Shown here piece after piece: positions 1 through 64,000 of a stretch of DNA of 64,000 nt; position 1 is the first letter of the stretch; each line of letters opens with the position of its first letter. This stretch comes from an uncultured Verrucomicrobiae bacterium (GTDB lineage Bacteria; Verrucomicrobiota; Verrucomicrobiia; Chthoniobacterales; JAFAMB01), in contig CAWEXO010000005.1 in NCBI GenBank assembly GCA_963813025.1, forward strand, positions 96,001 through 160,000. The letters are read 5' to 3'. Under the pieces are notes generated by a model, which worked only from the letters and a program-made list of their open reading frames with translations, was not told the origin of the DNA and searched no databases. A program made the translations under genes and the position numbers.

Positions 1-1
1 G

Positions 2-547
2 ATCGTCGCTCAAACCGGGTTTCATGCTGATCTCGCCATCTTCGGGGAAAAGACTTTGGAAGCATTTTTGAGCAACCGGAAAGTCCGCGAAACATTAAAC
101 TTGCTTCAGTTTAAGCTGGGCACGATCGAGCCGCGGCCAGCAGAAGGCAACGCGCAATGGATCGGCCGCCTTCTGCGCCCGAGTGTCGATCTGTACGATT
201 ACGCTGAAACCTACGATGACGAGCTAACCGGGGCCGTTACCCCAATGGTGCCTGATGATGTCGTTATCTTTGGCGCTTCAGAAGCGGGCGGCCGCACCGC
301 CTACGGTTCGATCAATCAAATGGAAACCGATGGCCAAGTTCGCAGCTATCACGATTTGCGGGTGGTCCCGCTGTATCTCTCTACGCCCAACGAACAGGAA
401 AGAAAGTTTCGTTTGGCCTCGCGGCCCTGTCTTATTCCAAGCGATCTTTTGAGCTGGGGCATTATCAAACCGCTGGCCTCATCGGAAGAGCCCGAAGAGT
501 CAGCAACCCCGGAAGAATCCGAAACCCGCACACAAAACCTGAAATAA
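2..547 (+). CDS. Phage major capsid protein, lambda gpE-like (5'-truncated by window edge)
   Basis: The frame is open from base 2. The segments 'VDLYDYAETYDDE...PMVPDDVVIFG' and C-terminal 'LASRPCLIP' resemble Phage_cap_E proteins. Lies next to decoration and terminase genes. Confidence 0.8.
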   Translation: MVAQTGFHADLAIFGEKTLEAFLSNRKVRETLNLLQFKLGTIEPRPAEGNAQWIGRLLRPSVDLYDYAETYDDELTGAVTPMVPDDVVIFGASEAGGRTAYGSINQMETDGQVRSYHDLRVVPLYLSTPNEQERKFRLASRPCLIPSDLLSWGIIKPLASSEEPEESATPEESETRTQNLK

Positions 548-554
548 CCCCGTT

Positions 555-926
555 ATGCCACAAGGTATCACCTTTACTTCCCCTACCCGTGCTGCCGACT
601 TGCACGGGCCCGAGGCCGCTGGCCAAGTTACCCACAACCTTATAATCAAAGGTAACCAGGGCATGTTATCCCCCGGCACCTTGATCAAAGCCGACGGCGC
701 AAAAGCTGCTACTGCGGCCGAGACGTTCGGTATTCTTGGCTTCAGCACTGACACCGATCAAGGTGACGTAGCCGTTACCGTTTACCTGGCCGGCGATTTC
801 AACCGCTCAATCGTCGAAGCTGCCAACGAAAGACAGTTGACGCCGGCGGATCTAGAGACGCTGCGCAACAAAGGTATCTTCATCATTCGTTCGATTCCGA
901 GCTTCGTTCCGCCGCCGGCAGCTTGA
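555..926 (+). CDS. Phage head decoration protein (gpD-like)
   Basis: 123 aa with 'GILGFSTDT...VTVYLAGDFN...LRNKGIF', typical of lambda-type head decoration proteins. Adjacent to the capsid gene. Confidence 0.75.
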   Translation: MPQGITFTSPTRAADLHGPEAAGQVTHNLIIKGNQGMLSPGTLIKADGAKAATAAETFGILGFSTDTDQGDVAVTVYLAGDFNRSIVEAANERQLTPADLETLRNKGIFIIRSIPSFVPPPAA

Positions 927-930
927 TGCT

Positions 931-1083
931 ATGTCGGGTGTACCAAAGCCAAAGCATGTTGCGGTGCCAAGCGATGAAGCGGTGCGTCTTCTATTGAAGC
1001 GCACTAACTCAGCCGGCATCAACGCACTGCGCCGGGCGATCACCGCACGAAAAAAAATTCCCCCCGGGCAAGGTTCTTTTTGA
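931..1083 (+). CDS. Small basic hypothetical phage protein (50 aa)
   Basis: ATG 4 nt after the decoration gene stop. Reads MSGVPKPKHVAVPSDEAVRLLLKRTNSAGINALRRAITARKKIPPGQGSF*. Too short for the ORF track. Confidence 0.4.
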   Translation: MSGVPKPKHVAVPSDEAVRLLLKRTNSAGINALRRAITARKKIPPGQGSF

Positions 1084-1114
1084 AAAAATTTCGTTGGACG
1101 GGTGCTGGCGATCC
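1071..1114 (+). other. Candidate lambda-type cos site (cosQ-like + cosN-like)
   Basis: AGGTTCT, then 23 nt ending in ACG, then GGTGCTGGCGATCC, directly upstream of terS. The layout parallels lambda GGGTCCT-N23(..ACG)-GGGCGGCGACCT. Confidence 0.55.
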
Positions 1115-1161
1115 TTCCATTCGCGCAATTAATGAGACGGTTTTGAGGTGAGTCCTCTCTC

Positions 1162-1719
1162 GTGATGGCTGAGGCGGAAAAGCTGGCTTCGGTTTACGTC
1201 ACCTCGGGTGAGCTGGGGGAAATGCTGCGATTACCGGAAGCCGAAGTGCGCAAGCTCGGCCGGCAAAACATTTTCCCGCGCATACCGAATCCGAAAAAAA
1301 GTGACAGTTTCCTGTATCCGGTAGCTGGATGCGTTGGTGCCTTCATCGACTCGTTCAAAAGCGAGTTGAGGCGCAACCAGGAAGGCTACGGCCGGGAAAA
1401 GATGCGCACCGAGAAAGCCCGGGGCGATATGCTCGAATTAGAGCACGCTTTGCGGCTGGGAAAATTACACGACGCCGAGCGCTGCCGGCAAGAACAGCTT
1501 GAGACTCATTCAATGGTGCGCCGCCGGTTGTTAATCCTGCCGCATCGCGCTGCCCGACGATTACCAGGTGATCCGATCGCTAATGAGTCGGTCTTGTCGC
1601 AAGAGCTTGGCGACTGTTTGAGTGCGTTAGCGGCCGGCGGGAAGGTGGCAGAGAACGGCCATGCAAAAACCAAAAAGCTCACCAAAACCCACGGCGTACG
1701 TACAAGCCGAAGTCTTTAG
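1162..1719 (+). CDS. Terminase small subunit (Nu1-like)
   Basis: N-terminal wHTH-like segment and coiled-coil 'EKMRTEKARGDMLELEHALRLGKL'. Overlaps the terminase large subunit gene. Confidence 0.75.
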   Translation: MMAEAEKLASVYVTSGELGEMLRLPEAEVRKLGRQNIFPRIPNPKKSDSFLYPVAGCVGAFIDSFKSELRRNQEGYGREKMRTEKARGDMLELEHALRLGKLHDAERCRQEQLETHSMVRRRLLILPHRAARRLPGDPIANESVLSQELGDCLSALAAGGKVAENGHAKTKKLTKTHGVRTSRSL

Positions 1720-3628
1720 GCTCTACACACCGCCCGAACCGATGGATATCGTCCTTTGGTGCGAGCGGTTCAGGCGCTTAAGCTCCGAGGGCTCGAGCGA
1801 GCCTGGCCCTTACCGCATGTCACGCGCGCCGTTCTTCGCTGAGCCGATGCGCGCCTGTGTCGATCCGCGAACCCGGGAAGTAGTCTGTATGGGCGCTTCT
1901 CAGATCTCGAAAACCGAAAGCCTTATCCTGAACGTTCTGGCGTACAAGATCGCCAATGATCCCGCCCCGAGTTTGCTGGTTACGAGCACACTGCCGGCGT
2001 GCCAGTCGCTCAGCCATGACAGGTTCGAACCGATGTGTCGGGATTGCGCGCCTTTGCGCGGCCTGGTTGCCGAACGCGGCGGCCCTAACACCGAGGGCGG
2101 TTCAACGATCTACCGGAAAAGCTTTAAGGGCGGCCATTTGACGCTGGTTGGTTCGAACTCGGCGAGCGGCCTAGCCCGGATGCCGATCCGTGATCTGTAT
2201 CTCACCGAAGTTGATCGGTTCAGCACAGACGCCGGCAACGAGGAAGGCGATCCGGTTTCCTTGGCGCGGATTCGGACAAGCACTTTTCATGATGCCAAGG
2301 TAATCATGGAATCATCGCCCACCGTTGCCGGCCGATCCCGGATCGAGGCGGCTTATCTGAACAGCACGCAAGAGCATTGGTACAATGCTTGTCCGAGCTG
2401 CGGCTTTTTCCAGATCATCGCGCTAGGCCGAATGGATTTCGCTACCGCAACTCATCGGTGCGAGCATTGCGGCGAAGCAGCTGGGCAGAGTGCCTGGCAA
2501 GCGAGTCCGGGCGAATGGCGGGCGCATGGCGAACATCCGACGATCCGCGGGTTTCATATTCCGTGCTGGCCGTCGCCTTTGATCTCTTGGCAAACGGTGA
2601 TCGAAGAATTCCGGGTTGCGAGCCGGCTGGCGGACGAAGGCGATTCTTCGTGGCTCAGAGTTATCGTCAATACCAGGTTCGCCGAATGCTTCGTCGAAGC
2701 CGAGGCTCGCATGAACGAAGACGATCTACTTGGACGCCGGGAAGAATACGAAGCCGAGATCCCAGATGGCGTGCTGATCTTACTGGCGAGTGTCGATAGC
2801 CAAGACGATCGGCTCTGTTATCAGGTTTCGGGGATCGGCCGCGGAAGAGAGGCTTGGTTGATCGAATACGGAACGATCTGGGGCGATTTGGCGACGAACG
2901 CTGCCCCGATGTACCAAGAGCTCGAAGAACGCGTTCTGGCGCGGCTCTGGCGCTTTGGCGATGGCCAATTGATCAAGGTGCGTCGGTGTGCGCAAGACGC
3001 GATGGGCCATCATTCCAGTACCGTTTATACTGAGGTGAAGAAACGTGCCCGGCAGATGATCGCCTTCCGTGGCCGGCCCGTTGGGATCGCCAAGTCACTC
3101 TACACACTCACACATTCAAGCAACGAAGGCGCCCCTGTCCTGGTCGGCACTGTTGATCTGGCCAAGGATTTGTTATCGGGCTTGCTCAAGGTGCCTGCTG
3201 CGGGGCGGGGTTACCTTCATATCCCGGCAGAAGAAGCGCGCGGGTTCGGCGAAGCGTGGGCCGCTGAGATGATGGCCGAACGCAAAGAAATCAAGTATCG
3301 GAACGGCCAGCGGATCGCGGTATGGACAAAGCGAGCTGGCAGCAGAAACGAAGCATGGGATCTGATGGTGATGACGTTAATCCTGGCCGAAAGCTTGCAA
3401 CTCAATATGGAACAGAGAACGCCGGACTATTACAGCGAGGAAAACAAAACACCAACAGGGCAGCGCCGCTGGGGCGTCCAAAATGCACCGAGCGGGTTCG
3501 GGCAACCGCAAGATCTGATCGTTCGAAGCCGGGTAGTGCCCAGGAACCTAGACGAACCTGATCTTGTTCTACCCGGCGCACCCGTAAAACCGCGCTATGG
3601 CGTCCAGAACAAACCGATGAATTGGTAA
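1661..3628 (+). CDS. Terminase large subunit (GpA family)
   Basis: Motifs 'SSEPGPY', 'GASQISKTE' (Walker A variant), 'EVDRF', 'EGDPVSLARIRTSTF', 'SSPT', two CxxC pairs, and nuclease motifs 'VDSQ' and 'RNEAWD'. Confidence 0.95.
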   Translation: MQKPKSSPKPTAYVQAEVFRLYTPPEPMDIVLWCERFRRLSSEGSSEPGPYRMSRAPFFAEPMRACVDPRTREVVCMGASQISKTESLILNVLAYKIANDPAPSLLVTSTLPACQSLSHDRFEPMCRDCAPLRGLVAERGGPNTEGGSTIYRKSFKGGHLTLVGSNSASGLARMPIRDLYLTEVDRFSTDAGNEEGDPVSLARIRTSTFHDAKVIMESSPTVAGRSRIEAAYLNSTQEHWYNACPSCGFFQIIALGRMDFATATHRCEHCGEAAGQSAWQASPGEWRAHGEHPTIRGFHIPCWPSPLISWQTVIEEFRVASRLADEGDSSWLRVIVNTRFAECFVEAEARMNEDDLLGRREEYEAEIPDGVLILLASVDSQDDRLCYQVSGIGRGREAWLIEYGTIWGDLATNAAPMYQELEERVLARLWRFGDGQLIKVRRCAQDAMGHHSSTVYTEVKKRARQMIAFRGRPVGIAKSLYTLTHSSNEGAPVLVGTVDLAKDLLSGLLKVPAAGRGYLHIPAEEARGFGEAWAAEMMAERKEIKYRNGQRIAVWTKRAGSRNEAWDLMVMTLILAESLQLNMEQRTPDYYSEENKTPTGQRRWGVQNAPSGFGQPQDLIVRSRVVPRNLDEPDLVLPGAPVKPRYGVQNKPMNW

Positions 3629-3630
3629 AT

Positions 3631-3660
3631 CGAGTGCCAAACGAGTGCCAGAAAGTGACA
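3631..3660 (+). repeat. Tandem CGAGTGCCA repeats, candidate integrase arm-type sites at the element boundary
   Basis: CGAGTGCCA at 3631 and 3642 plus degenerate AAAGTGACA at 3652, between terL and the tRNA 3' end. Confidence 0.5.
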
Positions 3661-3780
3661 GGATTTTGGGAAATAATGGGGTATTTCGGGTTTTAATGGG
3701 TTAGAACAGGTAACGATGTTAACTGCTCTTTAGTCCCTCGGGAATCGGCTCTAGGACTTGATGTTCAGCCACCAGAGCCT

Positions 3781-3865
3781 TGCCGATGGCGGGACTCGAA
3801 CCCGCACGGAGCTTTCGCCCCAACGGATTTTAAGTCCGTTGCGTCTGCCATTCCGCCACATCGGC
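3781..3865 (-). tRNA. tRNA-Leu (anticodon TAA)
   Basis: The reverse complement is GCCGATGTGGCGGAATGGCAGACGCAACGGACTTAAAATCCGTTGGGGCGAAAGCTCCGTGCGGGTTCGAGTCCCGCCATCGGCA. It has an acceptor stem, long variable arm and GTTCGA T-loop; CCA is not encoded. Confidence 0.97.
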
Positions 3866-3924
3866 ACACTGGTCTGAAAAGGAACCTGTGCACCGAAATC
3901 ACGCAAGGACAAAAAGTGGTTGGC

Positions 3925-4167
3925 CTAACCCGCTGGAAGGTTTTCGGCGTCCGGGGAGAAATCAGTTTTCCGCGTGAACGGAACACGGTTGGATTTCGGG
4001 ACTGGCGCCCGACCACCGGCATGATAGATCTCGGTTCGGAAGATTGGGATATCCTTGGGAGCCTCAATCCCGATTTTTACGGCATCGCCGTCGATACGCG
4101 TAATTTTAATATGGATCTGATCACCGATCACAATCCCTTCGTTTACCTTTCGTGACAAAATTAGCAT
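3925..4167 (-). CDS. csrA: Carbon storage regulator CsrA
   Basis: [16 protein letters not shown]...[18 protein letters not shown] matches the CsrA signature. Confidence 0.95.
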
Positions 4168-4266
4168 CCTGGGGCCTTTCTGACTGTCTGTGTTACTACT
4201 TTAGGCGTTCCACCCAAAACGCACCGGCGAATGTTTCGCATAAGTCTGGGGAGGATCAAGTCCGCA

Positions 4267-4722
4267 TCACGCAGCGGAAGCGGTCCGCGATAAAAATCGG
4301 TCTTTCAAGCTTTGGTTTTGCTTAATCCGTTCCTCCACGCGGCCGGAGAGCCGGTCGACCTCGGAGACCAGAGCTTCCAATAATGGTTGCACGTATTCTG
4401 GGAAAGACCCGAGAATGTCGGATGTTTTGGCCGCTTCACCTAAGCCGATGAGGGCGGCAGTGTGTCGCAGGATGAGTTCTCGATGCTGCGTACACCGGGC
4501 GGCAAGTTTTAGCTGGCCGTCGATCTGTTCTTCAATCCGCTTGGCATCAGGAACATCGCGACGATAAAGGATTTCTGTCTGCTGGTTAACTAACCGAAGC
4601 AGCCCTCCCTCCTCTTGTAACTCCTCCCGCAGCGCATTCACGAGTTCATCCCAACCAACGTCATGAGTTTGTCGTGGAGCAGCCGAGCGACCCCCGCTAT
4701 GTTCCCTCGCAGGTTCTGTCAT
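4267..4722 (-). CDS. FlgN-like flagellar export chaperone
   Basis: All-helical 151 aa protein, 'LREELQEEGGLLRLVNQQ', ending '..IKQNQSL'. Lies between fliA and csrA. Confidence 0.55.
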   Translation of the reverse strand: MTEPAREHSGGRSAAPRQTHDVGWDELVNALREELQEEGGLLRLVNQQTEILYRRDVPDAKRIEEQIDGQLKLAARCTQHRELILRHTAALIGLGEAAKTSDILGSFPEYVQPLLEALVSEVDRLSGRVEERIKQNQSLKDRFLSRTASAA

Positions 4723-4723
4723 A

Positions 4724-5545
4724 CTACGCGATAACGCTAAAGAGGTAGGTTCGAAGTTGATTGACGGCCTGGGTGTGGATCTGGCAGATCCGAGATTCCG
4801 TCAGTCCAAAGCACGCAGCAATATCCGCTAATTTCAAACCCTCATAGTAATACATGGCAAGGACTTTTTTCGGGACTTCGGATAATTGACCGATTCGTTT
4901 GGCAAGCAAGAGCACCATTTCCTTCCGTTCGAGCACGTCGAAAGCCGTGACAGACGAGTCGTCGGCAATAAGTTCGTGAAGCGATTGATCTTCGCTGTCG
5001 GCCTCCTCACTGGCATCCAGTGAGACGACCCTTACCGGACGTACCTCATCCAACAACTCATTCAGTTCGTCTTCGCTGAGCTGCATCTCGGCGCGCAGCG
5101 ATTCCTGGCATACCACCCCACCCTGCTCCTGCTCCAGGCGTGAGATGACTGATCCCAGCTTCTTTGCTTTGGACCGGCTGGCGCGAGTGAGCCAATCCAT
5201 CCGCCTGAGTTCATCGAGGATGGCTCCTCTCACCCGCATGGCAGCGTAACTCGTAAAGCTATTATGCTGCGCGGCGCGATAGTTGCGCGCAGCGGCGACC
5301 AGGCCGGTCATGCCAATGCTGTAGAGTTCCTCCAGCTCAATCTTGTTCGGCAGCTTGCGCTTCATCCGCTCAGCAATGGACCGCACAAGCGGAATATGCT
5401 CGAAGACGCGTTGTTCGAAGGCTGCTTCGTCAACGACCGTTGGGCAAAGTTTGTCTTTAGAAAACAACGGGGGCTCGGTTGGGAGGTCAGCTGTGATCAT
5501 ACGTGTGCTGGTTCGGATCTCGCTCCGAAGCAGAGACCATGCCAT
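4724..5545 (-). CDS. fliA: FliA/WhiG-family sigma-28 factor
   Basis: 'RVRGAILDELRRMDW' and 'LTESRICQIHTQA'. The true start may be the internal Met near 5500. Confidence 0.92.
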   Translation of the reverse strand: MAWSLLRSEIRTSTRMITADLPTEPPLFSKDKLCPTVVDEAAFEQRVFEHIPLVRSIAERMKRKLPNKIELEELYSIGMTGLVAAARNYRAAQHNSFTSYAAMRVRGAILDELRRMDWLTRASRSKAKKLGSVISRLEQEQGGVVCQESLRAEMQLSEDELNELLDEVRPVRVVSLDASEEADSEDQSLHELIADDSSVTAFDVLERKEMVLLLAKRIGQLSEVPKKVLAMYYYEGLKLADIAACFGLTESRICQIHTQAVNQLRTYLFSVIA

Positions 5546-5797
5546 TGAAAGAGACGTTTCGCTGCCTTAACGTATAAGATGTTTTCTACAAGCGAGTTAC
5601 ATCGTTTGGTTTGATTGAAGAAATGGCGCAAGCGACGAATCGCGCCCCGAATTCCAGGAGATATCGGCAATTTTTGCCTAGGCAACTTTTGCCGATGCGG
5701 GCCGGCTATACGACTGAGAGACCAATGGGCTCCAGGTAAGACCAGACGGTGCCAACGAGCCAGCTTAACAAGGTCTCATCCAGAAACTCGCCCGAGT

Positions 5798-6937
5798 TTA
5801 GACCGGCACCTTGTTTCGCTCGACTGACTTTGCCGGACGCATCGGCCGGTAATAGCTGTCGCGCTGAACCGGCTCACGGCCGGCTTCCCGAATGACGCGT
5901 TCCAAAGTAGCCACGGTTTGTTCTTGTGGAGTGGTTGAGCCCGCCATGTGAAAAATCTTTTCTTCCATCAGGGTGCCGTGCAGATCATCGACCCCGTAGC
6001 TCAGCGAAACCTGAGCCAGCGGCAGAGTCATCGCAATCCAGTAACCGGTGAGGTGATCGAAGTTATCCAGGTAAATTCGGCTCACGGCCAAAGTCCGCAG
6101 TTGATTGAGACCCGAAGCCGGTCTCAGATGCGAGAGTTCGGTCGTCTGGGGGACAAAGGCGAACGGGACGAATCCGGTAAAACCTCCGGTCTCGTCCTGC
6201 AAATCCCGGAGCTGTCGTAGATGATCAACGCGCTGTTCGATCGTTTCGATGTGACCGAAGAGCATCGTGCAGGTGCTCCGTTCACCCATGCGATGCCAGA
6301 TCCGATGGACTTCCTTCCATTCTTCGGCCGACTCTTTCCCTCGACAGATTTTATCGCGGACTTCCTGATCAAAAATTTCCGCGCCTCCGCCCGTAAGTGA
6401 ATTGAGTCCGGCGGAGCGCAATAGCTCGAGGGTATCCGGGATACTGCGCTTGAAGATGCGTTCCGCCAAGTGTCGAACCTCGATCGCGGTAAAGGCTTTT
6501 ATATGAAGGTCAGCGCTGAGCTGCCGCAACCTGGTGAGCAGCTCAAGATACCAGTCACCGGACAAATTGGGGTGCAAACCGCCAACCATGTGGACCTCGG
6601 TGACACCCTGAGCCAGCGCGTTCCCGGTGACCTGAACAATCTCTTCAATGGCCAATTCGAAGGCGTGCGGATCCCGTTTTCGCGCGCCGAAAGCGCAGAA
6701 CTGGCAGGAAAGGATGCAGATATTCGAGTAATTGATGTAACGATTTAAAAGGTAGGTCGCGCGGTTCTGGTTTTTCCGTTCGCGCATAAGATTGGCGATC
6801 GTGCCGAGCGCATTAATATCGGGTTGACGGAAGAGAGTAACCGCCTCGGCCTCACTGATTCGTACTCCCGCCGAAACTTTTTCGTAGATCTTTTGCAAGG
6901 AATCGGGAATGAATCGGCTGTTTGTGAAATTTTTCAC
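5798..6937 (-). CDS. mqnE: Aminofutalosine synthase MqnE (radical SAM)
   Basis: CxxxCxxC (CILSCQFC), 'EVHMVGGLHP', 'HIKAFTAIEV', 'GGGAEIF', 'EEKIFHMAG'. Confidence 0.88.
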   Translation of the reverse strand: MKNFTNSRFIPDSLQKIYEKVSAGVRISEAEAVTLFRQPDINALGTIANLMRERKNQNRATYLLNRYINYSNICILSCQFCAFGARKRDPHAFELAIEEIVQVTGNALAQGVTEVHMVGGLHPNLSGDWYLELLTRLRQLSADLHIKAFTAIEVRHLAERIFKRSIPDTLELLRSAGLNSLTGGGAEIFDQEVRDKICRGKESAEEWKEVHRIWHRMGERSTCTMLFGHIETIEQRVDHLRQLRDLQDETGGFTGFVPFAFVPQTTELSHLRPASGLNQLRTLAVSRIYLDNFDHLTGYWIAMTLPLAQVSLSYGVDDLHGTLMEEKIFHMAGSTTPQEQTVATLERVIREAGREPVQRDSYYRPMRPAKSVERNKVPV

Positions 6938-6962
6938 AATTTAGCGTGCCATATAATTTTCG

Positions 6963-7622
6963 ATGCAGCAAGCTAGCCCGGACCAACCACATCCTCAGCA
7001 ACTCTGCCCGGACAAACGGGTTGAAGAGGGGACGATGAGCCTTGCTTTGAAGGTGCCCTTGATGTCTTCACCTGCTGCAGTCGAGCCGGAGATCGAGTGG
7101 ATGTCGCGTATCCGGGGGGGTGACATGGAAGCCTTTCGGTTGCTGGTCGAGACGCACCAGTCGCGGGTGATCGGTACCATCAGCAAAATGCTGGGTTCGG
7201 ACGGCGAAGCTGAAGACTTGGCGCAACAGGTTTTTATCAGAGTGTGGAAATCAGCGCCCCGTTATAAACCGACAGCAAAGTTTACTACCTGGCTGTTCAG
7301 AATTACGCGAAACCTGGTCTTCAACGAACTGCGCCGGAGGCGCCATTTTGTGGCTCGAATCGAAGACCTGCCGGAACAAGCCGAGCGGGCCGACCGTGAA
7401 CCTGATCGGGTCATGCTGGAGGGTGAGCTGCAGGAAGCAGTCCAGCGCGCTATCGATCAACTGCCGGAAACGCAGCGCTTGGCGATCGTCTTACGCCGCT
7501 ACGAAGAGATGCCCTATGAAGAAATCGCCAAGGTGATGGATACGACGGTTCCCGCAATCAAGAGCATTCTTTTCCGGGCCCGGACGGAATTGCGCGAGAA
7601 GCTCGCCAGGTACCTGGAGTAG
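6963..7622 (+). CDS. ECF sigma-70 factor
   Basis: 'AEDLAQQVFIRVW', 'FTTWLFRITRN' and region 4 'YEEIAKVM...SILFRAR'. Start uncertain. Confidence 0.92.
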   Translation: MQQASPDQPHPQQLCPDKRVEEGTMSLALKVPLMSSPAAVEPEIEWMSRIRGGDMEAFRLLVETHQSRVIGTISKMLGSDGEAEDLAQQVFIRVWKSAPRYKPTAKFTTWLFRITRNLVFNELRRRRHFVARIEDLPEQAERADREPDRVMLEGELQEAVQRAIDQLPETQRLAIVLRRYEEMPYEEIAKVMDTTVPAIKSILFRARTELREKLARYLE

Positions 7623-7670
7623 TCCCGAGTGACGTGTCCCGAGTCCCGGGACCCGGGACTCGCGACTCCT

Positions 7671-9129
7671 TCAGCCAAGCTGCTTCTCCAGCACTTCGCC
7701 AACCAGATTGGGATTGGCTTTTCCCTTCGACAATTTCAGCACCTGACCTTTGAGGAAGTTAATGGCAGCTTTCTTGCCCGCACGATAGTCTTCCACGGAC
7801 TTCGGGTTGGCCGCAATCACCTCCTGACACAGCTCGGTGATCGCGTCAAGATCGCTCTCCTGTTTAATCCCTTCCGTCGCGACAATTTCCTCGGGCGACC
7901 GGCCACTGGCAAACATCTCGGCGAAGACCTGCTTACCTTGTTTGCTGCTGATGCTTCCGGACTGCACTAATCGGGCAAGCCCGGCCAAATGTTCGGGGAG
8001 AACCGGGCAACTCTCCACTGTTTGGCCCGTAACAGCCAGCACGCTCAGCAGATCGTTCAGCACGTAGTTAGCGATCAGCTTTGAGTTGTCGGCCGAGCGG
8101 GCCGCGCGCTCGAAATACTCGGCTAAGGGCAGATCATTTGCTAAAACGCCCGCGTCATAATCGCTCATCCCGTACTGTTGAACAAAGCGAGCCCTTTTCT
8201 CCCAGGGCAACTCAGGCATTTTCCCGCGGACGTCATCGAGGAAAATCTCACTCTTGACGGGAAGAAGATCCGGGTCAGGAAAGTAGCGGTAATCGTGCGC
8301 CGATTCCTTGGTCCGCATCAGGAAGGTCTGGCCAGTGTCATCATCCCAGCGGCGAGTTTCCTGCCGCAGCATTTCTCCGCGCTCCGCGGCTTCGATCTGT
8401 CGATCGATCTCAAACGCCAGGGCCCGCCGGACGCCACTGATCGAATTGAGGTTTTTCAGTTCTATTTTTGGGCCGAGTTCGTTCGCCCCGCGCAAACGGA
8501 CGGAGACGTTACAATCGCAGCGCAATTGGCCTTTCTCCATGTCCGCATCGCTCACCCCGCCATAAATGAGCGCCTGTTTCAAAGATCCCAGGTAGGCAAA
8601 CGCTTCCTCCGGACTCTCGATATCAGGTTGCGAGACAATCTCCATCAACGGCGTGCCCGCCCGGTTGAAATCGATGCCCGTCGCCGACTCAAAATGAAAG
8701 CTCTTCGCGACGTCTTCCTCCAGGTGGATTCGCACCAGCCGCACTTTTTTTCCCGGATGAGCAATGCTTTTTTGAGCATCTTTCGGATATGCCAGGTCAG
8801 CGAGAGGCACCTCTCCATTCTGACACAAGGGCCGATCATACTGCGAAATCTGGTAGTTTTTCGGCATGTCTGGATAGAAATAGTTTTTTCGGTCGAATTT
8901 GCAGATTTCGGCAAGGTCGCATCGGAAGATCAGTCCGGTGAGAGCGGTGAGTTTCAGAGCCTCCAGATTCATTACCGGCAAAGCGCCGGGTAAACCGAGG
9001 CAGGTTGGGCAGGTGTGGGTATTTGGCTCGGCGCCGTATTCCACGGCGCATCCGCAAAACATTTTGCTTCTGCGTCTTCAGCTGGACGTGCACTTCCAGC
9101 CCGATTGTGGGTACATAATCACTCTTCAT
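7671..9129 (-). CDS. gatB: Asp/Glu-tRNA amidotransferase subunit B, with a +1 indel near 9065-9075
   Basis: N-terminal 'IGLEVHVQLKT' is in one frame and 'KMFCGC...RKNYFYPD...DFNRAGTPL...DYRYFPDPDL' is in another. One extra A in ACGCAGAAGCAAAATG explains the shift. Confidence 0.95.
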
Positions 9130-9140
9130 TCCAACCCAAG

Positions 9141-9264
9141 GAAATGCCACAAATCAAAAAATGCCACAAATGCCGCAAATAAAACTAATGCGACGAATGG
9201 AACCGCGGCCGCGGTGGTTCGTAAATTTGTGGCATTTGTGGCATTTTTTGATTTGTGGCATTTC
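9141..9264. repeat. 40-bp inverted repeat built from ATGCCACAA units
   Basis: 9141-9180 versus the reverse complement of 9225-9264 match at 39/40. The spacer contains the palindrome ACCGCGGCCGCGGT. Confidence 0.95.
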
Positions 9265-9275
9265 TCCACCTCCGG

Positions 9276-10103
9276 TTAGTGCCCGTTAACTGCGTACCGG
9301 AGAGCAGATTCCAGCTCATGACTGGAGAGCTGTCGCTGCACCTCCGGATCTTGGAGAGCGGCAATCACACCGGGATTTGTCAGGATACCGAGAAGATTCC
9401 CCCGCCGGGCTTGCTCGACCAGCGCGGGGTCCGACTGAAGCGCACGGACTTTGGAACTCTGCCACAGAGTTTGGAACCCCGGATATTCCACGAAACGCTC
9501 GATCGCGCGCGGATCGCTCACCAATTGACCGGCGAGCTGAACGTCGCGGTAGACCCAGGCCGGAACGGGATCGATCGCGTCCAGCACAGCTCGACCGACC
9601 CCCAGCTCCATCGAGGCGTCCAGCTTGGCTAGATTACGCACAAGCAGATCCGCCGACTGTCCCTGCAAGGCGGATTGTTCCCGGGCCATCCGGCCGGTAA
9701 TCCGGATCGCAATCGCGGCAAGCCAAAGAAAGATCAGACTAAAGAAAAGACCCAAGACCGCGCCGCCCAGACCGAAAATCAGCCGCGATCCAGCCGAGTC
9801 CAAGTCGCGGGTCCGCTTGAAAAGGATCTTGCCGGCGACCTGAACCGCGGTATACGCCAGGAGCCAAACGCCGAGAAAGGCGACGGGAAACAAAAGAAAG
9901 GCCGGCAGATGAGTGGCTTGCGCCGCGCTCTGAACGGCTACCGGGACACCGAATCGCACGGCAACGGCAGCCGCAATGAGGGCAACGGGTATAACCAATT
10001 GGCGCAGCAGTCCTTTACCCCATCCGCGGACGATGCTGATCAGCAGCCAAAGGGCAGCCACGATTACCATGACGTGCTGCCACTGTGGTGAGCCCGGTAT
10101 CAT
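9276..10103 (-). CDS. CvpA (colicin V production) family membrane protein
   Basis: '[14 protein letters not shown]', four or five TM segments, '[13 protein letters not shown]'. Confidence 0.7.
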
Positions 10104-11209
10104 GCGCCTGGTTTAGGCGGCGCCGCCGGTATCCCTTGAGCCTGTTGGCGAAGGAAGTGGTCGCAAAGGACCAGATAACTCATCGCCTCGATAATTGGAA
10201 CGGCACGCGGAACGACGCAGGGGTCGTGCCGCCCACGCGCCGCAATTTCCGTTTCCGAAAGATCGGTCGTGACGGTTTTCTGAGATCTCAGAATGGTCGC
10301 GGTCGGCTTGAGAGCAACTCGGAAAAAGATGGTTTCACCATTGCTGATCCCACCCTGGATGCCACCGGAGAAGTTGGTCTGTGTGCGGATACGGTTCTCT
10401 CGGATCTCAAAGAGGTCGTTGTGCTCAGCCCCGGTCAACTCCGTGCCGGCAAAACCGGACCCAATTTCAAACCCCTTGGTCGCGGGAATACTGAGCATCG
10501 CTTTGGCCAGATCGGCCTCCAGCTTGTCAAATACGGGCTCGCCCAATCCTGGAGGAACTCCTACAATGACGCACTCGATCGTTCCTCCAACGGAGTTTCC
10601 TTCTTTGCGCATGTTTTTGATCAAGTCGACCATTCGCTCGGACGCGACCGAGTCCGGACACCGGACAATCGATTGCTCGACTTCTGCGCGTCCAACTCTC
10701 TCCGGATCGATTTGAGCGACAATCCGATGCACGCTCTTGACGTAGGCGATCGCGGTCAGGTCCGGGAGATGCTGGGCAAGCACCTTTCGAGCTACCGCGC
10801 CGGCCGCAACCCGTCCGATGGTCTCTCGCGCCGAGGCGCGCCCCCCGCCCTGCCAGTTTCGGATCCCGAACTTAGCCTGGTAGGTATAGTCGGCGTGCGA
10901 CGGTCGAAAAGTGTTTTTCATCTCCCGGTAAGCTTCGGGCCGGGCATCGGTATTCTTGACCAGGATTGAAATAGGCGTGCCGAGAGTCAGCCCCTCAAAG
11001 ATGCCGGAAAGGATCTGACAACGATCCGCTTCGGCTCGTGGCGAGACGATCTCGCTCTGGCCGGGACGGCGCCGATCGAGCTCTACCTGAATCTCTTGTT
11101 CGGTGATCGCTACCAGCGGCGGACAACCATCGATGACCACCCCGACCCCGCCACCGTGTGACTCGCCCCAGGTGGCAACGCGGAACACAAGACCAAACTG
11201 AGAAGACAT
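10100..11209 (-). CDS. aroC: Chorismate synthase
   Basis: 'GESHG', 'RPSHAD', '[10 protein letters not shown]', '[10 protein letters not shown]', 'RHDPC'. Confidence 0.98.
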
Positions 11210-11571
11210 GATGCTCAGCATCGCCATATGCTCGCCGTGAGCAACTCACAAGAACAAAGAACGGAAAGCGGGGTCGCTTTCCGTTCTGACCATCTCGAGT
11301 TAGCAGACTGCGGAAATTCGCCATCGACGAAATCCTCCCCGATGATGTCTGGCAGAACGAGCGCGGCGGCCAGGTAGATACTGATCGCTTGCAGGAGGAT
11401 CACGAGTCTCCTGACATAGGGTTGTCACAAGAGGTTGCTACTTGGAGAAAAACCAGTGCTGACCGGGCAGGCAGAAATTGCCGAACATCCACGAGCAGCT
11501 TTCGACGTAGAAGCTGTAATTGAAGGATTTCGGTCGGCTTTTGACACCGCCTTGGAGGAAAACGACATATT

Positions 11572-12737
11572 ATGACGATGATTGCTTTAAACACACTCAG
11601 GGTTCCCGAGACTTTTCCGTCGTTCAGCTTGTCTCGACTGCTAAAAACTGTGTTTCGACCGCGCGCGGGCGAACGAGTGGCTTTGCTGATCGATTTGCCA
11701 AATCCCCGAGAGATCAACGATTTTGCATTTCTGAAGGACAGCTCGCGGACAACGCAACGGCTGGCGTACGAAGTCTTTTATAATGGGCTGCGCAACGGCG
11801 TCTTGGATGACTTGAAACTGACGGGTGGCGATCTGTTCGCTTATGAGATTACCGGCGGAAGTAACCTGGATCTGCCGGATGAAGCCTTCGCCATCGATGG
11901 AACAGAGATCAGCCTGGAAAAGGACGTTTATCCCAACTACGACCTTATCCTTTGCCTCTCAACGTTCTCTGCCACCGCGCCTTTGACGGCTTTTGCCAAA
12001 CGTTACAAATTCCGGGGCGCGACTCTGCATGGTTTGAACGAAACAATCTTGCGCACGGGATTGGCAGTTGATTACGAGCAGGTAAGCCGAAGCGCCGAGA
12101 AGCTTCGTCTGGGTATGACCAAGGCTGATTGGGTGGAGATCGACTTCGCGGTTGGCCGGCGAGCATTACACTCTGCGGCTTGAGCTCGGGCAGACAGGAA
12201 GCCCAGAAAAGCCATGGACTCTGTCGGGGCGGACCGGATGTAGCGAACCTTCCGGCCGGAGAGATTTACTTCGTACCAAAAAGCGCATCGGGAGCATTTC
12301 CACTGAAGTACGAGGATGGAACAATTGCGGTCATGGCCGTGCGCGGTGGCCGCATTGTCGAAGCGAAGCTGCTTTCGGGCACCCAGCAAGTAGTCGACGA
12401 GCACGTCGCCAGGCTGAAGTCGGACCCGGCAACCGGCGAGATTGGTGAACTCGGCTTCGGAACCCAACTGCTCCCGCCTTCCGGAAAAGACATTCAAGAC
12501 GAAAAGATTCTCGGCACCATGCACGTGGCAACGGGGCGAAGCGATCATTTAGGCGGACACCTTACTCCCGACAAGTTTTCCAATCGGAAAAATGCGACAC
12601 ATGATGATATCCTGTTCGCGCCCGAAAAAACTCCCGAGATCAACGTGCCACAGGTGCGGATGCATCGTGATGGCCGGACCGAGATTCTGATCGAGAACTT
12701 TGTGCCCGCGGAATACATGGCAGCACTGCTCGAGTGA
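11572..12737 (+). CDS. M29-like metallo-aminopeptidase, split by two close indels (about 12155-12195)
   Basis: The reading passes through three frames (..DFAVG / GEHYTLRLELG / QEAQKSHG..). Motifs 'NLPAGEIY', 'GELGFG', 'DEKILGTMHVATG', 'HDDI'. Confidence 0.75.
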
Positions 12738-12811
12738 ATTGCGCGCGCCCAAAAGCACGGATATCGGCCTAATCCGCGTGCCCCTGCGGGCTTGCTTCGA
12801 CAGCAACGCAA

Positions 12812-13601
12812 ATGAGCAAAAGTCCGAACCGCCCGACGGAAGCTCAGACGAAGCTCGGTTATGAAACAGAGTCTGTTCTGCAAACCTACCTATTGTTTCA
12901 CTATGGTGACGCCGAGGAACAGCTCCTTTGGTCATTTGGACCGCGCGAAGCGCTGTTTTACCCGGTCCGTTGTGTCGAGGAGTTTGCACCTGGTCTCGGC
13001 ACCATCGGACGGGCTCTCGATCTCGGCTGCGCCGTCGGACGCTCCACGTTTGAGCTGACTCGATTCAGCGAGAGCGTGATCGGCATCGATCTTTCCCGGC
13101 GATTTATCGAAGCGGCAGAGGAGATCCGGCAGCGAGGTTCCATCACAATAAGACGGACACTGGAGGGCCATCGGGTCCAGATCAGCACTCACAAACTTGC
13201 GTCGGCGATTGACCGCGACCGTTGCCGTTTCGAAGTGGGCGATGCTTTGCATCTCCGGAAAGACCTTGGACGTTTCGATTTCGTTGTGGCCGCAAATCTA
13301 CTGGACCGTCTTCAGATCCTCGGGGACTCCTGCGAACACTGGCCGGCCTGACCTCTCCGGGCGGGCATTGCCTGGTCTCGTCGCCGTACACCTGGCTGGA
13401 GGAGTTTACGCCAGACTACCAATTGGCTCGGAGCAGGCTCGGAAGACGGACATCGGCACCTGGCCGGCTCTCCAGGCGGAAATGCGGGGATGTTTTGATC
13501 TCGTCCAGGTCAGGGATCTGCCGTTTCTCATCAGCGAAACTACGCGGAAGTACCAATGGTCTGTAGCTCAGGCCAGTCTTTGGCAAAGAAGGAGCTCGTA
13601 G
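12812..13601 (+). CDS. SAM methyltransferase resembling the OvoA C-terminal (mercaptohistidine N-methyltransferase) domain; two indels
   Basis: 'YETESVLQTYLLFHYG', 'ALDLGCAVGRSTFEL', 'ANLLDRL', 'SPYTWLEEFTP' and 'PFLISETTRKYQW' are spread over three frames. Confidence 0.78.
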
Positions 13602-13610
13602 CCTGCAGCG

Positions 13611-13895
13611 TTTTCCTCAGCGTAGCGCGGACGGCCTCTCGTCCGTACCTTGGCCTACGCTGCTTGACCTCTTGCGTTTTGGATCACATCTCGATCTGGA
13701 TGAATAGGCCACCTCCGCAAGGCTACGGCGCGTACTTACAGGTTTCCAAAGTCCGACAGGCCCAGCCTCGTCCGTACTGGGGTGGCTGCGCCGCACGTCG
13801 CGCAGATCCTTGGACCGATGCGTTGGAGAAAGACGCACTCCTCCTCGGTCACGTACCAAATACGGACGAGGCCGTCCGCGCTACGCTGAGGAAAA
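13611..13895. repeat. REP-like doublet (inverted GTAG-footed hairpins)
   Basis: TTTTCCTCAGCGTAGCGCGGACGGCCTC(TC)GTCCGTA at 13611 and its reverse complement at 13861-13895. A partial third copy lies at 13765. Confidence 0.9.
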
Positions 13896-13906
13896 GCGCT
13901 GGAGGC

Positions 13907-14491
13907 TCAAGGGACGACCTGCACCGGCACAACCTGTCGCATCCGGTCGTATCCAACGACAAAAGCCTCGAGTTGATAGGTACGGCCGGCAACCAGATCC
14001 CTGGTCGACAGAGCCCCAATAAACTCAGCCCGCTCCTGCGGATTGATAATCACATACCCGGGATTTTGGGTGACCGGCTGATCGTCTGACCATTGAACCA
14101 GCCTTTTGCCGCTCGCATCCCGAAGGATGAAGTCGAAATGACGGCTGTCATTAAATCGAAGATTGACGGTCTTTCTCGTCCGGTTAATCAGCAGCAAATG
14201 CGCCTCAATTGAATGCACCTGCGAGATCCGGACAACGTCCGGGTTCAGCTGCACCCGCATTTCCAATCCGTAGTAAACCGGCCCGATGATTGGACCGAAC
14301 GCGGAATATTTGGATGGCTTAATCGGTCCAGGAACCCTTCCGGCCGGGGTTGGGTGCTTATGGCCGGCAAACGGCACCCATCGATAAACGCCGCTCGACG
14401 AACAGCCGGCAAGCGCGATATAGATTATCGAGAGAAGGGTGACGCGGAAATTCATGGGAGACCGTTTACCGGAAGCGCCCGGTCCATGCAA
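13907..14491 (-). CDS. Lipoprotein with BsuPI-like (proteinase inhibitor) domain
   Basis: Lipobox 'ALAGC'; 'NRTRKTVNLRFNDSRHFDFILRDASGKRLVQWSDDQ'. Confidence 0.65.
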   Translation of the reverse strand: MHGPGASGKRSPMNFRVTLLSIIYIALAGCSSSGVYRWVPFAGHKHPTPAGRVPGPIKPSKYSAFGPIIGPVYYGLEMRVQLNPDVVRISQVHSIEAHLLLINRTRKTVNLRFNDSRHFDFILRDASGKRLVQWSDDQPVTQNPGYVIINPQERAEFIGALSTRDLVAGRTYQLEAFVVGYDRMRQVVPVQVVP

Positions 14492-14523
14492 ATTCTAAGT
14501 GCTTGTTTCCCAAGGCATTCGGC

Positions 14524-15294
14524 CTAAAACAATCCGGTGACGGCGGGATCTGGCAGGTCCCATTTTTGCCACAGGGCCAGATATTCGGACCGAGGAAGGC
14601 AAGCGTAATGGGGATTTTCCGCCGCGCGCATCCAGCGAATCAACGAGATGAGATCCTGCTCGGCCATCGTCGTACATCCGGCGGAGGGTCGATCTGGTCC
14701 GCGGCGGATATGGAAAAAAATCGCGCTGCCATAGCCAGGGATGGGAGGATCAGCATTGTGCAGGATCTCAATTAGCCAGCGATAAGCAAAGTCGCCCTGC
14801 CGCATCCTCGCCTTGGAAAACCAGGCCGGCGGATTTGCCGGATCGACCAGGACATGGCGATTATAGTCGGGGCTGGCCACGTCGTCGACCCATGCATCCG
14901 CTGCACCAACTGTACGAAAAGGGTAGTCGGCGCCGGGAGGCAAAGCCTGATCGTAGGTGTAAATCAGGCCGATTTTAAACACCCCTGCTGGCGCGCGATT
15001 GTCGTGTTCGACCTTGATCGGACCTGTGCCTCGGCCGGTCAGTACACCGCGGCCCCAGGCAAGTCCATGTCTGCCGAAAAGCACTGGTACAGGTCGTCCG
15101 ACTGGTTTCCATTCCTGAGAAGCGCGCCCGAAGCGCTGCAGGACTCCATGCATCCCATTCCAGGTTGGATCGATTCCAACGATGAGCTGACGAACCGAAG
15201 AATCCAGGCGGTCCTCAGCATTTGTCGCGACCACGAGAAAAAGGAGAACGGCAAGGGATGCCAATACTTTCACGGCGAGCACAGTAGCCTGCAT
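14524..15294 (-). CDS. L,D-transpeptidase (YkuD-like) family protein
   Basis: Signal peptide, 'RAPAGVF', 'GSAIFFHI...SAGC'. Confidence 0.85.
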   Translation of the reverse strand: MQATVLAVKVLASLAVLLFLVVATNAEDRLDSSVRQLIVGIDPTWNGMHGVLQRFGRASQEWKPVGRPVPVLFGRHGLAWGRGVLTGRGTGPIKVEHDNRAPAGVFKIGLIYTYDQALPPGADYPFRTVGAADAWVDDVASPDYNRHVLVDPANPPAWFSKARMRQGDFAYRWLIEILHNADPPIPGYGSAIFFHIRRGPDRPSAGCTTMAEQDLISLIRWMRAAENPHYACLPRSEYLALWQKWDLPDPAVTGLF

Positions 15295-15413
15295 TGCTCG
15301 TCGGGCCTAGGCCCGACGAGCAATGCAGACTGTTGCATCACCATGAGAGCCAGTTGCGGGGCCGAGCTGATCATGCGGTTATTAGCGCCGAACGATCCCG
15401 CCTTTTTACCTCT

Positions 15414-16436
15414 ATGACACAATCTATTGCGCAGAAGGTTCGGCTCGCAATCGTCGGCGCTGGCGACATCTCGGTCGCACATGCCGAAGGGATCAAGGCT
15501 AACGGCGATGCCTTGGAGTGCGTTGCGCTGTGTGACATTTCAGAAGACAACTTGCGAGCGAGAAGCCAGCAACTCGGCGGCGTGGCGCTCAAATTCAATG
15601 ATTGGAACACGATGTTGCAACAGGCCGGCGATAAGATTGACGCCGTGATTATCTGTCTCCCTCATCATTTACACGCACCGGCCATCCTGGACGCGACCCG
15701 AGCCGGCAAACACGTCCTCTGCGAGAAACCGATGTGTATCAATCTGAAAGAGGCGGACAGCATACTCGAAGCGGTTGCGCAAAGCGGAATCATCTATATG
15801 TCGGCCCACAATCAGCTTTTCGATCCAGTCGTCCAGGAAGCGAAACGCTGGATCGACCAAGGCCGGATTGGCGCGCTCCGCTGGGTCCGATCCCAGGATT
15901 GTTTCATTCCGGCGGGCGAAGGTCGCTCCTTCCATGGCAAATGGCGAGCTCAGCGTGAGTTTCAGGGCGGCGGAGAGCTGATCGACACGGGTTACCATCC
16001 CTCTTACCGGCTGCTCTATCTGGTGGGTGCGCCCGTGGCGGCGGTCCGTGGAACGATGGGGCGTTTTGAACAGCAAATTGAAGGTGAAGATACTGCCTCA
16101 GTCCAAGTTCGTTTTGCCAATGGTGTTATCGGCGAGCTTCTGAGCTCATGGGCGATGGATCCTCCGTACGGATCTCATCAGATTCATGCGTGCGGGGATC
16201 AGGGTCAGATCTTTGGCACTGGAAACGAGCTGTTTTTCCTGCCGCGGGGATTTCAACAACCAGCCAAAATGCAGTTGCCCCAGATCCGGAGTTTCAATGC
16301 CCAAGTCGCTCACTTCGGTGAATGCATCAGAAATCGGCGACGGCCGATCCACTCAGCGGAAGAAGGCCGAGCGGTGCTGCAATTGATTCTCGAGGCCAGC
16401 GAAAACGCGGAAGGCTGGCAAAAGACGGCCCGCTGA
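15414..16436 (+). CDS. Gfo/Idh/MocA oxidoreductase
   Basis: 'IVGAGDI', 'GKHVLCEKP', 'GGGELIDTGYH'. Confidence 0.93.
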   Translation: MTQSIAQKVRLAIVGAGDISVAHAEGIKANGDALECVALCDISEDNLRARSQQLGGVALKFNDWNTMLQQAGDKIDAVIICLPHHLHAPAILDATRAGKHVLCEKPMCINLKEADSILEAVAQSGIIYMSAHNQLFDPVVQEAKRWIDQGRIGALRWVRSQDCFIPAGEGRSFHGKWRAQREFQGGGELIDTGYHPSYRLLYLVGAPVAAVRGTMGRFEQQIEGEDTASVQVRFANGVIGELLSSWAMDPPYGSHQIHACGDQGQIFGTGNELFFLPRGFQQPAKMQLPQIRSFNAQVAHFGECIRNRRRPIHSAEEGRAVLQLILEASENAEGWQKTAR

Positions 16437-16508
16437 TCTCGACCTGATTTGGCCTGGAACTGGTTCTTCCAGACTTGAACCTCTATACCGCAGCGGGCAT
16501 GTTTCGGT

Positions 16509-17327
16509 ATGCTGGATAAATCCCGAGCCGCGCTCGTCCTGGTTGGACACGGTTCGACGACAAATCCGGATTCGAGTACTCCGACATTCGCTCATGCCGA
16601 GACAATCCGAAAGCGAGTAGTCTTTGCGGAAGTCCATTGCGCCTTCTGGAAAGAAGAACCGAGTCTGCGTGAGGTTCTGCGGATGGTTGATTCAGACGAG
16701 ATCTATGTGGTTCCCAATTTTATCAGCGAAGGTTATTTCACGGAGAAAGTCATTCCGCGTGAACTCGGGCTGAACGGGGCAATTACCCGGCTTGGGCGCA
16801 AAACGGTCTGTTATTGCGAGCCGGTCGGCAACGATTCCCGAATGGTGGATCTGCTGCTAGGCCGAGCCAGGGAAGTCGCTTCTGATCTGCCGCTCGCCCG
16901 GTCGTCGTTGCTCATCGCGGGGCACGGAACGAGCCTGAATGAAAATTCAGCGGTCGCGGTAAAACGCCAGGTTGAGCTCATTCGTAAACGCGGCATTTTT
17001 GCCGAGGTGCTTGCGGTATATATGGAGGAGGAACCGAAGATTGAGCACTGGGATGCTCTCAGCGAGCAGCCATTCATCGTGGTCGTACCGTTCTTCATTT
17101 CCGACGGCCTCCACAGTTATGAAGACATCCCGGTGCTGCTGGGGATTTCGCAGAAGTCAAAGAGCGCAGCCAGTCAGCAGGAAGTTTTTCACCGAAATCC
17201 TTACCGGCTCCGCGGACGCACACTTTTCTACGCTAAGGCGATCGGCACCGCGCCGATGATGGCGGACATCATCCTTTCGACGGTGGAGCGTTTCGATGCC
17301 GAGCACCAGCTATCTGCGGCAAGGTGA
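16509..17327 (+). CDS. CbiX/SirB-like chelatase-domain protein
   Basis: Two 'GHG' repeats, 'FWKEEP', 'VVPFFISDGLHSYEDIP'. Confidence 0.85.
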   Translation: MLDKSRAALVLVGHGSTTNPDSSTPTFAHAETIRKRVVFAEVHCAFWKEEPSLREVLRMVDSDEIYVVPNFISEGYFTEKVIPRELGLNGAITRLGRKTVCYCEPVGNDSRMVDLLLGRAREVASDLPLARSSLLIAGHGTSLNENSAVAVKRQVELIRKRGIFAEVLAVYMEEEPKIEHWDALSEQPFIVVVPFFISDGLHSYEDIPVLLGISQKSKSAASQQEVFHRNPYRLRGRTLFYAKAIGTAPMMADIILSTVERFDAEHQLSAAR

Positions 17328-17965
17328 TCATCGACGCCTTTGAACAGCGGTTGCGCACCGGATCCTTAACGGTTGCGCAAGTGGTTGCCCAACGAACGAC
17401 GGATGGCGCGTTCGAATTAAGGCATCGCGCTGACATTGGCAGGCCAACGGCGGAACTGACTGTTTTTCGGTCCGCCGAAAAAGCTCACGAAATCGCCCGC
17501 TTCGATGCAAGCGGTGCTTATCGTCCACTGAAAGGCGCGCCCACACTCGTCCGTGGATGGTGCTTGCTTCTGGATAGCCCGCGAGACGCTCTGCAGGCGC
17601 TCGACTACTTGTATCCGGGGGCTTTCGCGAGCTGGATTCGTTTTTGCGCGGGCCAGGTCATCCCGGTACCGTTGCGAGAAACACTGGGGCGCCAATCCGG
17701 CCTGTACCGGGTCACCCAAAAAGCGACGGACGATCAGGCAAACGGATTAATTGGAAGATTCTGCAGCTCTTCCGGCGGTTGTCTGCGGACCATCGTCTGG
17801 ACAATTGAACCCGGGAAATCGATTCGCTCCTTACCCGACTCTAAATTCGATACCGCGAAGGACCAGGCGGGCGACCGAACCGACTCAATCCCTTTCCTTT
17901 GCGTGGAGGCGTGTAATCTGCTCGTTGCAGAACTTCGAAAAGTCGTCAAAGCAGTTAAACGATGA
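17324..17965 (+). CDS. DR2241-family putative 4Fe-4S protein
   Basis: 'GAYRPLKGAPTLVRGW', 'DYLYPGA', and four Cys in 'FCSSSGGCLR...CVEACN'. Confidence 0.78.
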   Translation: MIIDAFEQRLRTGSLTVAQVVAQRTTDGAFELRHRADIGRPTAELTVFRSAEKAHEIARFDASGAYRPLKGAPTLVRGWCLLLDSPRDALQALDYLYPGAFASWIRFCAGQVIPVPLRETLGRQSGLYRVTQKATDDQANGLIGRFCSSSGGCLRTIVWTIEPGKSIRSLPDSKFDTAKDQAGDRTDSIPFLCVEACNLLVAELRKVVKAVKR

Positions 17966-19185
17966 CACTATTTCGGTGCCGAACACTCCTCCCGATGGAC
18001 GGTTCGCCGATTCAGGAAGGGGCCTTCGTGGTCAAGGGCAACCGATTCGAAGCCGTGGGAGCGGCAGACGATCTGCTGCCGACCCATACCGGACCGGTGG
18101 TCGATCTGGGACCGGGGATCGTGCTGCCTGGTCTCATCAATGCGCATTGCCATCTCGAGTACAGCTTGATGCGGGGAGCGATCTTGCCGTCCCGAAGCTT
18201 TGCGAACTGGGTGAGACGGGTCAACGGCTTGAAACGAGAGTTTTCCGATGAGGACTATCTGCGCGGCATCGAATTTGGCCTGGCTGAATTACGAAAAAAC
18301 GGAATCACCTCGGTTTTCAATATTCTCGCGGCACCGCAAGTCTTGCCTCGCCTGCCGAGGCCGCCAATTCGGACTTGGCATTTTCTTGAGCTAATTGATG
18401 TCCGTCCCAGGCCGTGGGCGGACGATTATGCCTTCGGGTTCTGGTTGTGCCTCAACCAACCAGCCGACGATCTGCAGGCTTACGGCCTCAGTCCGCATGC
18501 TCCCTATACTGCCTCACGCGAGCTGTTTCAAATCGCGCGCACGTTCGCGGCCAAATTTAGCTTACCCTGTACGGTGCACGTTGCCGAGTCGCAGGAAGAG
18601 TACGCGATGTTTGCTTCAGCAAAAGGAGCTTTGTTTGAGTTCTTGAGCAACCTTGGTCGACCCATGGGTGATTGTGGCCGAACATCTCCTTTTCGCCGGC
18701 TTGCGCAGGAAGATCTGTTGAGCGAGCAGAGCATTCTCGTGCACATGAACGAACTCGACGAGGAAGACTTTGCCTGGTTCGAGCGCGCCGAATGGAAGGA
18801 TGTTCGGATTGTACACTGCCCAAAGAGCCACCGCTTTCTGCATCATCGAGTTTTTCCTATGGAGCGGCTTCGCCAGCTCGGAATCAAAGTGTCGCTGGGA
18901 ACGGACAGCCTGGCCAGCAACGACTCGCTCAACCTTTTCTCGGAAATGCGCGTGGCGAGGCGCAATTATCCATCGCTAACTCCGGAAGATTTGCTTAAGA
19001 TGTGCACGCTCCATCCGGCACGCGCTATCGGGATGGAGCATTGTCTGGGCAAGATTGCGCCGGGTTATTTCGCGGACGCCATCCTTGTTCCGGCAGCAAA
19101 CGACGTAAAGCATGTGTACGAGACAGTGGTGGAAAACCGGCAACCAATCCGATGGATGATGGTAAACGGAGCTTTGGCGGTGTGA
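17962..19185 (+). CDS. Metal-dependent amidohydrolase (possible aminodeoxyfutalosine/nucleoside deaminase)
   Basis: 'PGLINAHCHLE', 'SPHAPYT', 'HVAES', 'LGTDSLASN'. Confidence 0.85.
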   Translation: MTLFRCRTLLPMDGSPIQEGAFVVKGNRFEAVGAADDLLPTHTGPVVDLGPGIVLPGLINAHCHLEYSLMRGAILPSRSFANWVRRVNGLKREFSDEDYLRGIEFGLAELRKNGITSVFNILAAPQVLPRLPRPPIRTWHFLELIDVRPRPWADDYAFGFWLCLNQPADDLQAYGLSPHAPYTASRELFQIARTFAAKFSLPCTVHVAESQEEYAMFASAKGALFEFLSNLGRPMGDCGRTSPFRRLAQEDLLSEQSILVHMNELDEEDFAWFERAEWKDVRIVHCPKSHRFLHHRVFPMERLRQLGIKVSLGTDSLASNDSLNLFSEMRVARRNYPSLTPEDLLKMCTLHPARAIGMEHCLGKIAPGYFADAILVPAANDVKHVYETVVENRQPIRWMMVNGALAV

Positions 19186-20072
19186 TCTTTTTCTGGTGCG
19201 CGCTGCTCCTGGGGATTTTTCCGGGCAGCAGCGTTGCTCAGGAAATGCCAAAATTGGCTGCGGCTGGCGCGATCGTAATTGATTCGCTGACCGGACAAGT
19301 CCTTTACGCCAAAAATGAGGACGCGCGGGAGTACCCGGCCAGCTCCACCAAAATTCTGACCGCGCTTTTGGTGATCGAGGCGGGGGATCTGGACAAGATA
19401 GTCAACATTGGATTGGCGGATACAAAAGTGGAACCGAGCTGCCTCGACTTGGTTCCAGGCGAACAGTACACGCGTCGGCAACTGCTTTACGGGCTGCTCC
19501 TGAAAAGTGCCAACGACGTGGCGATGGCCCTGGCCAGGGACAATGCTGGCTCGGTTCCGGCGTTTGCCGAAAAGATGAACCGGCGAGCCGCGGAACTCGG
19601 AGCCACTTCAAGTCATTTCACGAACCCGCATGGATTGCACGATGCCGATCATTACACTACCGCTCATGATTTGGCGCTTATTGCCCGCGCTGCAATGCAA
19701 CAACCCTGTTTTCGCCAGATCGTCTCGACGATTTATTATCCCTGGAAATCTGGCCACGGGACGGTGTACCAGCTGAGGAATCATAATCGGCTGCTCCGCC
19801 ATTTTGCGGGGTGCAACGGTCTGAAAACCGGATACACCCGAGCCGCGCAACAGGTGCTCGTAAGCTCTGCGCTTCGGGACGGGCATGAAGCCATCTCGGT
19901 GGTACTGCACACCGACAAACCGGGTATATGGAACGACAGCAAGGCGCTCCTGTCGTATGGATTGGTGCGACTCGGGTGTCCCCCTGAATCGATTGTTGAT
20001 ACTACAGATCGGGCGGACGAACCGGAAGAAAAGGAAGACCAGCAGGACAACGCGGCAGGCAGTCGTCAGTGA
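19182..20072 (+). CDS. D-alanyl-D-alanine carboxypeptidase (S11)
   Basis: SxxK (PASSTK), SAN, 'NPHGL', KTG. Confidence 0.95.
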   Translation: MIFFWCALLLGIFPGSSVAQEMPKLAAAGAIVIDSLTGQVLYAKNEDAREYPASSTKILTALLVIEAGDLDKIVNIGLADTKVEPSCLDLVPGEQYTRRQLLYGLLLKSANDVAMALARDNAGSVPAFAEKMNRRAAELGATSSHFTNPHGLHDADHYTTAHDLALIARAAMQQPCFRQIVSTIYYPWKSGHGTVYQLRNHNRLLRHFAGCNGLKTGYTRAAQQVLVSSALRDGHEAISVVLHTDKPGIWNDSKALLSYGLVRLGCPPESIVDTTDRADEPEEKEDQQDNAAGSRQ

Positions 20073-20240
20073 CCCGCTGTCTCAGCGAGGTTCGGCGAGA
20101 AATTTTTTAAACCCACTGAACTTCCCAGAACCAAGGGCACGCTGCGTCACGACCCGAAACAAAACTTTTGGTCAGGTCGCGCTCCGGGTTGCAGGGAGGG
20201 GAGCACGCCCTTAAACTGGCGATTTGCAAAGACTCAAGTC

Positions 20241-21638
20241 ATGGCCGGTCCCGGGATGCACCAATTTCAGAATCTGTCGATGCAGCAAGTGCTTGCGCCG
20301 CAGCTGCAACAAAGCCTCCACATCCTGCAAGCCCCGGCTCTGGAGCTCCGAAATCTCGTCCAACAGGAACTGCAGACAAACCCGGTCTTAGAAGATGACA
20401 GCGAAACCGATGAGGCTTTAGCGGCCCGGGATGACTCCGATTTCCAGGAGGAGTTCGAACGTCTGGCGCGCCTCGATGAGGAATGGCGCGATTACATGGC
20501 CCAGAGCGTCAGCTATGCCTCGCGCAGTCCGGAGGATGAGGAGCGCCGCCAATTTTTTTTCGATTCTCTGGCTAATCAGGAAACCCTCCAGCAGCATCTT
20601 CTTGAGCAGCTCCGGACCGCTGACACCACCGCGGAACTGCGGGTTGCAGCCGAGATAGTGATCGGCAACATCGACGATCTCGGATTTCTCTCCACTCCGA
20701 TTGAAGAGGTCACCTCCGGTGTCTCTCCCGAGTTGTTGCGAAGGGCCCTGCAGTTAATCCAGACGTTTCACCCGGTTGGCGTGGGCGCTCGCGACCTGAA
20801 AGATTGCCTCCTGATTCAGCTCCGGCGGCTCGGCAAGGAGGGCACCCTCGAATACAAGATCGTGGATCAGCAGCTCGACGATCTGGGTCGGCGAAAGTTC
20901 CCGGAAATTGCCCGCCGGCTCGGCGTTTCGATCGAAGATGTCCGGCGCGCCGCCGCTTTCATTGGAACGCTCGATCCCAAGCCCGGCCAGATATTCACTC
21001 CCGATCCCAACACCTATGTTTTACCTGACGTAGTTGTCGAAAAGGTGGGCGCCGACTACTCCGTCTCGCTCACAGGAGATCAAATCCCGCACCTGCGCAT
21101 CAGCAAAACGTATAAAGATCTTATGACGCAGGGTCGAAATGGCTCGGAAGTCCGCGACTACATCCGGGAAAAGATCCGCAGCGGGAAGTTTCTGATTAAG
21201 AGCATCCACCAGCGCCAGCAAACGATCCTGAATATTGCAAACGAGATCGTCAAACGTCAGGGCGATTTTCTGGACAAGGGGACGGCGTTTCTGAAACCGA
21301 TGACCATGGTTCAGATTGCGGAAGTAGTCGGCGTCCACGAGACCACCGTGAGCCGGGCCATCTCCGGCAAGTACATGGCCACGCCGCAAGGCGTCTTTGA
21401 AATGAAGTATTTTTTTACGCCGGGGTATCAAACGACCGATGGCGTCGCGCTTAGTAATACCAGTGTCAAAGAGGCTATCGGCGACCTGATTCGTGGTGAG
21501 AATTCGCGCAATCCCCTGAGCGACAAAGAAATTGTGGAAATCCTCTCTGAACGCGGTATTCCTATCGCGCGCCGCACGGTAGCAAAATACCGTTCGGAGC
21601 TGAATATTTTACCTAGTAATCTACGCCGGCAGTTTTGA
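20241..21638 (+). CDS. rpoN: RNA polymerase sigma-54 factor
   Basis: Gln/Leu-rich region I, 'HETTVSRA', RpoN box 'ARRTVAKYR'. Confidence 0.98.
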   Translation: MAGPGMHQFQNLSMQQVLAPQLQQSLHILQAPALELRNLVQQELQTNPVLEDDSETDEALAARDDSDFQEEFERLARLDEEWRDYMAQSVSYASRSPEDEERRQFFFDSLANQETLQQHLLEQLRTADTTAELRVAAEIVIGNIDDLGFLSTPIEEVTSGVSPELLRRALQLIQTFHPVGVGARDLKDCLLIQLRRLGKEGTLEYKIVDQQLDDLGRRKFPEIARRLGVSIEDVRRAAAFIGTLDPKPGQIFTPDPNTYVLPDVVVEKVGADYSVSLTGDQIPHLRISKTYKDLMTQGRNGSEVRDYIREKIRSGKFLIKSIHQRQQTILNIANEIVKRQGDFLDKGTAFLKPMTMVQIAEVVGVHETTVSRAISGKYMATPQGVFEMKYFFTPGYQTTDGVALSNTSVKEAIGDLIRGENSRNPLSDKEIVEILSERGIPIARRTVAKYRSELNILPSNLRRQF

Positions 21639-21639
21639 T

Positions 21640-22404
21640 GTGCGCACCTTTTTGCTTCTGACCAGCGCGATCATATTTTTAAGCGTCGGGGCTATGGCCC
21701 GGCCTTTCCGTTTTCCGGAAGATACCTTCGCTTATTCCAACAATCTCTATTACGATTACCATCCCAACGCGGACGGAACGACAACCGTCAAACGACGAGA
21801 CGGAGAGGATCAGCCCGACTATTCCCGTCACTGCTATGCAATGACCCGATCGACGGTGCAATTCTTCCGTTTTGCCGAATTTCGGCCAGACCTTCCGCGG
21901 CTCAACGATGACGAATACGGTCAACGCATCCGGACGCTCTGCCGAATACCGCCCTGGAGTAAAGCTCCGGCCCAAAAGATCGTTTTTCCGGGCTACTCTG
22001 ACCTGAACAGTTTTTCCCGCGCCCACACCTTGTTGCTTCAGGAGAATCTGGGGATCTGGTGGCCGTCCTATCTACGCCTCGGAAATTGGCGGATCATTGA
22101 ACCGGAGCCACGTTCCGGGCAGGCTCATCTCGCGGCCTGGCTGAAGCAGCGGATTGACGATCGCCAGGTCCAAACCGTTTACATTACCCGACTTCGCCCT
22201 ATTAACCATTGTCTGGTCGTTTACGGATATGAGTTGGCTCCGACCGGCGACATCAAGTTTTCCGTGTATGATTGCAACCAACCGGGGAAGCTCGTTCATC
22301 TCACCTACCGGGCGTCCAATCGCAGCTTTTTCCTGGACAAAACGTGGTATTACTCCGCGGGTTTGGTGAACGTACTAAGCCTGTACGTCTCGCCTGTATT
22401 CTAG
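21640..22404 (+). CDS. Secreted hypothetical protein
   Basis: Signal peptide. The order of Cys (RHCY), His (NHCL) and Asp-x-Asn (YDCN) hints at a papain-like fold, but this is weak. Confidence 0.6.
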   Translation: MRTFLLLTSAIIFLSVGAMARPFRFPEDTFAYSNNLYYDYHPNADGTTTVKRRDGEDQPDYSRHCYAMTRSTVQFFRFAEFRPDLPRLNDDEYGQRIRTLCRIPPWSKAPAQKIVFPGYSDLNSFSRAHTLLLQENLGIWWPSYLRLGNWRIIEPEPRSGQAHLAAWLKQRIDDRQVQTVYITRLRPINHCLVVYGYELAPTGDIKFSVYDCNQPGKLVHLTYRASNRSFFLDKTWYYSAGLVNVLSLYVSPVF

Positions 22405-22414
22405 GAAGCTACGC

Positions 22415-23488
22415 ATGGGCCTTTTCTCATGGTTTAAGTCAAGCAAACAGGACGCGCGGTCCGGGCTGAGGCCACCTCCGCCGGCACGGGAAGGTCCGGC
22501 AGAGCCTCCAGTTCCAACAGATCCGACCGAAACGGCGATTGAACCAACCCCAACCGACCCGAGTGGAGAAATGCCGGAAGATGGCCAGAAACAAATCCGT
22601 CTTAGAGAAATCTCCACTGAAACGATCTGGGTGCGCCTTGCTCCGATCCTGGAGTCACTCCCGCCTGAAGTGGGACAGGCCGCCTTACGTCAGCTCGCGC
22701 AAACCGATGTACGGATTGCTCTGCGAAAGGATTCCATTGAGTCGCAGTTGTCCTCTGGCCGGGTGGTCATTCCCCTCCCAGAATTCCTCCAAGCCATTCC
22801 GGAAGATATTCGCGACGCGTTCGGCGCCGTCAATCCGGGCACCACGATCCCGATTCCCTTAGAGGAGATCTTCCAAGAACTGCCCATGGAGTCGATCAAA
22901 ACGCGAGCGGACCAAATCATTGAGCCTGCGCCGGAGATCATACCCACTCCCTTTTCAGAACATGCCAGGGAGGATGCGGCACGGTTCGCGGCAACCGGCG
23001 AACGCCAGGCTGAGGAAACGCTGGCCACAAAAGGGGATGTGAACCAGCATCCACCAAAGCCGGATTACGAGGCCTTGCGAATTCTCCTCATGACAGACGA
23101 CGAACTCGATATTCCCAAGGTAATAGCCTTGGCCGGCAAATTGCCCGGAATCGATCGCAGCCTGTTGACCACTCTGACCGGTCAGAAAATCGCCGGAGAC
23201 TTGGGTGAATCCCGGTACGCCAAGGCCGCCACTTTTCTTCTTCCGCAGCTTTTCACCACCGCGACTCTCTCGCTCAGAGAGATCTCGTTTCGGCCTCTTG
23301 AGACGTTGAGCCTCAATTTTGGAGACGAACAGCTAAGCAGCTTTGTGCAGGAACACCTCTGCCTGACGGTTCTCCACCCGCCGCGCCCGCTGCGCCCAGG
23401 AGTTCGGGAAACCATGGTAAAGGTGCTGGCCGAGCTGGTGCGCCTGGTGCCGGATCCCATTTCGCCGAAAGACCATGCCAGTCCTTAA
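22415..23488 (+). CDS. Hypothetical protein with C-terminal roadblock/MglB-like domain
   Basis: Pro-rich N-terminus. The C-terminal 'LPGIDRSLLTTLTGQKIAG' pattern resembles a roadblock domain. Overlaps mglA. Confidence 0.55.
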   Translation: MGLFSWFKSSKQDARSGLRPPPPAREGPAEPPVPTDPTETAIEPTPTDPSGEMPEDGQKQIRLREISTETIWVRLAPILESLPPEVGQAALRQLAQTDVRIALRKDSIESQLSSGRVVIPLPEFLQAIPEDIRDAFGAVNPGTTIPIPLEEIFQELPMESIKTRADQIIEPAPEIIPTPFSEHAREDAARFAATGERQAEETLATKGDVNQHPPKPDYEALRILLMTDDELDIPKVIALAGKLPGIDRSLLTTLTGQKIAGDLGESRYAKAATFLLPQLFTTATLSLREISFRPLETLSLNFGDEQLSSFVQEHLCLTVLHPPRPLRPGVRETMVKVLAELVRLVPDPISPKDHASP

Positions 23489-24083
23489 CTACGCCCGCAA
23501 AGAGATCCAGTTCAAAATTGTCTATTACGGACCCGCCTTAGGCGGCAAGACAACCAATCTTTCCTATATTCACTCCCGGATTTCTCCGGCATTCCGCGGT
23601 GACTTGATCTCGCTGGCCACATCGGCTGACCGCACGCTGTTCTTCGATTTTTTACCGCTCAGTAGCATTGTCCTGCAGGGATTTAAAACAAAGTTCCAGC
23701 TTTACACGGTTCCGGGACAAGTAATCTATGACGCGACCAGACAATTGGTTTTGCGCGGTGTCGATGGAATTGTGTTCGTGGCTGACTCGCAATGGAACAA
23801 AATGGAGGAGAACGTCGAGAGCTTTCGGAATCTCGAGAAAAATCTGGAACTTCAGCAGCTCCGGCTGGATGAGATGCCCTACGTCCTGCAGTTCAACAAA
23901 CGGGATTTGCCAAACGTGAGTCCGCCCAACTATCTCGAGTACCTGCTGAACAATCGTTCAAAGCGGGTGCAAAGTTTCGAGACAGTCGCGACCACTGGGC
24001 GAAACGTCTTTGCGGCCTTGGATGCGGTGAGCCAAATTCTCTTGCATCGGTTCAATCGCGAACAAAAGCAGCTTGCCGGTTGA
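23475..24083 (+). CDS. mglA: MglA-family small GTPase
   Basis: 'KIVYYGPALGGKTTNL', 'DRTLFFDFLP', 'YTVPGQV', 'NKRDL'. Confidence 0.95.
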   Translation: MPVLNYARKEIQFKIVYYGPALGGKTTNLSYIHSRISPAFRGDLISLATSADRTLFFDFLPLSSIVLQGFKTKFQLYTVPGQVIYDATRQLVLRGVDGIVFVADSQWNKMEENVESFRNLEKNLELQQLRLDEMPYVLQFNKRDLPNVSPPNYLEYLLNNRSKRVQSFETVATTGRNVFAALDAVSQILLHRFNREQKQLAG

Positions 24084-24131
24084 CTAGCTATATTCACTGG
24101 CGTCCTTTCAGCGGCTCGCTATTCTTGGCAG

Positions 24132-24797
24132 ATGCTGGATTATATGCAAAAGGGCGGGCCGCTCATGTGGCTCATCCTGCTGTGTAGTGTTGTTGCGGTC
24201 GCAGTACTCGCCGAGCGATTGCTTTATTTGCATCGGGCAACCATCAACGTCGGGGAATTCCTGCAGGGGGTTTCCAATTTGATCCGAAACCGAAATTTCG
24301 CGGAGGCACGGATCGAATGCCAGGCGGCGTCTGTACCAGTCACCCGGGTAATCCATGCCGCAATTCTGCGCCATCGGCTGCCGCGGCAAGAGCTGAGGGA
24401 GATTGTCCAGGAAGCCGGGCAGCTGGAAGTTCCGCGACTGGAACGGCATCTGGGCATCCTCGTTGGAATCGGCTACCTCACTCCCCTGATCGGCTTACTC
24501 GGCACCGTGACCGGATTCATCCAGGCTTTCGTGCAGCTCTCCGCCAACAATGGTTATGCCACGTTGCCGGACGTGTCGGCCGGAATCTACCAGAGCTTGT
24601 TGACGACTGCCGCCGGTCTGGTGGTAGCAATTCCAACCATCCTCGGTTACTGCTACCTTTCGTCCCGCGTCACGGCGATGCTGCATGATATGGAACGGGC
24701 GGGAATCGAGGTGGTCCATCTACTCACGGAGACTCAGCTCGAATCCTCTATTGTCGAGTTTCAGCCAAGTTCACAGTTGAGCGGAGAACGCCGATGA
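24132..24797 (+). CDS. MotA/TolQ/ExbB proton channel
   Basis: 'PLIGLLGTVTG', 'LLTTAAGLVVAIP'. Confidence 0.95.
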   Translation: MLDYMQKGGPLMWLILLCSVVAVAVLAERLLYLHRATINVGEFLQGVSNLIRNRNFAEARIECQAASVPVTRVIHAAILRHRLPRQELREIVQEAGQLEVPRLERHLGILVGIGYLTPLIGLLGTVTGFIQAFVQLSANNGYATLPDVSAGIYQSLLTTAAGLVVAIPTILGYCYLSSRVTAMLHDMERAGIEVVHLLTETQLESSIVEFQPSSQLSGERR

Positions 24798-25198
24798 AAT
24801 TGACCCGTTCGGTTCAGCTAAATCCCTATCTGGTGTTTTTGACGCCTTTGGCAGACTTTACCTGTCTGCTTCTGCTTCTCTTTCTGGTCAGCTCTACTTT
24901 TCTATTGCACCCCGGTATCAGTGTCACTTTGCCGTTTTCGAAATTCACGCTCGGCCCGGAAAAGAATCCGGTCGTTGTGACAGTCACCGCAGGATCCTAT
25001 CCGACCATTTACTACCGCGAGCAGCAGGTCACGCTGGAAAACCTCGGGAAGGCGCTGGACCAAAGCCCGCTAAAGGAAAAGTCGGTGATCATTCGTGCGG
25101 ACCAGATGACCCCGCAGGGAATCATTGTCCAAATCATGAATCTGTGCCTGGAGCGCGGATATTCCGTTGTTCTGGCGACCGCTTCTCGCCAGCAATGA
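24794..25198 (+). CDS. ExbD/TolR protein
   Basis: TM segment with conserved Asp 'LTPLADFTCLLL'; 'VIIRAD'. Confidence 0.92.
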   Translation: MKLTRSVQLNPYLVFLTPLADFTCLLLLLFLVSSTFLLHPGISVTLPFSKFTLGPEKNPVVVTVTAGSYPTIYYREQQVTLENLGKALDQSPLKEKSVIIRADQMTPQGIIVQIMNLCLERGYSVVLATASRQQ

Positions 25199-25902
25199 AT
25201 CCGGGAGCTTCCGCACAGCTGACATTCGATTGGCTGAGAGAGCGATGGGATTATCGCCTTCCGTTACTGCTGGCCGTTTCTTTGGTTGTGCACGTCCTCT
25301 CTTTCTACATTTTTCAGACGGTCTATCCGGCGACGACCTCGCTGCCGCCGCCCTCGGCCCGTATCAGCGTGCTCAATCCAAGCGATCCGTTACAAGCTCG
25401 GCTGCTCGATTTAGTCGAGCTCAATAATCCGGCGAGAATTTCCGCACCAGCTTTACCGGACTCCTCCGTGAAGAAACTCGTGCCGCCGTATCGACCCACC
25501 TTTACAACGACTGCGCCGGAACTGCTCGCACTCGACGAGACCAAAGCTGAGCCCGCCAACAGGCTACCGACTCTGCTCACCGGCGAAACCTTACTGCCGC
25601 TCCGGGTCCATCCGGAAGAGAGTGAGCGCGTGTTTCGCAGTACGCTCGCGTTTTCGGAGAACCTGTCGGCACGCGCTCCTCGCGAGCTGCCGGTAGTACC
25701 AAGCACGCCTAAACTGGTTCAGGCAAATACGTTTTTCTTGGGCGTCAATCCGGCGGGGGAGGTTGCCTACTCCTTCCTTTGGAAGTCGAGCGGTGACAAC
25801 ACCCTGGACCAGACTGCCGAATCGTTTCTACGCAGTCTTCGTTTCAAACCAGCCAGTGCTCCAACTTGGGGCATGGCGACGCTGCGCTGGGGAGTAGACT
25901 AA
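25195..25902 (+). CDS. TonB-like energy transducer
   Basis: N-terminal TM with S-x3-H ('VSLVVH'), Pro-rich linker, TonB-C-like 'SSGDNTLDQTAESFLRSLRFKP'. Confidence 0.72.
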   Translation: MNPGASAQLTFDWLRERWDYRLPLLLAVSLVVHVLSFYIFQTVYPATTSLPPPSARISVLNPSDPLQARLLDLVELNNPARISAPALPDSSVKKLVPPYRPTFTTTAPELLALDETKAEPANRLPTLLTGETLLPLRVHPEESERVFRSTLAFSENLSARAPRELPVVPSTPKLVQANTFFLGVNPAGEVAYSFLWKSSGDNTLDQTAESFLRSLRFKPASAPTWGMATLRWGVD

Positions 25903-26142
25903 ATGCTGCGCGTCGAATTGCCGATCCTGGTATTTATCTATCTTTTTGTTTTCCTCGCCGCGATCTTTTCGCTCTGGATCGTGTATGAATGGCGGCGGCA
26001 AAGCCAAGAAAAACAGGCCTTGCGTTACCGGGTACAGTGCACGATCTGTGCGTCTATTTTCGAAGATAAAAGCAATGCTCTGCTGCCGCGGTGCCCTCAC
26101 TGCGGAAGCCTGAACGAGCGATTCAAAATGGGAGGTTTATAG
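25903..26142 (+). CDS. Small membrane protein with zinc ribbon
   Basis: One TM segment plus CTIC...CPHC. Confidence 0.75.
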   Translation: MLRVELPILVFIYLFVFLAAIFSLWIVYEWRRQSQEKQALRYRVQCTICASIFEDKSNALLPRCPHCGSLNERFKMGGL

Positions 26143-26146
26143 CTCT

Positions 26147-27331
26147 ATGGGAATGTTCATCGGGCGTAACCGGAAAGCGCGAGTGACTTACGGATTCGAC
26201 GAGATTGCTCTCGTTCCCGGCGATGTCACGATCAACCCAAACGAGGTCGACATTAGCTTCGCCATCGCCCGGGCGAACGCGGACCCGATCAAGCTGGAAA
26301 TTCCGATTCTGGCCAGCGCCATGGACGGGGTAGTTGACGTGGATTTCGCGATCCAGATGGGCAAGCTTGGCGGTTTGGCGGTGCTGAACCTGGAAGGGGT
26401 GCAAACCCGCTACAAAAATCCCGCAGAAGTGCTGCTAAAGGTCCTCGAAGCGGACAAAGACCATGTCACCGGTCTTCTCCAGAAGATTTATCAGGAGCCG
26501 GTACAGGAAGATTTGATTGCCGCTCGCATCAAAGAAATCAAGGATTCCGGGGTGATCGCGGCGGTAAGTTCGATTCCGCAGAAAGCGGAGCATTATGGCC
26601 GGCTTGCGGCGGAAGCAGGCGTTGATGTCTTTGTTGTCCAGAGCACGGTTTCCACGGTCCGCCACATCTCGACGGAGTATCGGAGTCTGGATCTGAGACG
26701 CCTTTGCCGGGATATGCCCTGCCCGATCATCGTTGGAAACACCGTCGGGTACTCTGTCACCCTTGAAATCCTGGAGTGCGGCGTCGCCGGCGTTCTGGTC
26801 GGGGTGGGACCGGGGGCAGCCTGCACCTCTCGAGGGGTGCTTGGTCTCGGAGTTCCCCAGGTGACCGCCACCGTCGATTGTGCGGCCGCCCGGGATCATT
26901 TTTATAAGAGAACCGGGAACTTCGTTCCAATCATCACGGACGGCGGTATGAGCAAGGGAGGAGACGTCTGCAAAGCCCTGGCCTGCGGAGCGGATGCCGT
27001 AATGATCGGCAGCGCTTTCGCCAAAGCCGTTGAGGCGCCCGGCCAAGGCTATCACTGGGGAATGGCCACCCCTCACGCGAACTTGCCTCGGGGAACCCGG
27101 ATCCGGGTGGGAACTACCGGTCCGCTCCGGCAGATTCTGTTCGGCCCCGCCGAAGTTGATGATGGCAGCCAGAATCTCGTCGGCGCGATCACAACTTGCA
27201 TGGGTAATGTCGGCGCGGCCAATCTTCGGGAATTTCAGGAGACCGAGATCATCATTGCTCCCTCCATACGAACCGAGGGCAAGCTTTTCCAGCAGGTGCA
27301 GATGGTTGGCATGGGTTCGCGAAGCTCGTAA
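26147..27331 (+). CDS. IMP dehydrogenase family protein (GuaB3-like, no CBS domains)
   Basis: 'YGFDEIALVP', 'ASAMDGV', 'GVGPGAACTSR', 'TDGG'. Confidence 0.92.
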   Translation: MGMFIGRNRKARVTYGFDEIALVPGDVTINPNEVDISFAIARANADPIKLEIPILASAMDGVVDVDFAIQMGKLGGLAVLNLEGVQTRYKNPAEVLLKVLEADKDHVTGLLQKIYQEPVQEDLIAARIKEIKDSGVIAAVSSIPQKAEHYGRLAAEAGVDVFVVQSTVSTVRHISTEYRSLDLRRLCRDMPCPIIVGNTVGYSVTLEILECGVAGVLVGVGPGAACTSRGVLGLGVPQVTATVDCAAARDHFYKRTGNFVPIITDGGMSKGGDVCKALACGADAVMIGSAFAKAVEAPGQGYHWGMATPHANLPRGTRIRVGTTGPLRQILFGPAEVDDGSQNLVGAITTCMGNVGAANLREFQETEIIIAPSIRTEGKLFQQVQMVGMGSRSS

Positions 27332-27384
27332 AGATTTCAATGCTAATTCAGTCCCCAATAGCTTAGCCCCTACAGCGTTATTTC

Positions 27385-28629
27385 ATGAGCGTTCGACGTG
27401 TCGTCATCACTGGCATGGGATTGGTCTCCCCTTTGGGCAACGATCTTAAGACTTTTTGGGAAAACCTGATCGCCGGGCGAAGCGGGATCCGAAAAATCGT
27501 GCAGTTCGACGCATCAAGCTTTGATTGCCAGATCGCAGGCGAGGTGCACGACTTCGATCCGGTGCGTTACGTCAGCAATCCTAAAGAAGTGCGGCGCACG
27601 GACCGGTTCACCCAATTTGCCTTGGCGAGCGCCAAGTTAGCCGTGGAAAATAGTGGACTCGATCTGGATCGAGTCGATCGAACCCGGGTTGGAGTCCTGG
27701 TCGGCAGCGGCATCGGCGGCCTGAAGTCACTGGAGGATCAACACACGATCCTGATGAACAAGGGAGCTTCCCGAGTCTCGCCTTTCATGGTGCCAATGAT
27801 GATCGTCAACATGGCGAGCGGCCTGATCTCGATCGAATACGGTTTTGAAGGCCCAAACTTCTCGATCGTCAGCGCCTGCGCTACTGGCGCCAACAGTATC
27901 GGAGAAGCCTGGCGGATGATTCGCGATGGCGAAGCGGAGGTGTTTCTGGCGGGTGGCTGCGAGGCTGTGGTCTGCCCGCTTGGCATTGGCGGTTTCTGCG
28001 CGATGCGCGCCATGAGCACTCGCAACGAAGAGCCCGAACGGGCCTCGCGCCCGTTCGATCGCGAACGGGATGGATTTGTGATGGGTGAAGGCGGAGGCGT
28101 CCTTGTTCTCGAGGAATACGAACACGCAAAGGCGCGAGGCGCGCACATCTATTGTGAACTAGCCGGCTACGGACTGACGGCGGACGCCTACCACATGACT
28201 GCTCCCAAGCCAGACGGGACCGCTGTGGCACGCGGCATGAAAAGCGCAGTTGAGCATGCCCGATGCAACGTCGAAGAGATTGACTATATCAATGCCCACG
28301 CTACCTCGACTCCGGTGGGGGACATCTCGGAAACGAGTGCCATCAAACTTTTCGCCGGTGATCACGCAAAGAAAGGTTTGCTGGTCAGTTCAACAAAATC
28401 AATGACCGGACATCTCCTGGGCGGCGCTGGCGGGTTGGAAAGTATCGTGTGCGCCCTCGCCATCCAGGAAGGCGTTATTCCTCCGACCATCAATCTGGAA
28501 AATCCAGATCCTCAGTGCGACCTCGATTACGTGCCAAATCACTGCCGGGAAAAGAAGGTTCGACTTGCTTTGAACAATTCGTTCGGCTTCGGGGGACACA
28601 ACGCCACTTTGGCGTTCAAAGCTCTCTGA
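27385..28629 (+). CDS. fabF: 3-oxoacyl-ACP synthase II
   Basis: 'SACATG', 'NAHATST', 'KSMTGHLLG', 'NSFGFGGHN'. Confidence 0.97.
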   Translation: MSVRRVVITGMGLVSPLGNDLKTFWENLIAGRSGIRKIVQFDASSFDCQIAGEVHDFDPVRYVSNPKEVRRTDRFTQFALASAKLAVENSGLDLDRVDRTRVGVLVGSGIGGLKSLEDQHTILMNKGASRVSPFMVPMMIVNMASGLISIEYGFEGPNFSIVSACATGANSIGEAWRMIRDGEAEVFLAGGCEAVVCPLGIGGFCAMRAMSTRNEEPERASRPFDRERDGFVMGEGGGVLVLEEYEHAKARGAHIYCELAGYGLTADAYHMTAPKPDGTAVARGMKSAVEHARCNVEEIDYINAHATSTPVGDISETSAIKLFAGDHAKKGLLVSSTKSMTGHLLGGAGGLESIVCALAIQEGVIPPTINLENPDPQCDLDYVPNHCREKKVRLALNNSFGFGGHNATLAFKAL

Positions 28630-28740
28630 GGGATCTTCAGTAGAAAAGCCTTTTACTTTGTCTCGCGACGTCCGCTGGCCGTTGTGCGAGTAGTGCGGAA
28701 ATCTAGAGAATGTCTCTCAACATCCCGCTGGCTCGCGACC

Positions 28741-28865
28741 GGTAGGGCGAAAATTTATCCGAGCCTTAGCGAGGACTCGTTTGAGCCGGACACAGGGGGT
28801 GTGCCACACCTCCAAGACGGCTCAAACAAGTTCTCGCTGACGCTCGAATGAATTTTCGCCCTACC
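28741..28865. repeat. About 125-bp palindromic REP/REPIN-like element, copy 1
   Basis: Ends GGTAGGGCGAAAATT...AATTTTCGCCCTACC with long imperfect arms. Homologous to the copies at 35481 and 56616. Confidence 0.93.
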
Positions 28866-29036
28866 AGCACAGAGTCCAAGGATGTTCCGAGACGGTCTCT
28901 AACTAAGTTCTCGCCCTACCGACGCCGCGCCAACGACACAAATTGCGAGACATCTCTTTATCTGAGCCGCTTCGGGAGAAATCTATTAGAGCATTTGACC
29001 GATTTCAGGAGGTAGAGTTTTGAACATTCGCCATCC

Positions 29037-29903
29037 GTGAACAAGCACGTCTTTTTTCTTTTACTTAGCGCCCTGCTTTGGTCCTTGGGTGGGGTCCTCA
29101 TTAAGAGCATCGACTGGACCCCGTTGGGTATTGCCGGCGCCCGCAGTCTGATCGCGGCGGTCCTCATGTTTTTCTTTTGCCGAACCGGTTGGCAAAAGCT
29201 TACCTGGGCCGCCCTTCCCGGCTCCCTCGCCTATGCAGCTACCGTCGTACTTTTTGTTCTGGCGACCAAACTGACAACGGCGGCCAATGCCATATTTCTC
29301 CAGTACACCGCGCCCATTTATATCGCGATCATTGGCCCGTGGTATCTCCAGGAAAAAACCAGTGTGCTGGATTGGATTTTTATCTTGGTCGCTCTTTCGG
29401 GAGTTGGCCTCTTCTTCGTCGATCGTCTCAGCCTCAATGGTTTAATCGGGGTGTCGGCCGCGCTAGCCAGCGGCTTGAGCTTCGCCTGGATGACGATGCT
29501 TCTCCGGCGCCAGCGGCACGCTTCGCCTGAAGCAGTGCTATTTCTCGGCAATGCGGCAACCGTGCTAATCACTCTTCCCTGGCTTCTTCAGCCGGTTGAT
29601 CTTGCGCGGAACGCGCCGGGTCTTCTGGCGCTCGGCGTGGTCCAGCTCACCATTCCCTATCTGATCTACGCGCGGGCGATCCGTCATGTGCGTGCTTTAG
29701 ACGCAGCGTTGATCAGCATGATCGAACCCATCCTCAACCCGCTCTGGGTCATGTTAGTGACCTTTGAAAAGCCGTCACTCTGGTCGATCCTCGGTGGGTG
29801 CCTCGTTCTGGGGAGTTCGTTCGCTCGCACTTTGACGAGCGCCCGGGCAAGAACCGAGCTTTTGCCAAGTCCCGAAGCCGTGATCAACGCGACAGAGGAT
29901 TGA
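29037..29903 (+). CDS. EamA/DMT family transporter
   Basis: About 10 TM segments, 'ANAIFLQYTAP', 'IEPILNPLWV'. Confidence 0.92.
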   Translation: MNKHVFFLLLSALLWSLGGVLIKSIDWTPLGIAGARSLIAAVLMFFFCRTGWQKLTWAALPGSLAYAATVVLFVLATKLTTAANAIFLQYTAPIYIAIIGPWYLQEKTSVLDWIFILVALSGVGLFFVDRLSLNGLIGVSAALASGLSFAWMTMLLRRQRHASPEAVLFLGNAATVLITLPWLLQPVDLARNAPGLLALGVVQLTIPYLIYARAIRHVRALDAALISMIEPILNPLWVMLVTFEKPSLWSILGGCLVLGSSFARTLTSARARTELLPSPEAVINATED

Positions 29904-29946
29904 AGCGATTCAGGGCTCGCTGCTCTCCCGCAGTTTGACCTTTCCG

Positions 29947-29961
29947 TGGCATTGATTTTGC
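29947..29961 (+). promoter_or_regulatory. Candidate sigma-54 (-24/-12) promoter
   Basis: TGGCATTGATTTTGC gives GG-N10-GC, upstream of the ATP-grasp/alpha-E gene. Confidence 0.55.
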
Positions 29962-30013
29962 GTTCCAGCTAATCTACCAAATGTGAAATCTGTAGTGACC
30001 TCGTATTTTTGCG

Positions 30014-32602
30014 GTGCCAGTCGCGCGCACTCCGTGCCACGTAGTCATCGCAGCTCAATTGACTGTCAGCCGCCGAGCTGACAAGCTTCCCCCCGTGCCC
30101 GCCACCGCAAATCGAGGACTGGTCAGCGCTGGCCGCTGGAATGAAGTACTCGATGCTTCCGGCCAGCCGCGTTCCGCTTACCAACCGCTGCTGCAATGCC
30201 TCAACCGTCTGAGTTCCGCAGAACTCACCGATGTCGAGGAACGACTCGACGCCACCCTGCGCGAACTCGGAGTCACTTTTGAGCTGCCGACCGACGGACG
30301 ACGCAACACCTGGTTTTGTGATCTTCTGCCCCAAGTCTTCCTCCAGGACGAATGGGATCTGATCGCGCGCGGTTTCCAGCAACGGATTCGCGCGTTTGAG
30401 CTCTTCCTCCAGGACATCTATGGCGACCGTGAAATCCTGCGACAACGGATCATTCCTATTCCGGTGATGCTGGGCAGTCCGAATTTTCAACGCGCCGCGG
30501 TTCGTCTGCCGGTCGCAAAAGCTCATTTTCTGCATCTCAGCGGCCTCTCTTTATGTCGCAACGCCGAGGGTACGCTCCTCGTAAAGAACCATTACTTCAG
30601 CCACCCTTCCGGACTTTCCTATATGATCCAGAACCGCCGCCTGCTCGCGCGGGTCCTGCCAGAGATTTTCGAGCGGATGCCGATCGAATCGATTGCTGAC
30701 ATTCCGACCGAGATAATGCTGCGGCTGCGGACGGCCGCAGGTCGCAACAATCCCTCCACTGTTTTGCTCAGTCCCGGGGTAGGTAGCGCGGTGTACTCCG
30801 AGCACAGTTTCCTGGCCCGCCGGATGGGTATTCCCCTCGTCCAGGGTGGCGATCTGGTAGTCCTTCAGGATACACTCTTTTTGCGCACGGTGGCCGGTCT
30901 GGAAAGGGTCGATGTAGTCTACAGCCGATTGGCAGATCCCTGGCTCGATCCCCTGGTTTTTCGCCCACGGAGCCGGCTCGGTGTTCCCGGGCTGATCCAA
31001 TGTGTGCGCAAGGGCAACCTGGCGCTGGTAAACAGTGTGGGTGCTCAGCTGGCGGACGATCGCAGCTTGCTCCATTGGGCCGATCCCATCATCCGGTTTT
31101 ATCTGGGCGAGGCGCCAGTGTTGCCGACCCTCGCCACCTACTGGATTGGCGATCTCGATCAACGAGAAATGGTTCTGGAAAGACTTGATCAGTTTCAGCT
31201 GCGGGCTCTCACGGGCGAGCGCGCTTTAGTTGCCGACAACGAGCATGCGGAGACCGAGATCCGTGCCGAGACGCGCAGGTCTCCCCATCTCTGGGTGGCT
31301 CAGCCGCGCGAGGACGCCGCACAGACGGTTGGTTATCTGCGCGGACGCCGGACGATGCGCCGGCAAGATCATATTGTCTACGGCATCCGGGGACCGGAAT
31401 CTTTTGCGGTCTTTCCGGGAGCCCTCACCCGGGTTTCGGCGGATGCTTCCGGGCAAACCGAGTCGGAGCATGGCGGAGGCGGCAAAGACACTTGGGTCTT
31501 GCGTGAGGCGAAGGTCAGACACCTGCGGCCGCTCCGATTCCGGCGAGCTCGGCTGCGGGAAGGCGAACGGGTGAGCAGCCGGGTCGCTGAATCGTTTTAT
31601 TGGCTGGGCCGCTACCTGGAACGCGCCTTTGTCGTTGCCAAAATGGTTCAGACGATTGAAGCGGTCGAAATGGAGGAGTTAAACGCTACTGAACGAAAGC
31701 TTTGCCGTCCGGTTTGGGACCAGCTCTTGCCATCGCTCGACTCACCAAAAAAGGGGCGCAGACGCAGTATAGCGAATGTGGAAGAACGTTACCGGGTCAT
31801 GCTGGACACAACCGATCCTGGCTCGGTGAGTTTCATGATCGGGATGAGTCTGAATAATGCCGACTCACTTAGAGAAGCGATCAGCCCCGAGGCCTGGGTA
31901 CCGCTTGCCTTTTTGCGGGCGCTTTTCCAGCGCAATCGATTCCGAGAAGGCACCAGCGAAGCCGACGCCCGGCGGGTGACGCGCCGGTTAGCCGACGCCC
32001 TGGTCTCGCACATACCGCAGTTTTTCGCGACCGCTCAACTCTCGATGCTGGCAAATGACGGTTGGAGTTTCAGTGAGTTGGGGCAAGCACTCGAACGCGC
32101 TGTTTCCACGGCCAGCGATAGTCTGGCCATCACTCACTCGATCTGCCGCCGGCTGCGCGAGGGGCACCTCATCGAGATTGAACTTTCTGCCTTTCTCCGC
32201 CTGATGGGAGCCCGCGATCCGTACCGGCGCATTTATCAGAACCGTTCCGAACCCGCTTCGGTACTCGAGCTTTTGTGGCAGAATAAGGAACTCTCGCGTT
32301 CGGTCACCTGGTGCTTAAACCGGTGTACTGAGCGTTTGAACGCTTCTCTTCCGCCAAATTCCTCGACGGCTGCGGTCGCTCTAAATTTTCTGGAAGCTCT
32401 CCGTCAGCGGATCCGGCGAATCGATTGGTACAGTTTTTTCGCGGGGGCAGAGGATAGCGGATTGCGCGCGGTCCACGAGGAACAACTGGTGGAGCTCCTG
32501 CAGGCTCTCTTGTTCGATACGGGTCAGGTGCACCATGTGATCGCCGACAACTTCCTCAATCACCAGAAGGCCATCTCCGATCCGGAACCGATGCTGTTGT
32601 AG
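30014..32602 (+). CDS. Circularly permuted type 2 ATP-grasp fused to an alpha-E domain
   Basis: 'PSGLSYMIQNR', 'EHSFLARRMG', 'GGGGKDTWV', then 'SRVAESFYWLGRYLERA' and 'GQALERA'. Start uncertain. Confidence 0.9.
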   Translation: MPVARTPCHVVIAAQLTVSRRADKLPPVPATANRGLVSAGRWNEVLDASGQPRSAYQPLLQCLNRLSSAELTDVEERLDATLRELGVTFELPTDGRRNTWFCDLLPQVFLQDEWDLIARGFQQRIRAFELFLQDIYGDREILRQRIIPIPVMLGSPNFQRAAVRLPVAKAHFLHLSGLSLCRNAEGTLLVKNHYFSHPSGLSYMIQNRRLLARVLPEIFERMPIESIADIPTEIMLRLRTAAGRNNPSTVLLSPGVGSAVYSEHSFLARRMGIPLVQGGDLVVLQDTLFLRTVAGLERVDVVYSRLADPWLDPLVFRPRSRLGVPGLIQCVRKGNLALVNSVGAQLADDRSLLHWADPIIRFYLGEAPVLPTLATYWIGDLDQREMVLERLDQFQLRALTGERALVADNEHAETEIRAETRRSPHLWVAQPREDAAQTVGYLRGRRTMRRQDHIVYGIRGPESFAVFPGALTRVSADASGQTESEHGGGGKDTWVLREAKVRHLRPLRFRRARLREGERVSSRVAESFYWLGRYLERAFVVAKMVQTIEAVEMEELNATERKLCRPVWDQLLPSLDSPKKGRRRSIANVEERYRVMLDTTDPGSVSFMIGMSLNNADSLREAISPEAWVPLAFLRALFQRNRFREGTSEADARRVTRRLADALVSHIPQFFATAQLSMLANDGWSFSELGQALERAVSTASDSLAITHSICRRLREGHLIEIELSAFLRLMGARDPYRRIYQNRSEPASVLELLWQNKELSRSVTWCLNRCTERLNASLPPNSSTAAVALNFLEALRQRIRRIDWYSFFAGAEDSGLRAVHEEQLVELLQALLFDTGQVHHVIADNFLNHQKAISDPEPMLL

Positions 32603-32618
32603 TGATCAGCTGGACAAC

Positions 32619-33260
32619 TGACAGTCAATCGAGCGGTGGGAGCGGTGGGAGCGGTTTCAGCGAGTGGATGTAGCGCCAGAGCGGTTGGAGAGCGCAGCTG
32701 GTTTGTCGTTGGGAGGCAATGTCTTCTCGTGCTTAGCGGGTTCGATTTTGGACAGGGCAGTTCGTCGGGCAGAGTAAACCATGGCGCTTATTTCGCTCGC
32801 GCGTTCGCTGGCGCCGCGGATTTTTGGTGAGACCAAAGTTTTGGATTCTTGCAGAAGCTCGAGCCAGAAAACGCTTTCATCGATCTCTTCTAAAACGACG
32901 CCAAGTTTGGCGATGAACTCGGGTTTGGACCGGGCTCTTCTCGTCGAGCGGTAATTTGCTCCGGCGGATGTCGCGGACCGAACAAGTTGATGCGAAATTA
33001 TTTTGCCCGCACAACTGTTTGGTAGTCCGGCAAAAGAGCCATCACTTCCAAGGCAAACTGTTTCGTTTTGTTCAAAAGCGGAGAGCTAGAGTCGTTCATG
33101 CGATCCTTATAAGTGAGATTGTATAACATAACAATAACAAATATTGTATCTTTATCCCGACGGACTTGCATGGGCATCAGCTGGTCAATTTCAGCCGCTC
33201 TCGCGCTACATCCCTCCGCTGAACCCGCTCCCGCCGCTCCCTCCGCTCAGTTGACTGTCA
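32619..33260. mobile_element. 642-bp cassette bounded by 70-bp imperfect inverted repeats and a 9-bp direct repeat
   Basis: 32619-32688 versus the reverse complement of 33191-33260 match at about 59/70. CTGGACAAC occurs at 32610-32618 and 33262-33270. Confidence 0.65.
32657..33099 (-). CDS. Four-helix-bundle protein (23S rRNA IVP / Avd-like), two homopolymer indels; missed by the ORF track
   Basis: Manual translation gives MNDSSSPLLNKTKQFALEVMAL / ..GLPNSCAGKIISHQLVRSATSAGANYRSTRRARSKPEFIAKLGVVLEEIDESVFWLELLQES.. / ..ASEISAMVYSARRTA. Confidence 0.88.
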
Positions 33261-33292
33261 ACTGGACAACGGTTTACCTGTTACAATTTCCC

Positions 33293-35179
33293 ATGACCTC
33301 TCTGGCGTTTTGTCGTCGTGCTCTGGCTGATCGTGATGAATTCTGGTCTGGCCAGGCTCGCGCCATTCACTGGCAACGGTCGTTCGAGAAAGTCTGCGAT
33401 TTCTCCAATCCGCCGTTTGTTCGCTGGTTTGCCGGGGGCTTGACAAACCTGAGCTATAACGCAGTTGACCGGCATCTGGACCAACGTGGAAACCAACCAG
33501 CTATTTATTACCTATCAACTGAGGTAAACGAAGAAAAGGCGTTCTCCTTCAACGAGCTATACCAAGAGATAAATCGATTCGCGGCCGTGCTCCAAAGCCT
33601 TGGCCTTCAGCGCGGCGATCGCGTCGTCATTTATCTGCCGATGATCCCGGAAGCCGCCTTTGCCATGCTCGCTTGCATTCGGCTAGGCCTCATTCATTCC
33701 GTCGTTTTTGCCGGATTCGCGCCAGCGAGCTTGGCTGCCCGGATCGATGACGCTGAAGCCAGGCTTGTCATCACCGCCGACGCGGCCCTGCGCGGCGGCA
33801 AGATCATTCCTTTGAAGCGCTTGGTCGACGAAGCCGTTGAGCTGGCAAAACGTCCTCCGGTTAATGTTCTGGTCTGCGATCGCGGGGTTGAACAAATCAA
33901 GTGGCATCGGGAGCGCGACCACGATTACGCCTCACTCCGCGAGCGGTTTTCCGAGACGCGAATCCCGCCAGTCTGGCTGGAAAGTGGAGAGACCAGCTAT
34001 CTTCTTTACACTTCGGGAACAACAGCCCAACCCAAAGGCATCCAGCGCGATACTGGCGGTTACGCCGTGGCTTTGGCGATGACAATGCGTTATCTGTTCG
34101 CCGGCAAGCCCGGTGAGACAATGTTCACCGCTGCGGACGTGGGCTGGGCGGTTGGGCATTCTTACGGAGTTTACGGCCCGTTGCTGCAAGGGATGAGTAC
34201 GGTTCTGTACGAGGGCCTGCCGACAAACCCGGATGGAGCGATCTGGTGGAAAATCGTCGAAAAATATCAGGCCACGGTGATGTTTACTTCACCGACGGCC
34301 ATTCGTGTCCTGAAACGGCAAGATCCCGACCTGTTGCACCGGCACAATACCAAGTCTTTGCAAAGGTTGTATCTTGCGGGCGAACCGCTGGACGAACCGA
34401 CCTGGCGATGGATCACCGAGGCGCTCGGCATCCCGGTTATCGATAACTATTGGCAAACAGAAACGGGTTGGCCGGTACTCGCGCTGCTACCTGGGTTGGA
34501 AACACCGGCAATCCGGCCGGGATCGCCGGGGATAGCCATGCCCGGGTATGATGCAAAGATCGTTCACCCCGATACCGGTGAACCGCTGCCTCGCGGTGAG
34601 AAAGGTGTGCTGGCGTTTGATCTTCCCTTACCGCCTGGATGCATGCCGACGGTTTGGAAACGTGACGAAGTATTCCGCAACCACTACTGCAGCCAGTTTC
34701 CGGGCAAACTCCTCTACTCTACCTTCGACTACGCACTGCAGGACGATGATGGTTATTTCTTTCTCCTGGGCCGGTCGGATGACGTGATCAATGTCTCGGG
34801 ACATCGCCTGGGAACACGCGAGATCGAGGAAACGGTGGCGTCTCATCCAGCAGTGGCGGAAGCGGCCGCGGTCGGCGCCAGCGATGACCTCAAAGGCCAG
34901 GCCGTGCACTGCTTCGTTGTTCTGAAGGCAAAAGAAGAAAGCGATACGGGCGACATCAGAAAGGAAATCTCGGATATCATAGTCGGGCGCCTGGGAGCTT
35001 TTGCTCGCCCGTCTATGGTGTACCTGGTTAAGGGCTTGCCAAAAACCCGTTCCGGAAAAATCTTGCGCCGGGCGATTCTGGCCATTGCTGAGGGCCGGAA
35101 CCCAGGCGACCTAAGCACCCTGGAAGACCCAGTCGCGTTGGAGGCAATTCGCCACCTGATCGAAGTCGCCACTGGCTGA
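33293..35179 (+). CDS. prpE: Propionate--CoA ligase (acyl-CoA synthetase)
   Basis: 'YTSGTTAQPKGIQRDTGGYAVAL', 'IDNYWQTETGW', 'LPKTRSGKILRR'. Confidence 0.88.
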   Translation: MTSLAFCRRALADRDEFWSGQARAIHWQRSFEKVCDFSNPPFVRWFAGGLTNLSYNAVDRHLDQRGNQPAIYYLSTEVNEEKAFSFNELYQEINRFAAVLQSLGLQRGDRVVIYLPMIPEAAFAMLACIRLGLIHSVVFAGFAPASLAARIDDAEARLVITADAALRGGKIIPLKRLVDEAVELAKRPPVNVLVCDRGVEQIKWHRERDHDYASLRERFSETRIPPVWLESGETSYLLYTSGTTAQPKGIQRDTGGYAVALAMTMRYLFAGKPGETMFTAADVGWAVGHSYGVYGPLLQGMSTVLYEGLPTNPDGAIWWKIVEKYQATVMFTSPTAIRVLKRQDPDLLHRHNTKSLQRLYLAGEPLDEPTWRWITEALGIPVIDNYWQTETGWPVLALLPGLETPAIRPGSPGIAMPGYDAKIVHPDTGEPLPRGEKGVLAFDLPLPPGCMPTVWKRDEVFRNHYCSQFPGKLLYSTFDYALQDDDGYFFLLGRSDDVINVSGHRLGTREIEETVASHPAVAEAAAVGASDDLKGQAVHCFVVLKAKEESDTGDIRKEISDIIVGRLGAFARPSMVYLVKGLPKTRSGKILRRAILAIAEGRNPGDLSTLEDPVALEAIRHLIEVATG

Positions 35180-35184
35180 GTTGC

Positions 35185-35221
35185 TGATGACCGATGACCA
35201 CTGACCCATGACCGATGACGA
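35185..35221 (+). repeat. Heptamer tandem repeat (NNTGACC)n
   Basis: gatgacc gatgacc actgacc catgacc gatgacg, just after the prpE stop. Confidence 0.85.
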
Positions 35222-35389
35222 CTCGCGCAGCGCTGTCAGGACATTGCAAAGAAGGAAGAATCAAGCTTTCTGATCTTTTGCACTACTGTCCGTGAAAATG
35301 TTGTTTTCCTGCGAGGATTTACGAGGAGCTGAACAGTTTGAAGATTGACCGGCAAGATGCCGGTATCACGGTGGAAAAGTGGCACAGGC

Positions 35390-35750
35390 TTCCAGGGTCT
35401 GTCGGACTTTGGCCAATCTGTAGCTCGCGCAATCGAGCTAAGGTTCGAGACATGTCCCAAAGCGTCTTTGGTCCTGCGCCGGTAGGGCGAAAATTTATTC
35501 GAGCCTTAGCGAGAACTTGTTTGAGCCGTCTTCAGTGTGACCTGCCGCAGCGCCCGGCTCGAACGAGTCTTCGCCGAAAGGCTCAGATGAATTCTCGCCC
35601 TACCGATTTTGGGATGTTGCGAGACATTCTCTAAATTTTCGCCCTACCGCCACAAGACAGTGCGGCATTCTGAGACGATCTCTAACCGCTCGGGCGACCA
35701 ATCGCTTGGGTGGCGTGCTACAGATTTCCAAAGTCCGACAAGTCCTGGAA
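35390..35750. repeat. Nested inverted-repeat cluster containing REP-like copy 2 (35481-35604)
   Basis: Outer arms TTCCAGGGTCTGTCGGACTTTGG..CTGTAGC and GCTACAG..CCAAAGTCCGACAAGTCCTGGAA enclose GGTAGGGCG...CGCCCTACC. Confidence 0.9.
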
Positions 35751-36519
35751 GGCGGGTGCTCTGCGCGAAGACGACCCGATCTATCGGATGTACAAGCTGG
35801 CCGAACCAATCGGTGGCAAGGTGACAAACCGCGACATCGACCGGCTGAATTTATGGGGTCTGAAGTCTTAATCGATACGAGTGGCTCCTACGCACAGTTG
35901 GATCTCAAGGATTCGACACATGAAAATGAAGGCGTGGTTGATTGCTCACCGCCCAGCGTTTGTAGCCGTGACGACAGAATGGATAATAGGAGAGACGTGT
36001 ACGCTTCTGGTTGCCCGGCGTGTTCCGCATTTGATCGACCGTTTCTCGATCAACTCGCTGAGAGTACGGCTCTGCGGACGATCAATCCGATATGGATCTG
36101 TTAGACCAGACAAAATCGTTTCTACGGAAGCACGCGAATCATGGTTATTCGTTTGTGGATTGTCTGAGTTTTTGCGTAATGAAAAGCCGCCGAATCTCGG
36201 AAGCGCTCACCACGGGACGCGCATTTTCGCAAAGCCGGCTTTAGCGCTTTGCTCGCGTCAGCCTGAATCCGTAATTGCGGACAACCTTCTCCGTACAGGG
36301 ATCGTGTCGCACGAGGCCGTGTGTCTTACGCCCGTGAGCTCTCAGCGGCACCACGCGCGCCCCTTATCAATTCGGCAGACTCCTTTATTGTCGACCGCGA
36401 GATACTTGCTCCGCGGAAATACGCTAGAGAAATTGCACTCCCAAGCCCATAAACGATCGCACCGATGCGCGAGCTGAAACAGACTGAAAACCGCACCGGC
36501 CAAGTTTGTCCGCTGGCTG

Positions 36520-37476
36520 GTGCCGCTCTGCGCGCTTGCGACCTTGTTGCCGTGGGTCTCGGGCGCCATGGCGTTAGTGGCTGGTATCGCCGTGACCCTG
36601 CTTTGGGGCAATCCGTACGCCGAGCGTGCAAAGTCGCTCTCGCGCCAATTACTGCAACTCTCGGTCATCGGGTTGGGCGCGGGTATGAAACTCGGCATCA
36701 TTGGCCAAGTGGGTGTGGCTGGCATCGGCTACACCGTAGTGGGATTGTCAGCAACGCTGCTCGTTGGCGCGCTGGTGGGCCGCTTGCTAAGAGTGAGCCG
36801 GGATGTCACGACGCTCATCAGCGCGGGCACGGCGATCTGCGGCGGTAGCGCCATTGCGGCTATCGCACCGGCGATCCGCGCGAAGGCGCATGACATTTCC
36901 GTTTCTCTCGTGGTTGTTTTTGCCCTCAACGCTCTGGCTCTCCTGATTTTTCCTGCTGTCGGCCACGCACTGCGGCTCAGCGAACGGCAGTTCGGGCTCT
37001 GGTGCGCGCTGGCGATTCACGACACCAGTTCGGTCGTGGGTGCGTCGATGGCGTTTGGAAACTGGGCGCTGGAAGTCGCCACGACGGTTAAGCTCGCGCG
37101 TGCACTCTGGATCGTGCCGGTTACTTTCCTGATCGGTGCAATCTGCGGACGGCGAGCCACCCTAGCCGCGGGGCCGGTCTCGGAAGAGAACCGCGGTAAT
37201 CCCGGTGTCGGCGCGCGCCAATATCCTTGGTTCATCCTCGGTTTTCTGGCGATGGCAGCATTTTTCACGGCGTTGCCCTCGCTGCATGCGTTGAGCCGCG
37301 CCATCGCTGCCATCTCCGGTCAGACGCTCGTCGTCACGCTGTTTCTCATCGGCCTTGGCCTTAATCGCGCCGCGCTGCGCGCGGCAGGATTTCGCCCCTT
37401 TCTGCATGGCATCGCGCTTTGGCTGTGTGTCGGCACGGGCACGTTGGCGGCCATCTACGCCGGCTGGATCTCGTAA
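36520..37476 (+). CDS. YeiH/UPF0324 putative sulfate exporter membrane protein
   Basis: 'GTAICGGSAIAA', 'AIHDTSSVVG', 'VKLARALWI'. Start uncertain. Confidence 0.9.
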   Translation: MPLCALATLLPWVSGAMALVAGIAVTLLWGNPYAERAKSLSRQLLQLSVIGLGAGMKLGIIGQVGVAGIGYTVVGLSATLLVGALVGRLLRVSRDVTTLISAGTAICGGSAIAAIAPAIRAKAHDISVSLVVVFALNALALLIFPAVGHALRLSERQFGLWCALAIHDTSSVVGASMAFGNWALEVATTVKLARALWIVPVTFLIGAICGRRATLAAGPVSEENRGNPGVGARQYPWFILGFLAMAAFFTALPSLHALSRAIAAISGQTLVVTLFLIGLGLNRAALRAAGFRPFLHGIALWLCVGTGTLAAIYAGWIS

Positions 37477-37675
37477 ACCTCACTTCTCCTGAGAAAGCCC
37501 TTATCGACATTCTCGACCGGCTCGATCCCAAAACATCTCGAGCTTGAATATCGGGCGTCATCTTCAAACTGCCTTCCCCCTTGACAGTGCCCCTGCGCGA
37601 TCCATTAAATAGCCATCCAGTTGTTTACCTGACCGCCCCTCGGCAACACGGCTCGTTGCACAGGAGTCCCCGGAC

Positions 37676-38830
37676 ATGGCAGACCGTCGTATCGGATTGA
37701 TCATGCATGGCGTGACGGGTCGGATGGGGATGAACCAGCACCTCATTCGGTCGATCGTCGCGATCCGCGGCGATGGCGGCGTGCCGCTCCGCAACGGCGA
37801 CCGTCTTATGCCCGACCCGATTATCATCGGTCGCAACCGGGAGAAGTTGGAGGCTCTGGCGAAGCAGCACGGCCTGGAGCGTGTCGGCACCGACCTGGAC
37901 TCGGCTCTCGCTGATCCGCAGAACGAGATCTTCTTCGATGCCGCGACCACGCAGATGCGCGCCTCGCTGCTCCGCAAAGCTATCGGTGCTGGCAAGGCTG
38001 TCTATTGCGAGAAGCCAACCGCGGATAATTTGGCCGATGCGCTGGACGTGGCACGGTTGGCCGAGCGGGCCGGCGTAAAGAACGGTGCTGTGCAGGACAA
38101 GCTGTTTCTGCCGGGGCTGGTGAAGCTCAAAATGGCGATCAACAGCGGATTTTTCGGCAAGTTGCTCTCGGTCCGCGGCGAGTTCGGCTATTGGGTATTC
38201 GAAGGCGACCTGCAGCCCGCCCAGCGCCCGTCCTGGAACTACCAGAAGGCGCAGGGCGGCGGGATGATTCTCGATATGCTCTGCCACTGGCGCTACGTGT
38301 TGGACAACATCTTTGGCGAGACGAAATCCGTGTCGTGTCTCGGCGCCACGCACATCCCGCTGCGCTATGATGAGCAGGGCCGTGAGTATCGCGCTGACGC
38401 AGACGACGCCGCCTACGCGACGTTCGAGCTGGAAAACGGGGTGATCGCGCAGATCAACTCCTCCTGGGTTACACGCGTACGGCGCGACGACCTCCTCACC
38501 TTCCATGTGGATGGCACGCATGGCAGCGCGGTTGCCGGTTTGATGAAGTGCTACACGCAGAGCCGGGTGAACACACCCCGGCCTGTGTGGAGCCCCGACA
38601 CGCCCCAGCCGATCAACTTCTTCGAGGGCTGGGAAGAGATCCCTGACACGCAGGATTATCCGAACGGCTTCCGAGCGCAGTGGGAGCTGTTCCTACGTCA
38701 CTTCGTCGGCGAGGTTGCGGAGTTTCCCTGGAGCTTGTTGTCCGCAGCCAAGGGCGTGCAACTGGCGGAGGCCGCCCTGCAATCCTGGGCCGAGCGCCGC
38801 TGGATTGACCTGCCTGAACTGGAGATATAG
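37676..38830 (+). CDS. Gfo/Idh/MocA oxidoreductase
   Basis: 'HGVTGRMGMNQHL', 'YCEKP', 'GGMILDMLCHW'. Confidence 0.93.
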   Translation: MADRRIGLIMHGVTGRMGMNQHLIRSIVAIRGDGGVPLRNGDRLMPDPIIIGRNREKLEALAKQHGLERVGTDLDSALADPQNEIFFDAATTQMRASLLRKAIGAGKAVYCEKPTADNLADALDVARLAERAGVKNGAVQDKLFLPGLVKLKMAINSGFFGKLLSVRGEFGYWVFEGDLQPAQRPSWNYQKAQGGGMILDMLCHWRYVLDNIFGETKSVSCLGATHIPLRYDEQGREYRADADDAAYATFELENGVIAQINSSWVTRVRRDDLLTFHVDGTHGSAVAGLMKCYTQSRVNTPRPVWSPDTPQPINFFEGWEEIPDTQDYPNGFRAQWELFLRHFVGEVAEFPWSLLSAAKGVQLAEAALQSWAERRWIDLPELEI

Positions 38831-38833
38831 GTC

Positions 38834-39994
38834 ATGCCCACCATCGCCCTTCCCACCAAAGAAGGCACGCTCGCGCCCTTCACCACAAGCGCACCCCGGC
38901 AGTTTGCTCATGCGACGCCGCCGTTCCCCCGGATCGCGTACGCCGCCGCGCACGTCGTCGTCGATCCGCTGGCCGAGCAGGATCCATGGGTCGAACCTGT
39001 GATCGATTGGGAGCGCACTATCGCTTTCCGTCGATACCTCTGGTCGCTTGGCTTGGGGGTCGCGGAGGCAATGGACACCGCACAACGCGGGATGGGCCTG
39101 GACTGGGCGGGGGCTAAGACCCTGATCCGGCACAGCCTGGATGCGATGCGGGACATGCCTGGCGCCCTGATCGCGAACGGCGCCGGTACCGACCACCTGG
39201 AGGCTGGATCTGACGTCTCTATCGACGATGTCATTCGCGCCTATGAGGAGCAGTGCGAGGCTGTCGAGAGCATGGGCGGGCGGATCATTCTCATGGCGTC
39301 CCGGGCCTTGGCCAAAGCGGCGCGGTCGCCGGCCGACTACGAGCGGGTCTATGCACGCATTCTGTCCCAGGTGCGTCAGCCAGTCATCATTCACTGGTTG
39401 GGCGAGACGTTCGACCCGGCCCTGGAGGGCTACTGGGGCGACCACGACCACATGGAGGCCATGAAGATCGCGCTCGCGGTTATTCATGCCCATGCGGATA
39501 AGGTGGACGGAGTGAAGATCTCGCTGCTGGATGCCAAGAAGGAGATCTCCATGCGCCGCCGCCTGCCCCGAGGCGTGCGGATGTACACCGGGGACGATTT
39601 CAACTACGCCGAGCTGATCGCTGGCGACCAGGAGGGGCACTCCGATGCCCTGCTGGGCATCTTCGACCCGATCGCGCCGGCGGTGGGAGGAGCGCTCGCC
39701 TCGTTGTCTAAGAACGACTTGGCGACGTTTCACGATATCCTGGCGCCGACCGTGCCCTTGTCGCGTCACATCTTTCAGACACCAACCCGGTTCTACAAAA
39801 CGGGCGTTGTATTCCTGGCTTGGCTGAACGGCCACCAGGACCACTTCGTGATGCTCGGCGGACAGCAATCGGCGCGATCCATTCAGCACTTCGCCGAGCT
39901 GTTCCGGCTCGCCGACGAGGCCGGGCTGCTGCAGGATCCAGACCAGGCCGTGAGCCGCATGCGCTCGCTGCTGGCTGTGCACGGGGTGACGTGA
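38834..39994 (+). CDS. DUF993 / dihydrodipicolinate-synthase-like TIM barrel
   Basis: 'AEAMDTAQRGMG', 'VDGVKISLL', 'YTGDDFNY'. Confidence 0.85.
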   Translation: MPTIALPTKEGTLAPFTTSAPRQFAHATPPFPRIAYAAAHVVVDPLAEQDPWVEPVIDWERTIAFRRYLWSLGLGVAEAMDTAQRGMGLDWAGAKTLIRHSLDAMRDMPGALIANGAGTDHLEAGSDVSIDDVIRAYEEQCEAVESMGGRIILMASRALAKAARSPADYERVYARILSQVRQPVIIHWLGETFDPALEGYWGDHDHMEAMKIALAVIHAHADKVDGVKISLLDAKKEISMRRRLPRGVRMYTGDDFNYAELIAGDQEGHSDALLGIFDPIAPAVGGALASLSKNDLATFHDILAPTVPLSRHIFQTPTRFYKTGVVFLAWLNGHQDHFVMLGGQQSARSIQHFAELFRLADEAGLLQDPDQAVSRMRSLLAVHGVT

Positions 39995-40818
39995 TGGGAC
40001 TGCCGACGATCGGATCGCTGTCGCTCAACACCGTCACGGTGAAGGAGCAATGGGGCCTGGCTGAGTGCATCGAGGGCTGCGCACGCCACGGCATCCCCGG
40101 AATTTCTCCCTGGCGGGATGTCCTGCAAGCTATGGGCGTGAAGAAAGCGGCACGGCACATCCGCAACGCCGGGCTGGCGGTGTCCGGCCTATGCCGAGGT
40201 GGCATGTTGACTGCGAGCGATGAGGTTGGGCGCCGCGCCGCGATCGCCGACAACCGCCGAGCGATTGATGAGGCGCAGGCGATCGGCGCCGCATGTCTCG
40301 TTATGGTGTGTGGCGGTCTGCCTCCGGGATCGCGGGACTTGTCTGGGAGCCGTCAGATGGTGAAGGACGGGCTGGCGGAAATTCTACCCTATGCGCGATC
40401 CGCCGGAGTAACCATCGGACTAGAGCCTCTTCATCCGATGACCTGCGCCGACCGAAGCGTTCTGTCCACGCTTGGACAGGCGCTCGACTTATGCGACGAG
40501 TTGGGCGAAGGGGTCGGTGTGGCCGTCGATGTATATCACGTCTGGTGGGATCCGGACCTTGCCCGGCAAATGGCACGCAGCGGCCATCGCATCGCCGGCT
40601 TTCACGTGTGCGACTGGCTGGTACCGACCACCGATCTCGTGTTCGACCGCGGCATGCCTGGGGAAGGCGTGATCGACATTCCTGCCATCAGAGCGATGGC
40701 GGAGAACGCCGGCTATCGCGGTGCCGTCGAATGCGAGGTGTTGTCGCGTCGTTGGTGGAGCGAAGATCCCGACCAAGTGCTGTCAATTATCAAGGACCGG
40801 CACGCGACGATGTGCTGA
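39994..40818 (+). CDS. Sugar phosphate isomerase/epimerase (AP endonuclease 2 fold)
   Basis: 'LEPLHP', 'DVYHVWWD', 'HVCDW', 'DRGMPGEG'. Confidence 0.9.
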   Translation: MGLPTIGSLSLNTVTVKEQWGLAECIEGCARHGIPGISPWRDVLQAMGVKKAARHIRNAGLAVSGLCRGGMLTASDEVGRRAAIADNRRAIDEAQAIGAACLVMVCGGLPPGSRDLSGSRQMVKDGLAEILPYARSAGVTIGLEPLHPMTCADRSVLSTLGQALDLCDELGEGVGVAVDVYHVWWDPDLARQMARSGHRIAGFHVCDWLVPTTDLVFDRGMPGEGVIDIPAIRAMAENAGYRGAVECEVLSRRWWSEDPDQVLSIIKDRHATMC

Positions 40819-40956
40819 CGTTCGGAGGCACCGAATGCTCCGCCGCTCGGACGGATCACAGAATAGTGTTGGCACCGCAACACCAAGATCTTCCAAAAAG
40901 CGTTGCACATGATTTATTGCCGTTCAGAATCAATGTGAACAAGTCTTCCCCCTCTC

Positions 40957-42300
40957 ATGAAATGCTCCTCCCGCCCAAAAAACAATTGTTGGCTCTTGGG
41001 TTCGTTGATTCTGTTTGCCCTCGGCACAGCAGCTTTGGCCGCTCCGATTACGGTGCACTGGTTGACCCTATCTGATGGACAGTGGCCCAGCAGCGCGGGC
41101 AAGGTCATCGCCGCATTTGAGGCGAAAAACCCAGACGTCAAGGTCGTCATGGATAATTATCCCTTCCGTCAACTTTTCGAAACTATCGAAGTCCGGATGA
41201 AAGCCCAGTCAGCAGATATCGACATTCTCAGCGTCGATGTGCCTCTGGTGGCCTCCTACGCGGTTCGTGGTTATCTGGCTCCCCTCAACCAGTATTTCTC
41301 GCCGGAGGAACTAAACAGCACTTGGGTTGCCGCATCGAAACAGGCTGGCACTTACAACGGTGAACTACTGGCAGCGCCGCAGAACACGTCCACTCAATTC
41401 ATGTACGTCAATCTCAAACTATTTCGCGAGGCGGGAATACCTGCTCCCGATAGCATCACCGCCGCTAAACCGGTAACCGCCGAAAGTGTCGCGACATTGG
41501 CGGAGCAGCACCGATGGACTTGGGAAAAGGTGGTTGATGCAGCAAAGAAACTTACTAAAAATGGACCCGACGGGCAGGTCTGGGGTATGGAGTTCGACCA
41601 GGTCAGTCGACTTTATCAACTACAGGCACTCGGTGAGTCACTAGGTGGTCGCCTCGTGAGTGAAGATGGACTAAAAGCCTCTGGATATTTCGACGGTGAA
41701 GCTTGGAGGAAAGCAGCCAAATGGTACTGGTCGCTTTTCAACGAGTGGAAAGTGAGTCCTAAGGGAGTTCCTCCCGCTGAGTCTCCCAATCTTTTTGCCG
41801 GAAACAAGGTGGCACTTTTTGTGGGAGGGGAATGGAACATTCCGATCTTCAAGAAGGCAGGCGTCGAGTTCGGTGTAGCGCCGCATCCTTATTTTGCCGG
41901 GCACAAACCGGTGACTGGCACTGGAAGCTGGCATATTGGGTTGAATAAAGCCTCAAAGAACAAAGACGCTGCTGGCAAATTCATCCACTTCATCACAGCC
42001 GATGACCAGGGAACACGTATCTGGTTTGAATCGCAGGGACAGTTGCCCGCGACAGAAAAACTCCTGTCAGCAATCGAGAACTCAGACCGATATAGTCAGT
42101 TTCCTGAAAATGCGTATCTCCTGGGCGTGTATGAGGCCAGGCACACGGCTGTTCCTCGGCCGCAAACACCCGGATACCTTCAGTTAGAGGACATCTTCGC
42201 GTCCACGTTTGAAGATATCCGCAACGGTGCCCAGCCCGACGAGGTTTTGACGCCAGCCGCTCACCGGGTCGACCGCTTCTTAGCACAGTTCCGCAAGTAG
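40957..42300 (+). CDS. Carbohydrate ABC transporter substrate-binding protein
   Basis: Signal peptide, 'FEAKNPDVKV', upstream of two CUT1 permeases. Confidence 0.9.
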   Translation: MKCSSRPKNNCWLLGSLILFALGTAALAAPITVHWLTLSDGQWPSSAGKVIAAFEAKNPDVKVVMDNYPFRQLFETIEVRMKAQSADIDILSVDVPLVASYAVRGYLAPLNQYFSPEELNSTWVAASKQAGTYNGELLAAPQNTSTQFMYVNLKLFREAGIPAPDSITAAKPVTAESVATLAEQHRWTWEKVVDAAKKLTKNGPDGQVWGMEFDQVSRLYQLQALGESLGGRLVSEDGLKASGYFDGEAWRKAAKWYWSLFNEWKVSPKGVPPAESPNLFAGNKVALFVGGEWNIPIFKKAGVEFGVAPHPYFAGHKPVTGTGSWHIGLNKASKNKDAAGKFIHFITADDQGTRIWFESQGQLPATEKLLSAIENSDRYSQFPENAYLLGVYEARHTAVPRPQTPGYLQLEDIFASTFEDIRNGAQPDEVLTPAAHRVDRFLAQFRK

Positions 42301-42303
42301 CAC

Positions 42304-43179
42304 ATGAAGTCGAAAAGCGGCACGATTTTCGCCTACGTGCTGCTGGCGCCCGCTCTGCTATGTCTGGGTCTTTTTCGGTTGTACCCGATCGGGCTGACTG
42401 CGTGGGGGAGCCTCACTCAGGAGTCCTTCGAAAAGGTCGGGCAGACTGTTTTTGTGGGTCTGCAAAATTATATCGATCTCTTTGGTGATTCGCTCTTCTG
42501 GAAATCCCTGTGGGTGACGCTCAAACTCAACCTGGTGATCAATCCAATCCAGGTGTCGTTGGCTCTGGGACTGGCCCTCATGGTGAACCAGCGCTTTCGA
42601 ACAATCGCCGTTTACCGGCTACTCTTTTTTTTACCGATCGGGGTGTCTTTGCCGATCGCCTGCATCGTGTGGAGTTTGATGTTAGACCCAAATGCCGGTT
42701 TGGTGAATTCAATTTTGGCGAGACTTGGTATCGATAAGCAGCCGTTTCTGATCAGCGAAGGTCAAGCGCTTTGGAGTATAGTCCTGATCGCTACCTGGAA
42801 GGGAGTGAGTTTCTGGATGATTTTCTTGTGGGCTGGTTTGCAGGCTATCCCTCTCGAACTTTACGAGGCAGCGCGGATCGATGGTGCCCGAAGCTTTCGT
42901 CGCTTCTGGCAGATCACACTTCCTCTCCTTAGGAAGCCACTGCTTTTTGTCTTGGTCACTGATACCGCTGTCAATTTCCTGCTTTTTGTTCCGATGTTCT
43001 TACTTACCCGGGGCGGACCTGCTTACTCGACCAATGTCTTAATGTACGAGGCTTATAAGTCAGGATTTATTTACGGGGAAATGGGGCGCGCTCTCGCCAT
43101 TGTCATGGTGCTTCTTGCCTTGGTGACGGCGACGGTCATCCTCCAATTTCGACTACTCAGGCAGGAGGAGCAGGCGTGA
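42304..43179 (+). CDS. Carbohydrate ABC permease
   Basis: 'FVGLQNY', EAA loop 'LYEAARIDGA'. Confidence 0.95.
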   Translation: MKSKSGTIFAYVLLAPALLCLGLFRLYPIGLTAWGSLTQESFEKVGQTVFVGLQNYIDLFGDSLFWKSLWVTLKLNLVINPIQVSLALGLALMVNQRFRTIAVYRLLFFLPIGVSLPIACIVWSLMLDPNAGLVNSILARLGIDKQPFLISEGQALWSIVLIATWKGVSFWMIFLWAGLQAIPLELYEAARIDGARSFRRFWQITLPLLRKPLLFVLVTDTAVNFLLFVPMFLLTRGGPAYSTNVLMYEAYKSGFIYGEMGRALAIVMVLLALVTATVILQFRLLRQEEQA

Positions 43180-44009
43180 GAACCAGTTTTAAACTAATCA
43201 GCACTCACCTATTCTATTTGGCAGCAGGTTTTGTCTTTTTGCTGCCACTTTGGTGGGCTTTCACATCTTCGCTGAAACCGCTTTCGGAAATTTTCGCAGA
43301 CGTTTCGCCATTCAGACTGCAAGCGCTTCTACCGACATCTCTGAATTTCAATGCTTATTACAACATTTTTCAAAAGGGATTTGGTCTGGCAATCTTCAAT
43401 AGCCTGGTCGTGTCCGGATTTTCGGTCGTTCTCGGCCTTCTCGTCAATGGCTCTGCTGGCTTCGCCTTCGCCGTGCTGCGCTTCCCGGGACGCAACCTGC
43501 TTTTTGGTCTAACGGTTTTGACCTTTCTTGTTCCTTCTGAAGCGATCGCGGTACCCCTTTATCGGGTGATACGTGATCTCGGATGGCTCGACTCCTATGC
43601 TGGCCTGGTCGCACCGGCAGTGGCCAACGGAATCTGTATTTTCTTATTTAGACAGTTTTTCGCTCTGGTACCGCGCGAACTGGCAGAGGCGGCCCGTATG
43701 GATGGTGCAGGATGGCTAACCATTTTGGTGCGAATCTATGTTCCCCTCAGCGGCCCGGTTATCATCAGTGCGGGACTCCTGTTGTTCCTTTTTCAGTGGG
43801 AAGCGTTTCTTTGGCCTTTAATCGCTACTCGATCCGAAAATATGCGCGTGATTCAAGTGGCATTGGCCGGATTCGAGCAACAATATCAGACCTTGTGGAA
43901 CGAGTTGTTTGCTGCCTCAGTGATTTCAGCGGTGATCCCTTTATTGATCCTGTTGCCGCTCCAACGTTATTACATCCAAGGGGTCACTGGCGCTGCCGTG
44001 AAAGGGTGA
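43176..44009 (+). CDS. Carbohydrate ABC permease
   Basis: 'ELAEAARMDGA', C-terminal 'GAAVKG'. Confidence 0.95.
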   Translation: MRTSFKLISTHLFYLAAGFVFLLPLWWAFTSSLKPLSEIFADVSPFRLQALLPTSLNFNAYYNIFQKGFGLAIFNSLVVSGFSVVLGLLVNGSAGFAFAVLRFPGRNLLFGLTVLTFLVPSEAIAVPLYRVIRDLGWLDSYAGLVAPAVANGICIFLFRQFFALVPRELAEAARMDGAGWLTILVRIYVPLSGPVIISAGLLLFLFQWEAFLWPLIATRSENMRVIQVALAGFEQQYQTLWNELFAASVISAVIPLLILLPLQRYYIQGVTGAAVKG

Positions 44010-44019
44010 GGTAAAATAC

Positions 44020-44898
44020 GTGCTTATGATGAGACCCGTAATTCTGGACACCGATATCGGCAGCGACGTCGACGATTTGCTGGCGCTGATCTTTCTGCTC
44101 CGTTCCACGCAGATCGAACTACGTGGAATCTCAACCGTTTATGGCGATACGCTTCGCCGCGCTCGTTTGGCGAAAGCGGTTTGCCGGATGTTAACGGACC
44201 GGGATTTGCCCATCATACCGGGCGAAAAGACCACCCTGTCGGGCCGCCAGGTTTATTGGGCAGGTATTGAAGGCGAAGGAGTGCCAAACCTTGATCAAAT
44301 GGAGGTTGAAACAGGACTGTCTGCACCCGAGTTCCTTATCGGGCAATCCCGCGACACGCAGGGAGAGCTGGAGATTTTGGCGATCGGCCCATTGACCAAT
44401 CTGGCTCGGGCGATTGAACAAGATTCAAGCTTCGTCAGTCGCGTAAAGCACTTACATCTCATGGGAGGTGCATTCTACAGCCCACGTCCTGAGCACAATA
44501 TCCGGTGCGATATTCTGGCGGCCAAACGAGTCTTTGGTTCGGGAATACCAATTACGGCGATCGGATTGGATGTCACAACAATTCCATCCATTACTGAAGC
44601 CGAGGTGATCCGGCTAGAGAGATCAAAGCATCCGGTCGGTCAGCTGGCTGCCGACCAAATCAGACGTTGGTGGATCTTTCGCAATGCAGCGATGAATCAT
44701 CCGCATGACCCGTTGGCCGCACTAAGCATGGAACGTCCTGACCTTTTTCGATTCGAGAAATGTTCAGTCGAGGTGGAGCTCGAGGGTTTGCACTACGGGA
44801 TTACCCGAAGAATTAAGGGACCGGGAACAACTCAAGTAGCCAGTGACGTTTTTCCGCGTACCGCACTCAACGAAATAATCAGTCGGCTTGAAAGTTGA
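44020..44898 (+). CDS. Nucleoside hydrolase (IU-NH family)
   Basis: 'LDTDIGSDVDD', 'GPLTNLA', 'HDPL'. Confidence 0.93.
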   Translation: MLMMRPVILDTDIGSDVDDLLALIFLLRSTQIELRGISTVYGDTLRRARLAKAVCRMLTDRDLPIIPGEKTTLSGRQVYWAGIEGEGVPNLDQMEVETGLSAPEFLIGQSRDTQGELEILAIGPLTNLARAIEQDSSFVSRVKHLHLMGGAFYSPRPEHNIRCDILAAKRVFGSGIPITAIGLDVTTIPSITEAEVIRLERSKHPVGQLAADQIRRWWIFRNAAMNHPHDPLAALSMERPDLFRFEKCSVEVELEGLHYGITRRIKGPGTTQVASDVFPRTALNEIISRLES

Positions 44899-44967
44899 TG
44901 CCGCATATCGCCGATTTGAATTTTTAGTCGGCTACGATAATCAGATTACATGAGAGGAGGTTCCTAA

Positions 44968-45612
44968 ATGAAAAACGATTCGAATTTGAATGTTGAGATT
45001 CGGGACGTGACAGACGGCTTGTGGGTGTGGCGATTCGAAAATCCCTTCTGGAAGCCTGGTCTCGATTGGGAGCCTCTCACGACGTCAACATGCGTTGCGT
45101 CAGGAGGTGAGATCCTGGTTCTGGATCCGCAGGCCCCACCATTCGGCGCAGTTGAGGTGTGGGAACGGCTTGATGCACGTCCCCCGACCGCAGTTGTTAT
45201 TCTCAAGCCGGATCACGTTCGAGATGCTGATCTGTTCGTGCGCCGTTACGGTTCCCGTGCATTCGGGCCAAAACTCTTCTTTCGTGACGACGTTCCTGAG
45301 ACCCTGCTGGAGCCGATTGAGCCCGGGAGCAATCTTCCGGGAGGGATCATCGCCCTGTATGATGGACGGGGCGAAAATGAAACGCCGCTATGGTTGCCTG
45401 AACAGCGGGCCCTTGTTTTTGCTGATGCGCTGACAGCGCCCGGAGGGGAGCTACGAGTTTGGGGGACACCATGGCATGAAGAGCGTGTATTACCGGCATT
45501 ACGCCGGTTGCTTGAGCTGCCATTCGAATACGTGATCGTTTCACACGGCGAGCCGGTGCATACTCGCGCCGCTTATGAGCGTGCTCTCGAGCTGATCCCC
45601 TGGACTGGATAA
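44968..45612 (+). CDS. Metallo-beta-lactamase-fold protein (degenerate motif)
   Basis: 'LKPDHVRD', 'VFADAL', 'VSHGEP'. Confidence 0.7.
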   Translation: MKNDSNLNVEIRDVTDGLWVWRFENPFWKPGLDWEPLTTSTCVASGGEILVLDPQAPPFGAVEVWERLDARPPTAVVILKPDHVRDADLFVRRYGSRAFGPKLFFRDDVPETLLEPIEPGSNLPGGIIALYDGRGENETPLWLPEQRALVFADALTAPGGELRVWGTPWHEERVLPALRRLLELPFEYVIVSHGEPVHTRAAYERALELIPWTG

Positions 45613-45701
45613 ACGAGGCTCAAAGAAAGAGAGCGTCTCGGAACATTCTTGGGCTCTGTGCTGGTAGGGCAGTATCTGAGCAGGTCTGGCAAGGGAAAAA
45701 G

Positions 45702-46976
45702 TTAAAGTTTTTCACCGATTGGTGAGTGGCGTTTTTTGAGGACTTGGAGGTAGCGCTCTTCGTCATAAGGGGTGCGGTCCTGCCAGAGCCGGAAGATGAC
45801 GCGGATCCATTTAAAGGCCAAGGCGCGCACGGCAGTGTGGTGGGACTTACCGCGGGCCATTTGCTCTTGATAATAGAGCTTGGCCCATTGGGAATAAGGA
45901 ATGGAATGAGCCGCGAATTCGTGGAAGCTCTGGCACAGGAATTTGGAGCGAAAGCGCCGCCGCTGGACGCTTTTGGTTTGGCCGCTGCGCACTTGGACCG
46001 GAGCGATTCCGCTTTTTTTCTGTACCTCCAGGGCTTGGGCAAAAGCCTGCCGATTGGAGCCAAAAGCCACCAACAAGCGCGGGGCTAATTGCGGGCCGGC
46101 TCCGGGCAGACTTTCAAAAATGTGCCGATCGGGATGTTTGGCAAACAGAGTGTGGATGGCTTTGTCAAAAGCCTTGATGGAATCTCGCAGCGGCAACAAT
46201 TGACTGACCAAACACTTGCAACTCAGCACGGAGGGCTCCAGCAGAGAACGATCCTCGGTGACGGTTTGGGCCCGAGCAATCTTTTCCAAGCGCTCCTCGA
46301 TCAAGCTCTGGCTGCGGCTGTGGTGCTGATAAAAAAAAGAGCGCAGGGTCTGGGGCTTGGCTTTTTTTAAACTCTGCAGGGTCGGCCAGCGTTTCAAAAA
46401 ATGCAGCGCCAGAGTGGTGCCCAAATCATCGAGGAGCTCGAGGGCCAGCGGATAGTAGACTTTGAGTAAGCTGGTGAGTTGGTTTTCGCACACCACGGAG
46501 GCCTCGACGGCTTTGCGTCGGTGCTGACCGAGCAAATCCAGTTCCCGCACTACCGGCTCCGGGGGTTGATAAAGCCGGAGCCGATCCCGATGGTGATCAA
46601 CGAGCTCTTCGATCAATTGGCTGTCGCGAGGGTCATCCTTGGCGCCACTAGTAAAGAAGACCTTGCGGTATTCGCTTAAACTCAAAGGATTGAGCGGATA
46701 GAGGTCGATCCAGTCTCCCTGGGTGCGGAGCATTTCAAAGAGTGCTCCCCGATTTTGTTCAAAACCAATGGCCACCCGCCCCTGCGGACCAGCCAAGCTT
46801 TTGAGCTCTTCGAGCCAGGTCCGAACCGAAACGGGATCGGCGCCCAGCTGGAATGTCCGGCATCCTCCCTCCGGACCAGAGCGTTGACAGACAGCGTGTT
46901 CTTTATCAGCCCAATCGATTCCCACGCTGACCATATAATGGGGATCTGGGACCGGAAACGGATTTGATCGGTTCAT
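45702..46976 (-). CDS. IS110-family DEDD recombinase/transposase
   Basis: 'GIDWADKEH' (D), 'GFEQ' (E), 'AKDDPRDS' (DD), HhH 'LPGAGP', catalytic Ser region 'GIAPVQVRSG'. Confidence 0.96.
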   Translation of the reverse strand: MNRSNPFPVPDPHYMVSVGIDWADKEHAVCQRSGPEGGCRTFQLGADPVSVRTWLEELKSLAGPQGRVAIGFEQNRGALFEMLRTQGDWIDLYPLNPLSLSEYRKVFFTSGAKDDPRDSQLIEELVDHHRDRLRLYQPPEPVVRELDLLGQHRRKAVEASVVCENQLTSLLKVYYPLALELLDDLGTTLALHFLKRWPTLQSLKKAKPQTLRSFFYQHHSRSQSLIEERLEKIARAQTVTEDRSLLEPSVLSCKCLVSQLLPLRDSIKAFDKAIHTLFAKHPDRHIFESLPGAGPQLAPRLLVAFGSNRQAFAQALEVQKKSGIAPVQVRSGQTKSVQRRRFRSKFLCQSFHEFAAHSIPYSQWAKLYYQEQMARGKSHHTAVRALAFKWIRVIFRLWQDRTPYDEERYLQVLKKRHSPIGEKL

Positions 46977-47029
46977 GCTTGCTCCTTTTTTCTGGTTTTA
47001 CCCAGCGCGAAAAAAGCCGCTTGGCTTTG

Positions 47030-47343
47030 GCCGTCCGAAATCCGTATAGTTAAGTCGTCGAAGTGTGAAGTGCTCGACCTCAACTAGAGTATTCGTTGTG
47101 ACGAATCAAAGCGCGACCGGCTGGCTCGAAACTCTGCCCTAAAGATCTCGCGGACCCGAAAATCCTATTCGTAGCCAGCCGGCGCGTCCTTCTTCGCGTG
47201 GGCAGCGCGGGATTTTGCCCGACTGCCCTTGGCAAAGAAAACCCTTTCTTTTTTCCAAAGCTTTCTTTTCTCCGGGCGGAGTTATTCACAAGCTGGAGCT
47301 CCGACCGGTAGGGCCTCCGACCACAGCTTGCTGAATAACTCCG
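47030..47343 (-). ncRNA. Predicted IS110 bridge RNA
   Basis: Structured non-coding end with loop segments matching the target (47157-47165, 47134-47141) and the donor (47043-47049, 47088-47092). Boundaries approximate. Confidence 0.8.
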
Positions 47344-47445
47344 GACTTGCTATACGAAAATTCACTCGAGCGGCCGAGGCCATGTTGCGAGACACTCCCA
47401 GACCGTATTCCCTCCTTGCTCCTTAGAACTCTGGCTGTCGGCCTG

Positions 47446-48435
47446 CTATAAGGCATGCACTGCGCTGAGCTGTTCGTGAACAAATTTGATGCGGTTCACC
47501 AACGGACGCCCGAACACCGGAGAGCTGATCTCGACGACGTCTTCGTCCTGCATCCTGATTCCATTGGCGAAAGAAAGTGTGCCTGTTCCGAAGAAATGGA
47601 CATGAACATCGCCAGGCCGACGAAATTGCGGGTACTTGAACTGGTGATATTCAAGGTTTGCCAGAGAATGGCTCATGTTGTCTTCTCCGGACAAAAACGG
47701 CTTTTCCCAAAGTACTTTTCCGTTCCGGAGAATGCGGCTTACTCCCGCCACGTGAGCGGGCAAAGACCCGACCAGCAATTCGGGTCCTAACGCGGAGGGG
47801 CGTAGTTTCGAATGCGCCAGGTAAAGATAGTTCCGTCTCTCCATGACGTGATCGGACAATTCGTTGCCGAGGGCAAACCCGACACGGCAAGGCCGAGTAT
47901 CGGGTCCGATGAGATAGAGCCCGACAATCTCCGGTTCTTCGCCGGCATCCTCGCCGAAACCAGGAACCGATAGTGAAGCGCCTGGACGAGCGATGATGCT
48001 GCCGTCGCCTTTATAGAACCACTCTGGCTGCACTCCCGGCCGACCCTGTTGAGGTTTTCCTCCCTCAACTCCCCACCGAAACATTTTGAGCGAATCAGTC
48101 AATTCTTCTGCCGCTGCGCTGATCTTCTGGTGCATTTGGTCGCGAGTCGCCGCGCTCCCCAGATGGGTCAGACCGGTTCCAGTGACTAGACAATGTGCTG
48201 GATCAGGGTGATCCAGTGGCGGAAGAATTTTCTGCTCTGCTAATAATCGGCTGTACTCATGCGTTCCCGCGACTTGGCAATTCTCGATTTGTTGGGCCAG
48301 AGTTTTACCTGAACCGATTGCTTGCCAAGCCAAATCCCGGATCGATTCCAGGCCTGCGATTTCCAGCGCCTTTTCTTCGTCGATGATCGCCACGGCACGG
48401 GCGCCGTCCGCTTTTTCGAATTGGATTAAATTCAT
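47446..48435 (-). CDS. AraD1/GguC-family fumarylacetoacetate-hydrolase-like protein
   Basis: 'PPLDHPDPAH', 'GTGLTHLGSA', 'QPEWFYKG', 'YLYLAHSKLR'. Confidence 0.88.
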   Translation of the reverse strand: MNLIQFEKADGARAVAIIDEEKALEIAGLESIRDLAWQAIGSGKTLAQQIENCQVAGTHEYSRLLAEQKILPPLDHPDPAHCLVTGTGLTHLGSAATRDQMHQKISAAAEELTDSLKMFRWGVEGGKPQQGRPGVQPEWFYKGDGSIIARPGASLSVPGFGEDAGEEPEIVGLYLIGPDTRPCRVGFALGNELSDHVMERRNYLYLAHSKLRPSALGPELLVGSLPAHVAGVSRILRNGKVLWEKPFLSGEDNMSHSLANLEYHQFKYPQFRRPGDVHVHFFGTGTLSFANGIRMQDEDVVEISSPVFGRPLVNRIKFVHEQLSAVHAL

Positions 48436-48470
48436 AAGCTGAAGCCGGTCGGGCCGTTTCGAGCGGACTC

Positions 48471-50984
48471 CTATTTTCGGCGTTTGTACTCTTGCACTGA
48501 ATAGAGCGCCACTGCGATCAGCAAAAGAAGACCTGTCCAGATATACTGGTAATAGGCAGAGACATGGAGCTGGTTCAGAGCGTTTTGCAAGAGCACCAGA
48601 AAGACCGCCCCGAGAAGCGTTCCCACCATCGTGCCGCGACCGCCAAAAACGCTGGTACCCCCGACTACAACCGCAGTGATCGAAGTAAGTGTAAACTGAC
48701 TACCCGCTTGCGCGTCGCCGCTACCGATCCGTGCTGCGATCACCAAACCGGCCAGCGCCGCCATTGCCCCGCAAAAAAGGTAGGCGAGACAACGAACCTG
48801 ATTGACCAGGATCCCGCAGACGTAAGCGGCCTCTCGGTTCGATCCCGTTGCGTAGAGTCTCGATCCGATCCGACCCTTGACCAGCAATACTTCGCCGACT
48901 GTTGTGATCAGAAGAACGACTAAACTGGCTACCGGCACCCAACCTATCCGAAGGGTGATCAAATCAGAAAACCGATCGCTTACATGCCCGCCGGGGCTGG
49001 GTCGCACGATCAATGCGAAACCGAACGCTAATGAATAGGTTGCCAGCGTACTGATCAGGTCGGGGATGCCGCACAACAAAATCAAAACGCAATTCAGGGC
49101 GGCTATGGCTAAGGCGACCAATAAGCAAGTAACTACGCCAAAAATTTCGCTCCCGTTATTCAGAATGAGGTAGGAGGCGATGGCCGTAATCAGACTGATC
49201 GAGGGCCCAACCGAAAGATCAATACCCCCAAGCACGATCACTGCCATTTGGCCGATAGCAACGAGGGCAAGCGGAACAATTTGGATCAGCAAATTGCCAA
49301 GATTTCTTTCCGTCAGAAAATACGGTGAACGGCTGGTCGTGTAGAGACTCACCGCCAAGATCATAGCCGAAAGGAACAACACGCCCGAGTAGCGACGCCA
49401 GAGGACTTCCGCAAGGCCGACCCGGTGCCCGACTTTTTGGTCAGGGGCCAAGATGTCGCCGCCGTTTTCCACACGGCCAGAGTCCCGCCTTGTTCTGACC
49501 GCGCTTCCAATAATTCTTTCTTCAGTTGCTTCCGCCGCCGGGATCTCGTCGACGATCGCCCCGTTGGCAACGACAAGAATGCGGTCGCTGAGGCCGATCA
49601 GCTCCAAAAGATCGGAGGTTAGCAAAATTACTGCGGCACCTTCAGTCGCCAATCGGCGAATGACGCGATAAAGCTCTAGCTTGGTCGCGACATCAACCCC
49701 TAAGGTTGGCTCGTCTAAAAGGTAAATTCTGGGTTTCGCCAACACCCAGCGACCCATTGCCACCTTTTGCTGGTTGCCGCCACTTAGCAGCGCGATCGGT
49801 TGCTCAGACGACGGAGTTTTCACCCGAAAACGATCAATTGTCTGAAGGACCGCCCTGGTTTCCTGAGCACGGTTGAGAACACCAAATGTGCTCCAGGCCG
49901 ACAGATGAGGATTACCAATATTATCACGAACGGAGAGCGGCGGAAAAAGGCCTTCTCCGCGACGGTCCGCTGGTGCGTAAACCAAGCCCGCGTGGATCGC
50001 GTTACGCGGGGAACGTAACAAAATATTTGTCCCGTCAACCTGTGTTTCGCCGCGCGTGGGCACCAACCCAAAAAGGGAGCGCACGATTTCGCGTTGGCCG
50101 TTTCCCTGAATCCCCCCCAGGCCAACGATCTCACCTGCCGCTGCCGTGAACGAAATATTCTGAAAATAGCCAGAGCTGGATAGGCGATTGACTCTGAGCC
50201 GCGTCAGGCCGGTTCCGGCTGATTTTGGAGGAAAAGCGAGTGCAAGTTGTCGACCCACCATTTTGCTCACCAGATCATCTTCACTTATCCGATCGTTCCC
50301 GACCGTGGAAACAACCTCGCCATCTTTCAGCACGGTAATTCGATCGGCGAAGGCCAACACTTCCCGCAGACGGTGAGAAATATAAATGATTCCTATTCCC
50401 CTCGTGCGCAGGTTGCGCAAAATGCGCTGCAATCGATCGACCTCGGCAGGATCCAGAGCAGAAGTGGGTTCATCGAGGATCAGGACTGCCGGGTCAGCGG
50501 CGACAGCCCGAGCGATTTCGACGAATTGGCGCTCTACGGTGCTCAGTTCGCAAACAAGCCGCCTGCAATCCAGCTCAATCCCGAGCCGATTCAGAATGGC
50601 TTTGCTGCGCTGTTCGATCTCTCGGCGATTGACGAGCAGGATTGGACCTGGCTCTCGTCCAAGAAGAATATTTTGGGCGACGTCCAGATCTCCAACCAGC
50701 CGGGTGTCCTGGTATACCATGGCGATTCCCAGATCATGGGCACGCCGCGGAGAGGTGAAACTTACTGTCTCACCTTTTACGCGGATCGTGCCAGAATCCG
50801 GCGGTAAAACGCCCGCCAGTATTCGCATCAAGGTGGTTTTACCAGCTCCGTTCTCTCCCACCAGCCCGTGTATTTCGCCGGCTCGACAAGAAAAAGAAAC
50901 GCGCCGTAACGCCTGAACTCCGGGGAATGATCGCTCAACGGCGTCGACCTCCAGAACCGGCGGCTCGCCCGAGGGCGCGATCAT
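48471..50984 (-). CDS. Monosaccharide ABC ATPase (tandem NBD) fused to a permease
   Basis: 'GENGAGKTT', 'LSGGNQQK', then TM domain 'GGIDLSVG...VVGGTS'. Confidence 0.92.
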   Translation of the reverse strand: MIAPSGEPPVLEVDAVERSFPGVQALRRVSFSCRAGEIHGLVGENGAGKTTLMRILAGVLPPDSGTIRVKGETVSFTSPRRAHDLGIAMVYQDTRLVGDLDVAQNILLGREPGPILLVNRREIEQRSKAILNRLGIELDCRRLVCELSTVERQFVEIARAVAADPAVLILDEPTSALDPAEVDRLQRILRNLRTRGIGIIYISHRLREVLAFADRITVLKDGEVVSTVGNDRISEDDLVSKMVGRQLALAFPPKSAGTGLTRLRVNRLSSSGYFQNISFTAAAGEIVGLGGIQGNGQREIVRSLFGLVPTRGETQVDGTNILLRSPRNAIHAGLVYAPADRRGEGLFPPLSVRDNIGNPHLSAWSTFGVLNRAQETRAVLQTIDRFRVKTPSSEQPIALLSGGNQQKVAMGRWVLAKPRIYLLDEPTLGVDVATKLELYRVIRRLATEGAAVILLTSDLLELIGLSDRILVVANGAIVDEIPAAEATEERIIGSAVRTRRDSGRVENGGDILAPDQKVGHRVGLAEVLWRRYSGVLFLSAMILAVSLYTTSRSPYFLTERNLGNLLIQIVPLALVAIGQMAVIVLGGIDLSVGPSISLITAIASYLILNNGSEIFGVVTCLLVALAIAALNCVLILLCGIPDLISTLATYSLAFGFALIVRPSPGGHVSDRFSDLITLRIGWVPVASLVVLLITTVGEVLLVKGRIGSRLYATGSNREAAYVCGILVNQVRCLAYLFCGAMAALAGLVIAARIGSGDAQAGSQFTLTSITAVVVGGTSVFGGRGTMVGTLLGAVFLVLLQNALNQLHVSAYYQYIWTGLLLLIAVALYSVQEYKRRK

Positions 50985-52090
50985 GTCTTGAACAAAGATT
51001 TCAGCTCATCATTCGAGAGGTCAGTATCAACGAAAACTCCATCAGGTAAATCGAGTCGAACAAAGTTCTTATAGTTCTCGGATGTGATTAATTCAGGCTC
51101 GATCGTCTGTCGCTTTGGCACTTCCTCTCCGGCCAGCAACTTAAGCGCTGTACGTAAGGCAATGACGCTCTCCCACGTCGGTTCGGACAAAAGCCCGATC
51201 TTGAATTTAGGCTGGTTAGCAGCCTCTTGAGCATAGAGTTTCAGCAGCCCGTTGTAGTCGTCGCCGGTAACCGGAATTAATGGACGTTTGGCGGCAAGCA
51301 ACGCTTTCATTGCGCCAGCGCCATCTTGAGAGCCGTCGCACCAGACTCCGTCAATCTCGGGGTAAGCTGCAGTGAGATCGGCCATCACGACCTTCGCTCG
51401 ATCTTCCTCCCAGTAGGCGTCCCGGAAAGCTAGAACCTGGATCTGGCTTCCCGCCATCGCCTTTTGAGCGCCCGTCCATGCCGCTGCGGTGTAGGAGTTG
51501 CCCGGAAGTCCTCCCAAAGCCACAATTTTCGCGGAATTTCCAACTGCGTCCCGCAACCATTGGCCAAGCGCATGCCCTTTCTTTTCTGGATCAGTGCCAA
51601 TAAATGCCGTCCAGTCCTCTCCATCGACCGGTAGATTGAATGGTATCGTCACGATCCCCTGTTTCGTCGCCTCGCGGAGAGCAGGAGCAACCGCCGATCC
51701 GGAATTCGGGATGCAGAGAATAGCATCAACATTTTGCGAGACCAGATTCTCAATATCGTTGACTTGCTTGGTGATATCGCCCTGGCCGTCGACCACTATA
51801 AAATCGCTCAGCTCCTTGTGTTGACTCGCTTCCTTCTTGACCGAGTAGAGGCATTCAGTTCTCCAGGTGTTCCCTGAAAAGCCGTTACTGAATCCGATGC
51901 GCACGGTGCCTTGCTTCTTGAACTTCGCACCATTCACCGTGCCACCGCTGGAGACGATTTTGGCCTTGCTGGTCGCCTCATCCGCGAATGTGGGTAAAGC
52001 ACGGGACAGAGCAGTGAAGCCGAGCGCCGCTGCGCCGATCTTCACCGCTTGTCGCCGTGAATAATGAGGGGGAACGTAGTTGTTACTCAT
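50981..52090 (-). CDS. Sugar ABC substrate-binding protein, Tat-type signal
   Basis: 'SRRQAVK' twin-arginine motif; 'IGFSNGFSGNTWR'. Confidence 0.9.
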   Translation of the reverse strand: MSNNYVPPHYSRRQAVKIGAAALGFTALSRALPTFADEATSKAKIVSSGGTVNGAKFKKQGTVRIGFSNGFSGNTWRTECLYSVKKEASQHKELSDFIVVDGQGDITKQVNDIENLVSQNVDAILCIPNSGSAVAPALREATKQGIVTIPFNLPVDGEDWTAFIGTDPEKKGHALGQWLRDAVGNSAKIVALGGLPGNSYTAAAWTGAQKAMAGSQIQVLAFRDAYWEEDRAKVVMADLTAAYPEIDGVWCDGSQDGAGAMKALLAAKRPLIPVTGDDYNGLLKLYAQEAANQPKFKIGLLSEPTWESVIALRTALKLLAGEEVPKRQTIEPELITSENYKNFVRLDLPDGVFVDTDLSNDELKSLFKT

Positions 52091-52352
52091 AAGTTGGCGG
52101 ATATCAATCGAACACAGATTTCGCAGTTTAACACGATTTAAAAAGACTTAAGAAATAAACGCCGGCTTAGCTAACGCGGAACTTGTCACACCGCAGAGCC
52201 GCGAAACGGACATCAACGCGTAAGGCCTCGCCCCCCTCCGGGAGGGACGCACAGGACCATTCGCTCTCCCCAGGAGGAGGACGACGATAAGCATGAGAAC
52301 CGACGTTTTTTGGAAGCTTCATTCTTAGTGAAATCCGTGGGTAACAATGGCG

Positions 52353-52646
52353 CTAGTGCACCGTCATATAATGGTGCCATCGCCGCAGGTCAGTTGGCTG
52401 TTTTTCTAGGCGCGAGCGAAGCGCCCATATCTGAATCCATACGGGTCGAGCGAGCAACGCCGAAAAACAGCCAACTGGCCGCGGCCCAAAGGGTTGCGTT
52501 GAAAATGGGCCGGCGGCGGCGTTGCTCCTCGGTTACGTATCGATGCAGATATGCGCCCTCCTACTGCCAGTCCGGCTCGGACCGCCTTGCCGGCGGTCCA
52601 ATTTGAACGCAACGATGGCACCATGATATGAGAGACGGTGCACTAG
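52353..52646. repeat. MITE-like 294-bp element with inverted termini
   Basis: CTAGTGCACCGTC..CATATAATGGTGCCATCG at the left end and CGATGGCACCATGATATG..GACGGTGCACTAG at the right end. Confidence 0.8.
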
Positions 52647-53605
52647 GATACAACGGCTTTCGTGCTGCTCAGGCCGATCCAACGATAGAGCAAAACACTC
52701 ATGGCGATGACGGCGCCTTGGAGGACAAACTGCGTTCCGGTCGAAACATGAACGATATTGGTAAAGCTGGTCAGCTCAGTGATAAATAACGTTCCGCCAA
52801 TTGTTCCCGTCACCGATCCGATCCCTCCAGTCAGGGCGGTGCCACCCACTACGGTCGCCGCAATGGAAGTCAAAAGAAATTGGTCGCCGATGCCCAGGCT
52901 GGGAGAACCGATATAGGAAGTAAGCAGCAAGCCGCCAAACGCCGCCAGGATACTGCTCAGGATATAGGCAACTATTACAACCCGAAAAACCGGGATCCCG
53001 ACGAGTCGAGCGGCCACCTGGTTCGCGCCCACCGCATAGAGCTGACGCCCGAACATAGTGGCTCGCATGGTCCAGGCGATCAGTAAAGCAACAGCCAACC
53101 AGCAGATTGTGCTGATCGGAAATCCGAACAGGCGCCCTTGCCCAAAGACGGCGAAACTCGGAGAAATGGAGCCATGCGGAGCCCCCTGCGTGTAAACCAG
53201 AGCCACGCCAAAAAGAATCGAGTTCATTCCAAGAGTGGCCACCAATGGTGTTACCCCCAGCCAGGTAATAAGCAGGCCATTGAGTGATCCGACAAGCGCG
53301 GCAATCAATAAACAGACCCCGAGAGCGGGTAAAAGTCCGGTCCCCTGCCCTCCCATAATGCTCGTCGAGACGATGTTGGCCATGGTGACCACCCCTGCTA
53401 CCGAGAGATCGATTCCGCCGACTAATAAAGCGAGCGTCTGACCTGTCGCGATGATCCCGAGAAAAGCGGAAACCTGGAGAATATTTAAAAGCTGCTGGAT
53501 CTGGAGCATGCCGGGTGAAATCAACCCCGAGGTGAGGTAGAGTATGGCGGCAATAAACCAGACCGGACCAACGCGAAAGGCTCTTCTACCAATCCAGGAT
53601 CGCAT
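52643..53605 (-). CDS. Monosaccharide ABC permease
   Basis: 'GGIDLSV', 'GRQLYAVGAN', 'VVGGTALTGG'. Confidence 0.93.
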   Translation of the reverse strand: MRSWIGRRAFRVGPVWFIAAILYLTSGLISPGMLQIQQLLNILQVSAFLGIIATGQTLALLVGGIDLSVAGVVTMANIVSTSIMGGQGTGLLPALGVCLLIAALVGSLNGLLITWLGVTPLVATLGMNSILFGVALVYTQGAPHGSISPSFAVFGQGRLFGFPISTICWLAVALLIAWTMRATMFGRQLYAVGANQVAARLVGIPVFRVVIVAYILSSILAAFGGLLLTSYIGSPSLGIGDQFLLTSIAATVVGGTALTGGIGSVTGTIGGTLFITELTSFTNIVHVSTGTQFVLQGAVIAMSVLLYRWIGLSSTKAVVS

Positions 53606-54755
53606 TGTCCGGAGCGCGAATACTAAGTGGATGGATCACCTCCTGTTTGAAAGGATGTTTTTTGGCGCGTTCCTCATCGACCTCGATTCCGAGTCCCGGG
53701 GCGGTACTCGGCAACCAATAGCCGTTCTCTGTTCTCAACGAACTGTTCACGACCTCCCAGCGCCAGGGGACGTCCGTCAACATATCTTCCTGGATCAAAA
53801 AGTTTGGCGTCGAAAGCGCAAAATGCAGTGCGACTGCATTGGCGATCGGGCCGAGCGGATTATGCGGCGCAACGCCCATCTGGTAAGTCTCGGCCATTGC
53901 CGCAATTTTTTTGGCTTCAAAGAGACCGCCGCAATGACAAAGGTCGGGTTGAATCACGTGACACGCGCGCTGCTCGAAGATCGGCCTGAACTGATGGCGA
54001 GCGACTAAACGCTCGCCGCTTGCAATCGGCACCTGGACACTTTCTCGGACCTCTCGCAAAGCTTCGACGTTCTCGGGCGGAACTGGCTCTTCGCAGAAAT
54101 ATGGTCGAAATTCCGCAACCGCGTTGATGTACTGGATCGCCATGGCCGGGTAGGTGCGCCCATGAAAGTCGATCATGATGTCGACCGCGTCGCCGACGCT
54201 GTTCCGCAGTCTTTCCATGAGCCTGGCAAACTGTTTGATCTTGCCGATCCCTTCCAGAGACTCCGAGTACGGCACGAAAACCACTTTGAGAGCAGTGTAA
54301 CCTCGATCAATCACTTTGTGCGCGAGATCAATCAGCGGCTCAACATCGAAGGTTTCGTAGACGGAGGCCATATCGCCGCCGCCCAAATGGGTATACATCC
54401 GAACTCTGTCGCGCACTCGACCCCCCAGTAATTCGAAAACCGGTACTCCCAACCTTTTGCCATTGATGTCCCATAATGCTTGTTCAATAGCCGAAATCGC
54501 GCTCATTCCGATCACCCCGAGACGCCAAAAAGACTGCCGATAGAGTTTCTGAAAGATGTGTTCGAGCCGGCAAGGGTCTTCACCAATCACCATCGGGCTG
54601 AAATCCTCGATTGCGCCCACGATTGACCGAGTTTTCCATTCCAACGAGCCTTCGCCCCATCCGAAAAGGCCGGCTTGGTCAGTCTCGGCTTTGCAGAAAA
54701 CCCAGTTCCGCATTTCCGCGTTAACGACTACAGTTTTTAGATTGGTAATTTTCAC
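53586..54755 (-). CDS. dgoD: Galactonate dehydratase-like enolase-superfamily enzyme
   Basis: 'SAIEQALWDI', 'DFHGR', 'EEP', 'GERL', 'APHNPLGP'. Substrate not certain. Confidence 0.8.
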   Translation of the reverse strand: MKITNLKTVVVNAEMRNWVFCKAETDQAGLFGWGEGSLEWKTRSIVGAIEDFSPMVIGEDPCRLEHIFQKLYRQSFWRLGVIGMSAISAIEQALWDINGKRLGVPVFELLGGRVRDRVRMYTHLGGGDMASVYETFDVEPLIDLAHKVIDRGYTALKVVFVPYSESLEGIGKIKQFARLMERLRNSVGDAVDIMIDFHGRTYPAMAIQYINAVAEFRPYFCEEPVPPENVEALREVRESVQVPIASGERLVARHQFRPIFEQRACHVIQPDLCHCGGLFEAKKIAAMAETYQMGVAPHNPLGPIANAVALHFALSTPNFLIQEDMLTDVPWRWEVVNSSLRTENGYWLPSTAPGLGIEVDEERAKKHPFKQEVIHPLSIRAPDNAILDW

Positions 54756-54836
54756 AGATTCGCGGAGAATCGTTCACGTTTCGCACCGGCAGGAAGCGAG
54801 CCAAGAAGCCCTTCCGCACACGATAAAAAACGACCT

Positions 54837-55724
54837 TCATTGTAATCCCAGGTGTCCGGCCATCGCATACGCCAGTTCGAGGTGCACAGACTCAGGCCAG
54901 TTGCCCAGCTGCGGCCCGAGCTGCAGACAAGCCGTGCGCAAATCTTTTAGCCCGGAATTTCTTAACAGCAGCTCCGCCCGCTCGACAAAAGCCCGCGTTT
55001 CCTGACAGAACTCGGCGATTTCCGGTCCTCTTTTTATTGGCCAATGGCAGCTCACGTAATAGTCGAGATCAAGCTGCTCGATCAATTGACAGGTCTGCAG
55101 GTAAGTCTCCGGATAAAGATAGGTCGGACAGAGCGCCGGCTGACCCGTCGTGCTGAGGTACACCGCGCCTTGAATCGCGTCGCCCCCGAATAGTGCCCGA
55201 TTCCGGTGATCCCAAATTCCGAGGTGCCCTTTGCTATGGCCGGGAAGATGAAGAATCTCCAAATCCCAATCCGCGTCCAAACGGATGTGTTCGCCGCCGC
55301 GAAAGGTTAAATCAACCGGCTGTGGATCTCCCAAATCAATCCGCATGTTCCGAGCAACTTCCTCCGGGTAGAAGACGCCGAATCGCCGGTAAGCGTCGTA
55401 GCGTGTTTTGAAGAGCTCTTCCGGCCGCTCAATGACGCACCGGTCGGACTGCCCACAGCAGAGCAAGGATCGGGGGGCCCAGCGCTTGATTCCGGCGTTC
55501 CCGCCGACGTGATCAGAATCACAATGGGTGTTGATGACAAATCGAAGATCGTCCGGTCCGAGCCCTAATTCGTGCAGACCAGGAAGAATCAGGGAATCGA
55601 CATGCTCCGCGCATCCCGTATCGAGAAGCAGGGTTCCAAAACCGCCGCGCAACAATGGCAGGTACAACGGTCGAATACCCACCCGACCTTCCAAAAGGTA
55701 AACGCTTTCAAAGAGCTCGTTCAT
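54837..55724 (-). CDS. MBL-fold metallo-hydrolase
   Basis: 'THCDSDHVGG', 'PGHSKGH', 'GDA'. Confidence 0.9.
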   Translation of the reverse strand: MNELFESVYLLEGRVGIRPLYLPLLRGGFGTLLLDTGCAEHVDSLILPGLHELGLGPDDLRFVINTHCDSDHVGGNAGIKRWAPRSLLCCGQSDRCVIERPEELFKTRYDAYRRFGVFYPEEVARNMRIDLGDPQPVDLTFRGGEHIRLDADWDLEILHLPGHSKGHLGIWDHRNRALFGGDAIQGAVYLSTTGQPALCPTYLYPETYLQTCQLIEQLDLDYYVSCHWPIKRGPEIAEFCQETRAFVERAELLLRNSGLKDLRTACLQLGPQLGNWPESVHLELAYAMAGHLGLQ

Positions 55725-55729
55725 GGTTT

Positions 55730-56521
55730 TCAGGAAGTCGGCTGCTGTCCCTGTACGGCGTAGCCGCCATCGCACCGGATATCGGTTGCGGTGATATTGG
55801 CGGATTCATCGCTGGCTAGAAAAACAAATACTGCCGCAACTTCCTCGATCGAACCTACTTTCCCACGAGGGTGAAGCCGATCGAAAGCGGCGCGAGCTCG
55901 CTTCGCGTCACTAGCGTGTTCGCTCAAGAAGCGGTGCAGCATGGGAGAATCGACCGTGCCCGGAGAAACTGTATTAACCCGGATATTATCTTTAGCGAGC
56001 TCGATTGCTTGTCCACGCGCCAACGCAATCAGACCTCCTTTGGTGGCGCCATAAACCGTAATCCCGGGATGCCCGTTATGGCCGGTAACGCTGGCCATAT
56101 GAATAATCGAACCACCTCCCGTTCGGCGCATCCACGGAATGACGAAACGCACAAAGAGAATCGGCGCCCGTAAATTGACCTGGAGGATTCGGTCGATTGT
56201 TTCTGCGTCAATAGCATCCGCTGCTTTCACCGGCATGACTGCTGCGTTGTTCACCAGGCAATGAATCGATCCGAATCGATCCCCGGCTTGCTCCACAAAT
56301 TTCTGGATCGCAGTTGGCTGACGCACATCAAAGGGTTGCGCAAAAACCTCGGTGCCGATCTGCTCAATTAGAGCGGCCGTTTCCTGAACGATCGCCGGCT
56401 GCACGTCGCAAATCGCCAGCTTTGCCCCGTGCTGAGCAAAGGCCAAAGCGATTCCTCTCCCGATGCCATCGCCAGCACCGGTGACAATTGCCACTTTCCC
56501 AGTTAATCGCTCACTATTCAC
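55730..56521 (-). CDS. SDR-family oxidoreductase
   Basis: 'TGAGDGIG', 'NNAA', YxxxK (YGATK). Confidence 0.95.
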   Translation of the reverse strand: MNSERLTGKVAIVTGAGDGIGRGIALAFAQHGAKLAICDVQPAIVQETAALIEQIGTEVFAQPFDVRQPTAIQKFVEQAGDRFGSIHCLVNNAAVMPVKAADAIDAETIDRILQVNLRAPILFVRFVIPWMRRTGGGSIIHMASVTGHNGHPGITVYGATKGGLIALARGQAIELAKDNIRVNTVSPGTVDSPMLHRFLSEHASDAKRARAAFDRLHPRGKVGSIEEVAAVFVFLASDESANITATDIRCDGGYAVQGQQPTS

Positions 56522-56550
56522 TGTATTATTTTCAGGTTAACCGGCAGGAT

Positions 56551-56917
56551 GGGTCTGTCGGACTTTGGAGCACGCGGTACGATTTTTGTAATTTGCTTCG
56601 CGACCTGACAAGATCGGTAGGGCGAAAATTCAATTGAGCGCCAGGCGAGAACTTGTTTGAGCCGTCTTGGGCGCGGCGAACCCCAACATCCGGCTCGAAC
56701 GAGTCCTCGCCGAAGGCTCGGATGAATTCTCGCCCTACCGACCGTGAAACAAGACCACTCCCTTGTGTGAAGGTTCTCGTGCTTCGGACACGTCCCGAGG
56801 TCAGGCCAACCCGGCGGCGTCTTGGAGTGCGCGCGACTTGTCGCCGCTTTCGGATCGCGCGGAGCGCGGCCAATGCAGATCTTCCGGATCTTCTCACGCC
56901 TAAAGTCCGACGGACCC
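56551..56917. repeat. Nested inverted-repeat cluster containing REP-like copy 3 (56616-56739)
   Basis: Outer GGGTCTGTCGGACTTTGG / CCTAAAGTCCGACGGACCC; inner GGTAGGGCG...CGCCCTACC. Confidence 0.9.
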
Positions 56918-56974
56918 TCCCGTCTGTGAGCGGATCTGTGCGGCCGATTTGATGGCGATCGCGGCGCACATTTG

Positions 56975-57994
56975 TCAGTCCAGTTTGCGTCTCCGCCGCC
57001 CAAAATTGTCAATGAGCACCGCGATCAAAAGGGTGGCTCCGATCACCAGGGTGTTCCAGTAAACGTCGACCCCGAGCAGGGTCAGAGCTCCCACGAGAAT
57101 TCCCATCAGCAACGATCCGAGAAAGGAACCCAGAACGGTTCCTTCTCCCCCTTTCAGACTGGCTCCGCCGATGATCACCGCGGAAATCACGTTCAGCTCT
57201 AGACCAGTTCCCGCGGTAACCGAAGCGGTGCCGAGGCGAGCAGTCATGATGATTCCCGCCAGCGCTGCCAAAACACCGGTCAACCCGTAGTTGAAGATTT
57301 TGAGACGGTCGACGCGAATGCCCGAGAAAAGCGCGGCGCGTTCGTTGCCGCCAAGGTAGTAATTCTGCCGAAAGAAGCGCGATTTACGAAGCAAGATGTC
57401 GCCGACCAGCACCAACAGCAGCGCTGTCCAGATCGGGTTTTGCACCTTGAAGAGATTACCTTGACCGATGACCCGAAAGGAGGCAGGCAGGCCCGAAATA
57501 TTTCGGCCTCTGGTTATCACCAGCAGAGCGCCTCGCAGGATGCTCATCATGGCTAAAGTGGTAACAAAGGGATTGATGCCGATCCTGGCGATAATTAATC
57601 CATTGACCACTCCCACGACGGCGCCCACTGCCAAACCGAGAAGCAGCCCGAGAAAAACCGGAAGTCCCGCAACGATCGACATTGCCGTGATGGCCCCGGC
57701 CAGGGCAAACGTAGAGCCCACTGATAAATCAAACCCGCCGCTCACCAGCAGGATGGTCATCCCGATCGCGACGATGCATTCTACTGAGACCTGCAGAAGC
57801 AAGGCCGACCAATTCCCAAATGTCATGAATATCGGAGACGCAAAGCTCATCGCTATGCAGCCGCCGATGATAATGGCCAGAATCATGAACTCCCGGAAAT
57901 CGGTCAGCCGTCCAATCAGTTCGCTTACCCTGGGTTTGGGACGATCTGCGGACGGTTTCTCGGGTTGAACCCCAGGCTCCAGATCCGCTTTCAT
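56975..57994 (-). CDS. Monosaccharide ABC permease (RbsC-like)
   Basis: 'GGFDLSVGS', 'ELNVISAVIIGGASL'. Confidence 0.94.
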   Translation of the reverse strand: MKADLEPGVQPEKPSADRPKPRVSELIGRLTDFREFMILAIIIGGCIAMSFASPIFMTFGNWSALLLQVSVECIVAIGMTILLVSGGFDLSVGSTFALAGAITAMSIVAGLPVFLGLLLGLAVGAVVGVVNGLIIARIGINPFVTTLAMMSILRGALLVITRGRNISGLPASFRVIGQGNLFKVQNPIWTALLLVLVGDILLRKSRFFRQNYYLGGNERAALFSGIRVDRLKIFNYGLTGVLAALAGIIMTARLGTASVTAGTGLELNVISAVIIGGASLKGGEGTVLGSFLGSLLMGILVGALTLLGVDVYWNTLVIGATLLIAVLIDNFGRRRRKLD

Positions 57995-59505
57995 GCCGCC
58001 TTTCCCTGGATTGGAGTTGAGGCCAGCCCGGTCGCGGCAAGAATCAATCTTTCCTCGGTAGCTTGTTCGCGATCAAATTCAGCTACCGGACGACCCCCAC
58101 GCATTACCAATACGCGATCGCTCATTCCGAGAATCTCCTGCAGTTCAGAAGAAATCATCATGATCGCCACACCAGCGTCCGCTAACTCCCGCAGCAGACG
58201 ATAAATCTCTGACTTGGCTCCTACATCCACGCCGCGGGTTGGTTCATCGACAATCAGAACGCGGGGCTTGGCTCCGATCCACATGGCCAACAGAACCTTC
58301 TGCTGGTTACCGCCGGATAACTGGGAGACTGGTTTGCGAATGCTCGGCGTAGCAATATTAAAACGACGCTTTGCCGCGATAGCGGCTGCGGTAATTCTGC
58401 GATCGGAAAGAAAGCCAAACGCGGTCGCAAACGTGCGCAAAGTGGGAGCAACACAATTCTTCCGCATCGACATCGAAAGGTACAGACCAGATTCTTTCCG
58501 GTCTTCTGTCAGATAGATGATACCGCGTTGAATCGCTTCCGCAGGATGTCTGAAGCTAAATTCCTGCCCGTCCAGGACAACTCTAACGGCGGGATTTGGA
58601 GTGATGCCGACAATTTCTTGCGCAAGTTCTGATCGCCCGGCGCCGATTAATCCGGCGATACCCAAAATTTCACCCCGCCGCAGTTCGAGAGCGGCGTTTT
58701 GATCGTTCACCCGACGGAAGCGGAAACAGATCTCCCCGGGTACCTGCTTCCGCTGACCGTACATGTTCGTCAACTCCCGCCCAACCATCCGTTTGACCAA
58801 GCCCTCCTCGTTGACTTCCGAGGTTGTGTAGGTGCCGACACGTTTACCGTCACGCAAGATGGTGACTCGATCGGAAAGCTGAAAAATTTCGGAAAGATGA
58901 TGCGAGATATAGAGGAAGGTCACGCCGTCTGCCTTCATGCGCTGAATATTGGCAAAAAGCAGTTCCTTTTCGGCAGCGCCAAGCGACGAGGTTGGTTCAT
59001 CCAGGATGAGGATCTTCGGCTGCAGGGAGATCGCTTTCAGAACCTCAATCAGCTGACGATTTCCCATCGAGAGGTCTTTAATCAGACGAGTTGGTTTCAG
59101 CGTGAGCTCGAACAAACTTAACAGTTTGCTTGCTTGTGTATTGAGACGACCGGTGGCGACAAAACCGAGCGAGTTGACCGGTTGTCGATTAAAGAAAATG
59201 TTTTCGGCGACGCTCAGTCCCGGAACAAGGCTGAGTTCTTGGAAGACGACGGCTATGCCGCGTCGCCCAGCCTCAGCGGCATTTGCGAATTGGGCCGGTA
59301 TCCCTTCAAGCAAGATTTCACCGGCATCCAGCTGCAGAACTCCGCCGACAATGTTTATCAACGTGCTTTTGCCGGCGCCATTTTCTCCCACCAACGCATG
59401 CACCTCCCCCCGCCGCAGTTCCAGACTCACATTGTCAACGGCGCATACCCCAGGGAATGACTTGGTGATACCGCGCAGCTGCAGCACATGTTCGGTGCGT
59501 TTCAC
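57991..59505 (-). CDS. Monosaccharide ABC ATP-binding protein (RbsA-like)
   Basis: 'GENGAGKST', 'LSGGNQQK', 'DEPTRGVDVGAK'. Confidence 0.95.
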   Translation of the reverse strand: MKRTEHVLQLRGITKSFPGVCAVDNVSLELRRGEVHALVGENGAGKSTLINIVGGVLQLDAGEILLEGIPAQFANAAEAGRRGIAVVFQELSLVPGLSVAENIFFNRQPVNSLGFVATGRLNTQASKLLSLFELTLKPTRLIKDLSMGNRQLIEVLKAISLQPKILILDEPTSSLGAAEKELLFANIQRMKADGVTFLYISHHLSEIFQLSDRVTILRDGKRVGTYTTSEVNEEGLVKRMVGRELTNMYGQRKQVPGEICFRFRRVNDQNAALELRRGEILGIAGLIGAGRSELAQEIVGITPNPAVRVVLDGQEFSFRHPAEAIQRGIIYLTEDRKESGLYLSMSMRKNCVAPTLRTFATAFGFLSDRRITAAAIAAKRRFNIATPSIRKPVSQLSGGNQQKVLLAMWIGAKPRVLIVDEPTRGVDVGAKSEIYRLLRELADAGVAIMMISSELQEILGMSDRVLVMRGGRPVAEFDREQATEERLILAATGLASTPIQGKAA

Positions 59506-59592
59506 GTTTCACTCATCACATTTCGGGGCGTCTCGTTCGCCGATCCTTACCGAACGCGAAACGTCCAACGTGAAACCCGAGACGGCTTTCTC

Positions 59593-60576
59593 CTATTTGC
59601 GTACGAAATATTGATAATTTTTCTCATCCACAATTATCACACCGGTGTCCACGACCGCCGGAACACCGGTGACGTGCGCCCGTGCATTGTCGTTCGAAAT
59701 CGGTACGGGATGGTTCTTCAGATTAAAGAGAATTTGGAGCGCGTAAAAAGGCATCAACGCAGTTTGCTGGACAACGGTGGCGGAGATCACGCCGTCCTTG
59801 ATTGCTTGCAGCACCTCGTTACCGCGATCCATCGACACAATTTTCACCGTCCCCTTCTTCCCGGCTTCATTGACAGCGGTTGCCGCGCCGCTGCCACCGG
59901 CCGCTTCCACGCAACCGATGCCGGCCAAGTCGGGAAATTTCTGCAGCAGTGATGCCGCGGCCTGGGCCGCGACACTCGGATCGGATTGCGTATCAGCGAT
60001 TTGTACCAGTTGTATCCCCTGACCTTCGGCAAAGGCTTTTTTGTAGCCCGCGATGCGCTCCTCGAGATTGGATTGGCCCGGTTTGGTCATAAGAGCAACC
60101 TTCCCTTTTCCTCCAATCAGCCGCGCCAGCGTTTTCCCGCCTTCATAGCCGGCCTGCAGATTCCCCGTGCCGACAAAGGCTATGCGCTTCGAGCCGGGCA
60201 GATCAGCGTCAACAGTGACAACGGGGACCCCGGCGTCAGCCGATTTATCGACAATTGCGTTCAGTGAGGATTCGAAGCCGACCACGATTATGCCCGCTGG
60301 CTTTCGCGCAATCGCTTGCTCAAAAGCGGTTACCATCGCGGACATATCATAGCTCGCCGGACCGACGTACTCGGTTTGCACACCCATGACTTTACCTGCT
60401 TCTTGCAGGCCGAGTTTGTGATCGTAGAAATAGTCCAGGCTGCCGAGCGCAGACACTTGTATATAAAGTTGGTCAGATGTTTTCTGCTGAGCCGTCGCTG
60501 GGAGCAGCAGGCTGAGCGAGGCGATGAACGCGAACCAAATTGTTCGGCCAAGTCGGGGGGAACTTAGGTTGGGCAT
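59593..60576 (-). CDS. Sugar ABC substrate-binding protein
   Basis: Signal peptide; periplasmic binding protein type I pattern 'GVPVVTVDAD...FVGTGN'. Confidence 0.92.
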   Translation of the reverse strand: MPNLSSPRLGRTIWFAFIASLSLLLPATAQQKTSDQLYIQVSALGSLDYFYDHKLGLQEAGKVMGVQTEYVGPASYDMSAMVTAFEQAIARKPAGIIVVGFESSLNAIVDKSADAGVPVVTVDADLPGSKRIAFVGTGNLQAGYEGGKTLARLIGGKGKVALMTKPGQSNLEERIAGYKKAFAEGQGIQLVQIADTQSDPSVAAQAAASLLQKFPDLAGIGCVEAAGGSGAATAVNEAGKKGTVKIVSMDRGNEVLQAIKDGVISATVVQQTALMPFYALQILFNLKNHPVPISNDNARAHVTGVPAVVDTGVIIVDEKNYQYFVRK

Positions 60577-60689
60577 AGAATGTAAAGAGTTTTGTAGGTG
60601 CTATTGGACGACTGCGCTGGCTGGTCCGGAAACCAAACTGCGCCGAAAACAATAAACTGGCCGGAAACGCCCGCAAATCGATTATACAC

Positions 60690-61024
60690 CGCCGCTTGGC
60701 GTGATCGAACGGGAATCAACTAACGTGGTAGCGACGACGGACAAAATCGTGGCGCAAGCGCTCCGTACGGTGCGACGAGAGGCCTGTGAGGGTTTGACGG
60801 TTAAGAATCTGCTGCAACAGCTCAAGATCTGTCGCCAACCTCGAACTTCGTCTCAAAAAGAGTGCTCGGTCGCGCCAATCCACGACGAGATCACACGGAT
60901 CCGGCTGAAACGAGTTTGTCAATTACTCTATATAGGCGATCTGAACCTGGCGAGCATTGCCCAGCGGACAGGCTATTTGGATGTTTCTCTCATGAGCAGA
61001 TCGTTCCGAAAACGTACGCCATGA
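60690..61024 (+). pseudogene. Remnant of a XylR-type AraC regulator (C-terminal part only)
   Basis: 'PPLGVIERESTNVVATTD..VAQAL' linker and HTH 'IAQRTGY...FRK'. The ligand-binding domain is absent and the HTH is degraded and truncated. Confidence 0.7.
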
Positions 61025-62506
61025 TCAGGGGTTCGCCGGATCCTTTGTCAAACTGCCATTCACTAGACGCCAGATCCCGAGCGGGTTGCGATCTTTTAAG
61101 GCGTCCGGCAGCAGATCCTGCGGCGCGTTCTGAAAGCAAACAGGTCGAGCAAATCGGAGAATGGCGGCCGTCCCTACCGAGGTGAAGCGGGAATCTGTGG
61201 TGGCAGGAAAAGGTCCACCGTGCTGCATGGAAGGGCAGACCTCGACGCCAGTGGGAAAACCATTCCAAAGGACTCGCCCGGCTTTTTCACGCAAAACCAA
61301 AAAGAGCCGCGACGCCGAAGGCAGATCACGGTCCGTGCCGTGAACGCTGGCCGTGAGTTGTCCATCGAGGTCTGAGGCCAGCCGGAGCATTTCTTCCTCA
61401 TCTCCGCATTCAACCAAGACAGTAAGCGGCCCAAAGATCTCGTGATGGAGATTTTTGTTCGATTGGTAGGTATTGGCGTCGACAACGGCCAGGTAAGCGC
61501 CTCCGGAGGCCTGAATGAATTGCTGAACTTTCGCGAGATTATCTTTGAAACCTTGCGCGATCTTGTCCGTCAACATTCGTCCACACGGAAAAGCTGCTAG
61601 TTCACGAGCGAGAGCCTGACGAAACGAATCCAGAGCGGAGTTTTTGACCGCAAACACAAGACCCGGTTTGGTGCAGAACTGTCCATCTCCCAGCGTGACT
61701 GACCCGGCCAACCCTTTGGCCAGACCCGCAGTGTCATTGGCCAGGGATCCTGGCAACAGGAACAATGGATTCAAGCTGCTCATTTCGGAGAAAACCGGGA
61801 TCGGATCCGGCCGGGAGGCGCCGGCATCGAAAATGGCCCGGCCCGCAGCGAGGGAACCAGTAAAGCCGACCGCTTTGATCCGTGAATCTTTTACGAGGGA
61901 TAAGCCTGCTTCGACGCTGGTATCGTCGACCATTCCAAACACGCCTTCTGAGTAGCTGGTTTTCTTGATCGCTCGTTCGATCGCTTCCGCCACGAGTCGG
62001 GAGGTTTCGGGATGTCCGGGATGCGGCTTGACCACGGTTGAGCAACCGGCGGCCCACGCGGAGGCGGTATCGCCCCCGGCAACTGAGAACGCAAAGGGGA
62101 AGTTGCTCGCCGCAAAAACCGCGACCGGTCCAATGGGAAAAAGCATCCGGCGGAGATCCGGTTTCGGAATCGGTTTGCGTTCTGGCTCGCCGGTGTCGAC
62201 GCGCGCATCAATCCAGGAACCTTTCCGGACCAACGCTCCGAACAGTCGAAGCTGGTTGACCGTGCGTGCTCGCTCGCCGGTTAGCCGCGCCTCGGACAGC
62301 GCCGTTTCTTTTTGGCAGACCAGGATCAATTCATCGCCAACCGCAAGAATCGCCTCGGCGACCTGGTCGAGGAATTCGGCAAGTCTTTCTGAGTCCGGCG
62401 CGACATACGCCGCGGCTCGCCGAAGGAGGGATTCAGTGGTTTCAACCATATTTGGCAGCAAGGTAGGACAAGCTTCCCAGCTTGTCATTTCAGGTCCAGC
62501 AGACAA
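61025..62506 (-). CDS. NADP-dependent aldehyde dehydrogenase (alpha-ketoglutarate semialdehyde dehydrogenase type)
   Basis: 'GERARTVNQL', 'ASNFPFAFSVAGGDTASA', 'GQFCTKPG', 'GFPTGVEV'. Confidence 0.9.
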   Translation of the reverse strand: MSAGPEMTSWEACPTLLPNMVETTESLLRRAAAYVAPDSERLAEFLDQVAEAILAVGDELILVCQKETALSEARLTGERARTVNQLRLFGALVRKGSWIDARVDTGEPERKPIPKPDLRRMLFPIGPVAVFAASNFPFAFSVAGGDTASAWAAGCSTVVKPHPGHPETSRLVAEAIERAIKKTSYSEGVFGMVDDTSVEAGLSLVKDSRIKAVGFTGSLAAGRAIFDAGASRPDPIPVFSEMSSLNPLFLLPGSLANDTAGLAKGLAGSVTLGDGQFCTKPGLVFAVKNSALDSFRQALARELAAFPCGRMLTDKIAQGFKDNLAKVQQFIQASGGAYLAVVDANTYQSNKNLHHEIFGPLTVLVECGDEEEMLRLASDLDGQLTASVHGTDRDLPSASRLFLVLREKAGRVLWNGFPTGVEVCPSMQHGGPFPATTDSRFTSVGTAAILRFARPVCFQNAPQDLLPDALKDRNPLGIWRLVNGSLTKDPANP

Positions 62507-62680
62507 ACGACGACCTCATCGCCGGCTAAATGCTCGTAATAACGAAGATGCTGCGCGCTCAAAAGACTGTTTCAAGATCTTTTCGTAGAAAACACAGCAG
62601 AATTTTCGGGCGAGTCCGAAAATTCTGCTGCCACAGCCTGCATCGCCTCCAAATCCCTAAGGATTTGCGAGCGATGCAGG

Positions 62681-63952
62681 CTAACTCTTCGGTGTGCCGG
62701 CAAGCTCCATCGCACCGTCTGCTTGAGCGCATCTCCTTAAGGCAAGCACCCGATCGAGGACCGGCGGATGCGTGTAGCGGAGCATAACTAACAGCCAATG
62801 AGGAGTGAGGTTGGAAAGGTTTTCGCGGCTGAGGCGCTTCAAGGCCAGAATCAACGGCTCGGAATCACCGAGCGCCCGCGCCGCAAAATGGTCCGCCTCA
62901 TACTCATGGCGACGGCTCCACCACTTGCTGAAAACACCGAAGGCTATGCCGGCCGGTCTCAGCAAAATCAGCATGAGAGCCAAACCAACATAGTAGGAAG
63001 GAGTAGTCACCCCGAATGCCGCGAAGAGCGGCGGCCAGGAAATACAAAACGCGGACAAAAGAAAAAGACCGAACAACGTCACTTGGCCAAAGACAAAATG
63101 CTGAAGAATGTGCCGGCGCTTGAAGTGGCCGATCTCATGCGCAAGAATCGCGAGCAACTCTGCGGTGGGATGGCTGTTGATCAGCGTGTCATAAAGGGCG
63201 ATCCGTTTGTTCGAGCCGAATCCGGTCAGAAACGCGTTTGCCTTCGAAGAGCGCCGGGACCCGTCAATCACGAGAAGGTCTGTGACGGGAAAGCGCTGTT
63301 GGGCGCACAATTCAATGATGCGCTCCCGCAGTTCGCCATCCGGCACCCGAGTTAGCCGGTAGAAAAGTGGCAGAATAAGCGGCGGCGCCACGTAGACCAG
63401 CAGGACCGACAAGCATGCGGTAATGCTCCAGGCGATCCACCAGGCGTTCAGTCCAAACGACTGGAACAGGTAAAGCACGACAGTGACGATCCCGGTTGCC
63501 AGAGCGAGCGCCAAGGACCACTCTTTGATCCGATCCAGTACAAAGGTGGATAATGTTGCTCGATTGAACCCGAATCGCTGTTCAATGACAAAGGTCTGGT
63601 AGTAATCGAAAGGCAAACTCAGTAGCTCCCGCGCAACCGCTAAGATTCCTAGATAGACTATGCCGGCCAGTACCGAATGCAGATGAAAAGAGCGCAACCA
63701 GTCGTCCAATTTGCCGAAACCACCCACACCCCAGAATGTTAGTAATGCCGTCAAGCCGGTCGCGGAAGCAGCGAGATCCACCCAGGTATTCTGCCGCGTA
63801 TACGCCAGCGAACGCTGGTAGCGATATTCGTCGTACACCTCAGAAAACTCGTCCGGGATCTTGGCGTGAAGGCAGCGCAGGTTGAGTATTTTTGAGAGGA
63901 GATCGACCGCGAAATAACCTACCAGCGCGACCAGAAGAAGGGCGGAGAGCAT
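62681..63952 (-). CDS. M48 (Ste24-like) zinc metallopeptidase
   Basis: 'DGSRRSSKANA', HExxH 'AHEIGH', 'EYEAD', 'THPP'. Confidence 0.95.
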   Translation of the reverse strand: MLSALLLVALVGYFAVDLLSKILNLRCLHAKIPDEFSEVYDEYRYQRSLAYTRQNTWVDLAASATGLTALLTFWGVGGFGKLDDWLRSFHLHSVLAGIVYLGILAVARELLSLPFDYYQTFVIEQRFGFNRATLSTFVLDRIKEWSLALALATGIVTVVLYLFQSFGLNAWWIAWSITACLSVLLVYVAPPLILPLFYRLTRVPDGELRERIIELCAQQRFPVTDLLVIDGSRRSSKANAFLTGFGSNKRIALYDTLINSHPTAELLAILAHEIGHFKRRHILQHFVFGQVTLFGLFLLSAFCISWPPLFAAFGVTTPSYYVGLALMLILLRPAGIAFGVFSKWWSRRHEYEADHFAARALGDSEPLILALKRLSRENLSNLTPHWLLVMLRYTHPPVLDRVLALRRCAQADGAMELAGTPKS

Positions 63953-64000
63953 ATCGGTGTCCTGGGCGAACGAAAACAGCCGGACCGCCGCGGTCAGGCT

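Follow-up and report, generated by a model that had tools for sequence, protein, structure and literature searches.

IS621 of E. coli, an IS110-family element, has a recombinase with DEDD and Tnp domains, targets REP sequences, and has a long left end (LE); the RNA encoded there combines a 5′ stem-loop with two guide loops (PMC11208160, PMC11208158). In these loops the 5′ strand reads as the left arm in sense orientation, the 3′ strand as the right arm in antisense, handshake bases complement the other substrate, and the promoter is split across the junction of the circular form. The top strand is cut after position 9 and the bottom strand between positions 9* and 10*, and the handshake guides pair after exchange with positions 6-7 of the other substrate (PMC11208158). 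Recombination leaves products mismatched next to the core and unligated in the bottom strand, and the same 2026 paper terms the CT core invariant (PMC13626964); the T at position 9 is described as almost invariant. Bridge recombinases are being engineered as programmable tools for insertion, excision and inversion, with designs that require an identical CT or GT at positions 8-9 (10.1101/2025.05.14.653916).

Other described relatives share parts of this behavior. ISPpu10 and ISPpu9 of Pseudomonas putida are multi-copy IS110 elements that occupy one position of their own REP family in one orientation (10.64898/2026.03.19.712850; PMC12288879; PMC8450116; PMC1525189), and a junction promoter has been reported for ISPpu10. 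The homing of IS110 elements to a genome's own palindromic repeats has been known since at least 2006 (PMC1525189). IS1111 elements with a seekRNA likewise combine a DEDD recombinase with RNA-guided target choice, and are described as having a long non-coding region downstream of the gene, subterminal inverted repeats and the reverse strand-match order (PMC11187229).

The element described here comes from an uncultured Verrucomicrobiae bacterium (GCA_963813025.1, contig CAWEXO010000005.1, positions 96,001-160,000), a 64,000-nt stretch that we call the window. It resembles IS621 in recombinase domains and REP targeting and, as predicted from sequence, in the RNA encoded by its LE, the strand-match order, the handshake complementarity and the split promoter. 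Its recombinase, however, is some 100 aa longer than that of IS621 and only distantly like it (E 8.7e-6, confined to the C-terminal domain), the left donor guide in its clade stops short of the core, and it targets another repeat in a Verrucomicrobiota-type genome. Because the lineage is distant from IS621 and the repeat is unrelated to the E. coli REP, its description in an initial annotation as an independent REP-targeting IS110 element was fair. It differs from ISPpu10 and ISPpu9 in host phylum and repeat, as well as from the CT core described for ISPpu10 (10.64898/2026.03.19.712850). Unlike IS1111, it has its long region upstream of the gene (379 versus 31 nt) and the strand-match order of the IS110 type. 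Apart from its core, it is a well-documented but ordinary case of a repeat-homing IS110 element.

The element, its copies and the repeat they occupy

The annotation had assigned the span 45628-47400 to an IS110 element inserted exactly into a REP terminus. That span does contain the element but includes flanking DNA; the element proper is 45671-47355 on the minus strand (1685 bp). The relevant features of the window are the following.

45663-45670, minus strand: target, right half (read in the orientation of the element: GCCCTACC), with 45670 as the one base in common with the element end
45671-45701, minus strand: right end (RE), 31 nt, terminating ...CTCAGATACT, with a -35-like TTGCCA at 45687-45692
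45702-46976, minus strand: recombinase gene, 424 aa, with a DEDD RuvC-like domain and a Tnp domain
46977-47355, minus strand: LE, 379 nt, non-coding, encoding the candidate bridge RNA
47349-47354, minus strand: -10-like TATAGC at the LE tip, a putative promoter element
47356-47370, minus strand: left half of the target, ...CGAGTGAATTTTC in element orientation
28741-28865, no strand assigned: unoccupied repeat unit with a target site at each inverted end (28741-28753 and 28853-28865)
35481-35648, no strand assigned: two unoccupied targets (35481-35493 and 35636-35648), the second being paralogous to the site that is occupied on contig C16
56616-56628, minus strand: unoccupied target, an exact 13-mer

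On the plus strand, ...CTGGTAGGGC adjoins AGTATCTGAG at the 45670/45671 junction, and ...GCTATAC adjoins GAAAATTCACTCGAGCG at 47355/47356. The recombinase gene is the single 424-aa open reading frame between these junctions (46976 to 45702). Its product matches PF01548, the N-terminal DEDD RuvC-like domain (E 1.3e-20, 74.2 bits, residues 18-176), and PF02371, the C-terminal Tnp domain (E 1.1e-8), and scores 148.4 bits against NF033542, 'IS110 family RNA-guided transposase', for which the cut-off is 140. Residues D21, E73, D115, D118 and S331 are invariant in eight homologues, and S331-G332 aligns with the S-G pair of ISCro4 chain 9t56; by analogy with S241 of IS621 (PMC11208158), S331 would be the catalytic serine. 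The element ends, GTATAG... and ...GATACT, share one base with the target and carry neither long terminal inverted repeats nor a multi-base target duplication, and the long non-coding end lies upstream of the gene. The element is a member of the IS110 family, as first annotated. An Rfam scan of positions 45000-48000 gave three chance-level matches below gathering scores, none of them relevant.

Ten full copies, with identities of 98.4-100%, are present in the 4.42-Mb genome together with a single left-end fragment; all 11 lie at the site AATTTTC(G)CCCTACC. The check proposed in the annotation, that other copies should sit at ATTTTCG^CCCTA, is borne out by all 10 copies, with none at an unrelated target. 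The left junction is the same in all 10 and in the fragment; the right junction is the same in nine, with the 8-mer GCCCTACC 3′ of the element, and differs by one base in the copy on contig C4, which has ACCCTACC, with A in place of G. Four copies are identical and three more are at most two changes apart, the recombinase frame is open in all 10, and the guide segments are identical in all nine full-length (1685-nt) copies, a comparison that left out the 1684-nt C16 copy. From such near-identical copies with identical guides and intact frames, the element has evidently been active recently. In four public runs, taken as assembled contigs, summed contig depth is 23-24 over the element and 0.9-4.4 in its flanks, a contrast that fits a multi-copy repeat and nothing beyond that.

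The empty target, the 13-mer TTTTCGCCCTACC, occurs a further 143 times in the genome, against 0.13 expected. Within the window, exact matches start at 28741 (minus), 28853 (plus), 35481 (minus), 35636 (plus) and 56616 (minus), each within 1 nt of an unoccupied target listed in the annotation (28741, 28852, 35481, 35635 and 56616). The flanks of the element belong to the same repeat, as had been noticed: by eye, 40 of 43 bases on the left match the reverse complement of 28858-28900, and 15 of 16 on the right match that of 28843-28858. The empty site can also be recovered from the window, as claimed, since 35581-35700 lacks the element and matches the flanks of the C16 occupied site at 116 of 120 bases (manual count), a natural filled and empty pair.

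Insertion at one exact position of the repeat therefore stands, but the 'REP' itself is an inverted-repeat unit of about 125 bp rather than a classical 35-bp REP. The target 13-mer forms 39 inverted pairs, 24 of them with a spacing of 110-114 nt, and an inverted partner arm lies within 220 nt of 4 of the 10 occupied sites when up to two mismatches are allowed. In being a palindromic unit present in many copies, this repeat resembles a REP. The genome has three partial matches to Y1_Tnp, at 29-37 bits and covering only profile positions of about 40-121.

Several other searches concerned traces of movement. The 13-mer expected of a circle junction is absent from the assembly, alternative junction motifs of the bottom-strand type occur nowhere in the genome, and the ACTGCCCTACC, CTGCCCTACC and TGCCCTACC contexts yielded no convincing excision footprint. 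Two extra GTATAGCAAG 10-mers in the genome and CTGCTCGATACT at C4:7350 were set aside as chance matches.

A candidate bridge RNA and its guides

The LE appears to encode an IS621-like bridge RNA with a 5′ stem-loop and two guide loops. We abbreviate the left and right target guides as LTG and RTG, and the left and right donor guides as LDG and RDG.

47278-47342, minus strand: 5′ stem-loop of the candidate bridge RNA, whose apical loop repeats the target's right half as GCCCTACCGGTCG (47302-47314)
47117-47182, minus strand: target-binding loop, with the LTG within 47157-47166 (AGGAUUUUCG) and the RTG and handshake bases at 47132-47141 (UAGGGCAGAG)
47023-47112, minus strand: donor-binding loop, with the LDG region, a weak match, at 47080-47089 (CUCUAGUUGA) and the RDG and handshake bases at 47041-47049 (CUAUACGGA)

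The 5′ stem-loop folds at -36.6 kcal/mol (z -3.41), with its stem GTTATTCA/TGAATAAC kept in relatives, and the two-loop region folds with a z of -3.24. Both loops are closed by conserved CGAA/UUCG stems. When 21 homologous left ends are compared, pairing in the four closing helices amounts to 86.7%, versus 77.9% in shuffles, none of 500 of which reached the observed pairing; slid controls were 25.7-52.7% paired, and 13 of 22 closing-helix pairs show a compensatory change. This count covered the closing helices: RNAalifold on a MAFFT alignment recovered the basal stem of the target loop alone, and the remaining helices were set by hand and then counted.

Guide matches are those expected of a bridge RNA. 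The 5′ strand of the target loop carries the sense of ATTTTCG from the left target (7 nt) and the 3′ strand the antisense of GCCCTA from the right target (6 nt); in the donor loop, the 3′ strand carries the antisense of GTATAG at the LE tip (6 nt, or 7 nt with the C of the target). The LDG is the weakest of the four, with a run of three matches, or six matches in nine positions if one U is bulged out in a manual alignment, versus 7-9 in the 13 other elements outside this subclade. As an alternative LDG, GAAUACUC was rejected: AAUACUC is a scaffold motif kept in relatives whatever their donor sequence.

The guides also follow the target from element to element. Over 16 elements, comprising this one and 15 relatives, several of them from the same genomes and so not independent, the combined LTG and RTG match to the element's own target averages 15.6 (minimum 14), versus 7.7 (maximum 11) in 186 cross-pairings between elements with different targets. 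L060 and L106 stand outside this table because they were not parsed by the regular expression, and L082 and L059 were dropped because their LE tips could not be placed with confidence.

One feature of the ends may account for expression of this RNA. The TTGCCA of the RE and the TATAGC of the LE come to lie 17 nt apart (TTGCCA-17 nt-TATAGC) solely when the RE and LE are joined in a circle. The TATAG at LE tips is conserved among relatives, as are the positions of both promoter-like hexamers.

The core and a proposed handshake position

Donor and target do not share the identical CT dinucleotide that forms the core of IS621. The only base common to the target (..TTC-G-CCC..) and the donor (..ACT-G-TAT..) is G, or C on the plus strand; that a single base is shared at the junctions had been recognized from the window, and the same apparent 1-nt core recurs in all copies. 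Position 9 is thus G rather than the T of IS621, and position 8 differs between the substrates (target C, donor T), so that the target reads CG and the donor TG in all 10 copies. At the left junction the target's C (TTTTCG) is retained in 11 of 11 cases, and at the right junction the donor's T is retained in 10 of 10.

The predicted guides distinguish these two bases. The RTG has A opposite position 8 and G opposite position 7, which complements the C-T of the donor and mismatches the C of the target, and the RDG has G opposite position 8, which complements the C of the target. The RTG matches 6 bases of the unrecombined substrate but 8 of the product, the extension being donor C7-T8. In ten relatives whose donor and target both have CT, the match of the RTG to the unrecombined target begins at position 8, and the product match adds donor bases 6-7 in nine and one base in the tenth (L050). 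In the present element and in L028, L043 and L044, the target match begins one base later, at position 9, and donor bases 7-8 are gained in the product, with the RDG symmetric to the RTG. The handshake pattern is thus shifted by one position relative to CT-core relatives, and to IS621, in which it covers bases 6-7. Both guides covary with the base at position 9, having A for T, C for G and U for A.

Because the RTG complements the donor's T and the RDG the target's C, position 8 most likely serves as an extra handshake base rather than a core base, leaving an effective core of one nucleotide. A more general proposal, which we make tentatively and with chances slightly short of even, is that this is a natural lineage of bridge recombinases needing only one matching base between donor and target (G at position 9), the neighboring core position having been recruited as a handshake. 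Since recombination products already tolerate mismatches beside the core and an unligated bottom strand, a third mismatched position would be a small step.

The explanation of the locus that we favor, and regard as reasonably probable, is an IS110-family element with recent activity, mobilized through conservative recombination under the guidance of a bridge RNA, with a circle entering one position of the repeat terminus, position 8 acting as a handshake and a core of one nucleotide. The donor would be the excised circle, with a single G at its junction (...CAGATACT-G-TATAGC..., or more fully ...CTCAGATACT-G-TATAGCAAG), and the target a fixed site within the inverted end of the palindromic repeat unit. 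If IS621 is a guide, the promoter would be created when RE and LE join, and would drive an LE transcript with its 5′ stem-loop, target-binding loop and donor-binding loop. Such an RNA would be expected to begin some 7 nt past TATAGC, where the 5′ stem-loop has its base, and to end close to the hairpin and U run at 47010-47027. Position 8 would pair as a handshake only after top-strand exchange; if exchange occurred 3′ of the G and products were fixed from the top strand, every observed junction would be reproduced, and excision would restore the empty site AATTTTCGCCCTACC. The cleavage positions in this model are borrowed from IS621, a relative as distant as noted above. The A at the right junction of the C4 copy falls outside its prediction unless it arose by later mutation. 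The weak LDG also counts against the model, as does the 3′ strand of the target loop, which is 13 nt long here versus 12 in three relatives (manual count).

The G of the RTG strand faces position 9 when counted from the apical stem and position 10 when counted from the basal stem.

Alternatives and relatives

It is possible, if rather unlikely, that the core is an ordinary pyrimidine-G dinucleotide with a tolerated defect: the ancestral core would have been CG, an inherited C-to-T change in the RE would lower efficiency, and position 8 would have no handshake role. Mutations from CpG to TpG are common; C and T alike are pyrimidines, and either can pair with the G of the RDG, through Watson-Crick or wobble pairing. 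Moreover, IS621 is reported to accept other first core bases (PMC11208160; PMC11208158). Against this reading, T is fixed not only in all 10 copies but also in the two G023 copies and L043, where protein identity is 70%. Opposite position 8 the RTG has the A that fits T and mismatches the C of the target, and the independent lineage L044 has the same arrangement of target C, donor T and RTG A, with empty sites found twice in the same locus. The unequal core is old, since the 70%-identical relative, from another genus, has it too and again shares one base, and it arose independently in L044, a 46%-identical element with A as the shared base.

Less probable still is a crossover 5′ of the G, giving the donor a CT core (ATA-CT/G) and the target TC (TTT-TC/G), with nothing shared and the G becoming the first base of the right arm. 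Counted from the basal stem, the AG of the RTG would then face the donor's CT, like the core-facing bases of CT-core relatives. Such a crossover would also predict the C4 copy (left ...TTTTC-G, right ...ACT-A) from a target with the A variant, and three such empty variants exist. Against it, the tips are in register with those of relatives (CTCAG+5+N at the RE, and N+TATAG+3 nt+GTCCG at the LE), which makes the G position 9, and the RDG register, the RTG register from the apical stem and L044 all agree. A core without any shared base would, in addition, lie further from every characterized case. Recognition of the palindromic repeat by the protein or through DNA structure, with incidental LE-DNA matches, would suit targets that sit in palindromic units and the stem-loop contribution to ISPpu10 targeting reported in a preprint (10.64898/2026.03.19.712850), but it is very improbable given that guide matches follow the target over 16 elements and that a partner arm accompanies only 4 of the 10 occupied sites.

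Returning to the one-nucleotide core, the element has spread to 10 copies carrying G at position 9 and unequal bases at position 8, and a second lineage has A at position 9; together these cases suggest that the constraint on the core can be loosened and that the line dividing handshake from core can shift. No natural core of one base, or of unequal bases, was described in the literature we searched; one preprint handles 'a core of length c' (10.64898/2026.10.21.760802), and its supplementary tables or those of PMC11208160 may list such cases. If the reading is correct, the rule of a shared core dinucleotide would be a property of IS621-like enzymes and not of the family, and sites left out of present designs could come within reach of this clade's enzymes.

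L061 and L097 are Bryobacterales elements with G at position 9, whose genomes show empty-site counts no higher than a reversed-pattern control. L061 has an apparent one-base core but was not counted in support, being a single copy whose own LTG predicts T at position 8. CT-core relatives from the same clade, such as the G015 element (loci L015, L029, L037, L039 and L056; 46% protein identity), have the same LE architecture and CGAA/UUCG closers, the TATAG tip and a TTGAC..CTCAG right end, and target a short palindromic repeat (GTCCCTCCGGGAC), but in them CT is shared by donor and target and the guides pair with both core bases, whereas the present element shares only G. The RE tip is itself conserved, with TTGAC..CTCAG+5+N in 62 of 78 related loci and CT kept at the tip in 57 of 62 relatives.

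The element, its copies and the repeat they occupy

By its sequence, the insertion sequence at window positions 45671-47355 (minus strand, 1685 bp; hereafter the IS) is an IS110-family member on every feature tested. On the plus strand, the repeat gives way to the IS at 45670/45671 (...GGTAGGGC^AGTATC..., where ^ marks the joint), and the IS to the repeat at 47355/47356 (...GCTATAC^GAAAATT...). The 1685 bases between contain a single long ORF (424 amino acids), which in a domain profile search matches DEDD_Tnp_IS110 (E 1.3e-20) and Transposase_20 (E 1.1e-8), and which scores 148.4 bits with the NCBIfam equivalog "IS110 family RNA-guided transposase", above its cut-off of 140. In an alignment of this recombinase with seven homologues, five residues never vary: D21, E73, D115, D118 and S331. 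Among relatives by sequence, only the recombinases of ISCro4 (E 2e-6) and IS621 (E 8.7e-6) have solved structures, with the match limited to the C-terminal domain. Four further recombinase matches at 30-34% identity (C3:83266-84420, C13:18614-19798, C11:72379-73281 and C13:453126-453863), one with an internal stop and one partial, are other IS110 lineages in the same genome.

Parts of the IS, in element orientation
47355..46977, minus strand: left end (LE), 379 nt
46976..45702, minus strand: recombinase gene, between LE and RE
45701..45671, minus strand: right end (RE), 31 nt

The genome surveyed comprises 4.42 Mb in 16 contigs (C1-C16, with the window on C5) and is 80% complete by marker genes. 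It carries 10 full-length copies that are 98.4-100% identical, plus one 216-nt LE fragment. In element orientation, all copies but two have the junctions ...AATTTTC^GTATAGCAAGTCC...CTCAGATACT^GCCCTACC..., the exceptions being a copy on C4 with A as first right-flank base and one on C16 with a 1-nt deletion within RE. The uninterrupted target 13-mer TTTTCGCCCTACC occurs 143 times genome-wide compared with 0.13 expected, and its 15-mer form 127 times. Window 35581-35700 is a nearly identical, IS-free paralogue of the occupied site on C16, with 116 of 120 flank bases matching by manual count. The initial annotation had proposed an IS110 element that targets a REP terminus and shares a single base with it. 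Copies, empty sites and junctions support both this observation and its interpretation: the other copies all lie at the same target, with none in unrelated sequence, and the five unoccupied targets that had been placed in the window are all occurrences of the 13-mer.

Inverted pairing involves 78 of the 143 target sites (39 pairs, of which 24 are spaced 110-114 nt apart), and the "REP" therefore spans ~125 bp and is bounded by the inverted termini GGTAGGGCGAAAATT...AATTTTCGCCCTACC, with the IS inserted 8 bp inside one of them. At 4 of the 10 occupied sites, a partner arm with at most 2 mismatches lies no more than 220 nt away. A genome of the same genus (79% complete) has 6 target sites and no match to the recombinase, while one from another genus of the family (G023) has 7 target sites and the 70%-identical relative. 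Repeat family and IS seem to have expanded together in the present genome (143 13-mers versus 6 and 7). Family-level relatives are labeled as Verrucomicrobiota or Verrucomicrobiae MAGs. Three Y1_Tnp matches, all partial, are found in the genome.

The target-bearing unit sits within a larger composite repeat (window 28700-28920, 35420-35700 and 45628-45670), where each terminus is flanked, ~15-25 nt further out, by a second inverted motif (ATGTTnCGAGACnnTCTCT form). No IS copy is found at variant ends, which are of the AATTCTCGCCCTACC type (54 sites with CTC before GCCCTACC). Just upstream of LE, the repeat arm forms a short GC-rich hairpin followed by TGAATTTTCG (window 47365-47378, minus strand) that is terminator-like in a simple scan, and whose T-run is the left half of the IS target.

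A candidate bridge RNA in the left end

Folding places a 65-nt stem-loop at the LE tip (-36.6 kcal/mol, z -3.41) and two arms in region 47011-47195 (z -3.24). Relatives were taken from kin genomes and from 78 loci of the genome collection, and 21 left-end segments were aligned, from which RNAalifold retrieved the first arm's basal stem. The structure counted was specified by hand as the outer stems of both arms and the inner CGAA/UUCG closers. These helices are paired in 86.7% of cells compared with 77.9% in shuffles, none of 500 shuffles reaching the former value; 13 of their 22 pairs show compensatory change, and 25.7-52.7% of cells pair when partners are slid as a control. The left end encodes a candidate bridge-RNA-like molecule with target guides (left, LTG; right, RTG) in its first loop and donor guides (LDG and RDG) in its second.

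Guide segments of the candidate RNA
47166..47157, minus strand: LTG, first loop, AGGAUUUUCG; sense of left target ATTTTCG
47141..47132, minus strand: RTG, first loop, UAGGGCAGAG; antisense of GCCCTA
47049..47041, minus strand: RDG, second loop, CUAUACGGA; antisense of LE tip GTATAG

In 16 elements with both junctions placed, LTG and RTG together match the target of their own element over 15.6 nt on average (minimum 14). Several of these elements are copies from one genome, such that the count overstates their independence; four loci were left out, two that failed parsing and two with unplaceable tips. Cross-pairings with different targets average 7.7 (maximum 11, n=186). The 9 copies compared, which are those of full 1685-nt length (the C16 copy has 1684 nt), all carry identical guide segments. 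The LDG is poor in the IS subclade: it matches at 3 contiguous positions, or at 6 of 9 if one U is bulged out in a manual alignment, compared with 7-9 in the 13 elements outside the subclade.

After the donor-binding loop and ahead of the ribosome-binding site, a small hairpin with a run of six U behind it (AAGCCAAGCGGCUUUUUU; window 47010-47027, minus strand) could mark the end of the guide RNA; the terminator scan passes over it because its stem has fewer than 5 pairs. The apical loop of the 5′ stem-loop (47302-47314, minus strand) holds GCCCTACCGGTCG, which has the same sense as the right target half and is complementary to RTG UAGGGC. This loop is different in the relatives from G023 and from locus L043 and is therefore not conserved. 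In addition, 151 nt of LE (window 47129-47279) recur without differences in one contig of a 2021 run labeled as another organism, a share too small to interpret.

The shared base and a probable handshake position

REP-homing IS110 elements have long been known (PMC1525189; ISPpu9, ISPpu10), as has bridge RNA guidance for IS110 (PMC11208160, PMC11208158). On the evidence of its copies and guides, the IS is of this ordinary kind, an active bridge-RNA IS110 element homing to a genomic repeat. Its one real departure, as read from junctions and guide matches, is a single shared base with a shifted handshake. IS621-type elements as published have an identical CT dinucleotide in target (the empty site) and donor (the joint of the excised circle), whereas the IS lacks this defining feature: target TTTTC-G-CCCTA and donor GATACT-G-TATAG have G alone in common. 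According to published accounts, the second core T is "almost invariant", with weaker conservation of the first C (PMC11208158), or the CT core is invariant (PMC13626964). AT, GT and TT cores have been tested with both substrates changed together (PMC11208160), and engineered sites have been filtered for matching CT or GT cores (10.1101/2025.05.14.653916). A 2026 preprint rebuilds sites around "a core of length c" (10.64898/2026.10.21.760802), so variable cores are handled in pipelines. We found no statement of a natural one-base or unequal core in the literature searched, although the tables of the 2026 preprint lay outside this search and may include such cases.

Relatives share a donor-side register in which RE reads CTCAG, 5 nt and N, and LE reads N, TATAG, 3 nt and GTCCG. 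The G therefore stands where the T of the usual CT does, which is position 9 in IS621-style numbering. Among 62 relatives with a strict RE motif, the RE-tip dinucleotide is CT in 57, TG in 2, and TA, AT and CA in 1 each. At position 8 the two substrates differ: the target has C, at 143 empty sites and in 11 of 11 left junctions, and the donor has T, in all 10 right ends.

In IS621, the two bases 3′ of the right guides serve as handshake guides: once the top strands have been exchanged, they pair with the other substrate at its positions 6-7 (PMC11208160, PMC11208158). In the 10 elements whose substrates both carry CT, the RTG match to the unrecombined target begins at position 8, and the match to the recombined right junction gains 2 nt (donor bases 6-7) in nine and 1 nt in the element at locus L050; the RDG is symmetrical in all 10 (9 versus 7). 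The RTG of the IS matches the target from position 9 only (GCCCTA, 6 nt) and the right junction over 8 nt (CTGCCCTA). Its RDG matches the donor over 6 nt (GTATAG) and the left junction over 7 nt (CGTATAG), extending in a manual reading through a G-T wobble and an A-T pair. The bases facing position 8 therefore fit the other substrate, the target loop fitting donor T and the donor loop fitting target C. By these matches, the pattern at position 8 is the one expected of a handshake base and not of a core base.

Both G023 copies and L043 (~70% protein identity) share this arrangement. An element of genome G012 (L014, the same as L044; 46% identity) is an independent case, with shared A, target C, donor T and A in the RTG, and two copies of its empty site, GCGCGACTGCACCCCAGGCTATGATC, are present in that same locus. 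Across lineages, position 9 covaries with both right guides (T with A, G with C, A with U).

A proposed strand exchange and the donor joint

The IS621 recombinase cleaves the top strands after position 9, and its bottom-strand cut falls between 9* and 10* (PMC11208158). Products are expected to carry mismatches beside the core and an unligated bottom strand (PMC13626964); thus, positions 6-7 are already unlike between IS621 substrates. If the enzyme of the IS acts as that of this distant relative, a third unlike position would change little. A product fixed from the top strand would join target through G to TATAG at the left and donor through G to CCCTA at the right. These are the junctions seen in all copies, with A for G at the right of the C4 copy, and bottom-strand-type junctions are absent among the junction motifs of the genome.

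Alternatively, the cut could lie 5′ of G, leaving the donor CT as a core without counterpart in the target. We keep this reading alive because, by manual count, the target loop has a 3′ strand one base longer than those of three relatives; G would therefore face position 10 when counted from the basal stem, in place of the position 9 given by the donor-side register. A possible hint in the same direction is the C4 copy (C4:2773-4457), whose left junction is normal and whose right junction reads ATACT^ACCCTACC; this A is either such a hint or a later mutation, and three empty sites genome-wide carry A as well (TTTTCACCCTACC).

The donor joint is predicted to assemble a promoter. TTGCCA in RE is followed 17 nt on, across the RE-LE joint, by TATAGC at the LE tip. 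In 62 of 78 related loci, the RE tip reads TTGAC...CTCAG followed by exactly 5 nt and one base, and TATAG heads LE in relatives with a placeable tip. A promoter split across the circle joint can be inferred from these motifs, matching the junction promoters described for IS621 (PMC11208160) and ISPpu10 (10.64898/2026.03.19.712850).

Two full copies and the LE fragment have the LE tip GTATAGCAAGTCC as a 13-bp tandem duplication that the window copy lacks.

LE-tip duplications
C13:92657-92682
C11:77952-77977, minus strand
C1:207973-207998, minus strand

The ATACTGGAGTT joint expected of insertion into a resident LE is no longer found in IS context among the genome copies. The duplication could be a scar of such an insertion, made at ...TCCG^G, after which one of the tandem copies was lost. 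Its inner joint TCCGTATAG is a perfect complement of the RDG and handshake bases CUAUACGGA. The solo LE fragment (C1:207767-207985; 216 nt plus the 13-bp duplication) has a normal left junction and ends inside the target-binding loop.

Follow-up and report, generated by a model that had tools for sequence, protein, structure and literature searches.

In a 64,000-nucleotide stretch of DNA from an uncultured Verrucomicrobiae bacterium (the window), the minus strand from 47186 to 47020 very probably encodes the bridge RNA of an active insertion sequence of the IS110 group, an RNA whose production is predicted from sequence. It is probably part of a longer transcript, which would start near 47342. 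An RNA-guided recombinase had been proposed here by a first-pass annotation of the same DNA, and this reading is now supported by a conserved RNA structure and by covariation between guides and flanks across about 80 relatives. The ends of the element, its target, the conservation of the RNA structure and the family-wide covariation of guides and flanks are direct observations.

The element and its copies

The RNA lies in the left end of a 1.68-kb IS110-family element (minus strand, 45671-47354; 1684 nt), with the following parts and borders.

45671..47354, minus strand: whole IS110-family insertion sequence; common G at 47355 and 45670; ends taken from junctions compared with empty sites
46977..47354, minus strand: left non-coding end, 378 nt, read directly
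45702..46976, minus strand: recombinase gene, 424 aa, with PF01548 and PF02371
45701-45671, minus strand: right end, only 31 nt, read directly
47355..47363, minus strand: left half of the target, GAATTTTCG, positions 1-9, the last two being C8 and G9; equal to the left target guide with a G.T wobble
45663..45670, minus strand: right half of the target, GCCCTACC, from the right junctions of the copies

The ends were set by comparing 11 left and 10 right junctions of the copies with empty sites. From this comparison one G is common to target and element, so that the element itself runs from 47354 to 45671. The host genome, searched as 16 contigs (4.42 Mb), holds 10 full copies at 98-100% identity and one 220-nt fragment, and the 424-aa frame is intact in all 10 full copies, each of which sits at a different locus. 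The long left end, the short right end, the sequence-specific insertion and the lack of long terminal inverted repeats are those of an IS110-group element; the long left and short right ends are given as the layout of this group in the available text of PMC11208160.

How widely is the element distributed? When the host and 30 relatives' genomes were compared, it was found at ≥99% identity in the host only. The same-genus genome G001 (79% complete) gave no element match, and the best match among the 30 genomes is 47% identical. The 15-mer of the target occurs 127 times in the host genome, 6 times in G001, 57 times in G007 and 10 times in G010, and it was not found in the remaining 27 of the 30. 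A genome scan for relatives of the element returned 25 loci; Verrucomicrobiota and Acidiferrales assemblies supplied the loci at about 70% identity, and Planctomycetota, Acidobacteriota and others those at 33-48%. This distribution, the counts of the target 15-mer and the presence of 70%-identical elements in other phyla suggest that the element arrived horizontally.

The same genome carries other IS110-family genes (G000 C3:83266-84420, C13:18614-19798, C11:72379-73281 and C13:453126-453863). They are only 30-34% identical to the recombinase described here and belong to other IS110 lineages; one has an internal TAA. A separate observation concerns 3 of the 11 left ends (G000 C13:92669, C11:77965 and C1:207986), which have a 13-nt tandem duplication (GTATAGCAAGTCC twice) right after the junction. 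It is absent from the copy at 45671-47354, and its unit has CG at both borders; pseudo-site recombination or slippage may have produced it.

The target repeat and the junctions

All 10 full copies are inserted at one site of a single abundant repeat, ...AATTTTC-G-CCCTACC. At the left junction, 11 of 11 ends read [G/A]AATTTTCG followed by TATAGCAAG, with TATAGC next to the junction and TATAG beginning at 47354. At the right junction, ...CAGATACT is followed by GCCCTACC, and the last base of the element is the T at 45671. All 10 right junctions have ...GATACT followed by G (once A) and CCCTACC, that is, GCCCTACC in 9 of 10 and ACCCTACC in 1 of 10. The empty site, ...AATTTTCGCCCTACC, occurs 127 times in the genome. 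Unoccupied sites follow the form ...GCTCGAAT[G/A]AATTTTCGCCCTACCG..., with 180 found by a loose pattern; the exact unoccupied ATTTTCGCCCTA is present 136 times and the ATTCTCG variant 50 times. This variant has received none of the 10 insertions, against 50 of 186 sites, for which the probability by chance is about 0.04, a weak signal. A preference for G over A at target position 1 is not significant (G:A is 6:5 at occupied sites and 45:87 at empty ones; Fisher p = 0.20).

Two copies, G000 C4:2756-4465 and C16:83655-85360, depart slightly from the others. One has the right junction GATACT-A-CCCTACC and a normal left junction; the A that replaces the common G is either a later mutation or the result of insertion at one of only 3 non-G sites. 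The other has a right end that lacks one A (CTGCTCGATACT), a few bases before the junction.

As for the repeat, the target is at the seam of a composite REP-like unit (47365-47378, minus strand, and a repeat family genome-wide). The left part reads ...GGCTCAAACAAGTTCTCGC..GCTCGAAT[G/A]AATTTTC and the right part GCCCTACCG..CAGG....GTTGCGAGACA.TCTCT, and the copies are frequently inverted pairs about 110 nt apart or 52-nt tandem units. In G007, which is of the same family as the host and of another genus, the target 15-mer forms tandem arrays in which it returns about every 90 nt (contig C2, about 1174351-1199565 and 3301514-3301709). A target stem-loop of the ISPpu10 type was considered and dropped: a 5-bp hairpin precedes the site in this copy, and it was not seen by eye in the repeat consensus.

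The recombinase

The 424-aa protein matches PF01548 (E 1.3e-20) and PF02371 (E 1.1e-8), and it scores 148.4 bits against NCBIfam NF033542, "IS110 family RNA-guided transposase", for which the cut-off is 140. In the PDB its Tnp domain matches ISCro4 (9t56, E 2e-6) and IS621 (8wt6, E 8.7e-6). An alignment with 10-11 relatives shows no variation at D21, E73, D115 and D118 and almost none at S331, the counterpart of the ESG serine in the ISCro4 alignment. From E73 to D115 the distance is 42 and from D115 to D118 it is 3, the same as in E60-D102-D105 of IS621, given as its catalytic residues in the available text of PMC11208158; judging from the spacing, the residues of the two enzymes are probably equivalent in catalysis. 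The protein has an N-terminal DEDD RuvC-like domain and a C-terminal Tnp domain with a conserved serine, and the element belongs to the IS110 family, IS110 group.

The target-binding loop

Positions are numbered as in IS621, following the accessible text of PMC11208160 and PMC11208158. The scheme has 14 positions with the core at 8-9, and the top strand is cut between 9 and 10. Of the two target guides, the left one reads as the top strand does at positions 1-9 and the right one is the complement of positions 14-8. Each right-hand guide is followed by two handshake bases, which pair with the other DNA (positions 7-6) once the top strand has been exchanged, and a flipped-out A precedes each left-hand guide by 7 nt (same sources). 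In the present element, the first of the two loops is composed as follows.

47117..47182, minus strand: target-binding loop; helices 1 and 2 are paired at 93-97% in relatives, with compensatory changes
47182-47173/47126-47117, minus strand: outer stem, perfect 10 bp
47171-47168/47130-47127, minus strand: inner stem CGAA/UUCG, with a bulged A at 47172
47156-47144, minus strand: hairpin of 4 bp between the two target guides
47157..47165, minus strand: left target guide GGAUUUUCG, sense of the target top strand, positions 1-9
47133..47141, minus strand: right target guide, reverse complement of the right junction CTGCCCTA

The coordinates and words of the first-pass annotation all check out on the minus strand, as do the matches to flanks and ends that it had claimed. 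Its 10-bp stem is indeed perfect and joins CCGGCUGGCU (47182-47173) to AGCCAGCCGG (47126-47117). The left target guide, GGAUUUUCG (47165-47157), equals GAATTTTCG at 8 of 9 positions, the ninth being a G.T wobble as annotated; its fit to the target needs one or two such wobbles. The guide starts at G47165, 7 nt after the bulged A47172. The word UAGGGCAG (47141-47134), read in the annotation as complementary to the recombined right junction, is the reverse complement of CTGCCCTA: UAGGGC (47141-47136) corresponds to positions 14-9, A47135 pairs with donor T8 and not with target C8, and G47134 pairs with donor C7. The G and A that follow A47135 are handshake positions 7 and 6. Compared with most relatives, this right target guide is one nucleotide out of register. 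The 5' strand of the loop is the sense of the left half of the target, the 3' strand is complementary to the right half, and both reach the core.

Could such matches arise by chance? When the 378-nt left end was shuffled 200,000 times, the three words turned up in 0.69%, 0.85% and 1.9% of shuffles. The joint chance of GGAUUUUCG, UAGGGCAG and CUAUACG (the right donor guide, see below), taken as a product, is about 1e-6 before any requirement on their order.

Conservation of the RNA and covariation with the flanks

Plain thermodynamic folding of the left end was set aside: it pairs the guide segments with each other, and the structure was therefore written by hand from its stems. With this structure, a covariance model (R1) was made from this element and two loci of the 70% clade and searched with filters off. 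The relatives were the 25 genome loci and 80 loci kept of 537 relatives in a metagenome scan. At E≤0.01, R1 matches the coding strand immediately before the recombinase gene in 74 of the 80 metagenomic loci, that is, 36/40 in one batch (not L048, L049, L075 and L076) and 38/40 in the other (not L109 and L117), and it matches 12 of the 25 genome loci. In two metagenomic alignments, 94.0% and 93.5% of the cells assigned to stems are paired, versus 27-46% when the partners are slid by 1-3 columns. Compensatory two-sided changes occur in 35 of 37 base pairs, and 0 of 500 shuffles reach the observed values, figures to be read with two cautions: fitting the alignments (A5 and A6) to the model works in favour of the structure, and related rows inflate the shuffle controls. 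Each of the two loops is closed by a stem, has an inner hairpin and is conserved by covariation. Identity to the 70% clade at the DNA level is 85% in the two loops, 72-73% in the coding sequence and 71-74% in the rest of the left end.

The same loci permit a comparison of guides with host DNA. Three alignments with 118 rows were used; 109 plus-strand rows were taken together with this element, and 77 had usable loop-strand lengths. Left junctions were located by the first 7 nt of the right donor guide with ≤1 mismatch (65 of 77 rows), and nine flank bases, positions -1 to 7, were compared with the left-guide columns in a single fixed register. The left guides match their own left flanks at a mean of 4.9/9, versus 2.7 (sd 0.19) after permutation, for 47 distinct guides (0 of 10,000 permutations); several of the low-scoring rows are off by one base. 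Right junctions were located by the CTCAG motif, with candidates chosen by likeness to the RNA's own left donor guide, which gave 63 anchored rows. Positions 10-16 were compared with the reverse complement of the right-guide strand in two registers, for real and permuted pairs alike. The right guides match their own right flanks at a mean of 4.35/7, versus 2.28 (sd 0.16), for 43 distinct guides (again 0 of 10,000). Guide-target covariation across homologues, suggested by the first-pass annotation as a check, is thus found on both sides. In the closest clade, guide and flank change together: GGAUUUUCG goes with [G/A]AATTTTCG here, and AGGUUUUCG goes with AGGTTTTCG in L015.

A scan of 44500-48500 against Rfam at E≤1 gave no bridge-RNA family, only two chance-level matches (mir-223 and MAT2A_D); the family may simply not be curated. 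In four metagenomic loci (L084, L091, L101 and L115) a second match of the RNA model lies downstream of the recombinase gene, which suggests a tandem neighbouring copy or another element inserted alongside.

The donor-binding loop and the left donor guide

The second loop comprises the features below, two of which are competing positions for the left donor guide.

47024..47112, minus strand: donor-binding loop; helices 3-5 have compensatory changes in relatives
47112-47106/47030-47024, minus strand: outer stem, covariation
47103-47100/47035-47032, minus strand: stem CGUC/GACG, covariation
47095-47092/47039-47036, minus strand: inner stem CGAA/UUCG, covariation
~47078-47050, minus strand: hairpin of the donor-binding loop
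47041..47049, minus strand: right donor guide, reverse complement of the left junction CGTATAG
47079..47089, minus strand: left donor guide by homology, CUCUAGUUGAG, in the relatives' columns just before the donor-loop hairpin
47088..47092, minus strand: left donor guide of the first-pass annotation, AUACU; probably not the guide

The inner stem, which was left out of R1, co-varies too: CGCA/UGCG, CGAA/UUCG, CGGA/UCCG and CGUA/UAUG are found, the rows of the last type having been read by eye. The right donor guide is clear. CUAUACG (47049-47043) is the reverse complement of the left junction CGTATAG, as the annotation had it; CUAUAC (47049-47044) corresponds to positions 14-9 and pairs with the first bases of the element, while G47043 pairs with target C8 and could only wobble with donor T8. 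Of the handshake bases after it, A47041 pairs with target T6, and G47042 merely wobbles with target T7. The equivalent in relatives is CUAUAAG for CT-TATAG, and the 3' strand of the donor loop fits the first bases of the element with ≤1 mismatch in 65 of the 77 usable rows.

The left target, right target and right donor guides stand where the first-pass annotation had put them, in the order left target, right target, left donor, right donor, which is the published one (PMC11208160, PMC11208158, available text). The left donor guide is the exception: AUACU is probably misplaced. The annotation had itself called this its weakest assignment; these five nucleotides alone are not above chance. In relatives, the ten bases before the donor-loop hairpin are CUCAGAUGUC, equal to the right end CTCAGATGTC, and guide and right end agree at 8-10 of 10 positions in 29 of 43 distinct cases. 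The two also change jointly, as in CUCAGACC/CTCAGACC, CUCAGAGG/CTCAGAGG and CUCAGGGU/CTCAGGGT. In this element the homologous columns (47089-47080), CUCUAGUUGA, agree with CTCAGATACT at 4 of 10 positions without a gap; when one U is bulged out in a hand alignment, 7 of 10 pair (6 Watson-Crick and 1 wobble), and the same alignment in the sister clade pairs 9 of 10, including 2 wobbles. On the strength of the relatives' columns, the conserved AUACUC, the co-varying stem and the bulged-U alignments, the left donor guide is placed, with modest confidence, at 47089-47079, where it would pair with the last bases of the element.

The main competitor of this placement is AUACU (47092-47088) itself, extended to CGAAUACU, as the working left donor guide of this clade. 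The clade would have shifted its guide 8 nt upstream after the right end changed from ...GATGTCT to ...GATACTG. AUACU does match the ATACT of the right end, and by hand comparison CGAAUACU pairs with CAGATACT at 6 of 8 positions plus one wobble. It also stops exactly at position 8, as the left donor guide of IS621 does in its published description as available, and the canonical columns match worse here (the 4 of 10 given above). Against it, AUACUC, within the motif ACG-A/C-AUACUC, is kept in relatives whose right ends read GATGTCT and have no ATACT. Moreover, CGAA (47095-47092) belongs to the stem that co-varies in the family, A47092, the first A of AUACU, being its last pair. In the sister clade the match of CGAAUACU falls to 5/8 (5 plus 1 wobble in L015), against 9/10 for the canonical columns with the bulged U, and any 5-mer is expected by chance in about 1/3 of 378-nt sequences. 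The shifted guide is accordingly an unlikely reading, even if one that deserves to be kept in mind, and the position at 47089-47079 is preferred.

Left-end hairpins and a possible promoter at the predicted circle junction

Upstream of the two loops, the left end contains two further hairpins, and the two ends of the element carry the halves of a possible promoter.

47200..47228, minus strand: 5' stem-loop GGGCAG...CUGCCC, from folding; 5' of the target-binding loop
47277..47343, minus strand: long near-perfect hairpin, 67 nt, from folding; 5' part of the left end
47349..47354, minus strand: -10-like TATAGC, first six bases of the element
45687..45692, minus strand: -35-like TTGCCA, in the right end

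The hairpin at 47200-47228 is kept in the 70% clade with a different inner sequence (CGGG/CCCG versus CGUU/AACG, by eye). The 67-nt hairpin is conserved, except for a variable apex, in each of the 5 loci inspected from the 70% clade. Its apex here contains GCCCTACCGG, which is the right half of the target repeat, and the hairpin would begin near the start of a circle-junction transcript.

In the predicted circle, TTGCCA is followed by a 17-nt spacer ending in the common G, and then by TATAGC. A junction promoter of this kind (each hexamer ≥4/6, spacer 16-18 nt) is present in 30 of 37 relatives, mostly as TTGACA-17-TATAGT, with which TTGCCA-17-TATAGC aligns base for base. No sigma-70-like site was found on the RNA strand of the integrated copy, and such a promoter, to judge from its pattern, would form solely across the circle junction. 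A promoter in this place has been reported for IS110 elements (PMC11208160, in the part available).

The mismatched core and strand exchange

The target, AAATTTT-CG-CCCTA, and the predicted donor circle, CAGATAC-TG-TATAG, have the core C-G and T-G, respectively, with only the G in common. An identical CT core in target and donor, looked for in this element, is not present. A CT/CT core is a feature of IS621 and its close orthologues. In the available text of PMC11208160, IS621 strongly prefers matched CT cores, and Durrant et al. filtered for "CT core guides", by which the existence of other cores is implied.

CT-core relatives have C8-T9 in both partners, with left junctions LT-CT-TATAG and right junctions CTCAGATGT-CT-RT. 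The clade of this element (with L013-15 and L038-41) has G at position 9, with C in the target and T in the donor at position 8, and carries one extra nucleotide 3' of the right target guide. Given this extra nucleotide, the register of the family cannot hold for the left-reading guides and the right target guide at once. The one-nucleotide shift may lie in either loop; the donor register is a choice, made because it leaves the junction-promoter spacer at 17 nt.

At the core base that differs, both right-hand guides pair with the non-cognate partner. The annotation had claimed that the 3' bases of these guides fit the recombined junctions better than the starting substrates, and so they do, in agreement with the "handshake" idea as published in the accessible text: the bases lying 3' of these guides find their partners in the non-cognate DNA, G47042 through a wobble. 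C8 stands in 11 of 11 left junctions and T8 in 10 of 10 right junctions, with the same pattern in the sister clade (4 left, 5 right). If both strands were exchanged around a 2-nt core, position 8 would be left mismatched and half of the progeny would then carry the opposite arrangement; none is seen. This pattern, which is a pattern and not a test, fits the top-strand insertion described in the available text of two preprints (10.1101/2025.10.25.684509, 10.64898/2026.08.31.748434), and it fits a one-base crossover as well.

Taken together, these data raise the tentative possibility, less probable than its opposite, of a natural bridge system in which target and donor differ at the first core position, the guides are set for the incoming strand, and either the top strand alone is transferred or the crossover spans a single base. 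If true, the contested model in which IS110 elements move by their top strand (copy-out, paste-in) would gain evidence from natural genomes, and core identity would be dispensable. Both the design of guides and the debate on single- versus double-strand exchange could profit from a mismatched core base whose right-hand guides suit the exchanged state. It is the one point that merits experiment.

Several points count against the bridge-RNA reading itself: the left donor guide fits poorly in both of its candidate registers, the left target guide needs wobbles, the right target guide is offset by one nucleotide from most relatives, the cores are not matched CT, and the RNA strand of the integrated copy lacks a sigma-70-like site. 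The mismatched core may also be read as a sign of decay. In that case, together with the weak match of the left donor guide and the wobbles of the left target guide, it would mark the bridge RNA of a relic that is no longer mobile. Ten copies at 98-100% identity, with intact frames at ten different sites, speak against this, as does the lack of a match in same-genus G001 (79% complete), which points to recent spread. The sister clade, with coding DNA just 72-73% identical, has the same core arrangement, and a relic appears quite improbable. That the region is merely a structured 5' untranslated region or a recombinase-binding end, its flank matches being chance or terminal repeats, can practically be dismissed: thermodynamic folding alone does pair the "guide" segments with each other, whereas host DNA outside the element co-varies with the loops across 43-47 distinct guides, the three words have a joint chance of about 1e-6, and the loops are better conserved than the coding sequence.

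Proposed mechanism and significance

How would the bridge RNA of an active element work here? The left target guide (47165-47157), in the first internal loop, would read the target. In the second loop, the right donor guide (47049-47043) would pair with the first bases of the element, (G)TATAG, and the left donor guide, most likely 47089-47079, with its last bases. The DEDD/Ser recombinase, loaded with this RNA, would bring the excised circle (...CAGATAC-TG-TATAGC...) to the repeat ...AAATTTT-CG-CCCTACC, and the strands would be exchanged next to the common G. In this scheme we infer the making of the RNA, its binding by the recombinase, the circle and the exact positions of the cuts.

The mechanism as such was already published in 2024 (PMC11208160, PMC11208158, as far as their available text goes), and the NCBI family name already is "RNA-guided transposase". 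What the present analysis adds is a well-anchored natural example of a bridge RNA whose guides can be read and whose element has ten copies and 136 free target sites, in a lineage far removed from the E. coli IS621. In addition, about 80 related RNAs provide a guide-flank covariation that was obtained here independently of the published analysis.

Comparison with known systems

One of the nearest known systems is IS621 (Durrant et al. 2024, PMC11208160; Hiraizumi et al. 2024, PMC11208158), compared here on the basis of the text available from these reports. As in IS621, the RNA lies in the long left end and presents a 5' stem-loop, then the target-binding loop and then the donor-binding loop. 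The left-hand guides read like the top strand, to which the right-hand guides are complementary; 7 nt ahead of the left target guide there is a bulged A, and behind each right-hand guide come two handshake positions. The circle-junction promoter, the REP-like target repeat and the DEDD and Ser recombinase domains are shared as well. There are also differences. The recombinase is distant (the Tnp domain alone aligns, E 8.7e-6) and has 424 aa versus a 328-residue chain; the left end measures 378 nt versus 191 bp and has an extra 67-nt hairpin, absent from the published description of IS621 in its accessible part. The crossover dinucleotide is CG/TG here versus CT/CT there, and the left donor guide of the present family extends two bases further out, over positions -1 to 8.

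Closer to home are the CT-core relatives L016-L117 (41-48% protein identity), from Planctomycetota, Acidobacteriota and soil or sediment metagenomes. They share the RNA model, the TATAG left end, the CTCAG... right end and the junction promoter. Unlike the element described here, they show C8-T9 in target and donor alike, and their left donor guide matches well.

The seekRNA elements of the IS1111 group are RNA-guided DEDD recombinases of the same family as IS110. They are named in the accessible part of PMC13604230, and the IS1111 group has its RNA in the long right end (PMC11208160, available text); in the present element, unlike these, the right end measures 31 nt and the RNA is in the left end.

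Two other systems invite comparison, within the limits of the text available for each. In ISPpu10 of Pseudomonas putida (10.64898/2026.03.19.712850), as here, all insertions are in copies of one conserved intergenic repeat, and a stem-loop encoded by the target is described as a second layer of specificity. For CazIS110-1 and IS621, the preprints cited above (10.1101/2025.10.25.684509, 10.64898/2026.08.31.748434) report insertion mainly through the top strand, in a copy-out manner. Their evidence is experimental and comes from other elements, whereas that presented here is a pattern of natural junctions; as their single-strand model predicts, the left junction always carries the target base and the right junction the donor base.
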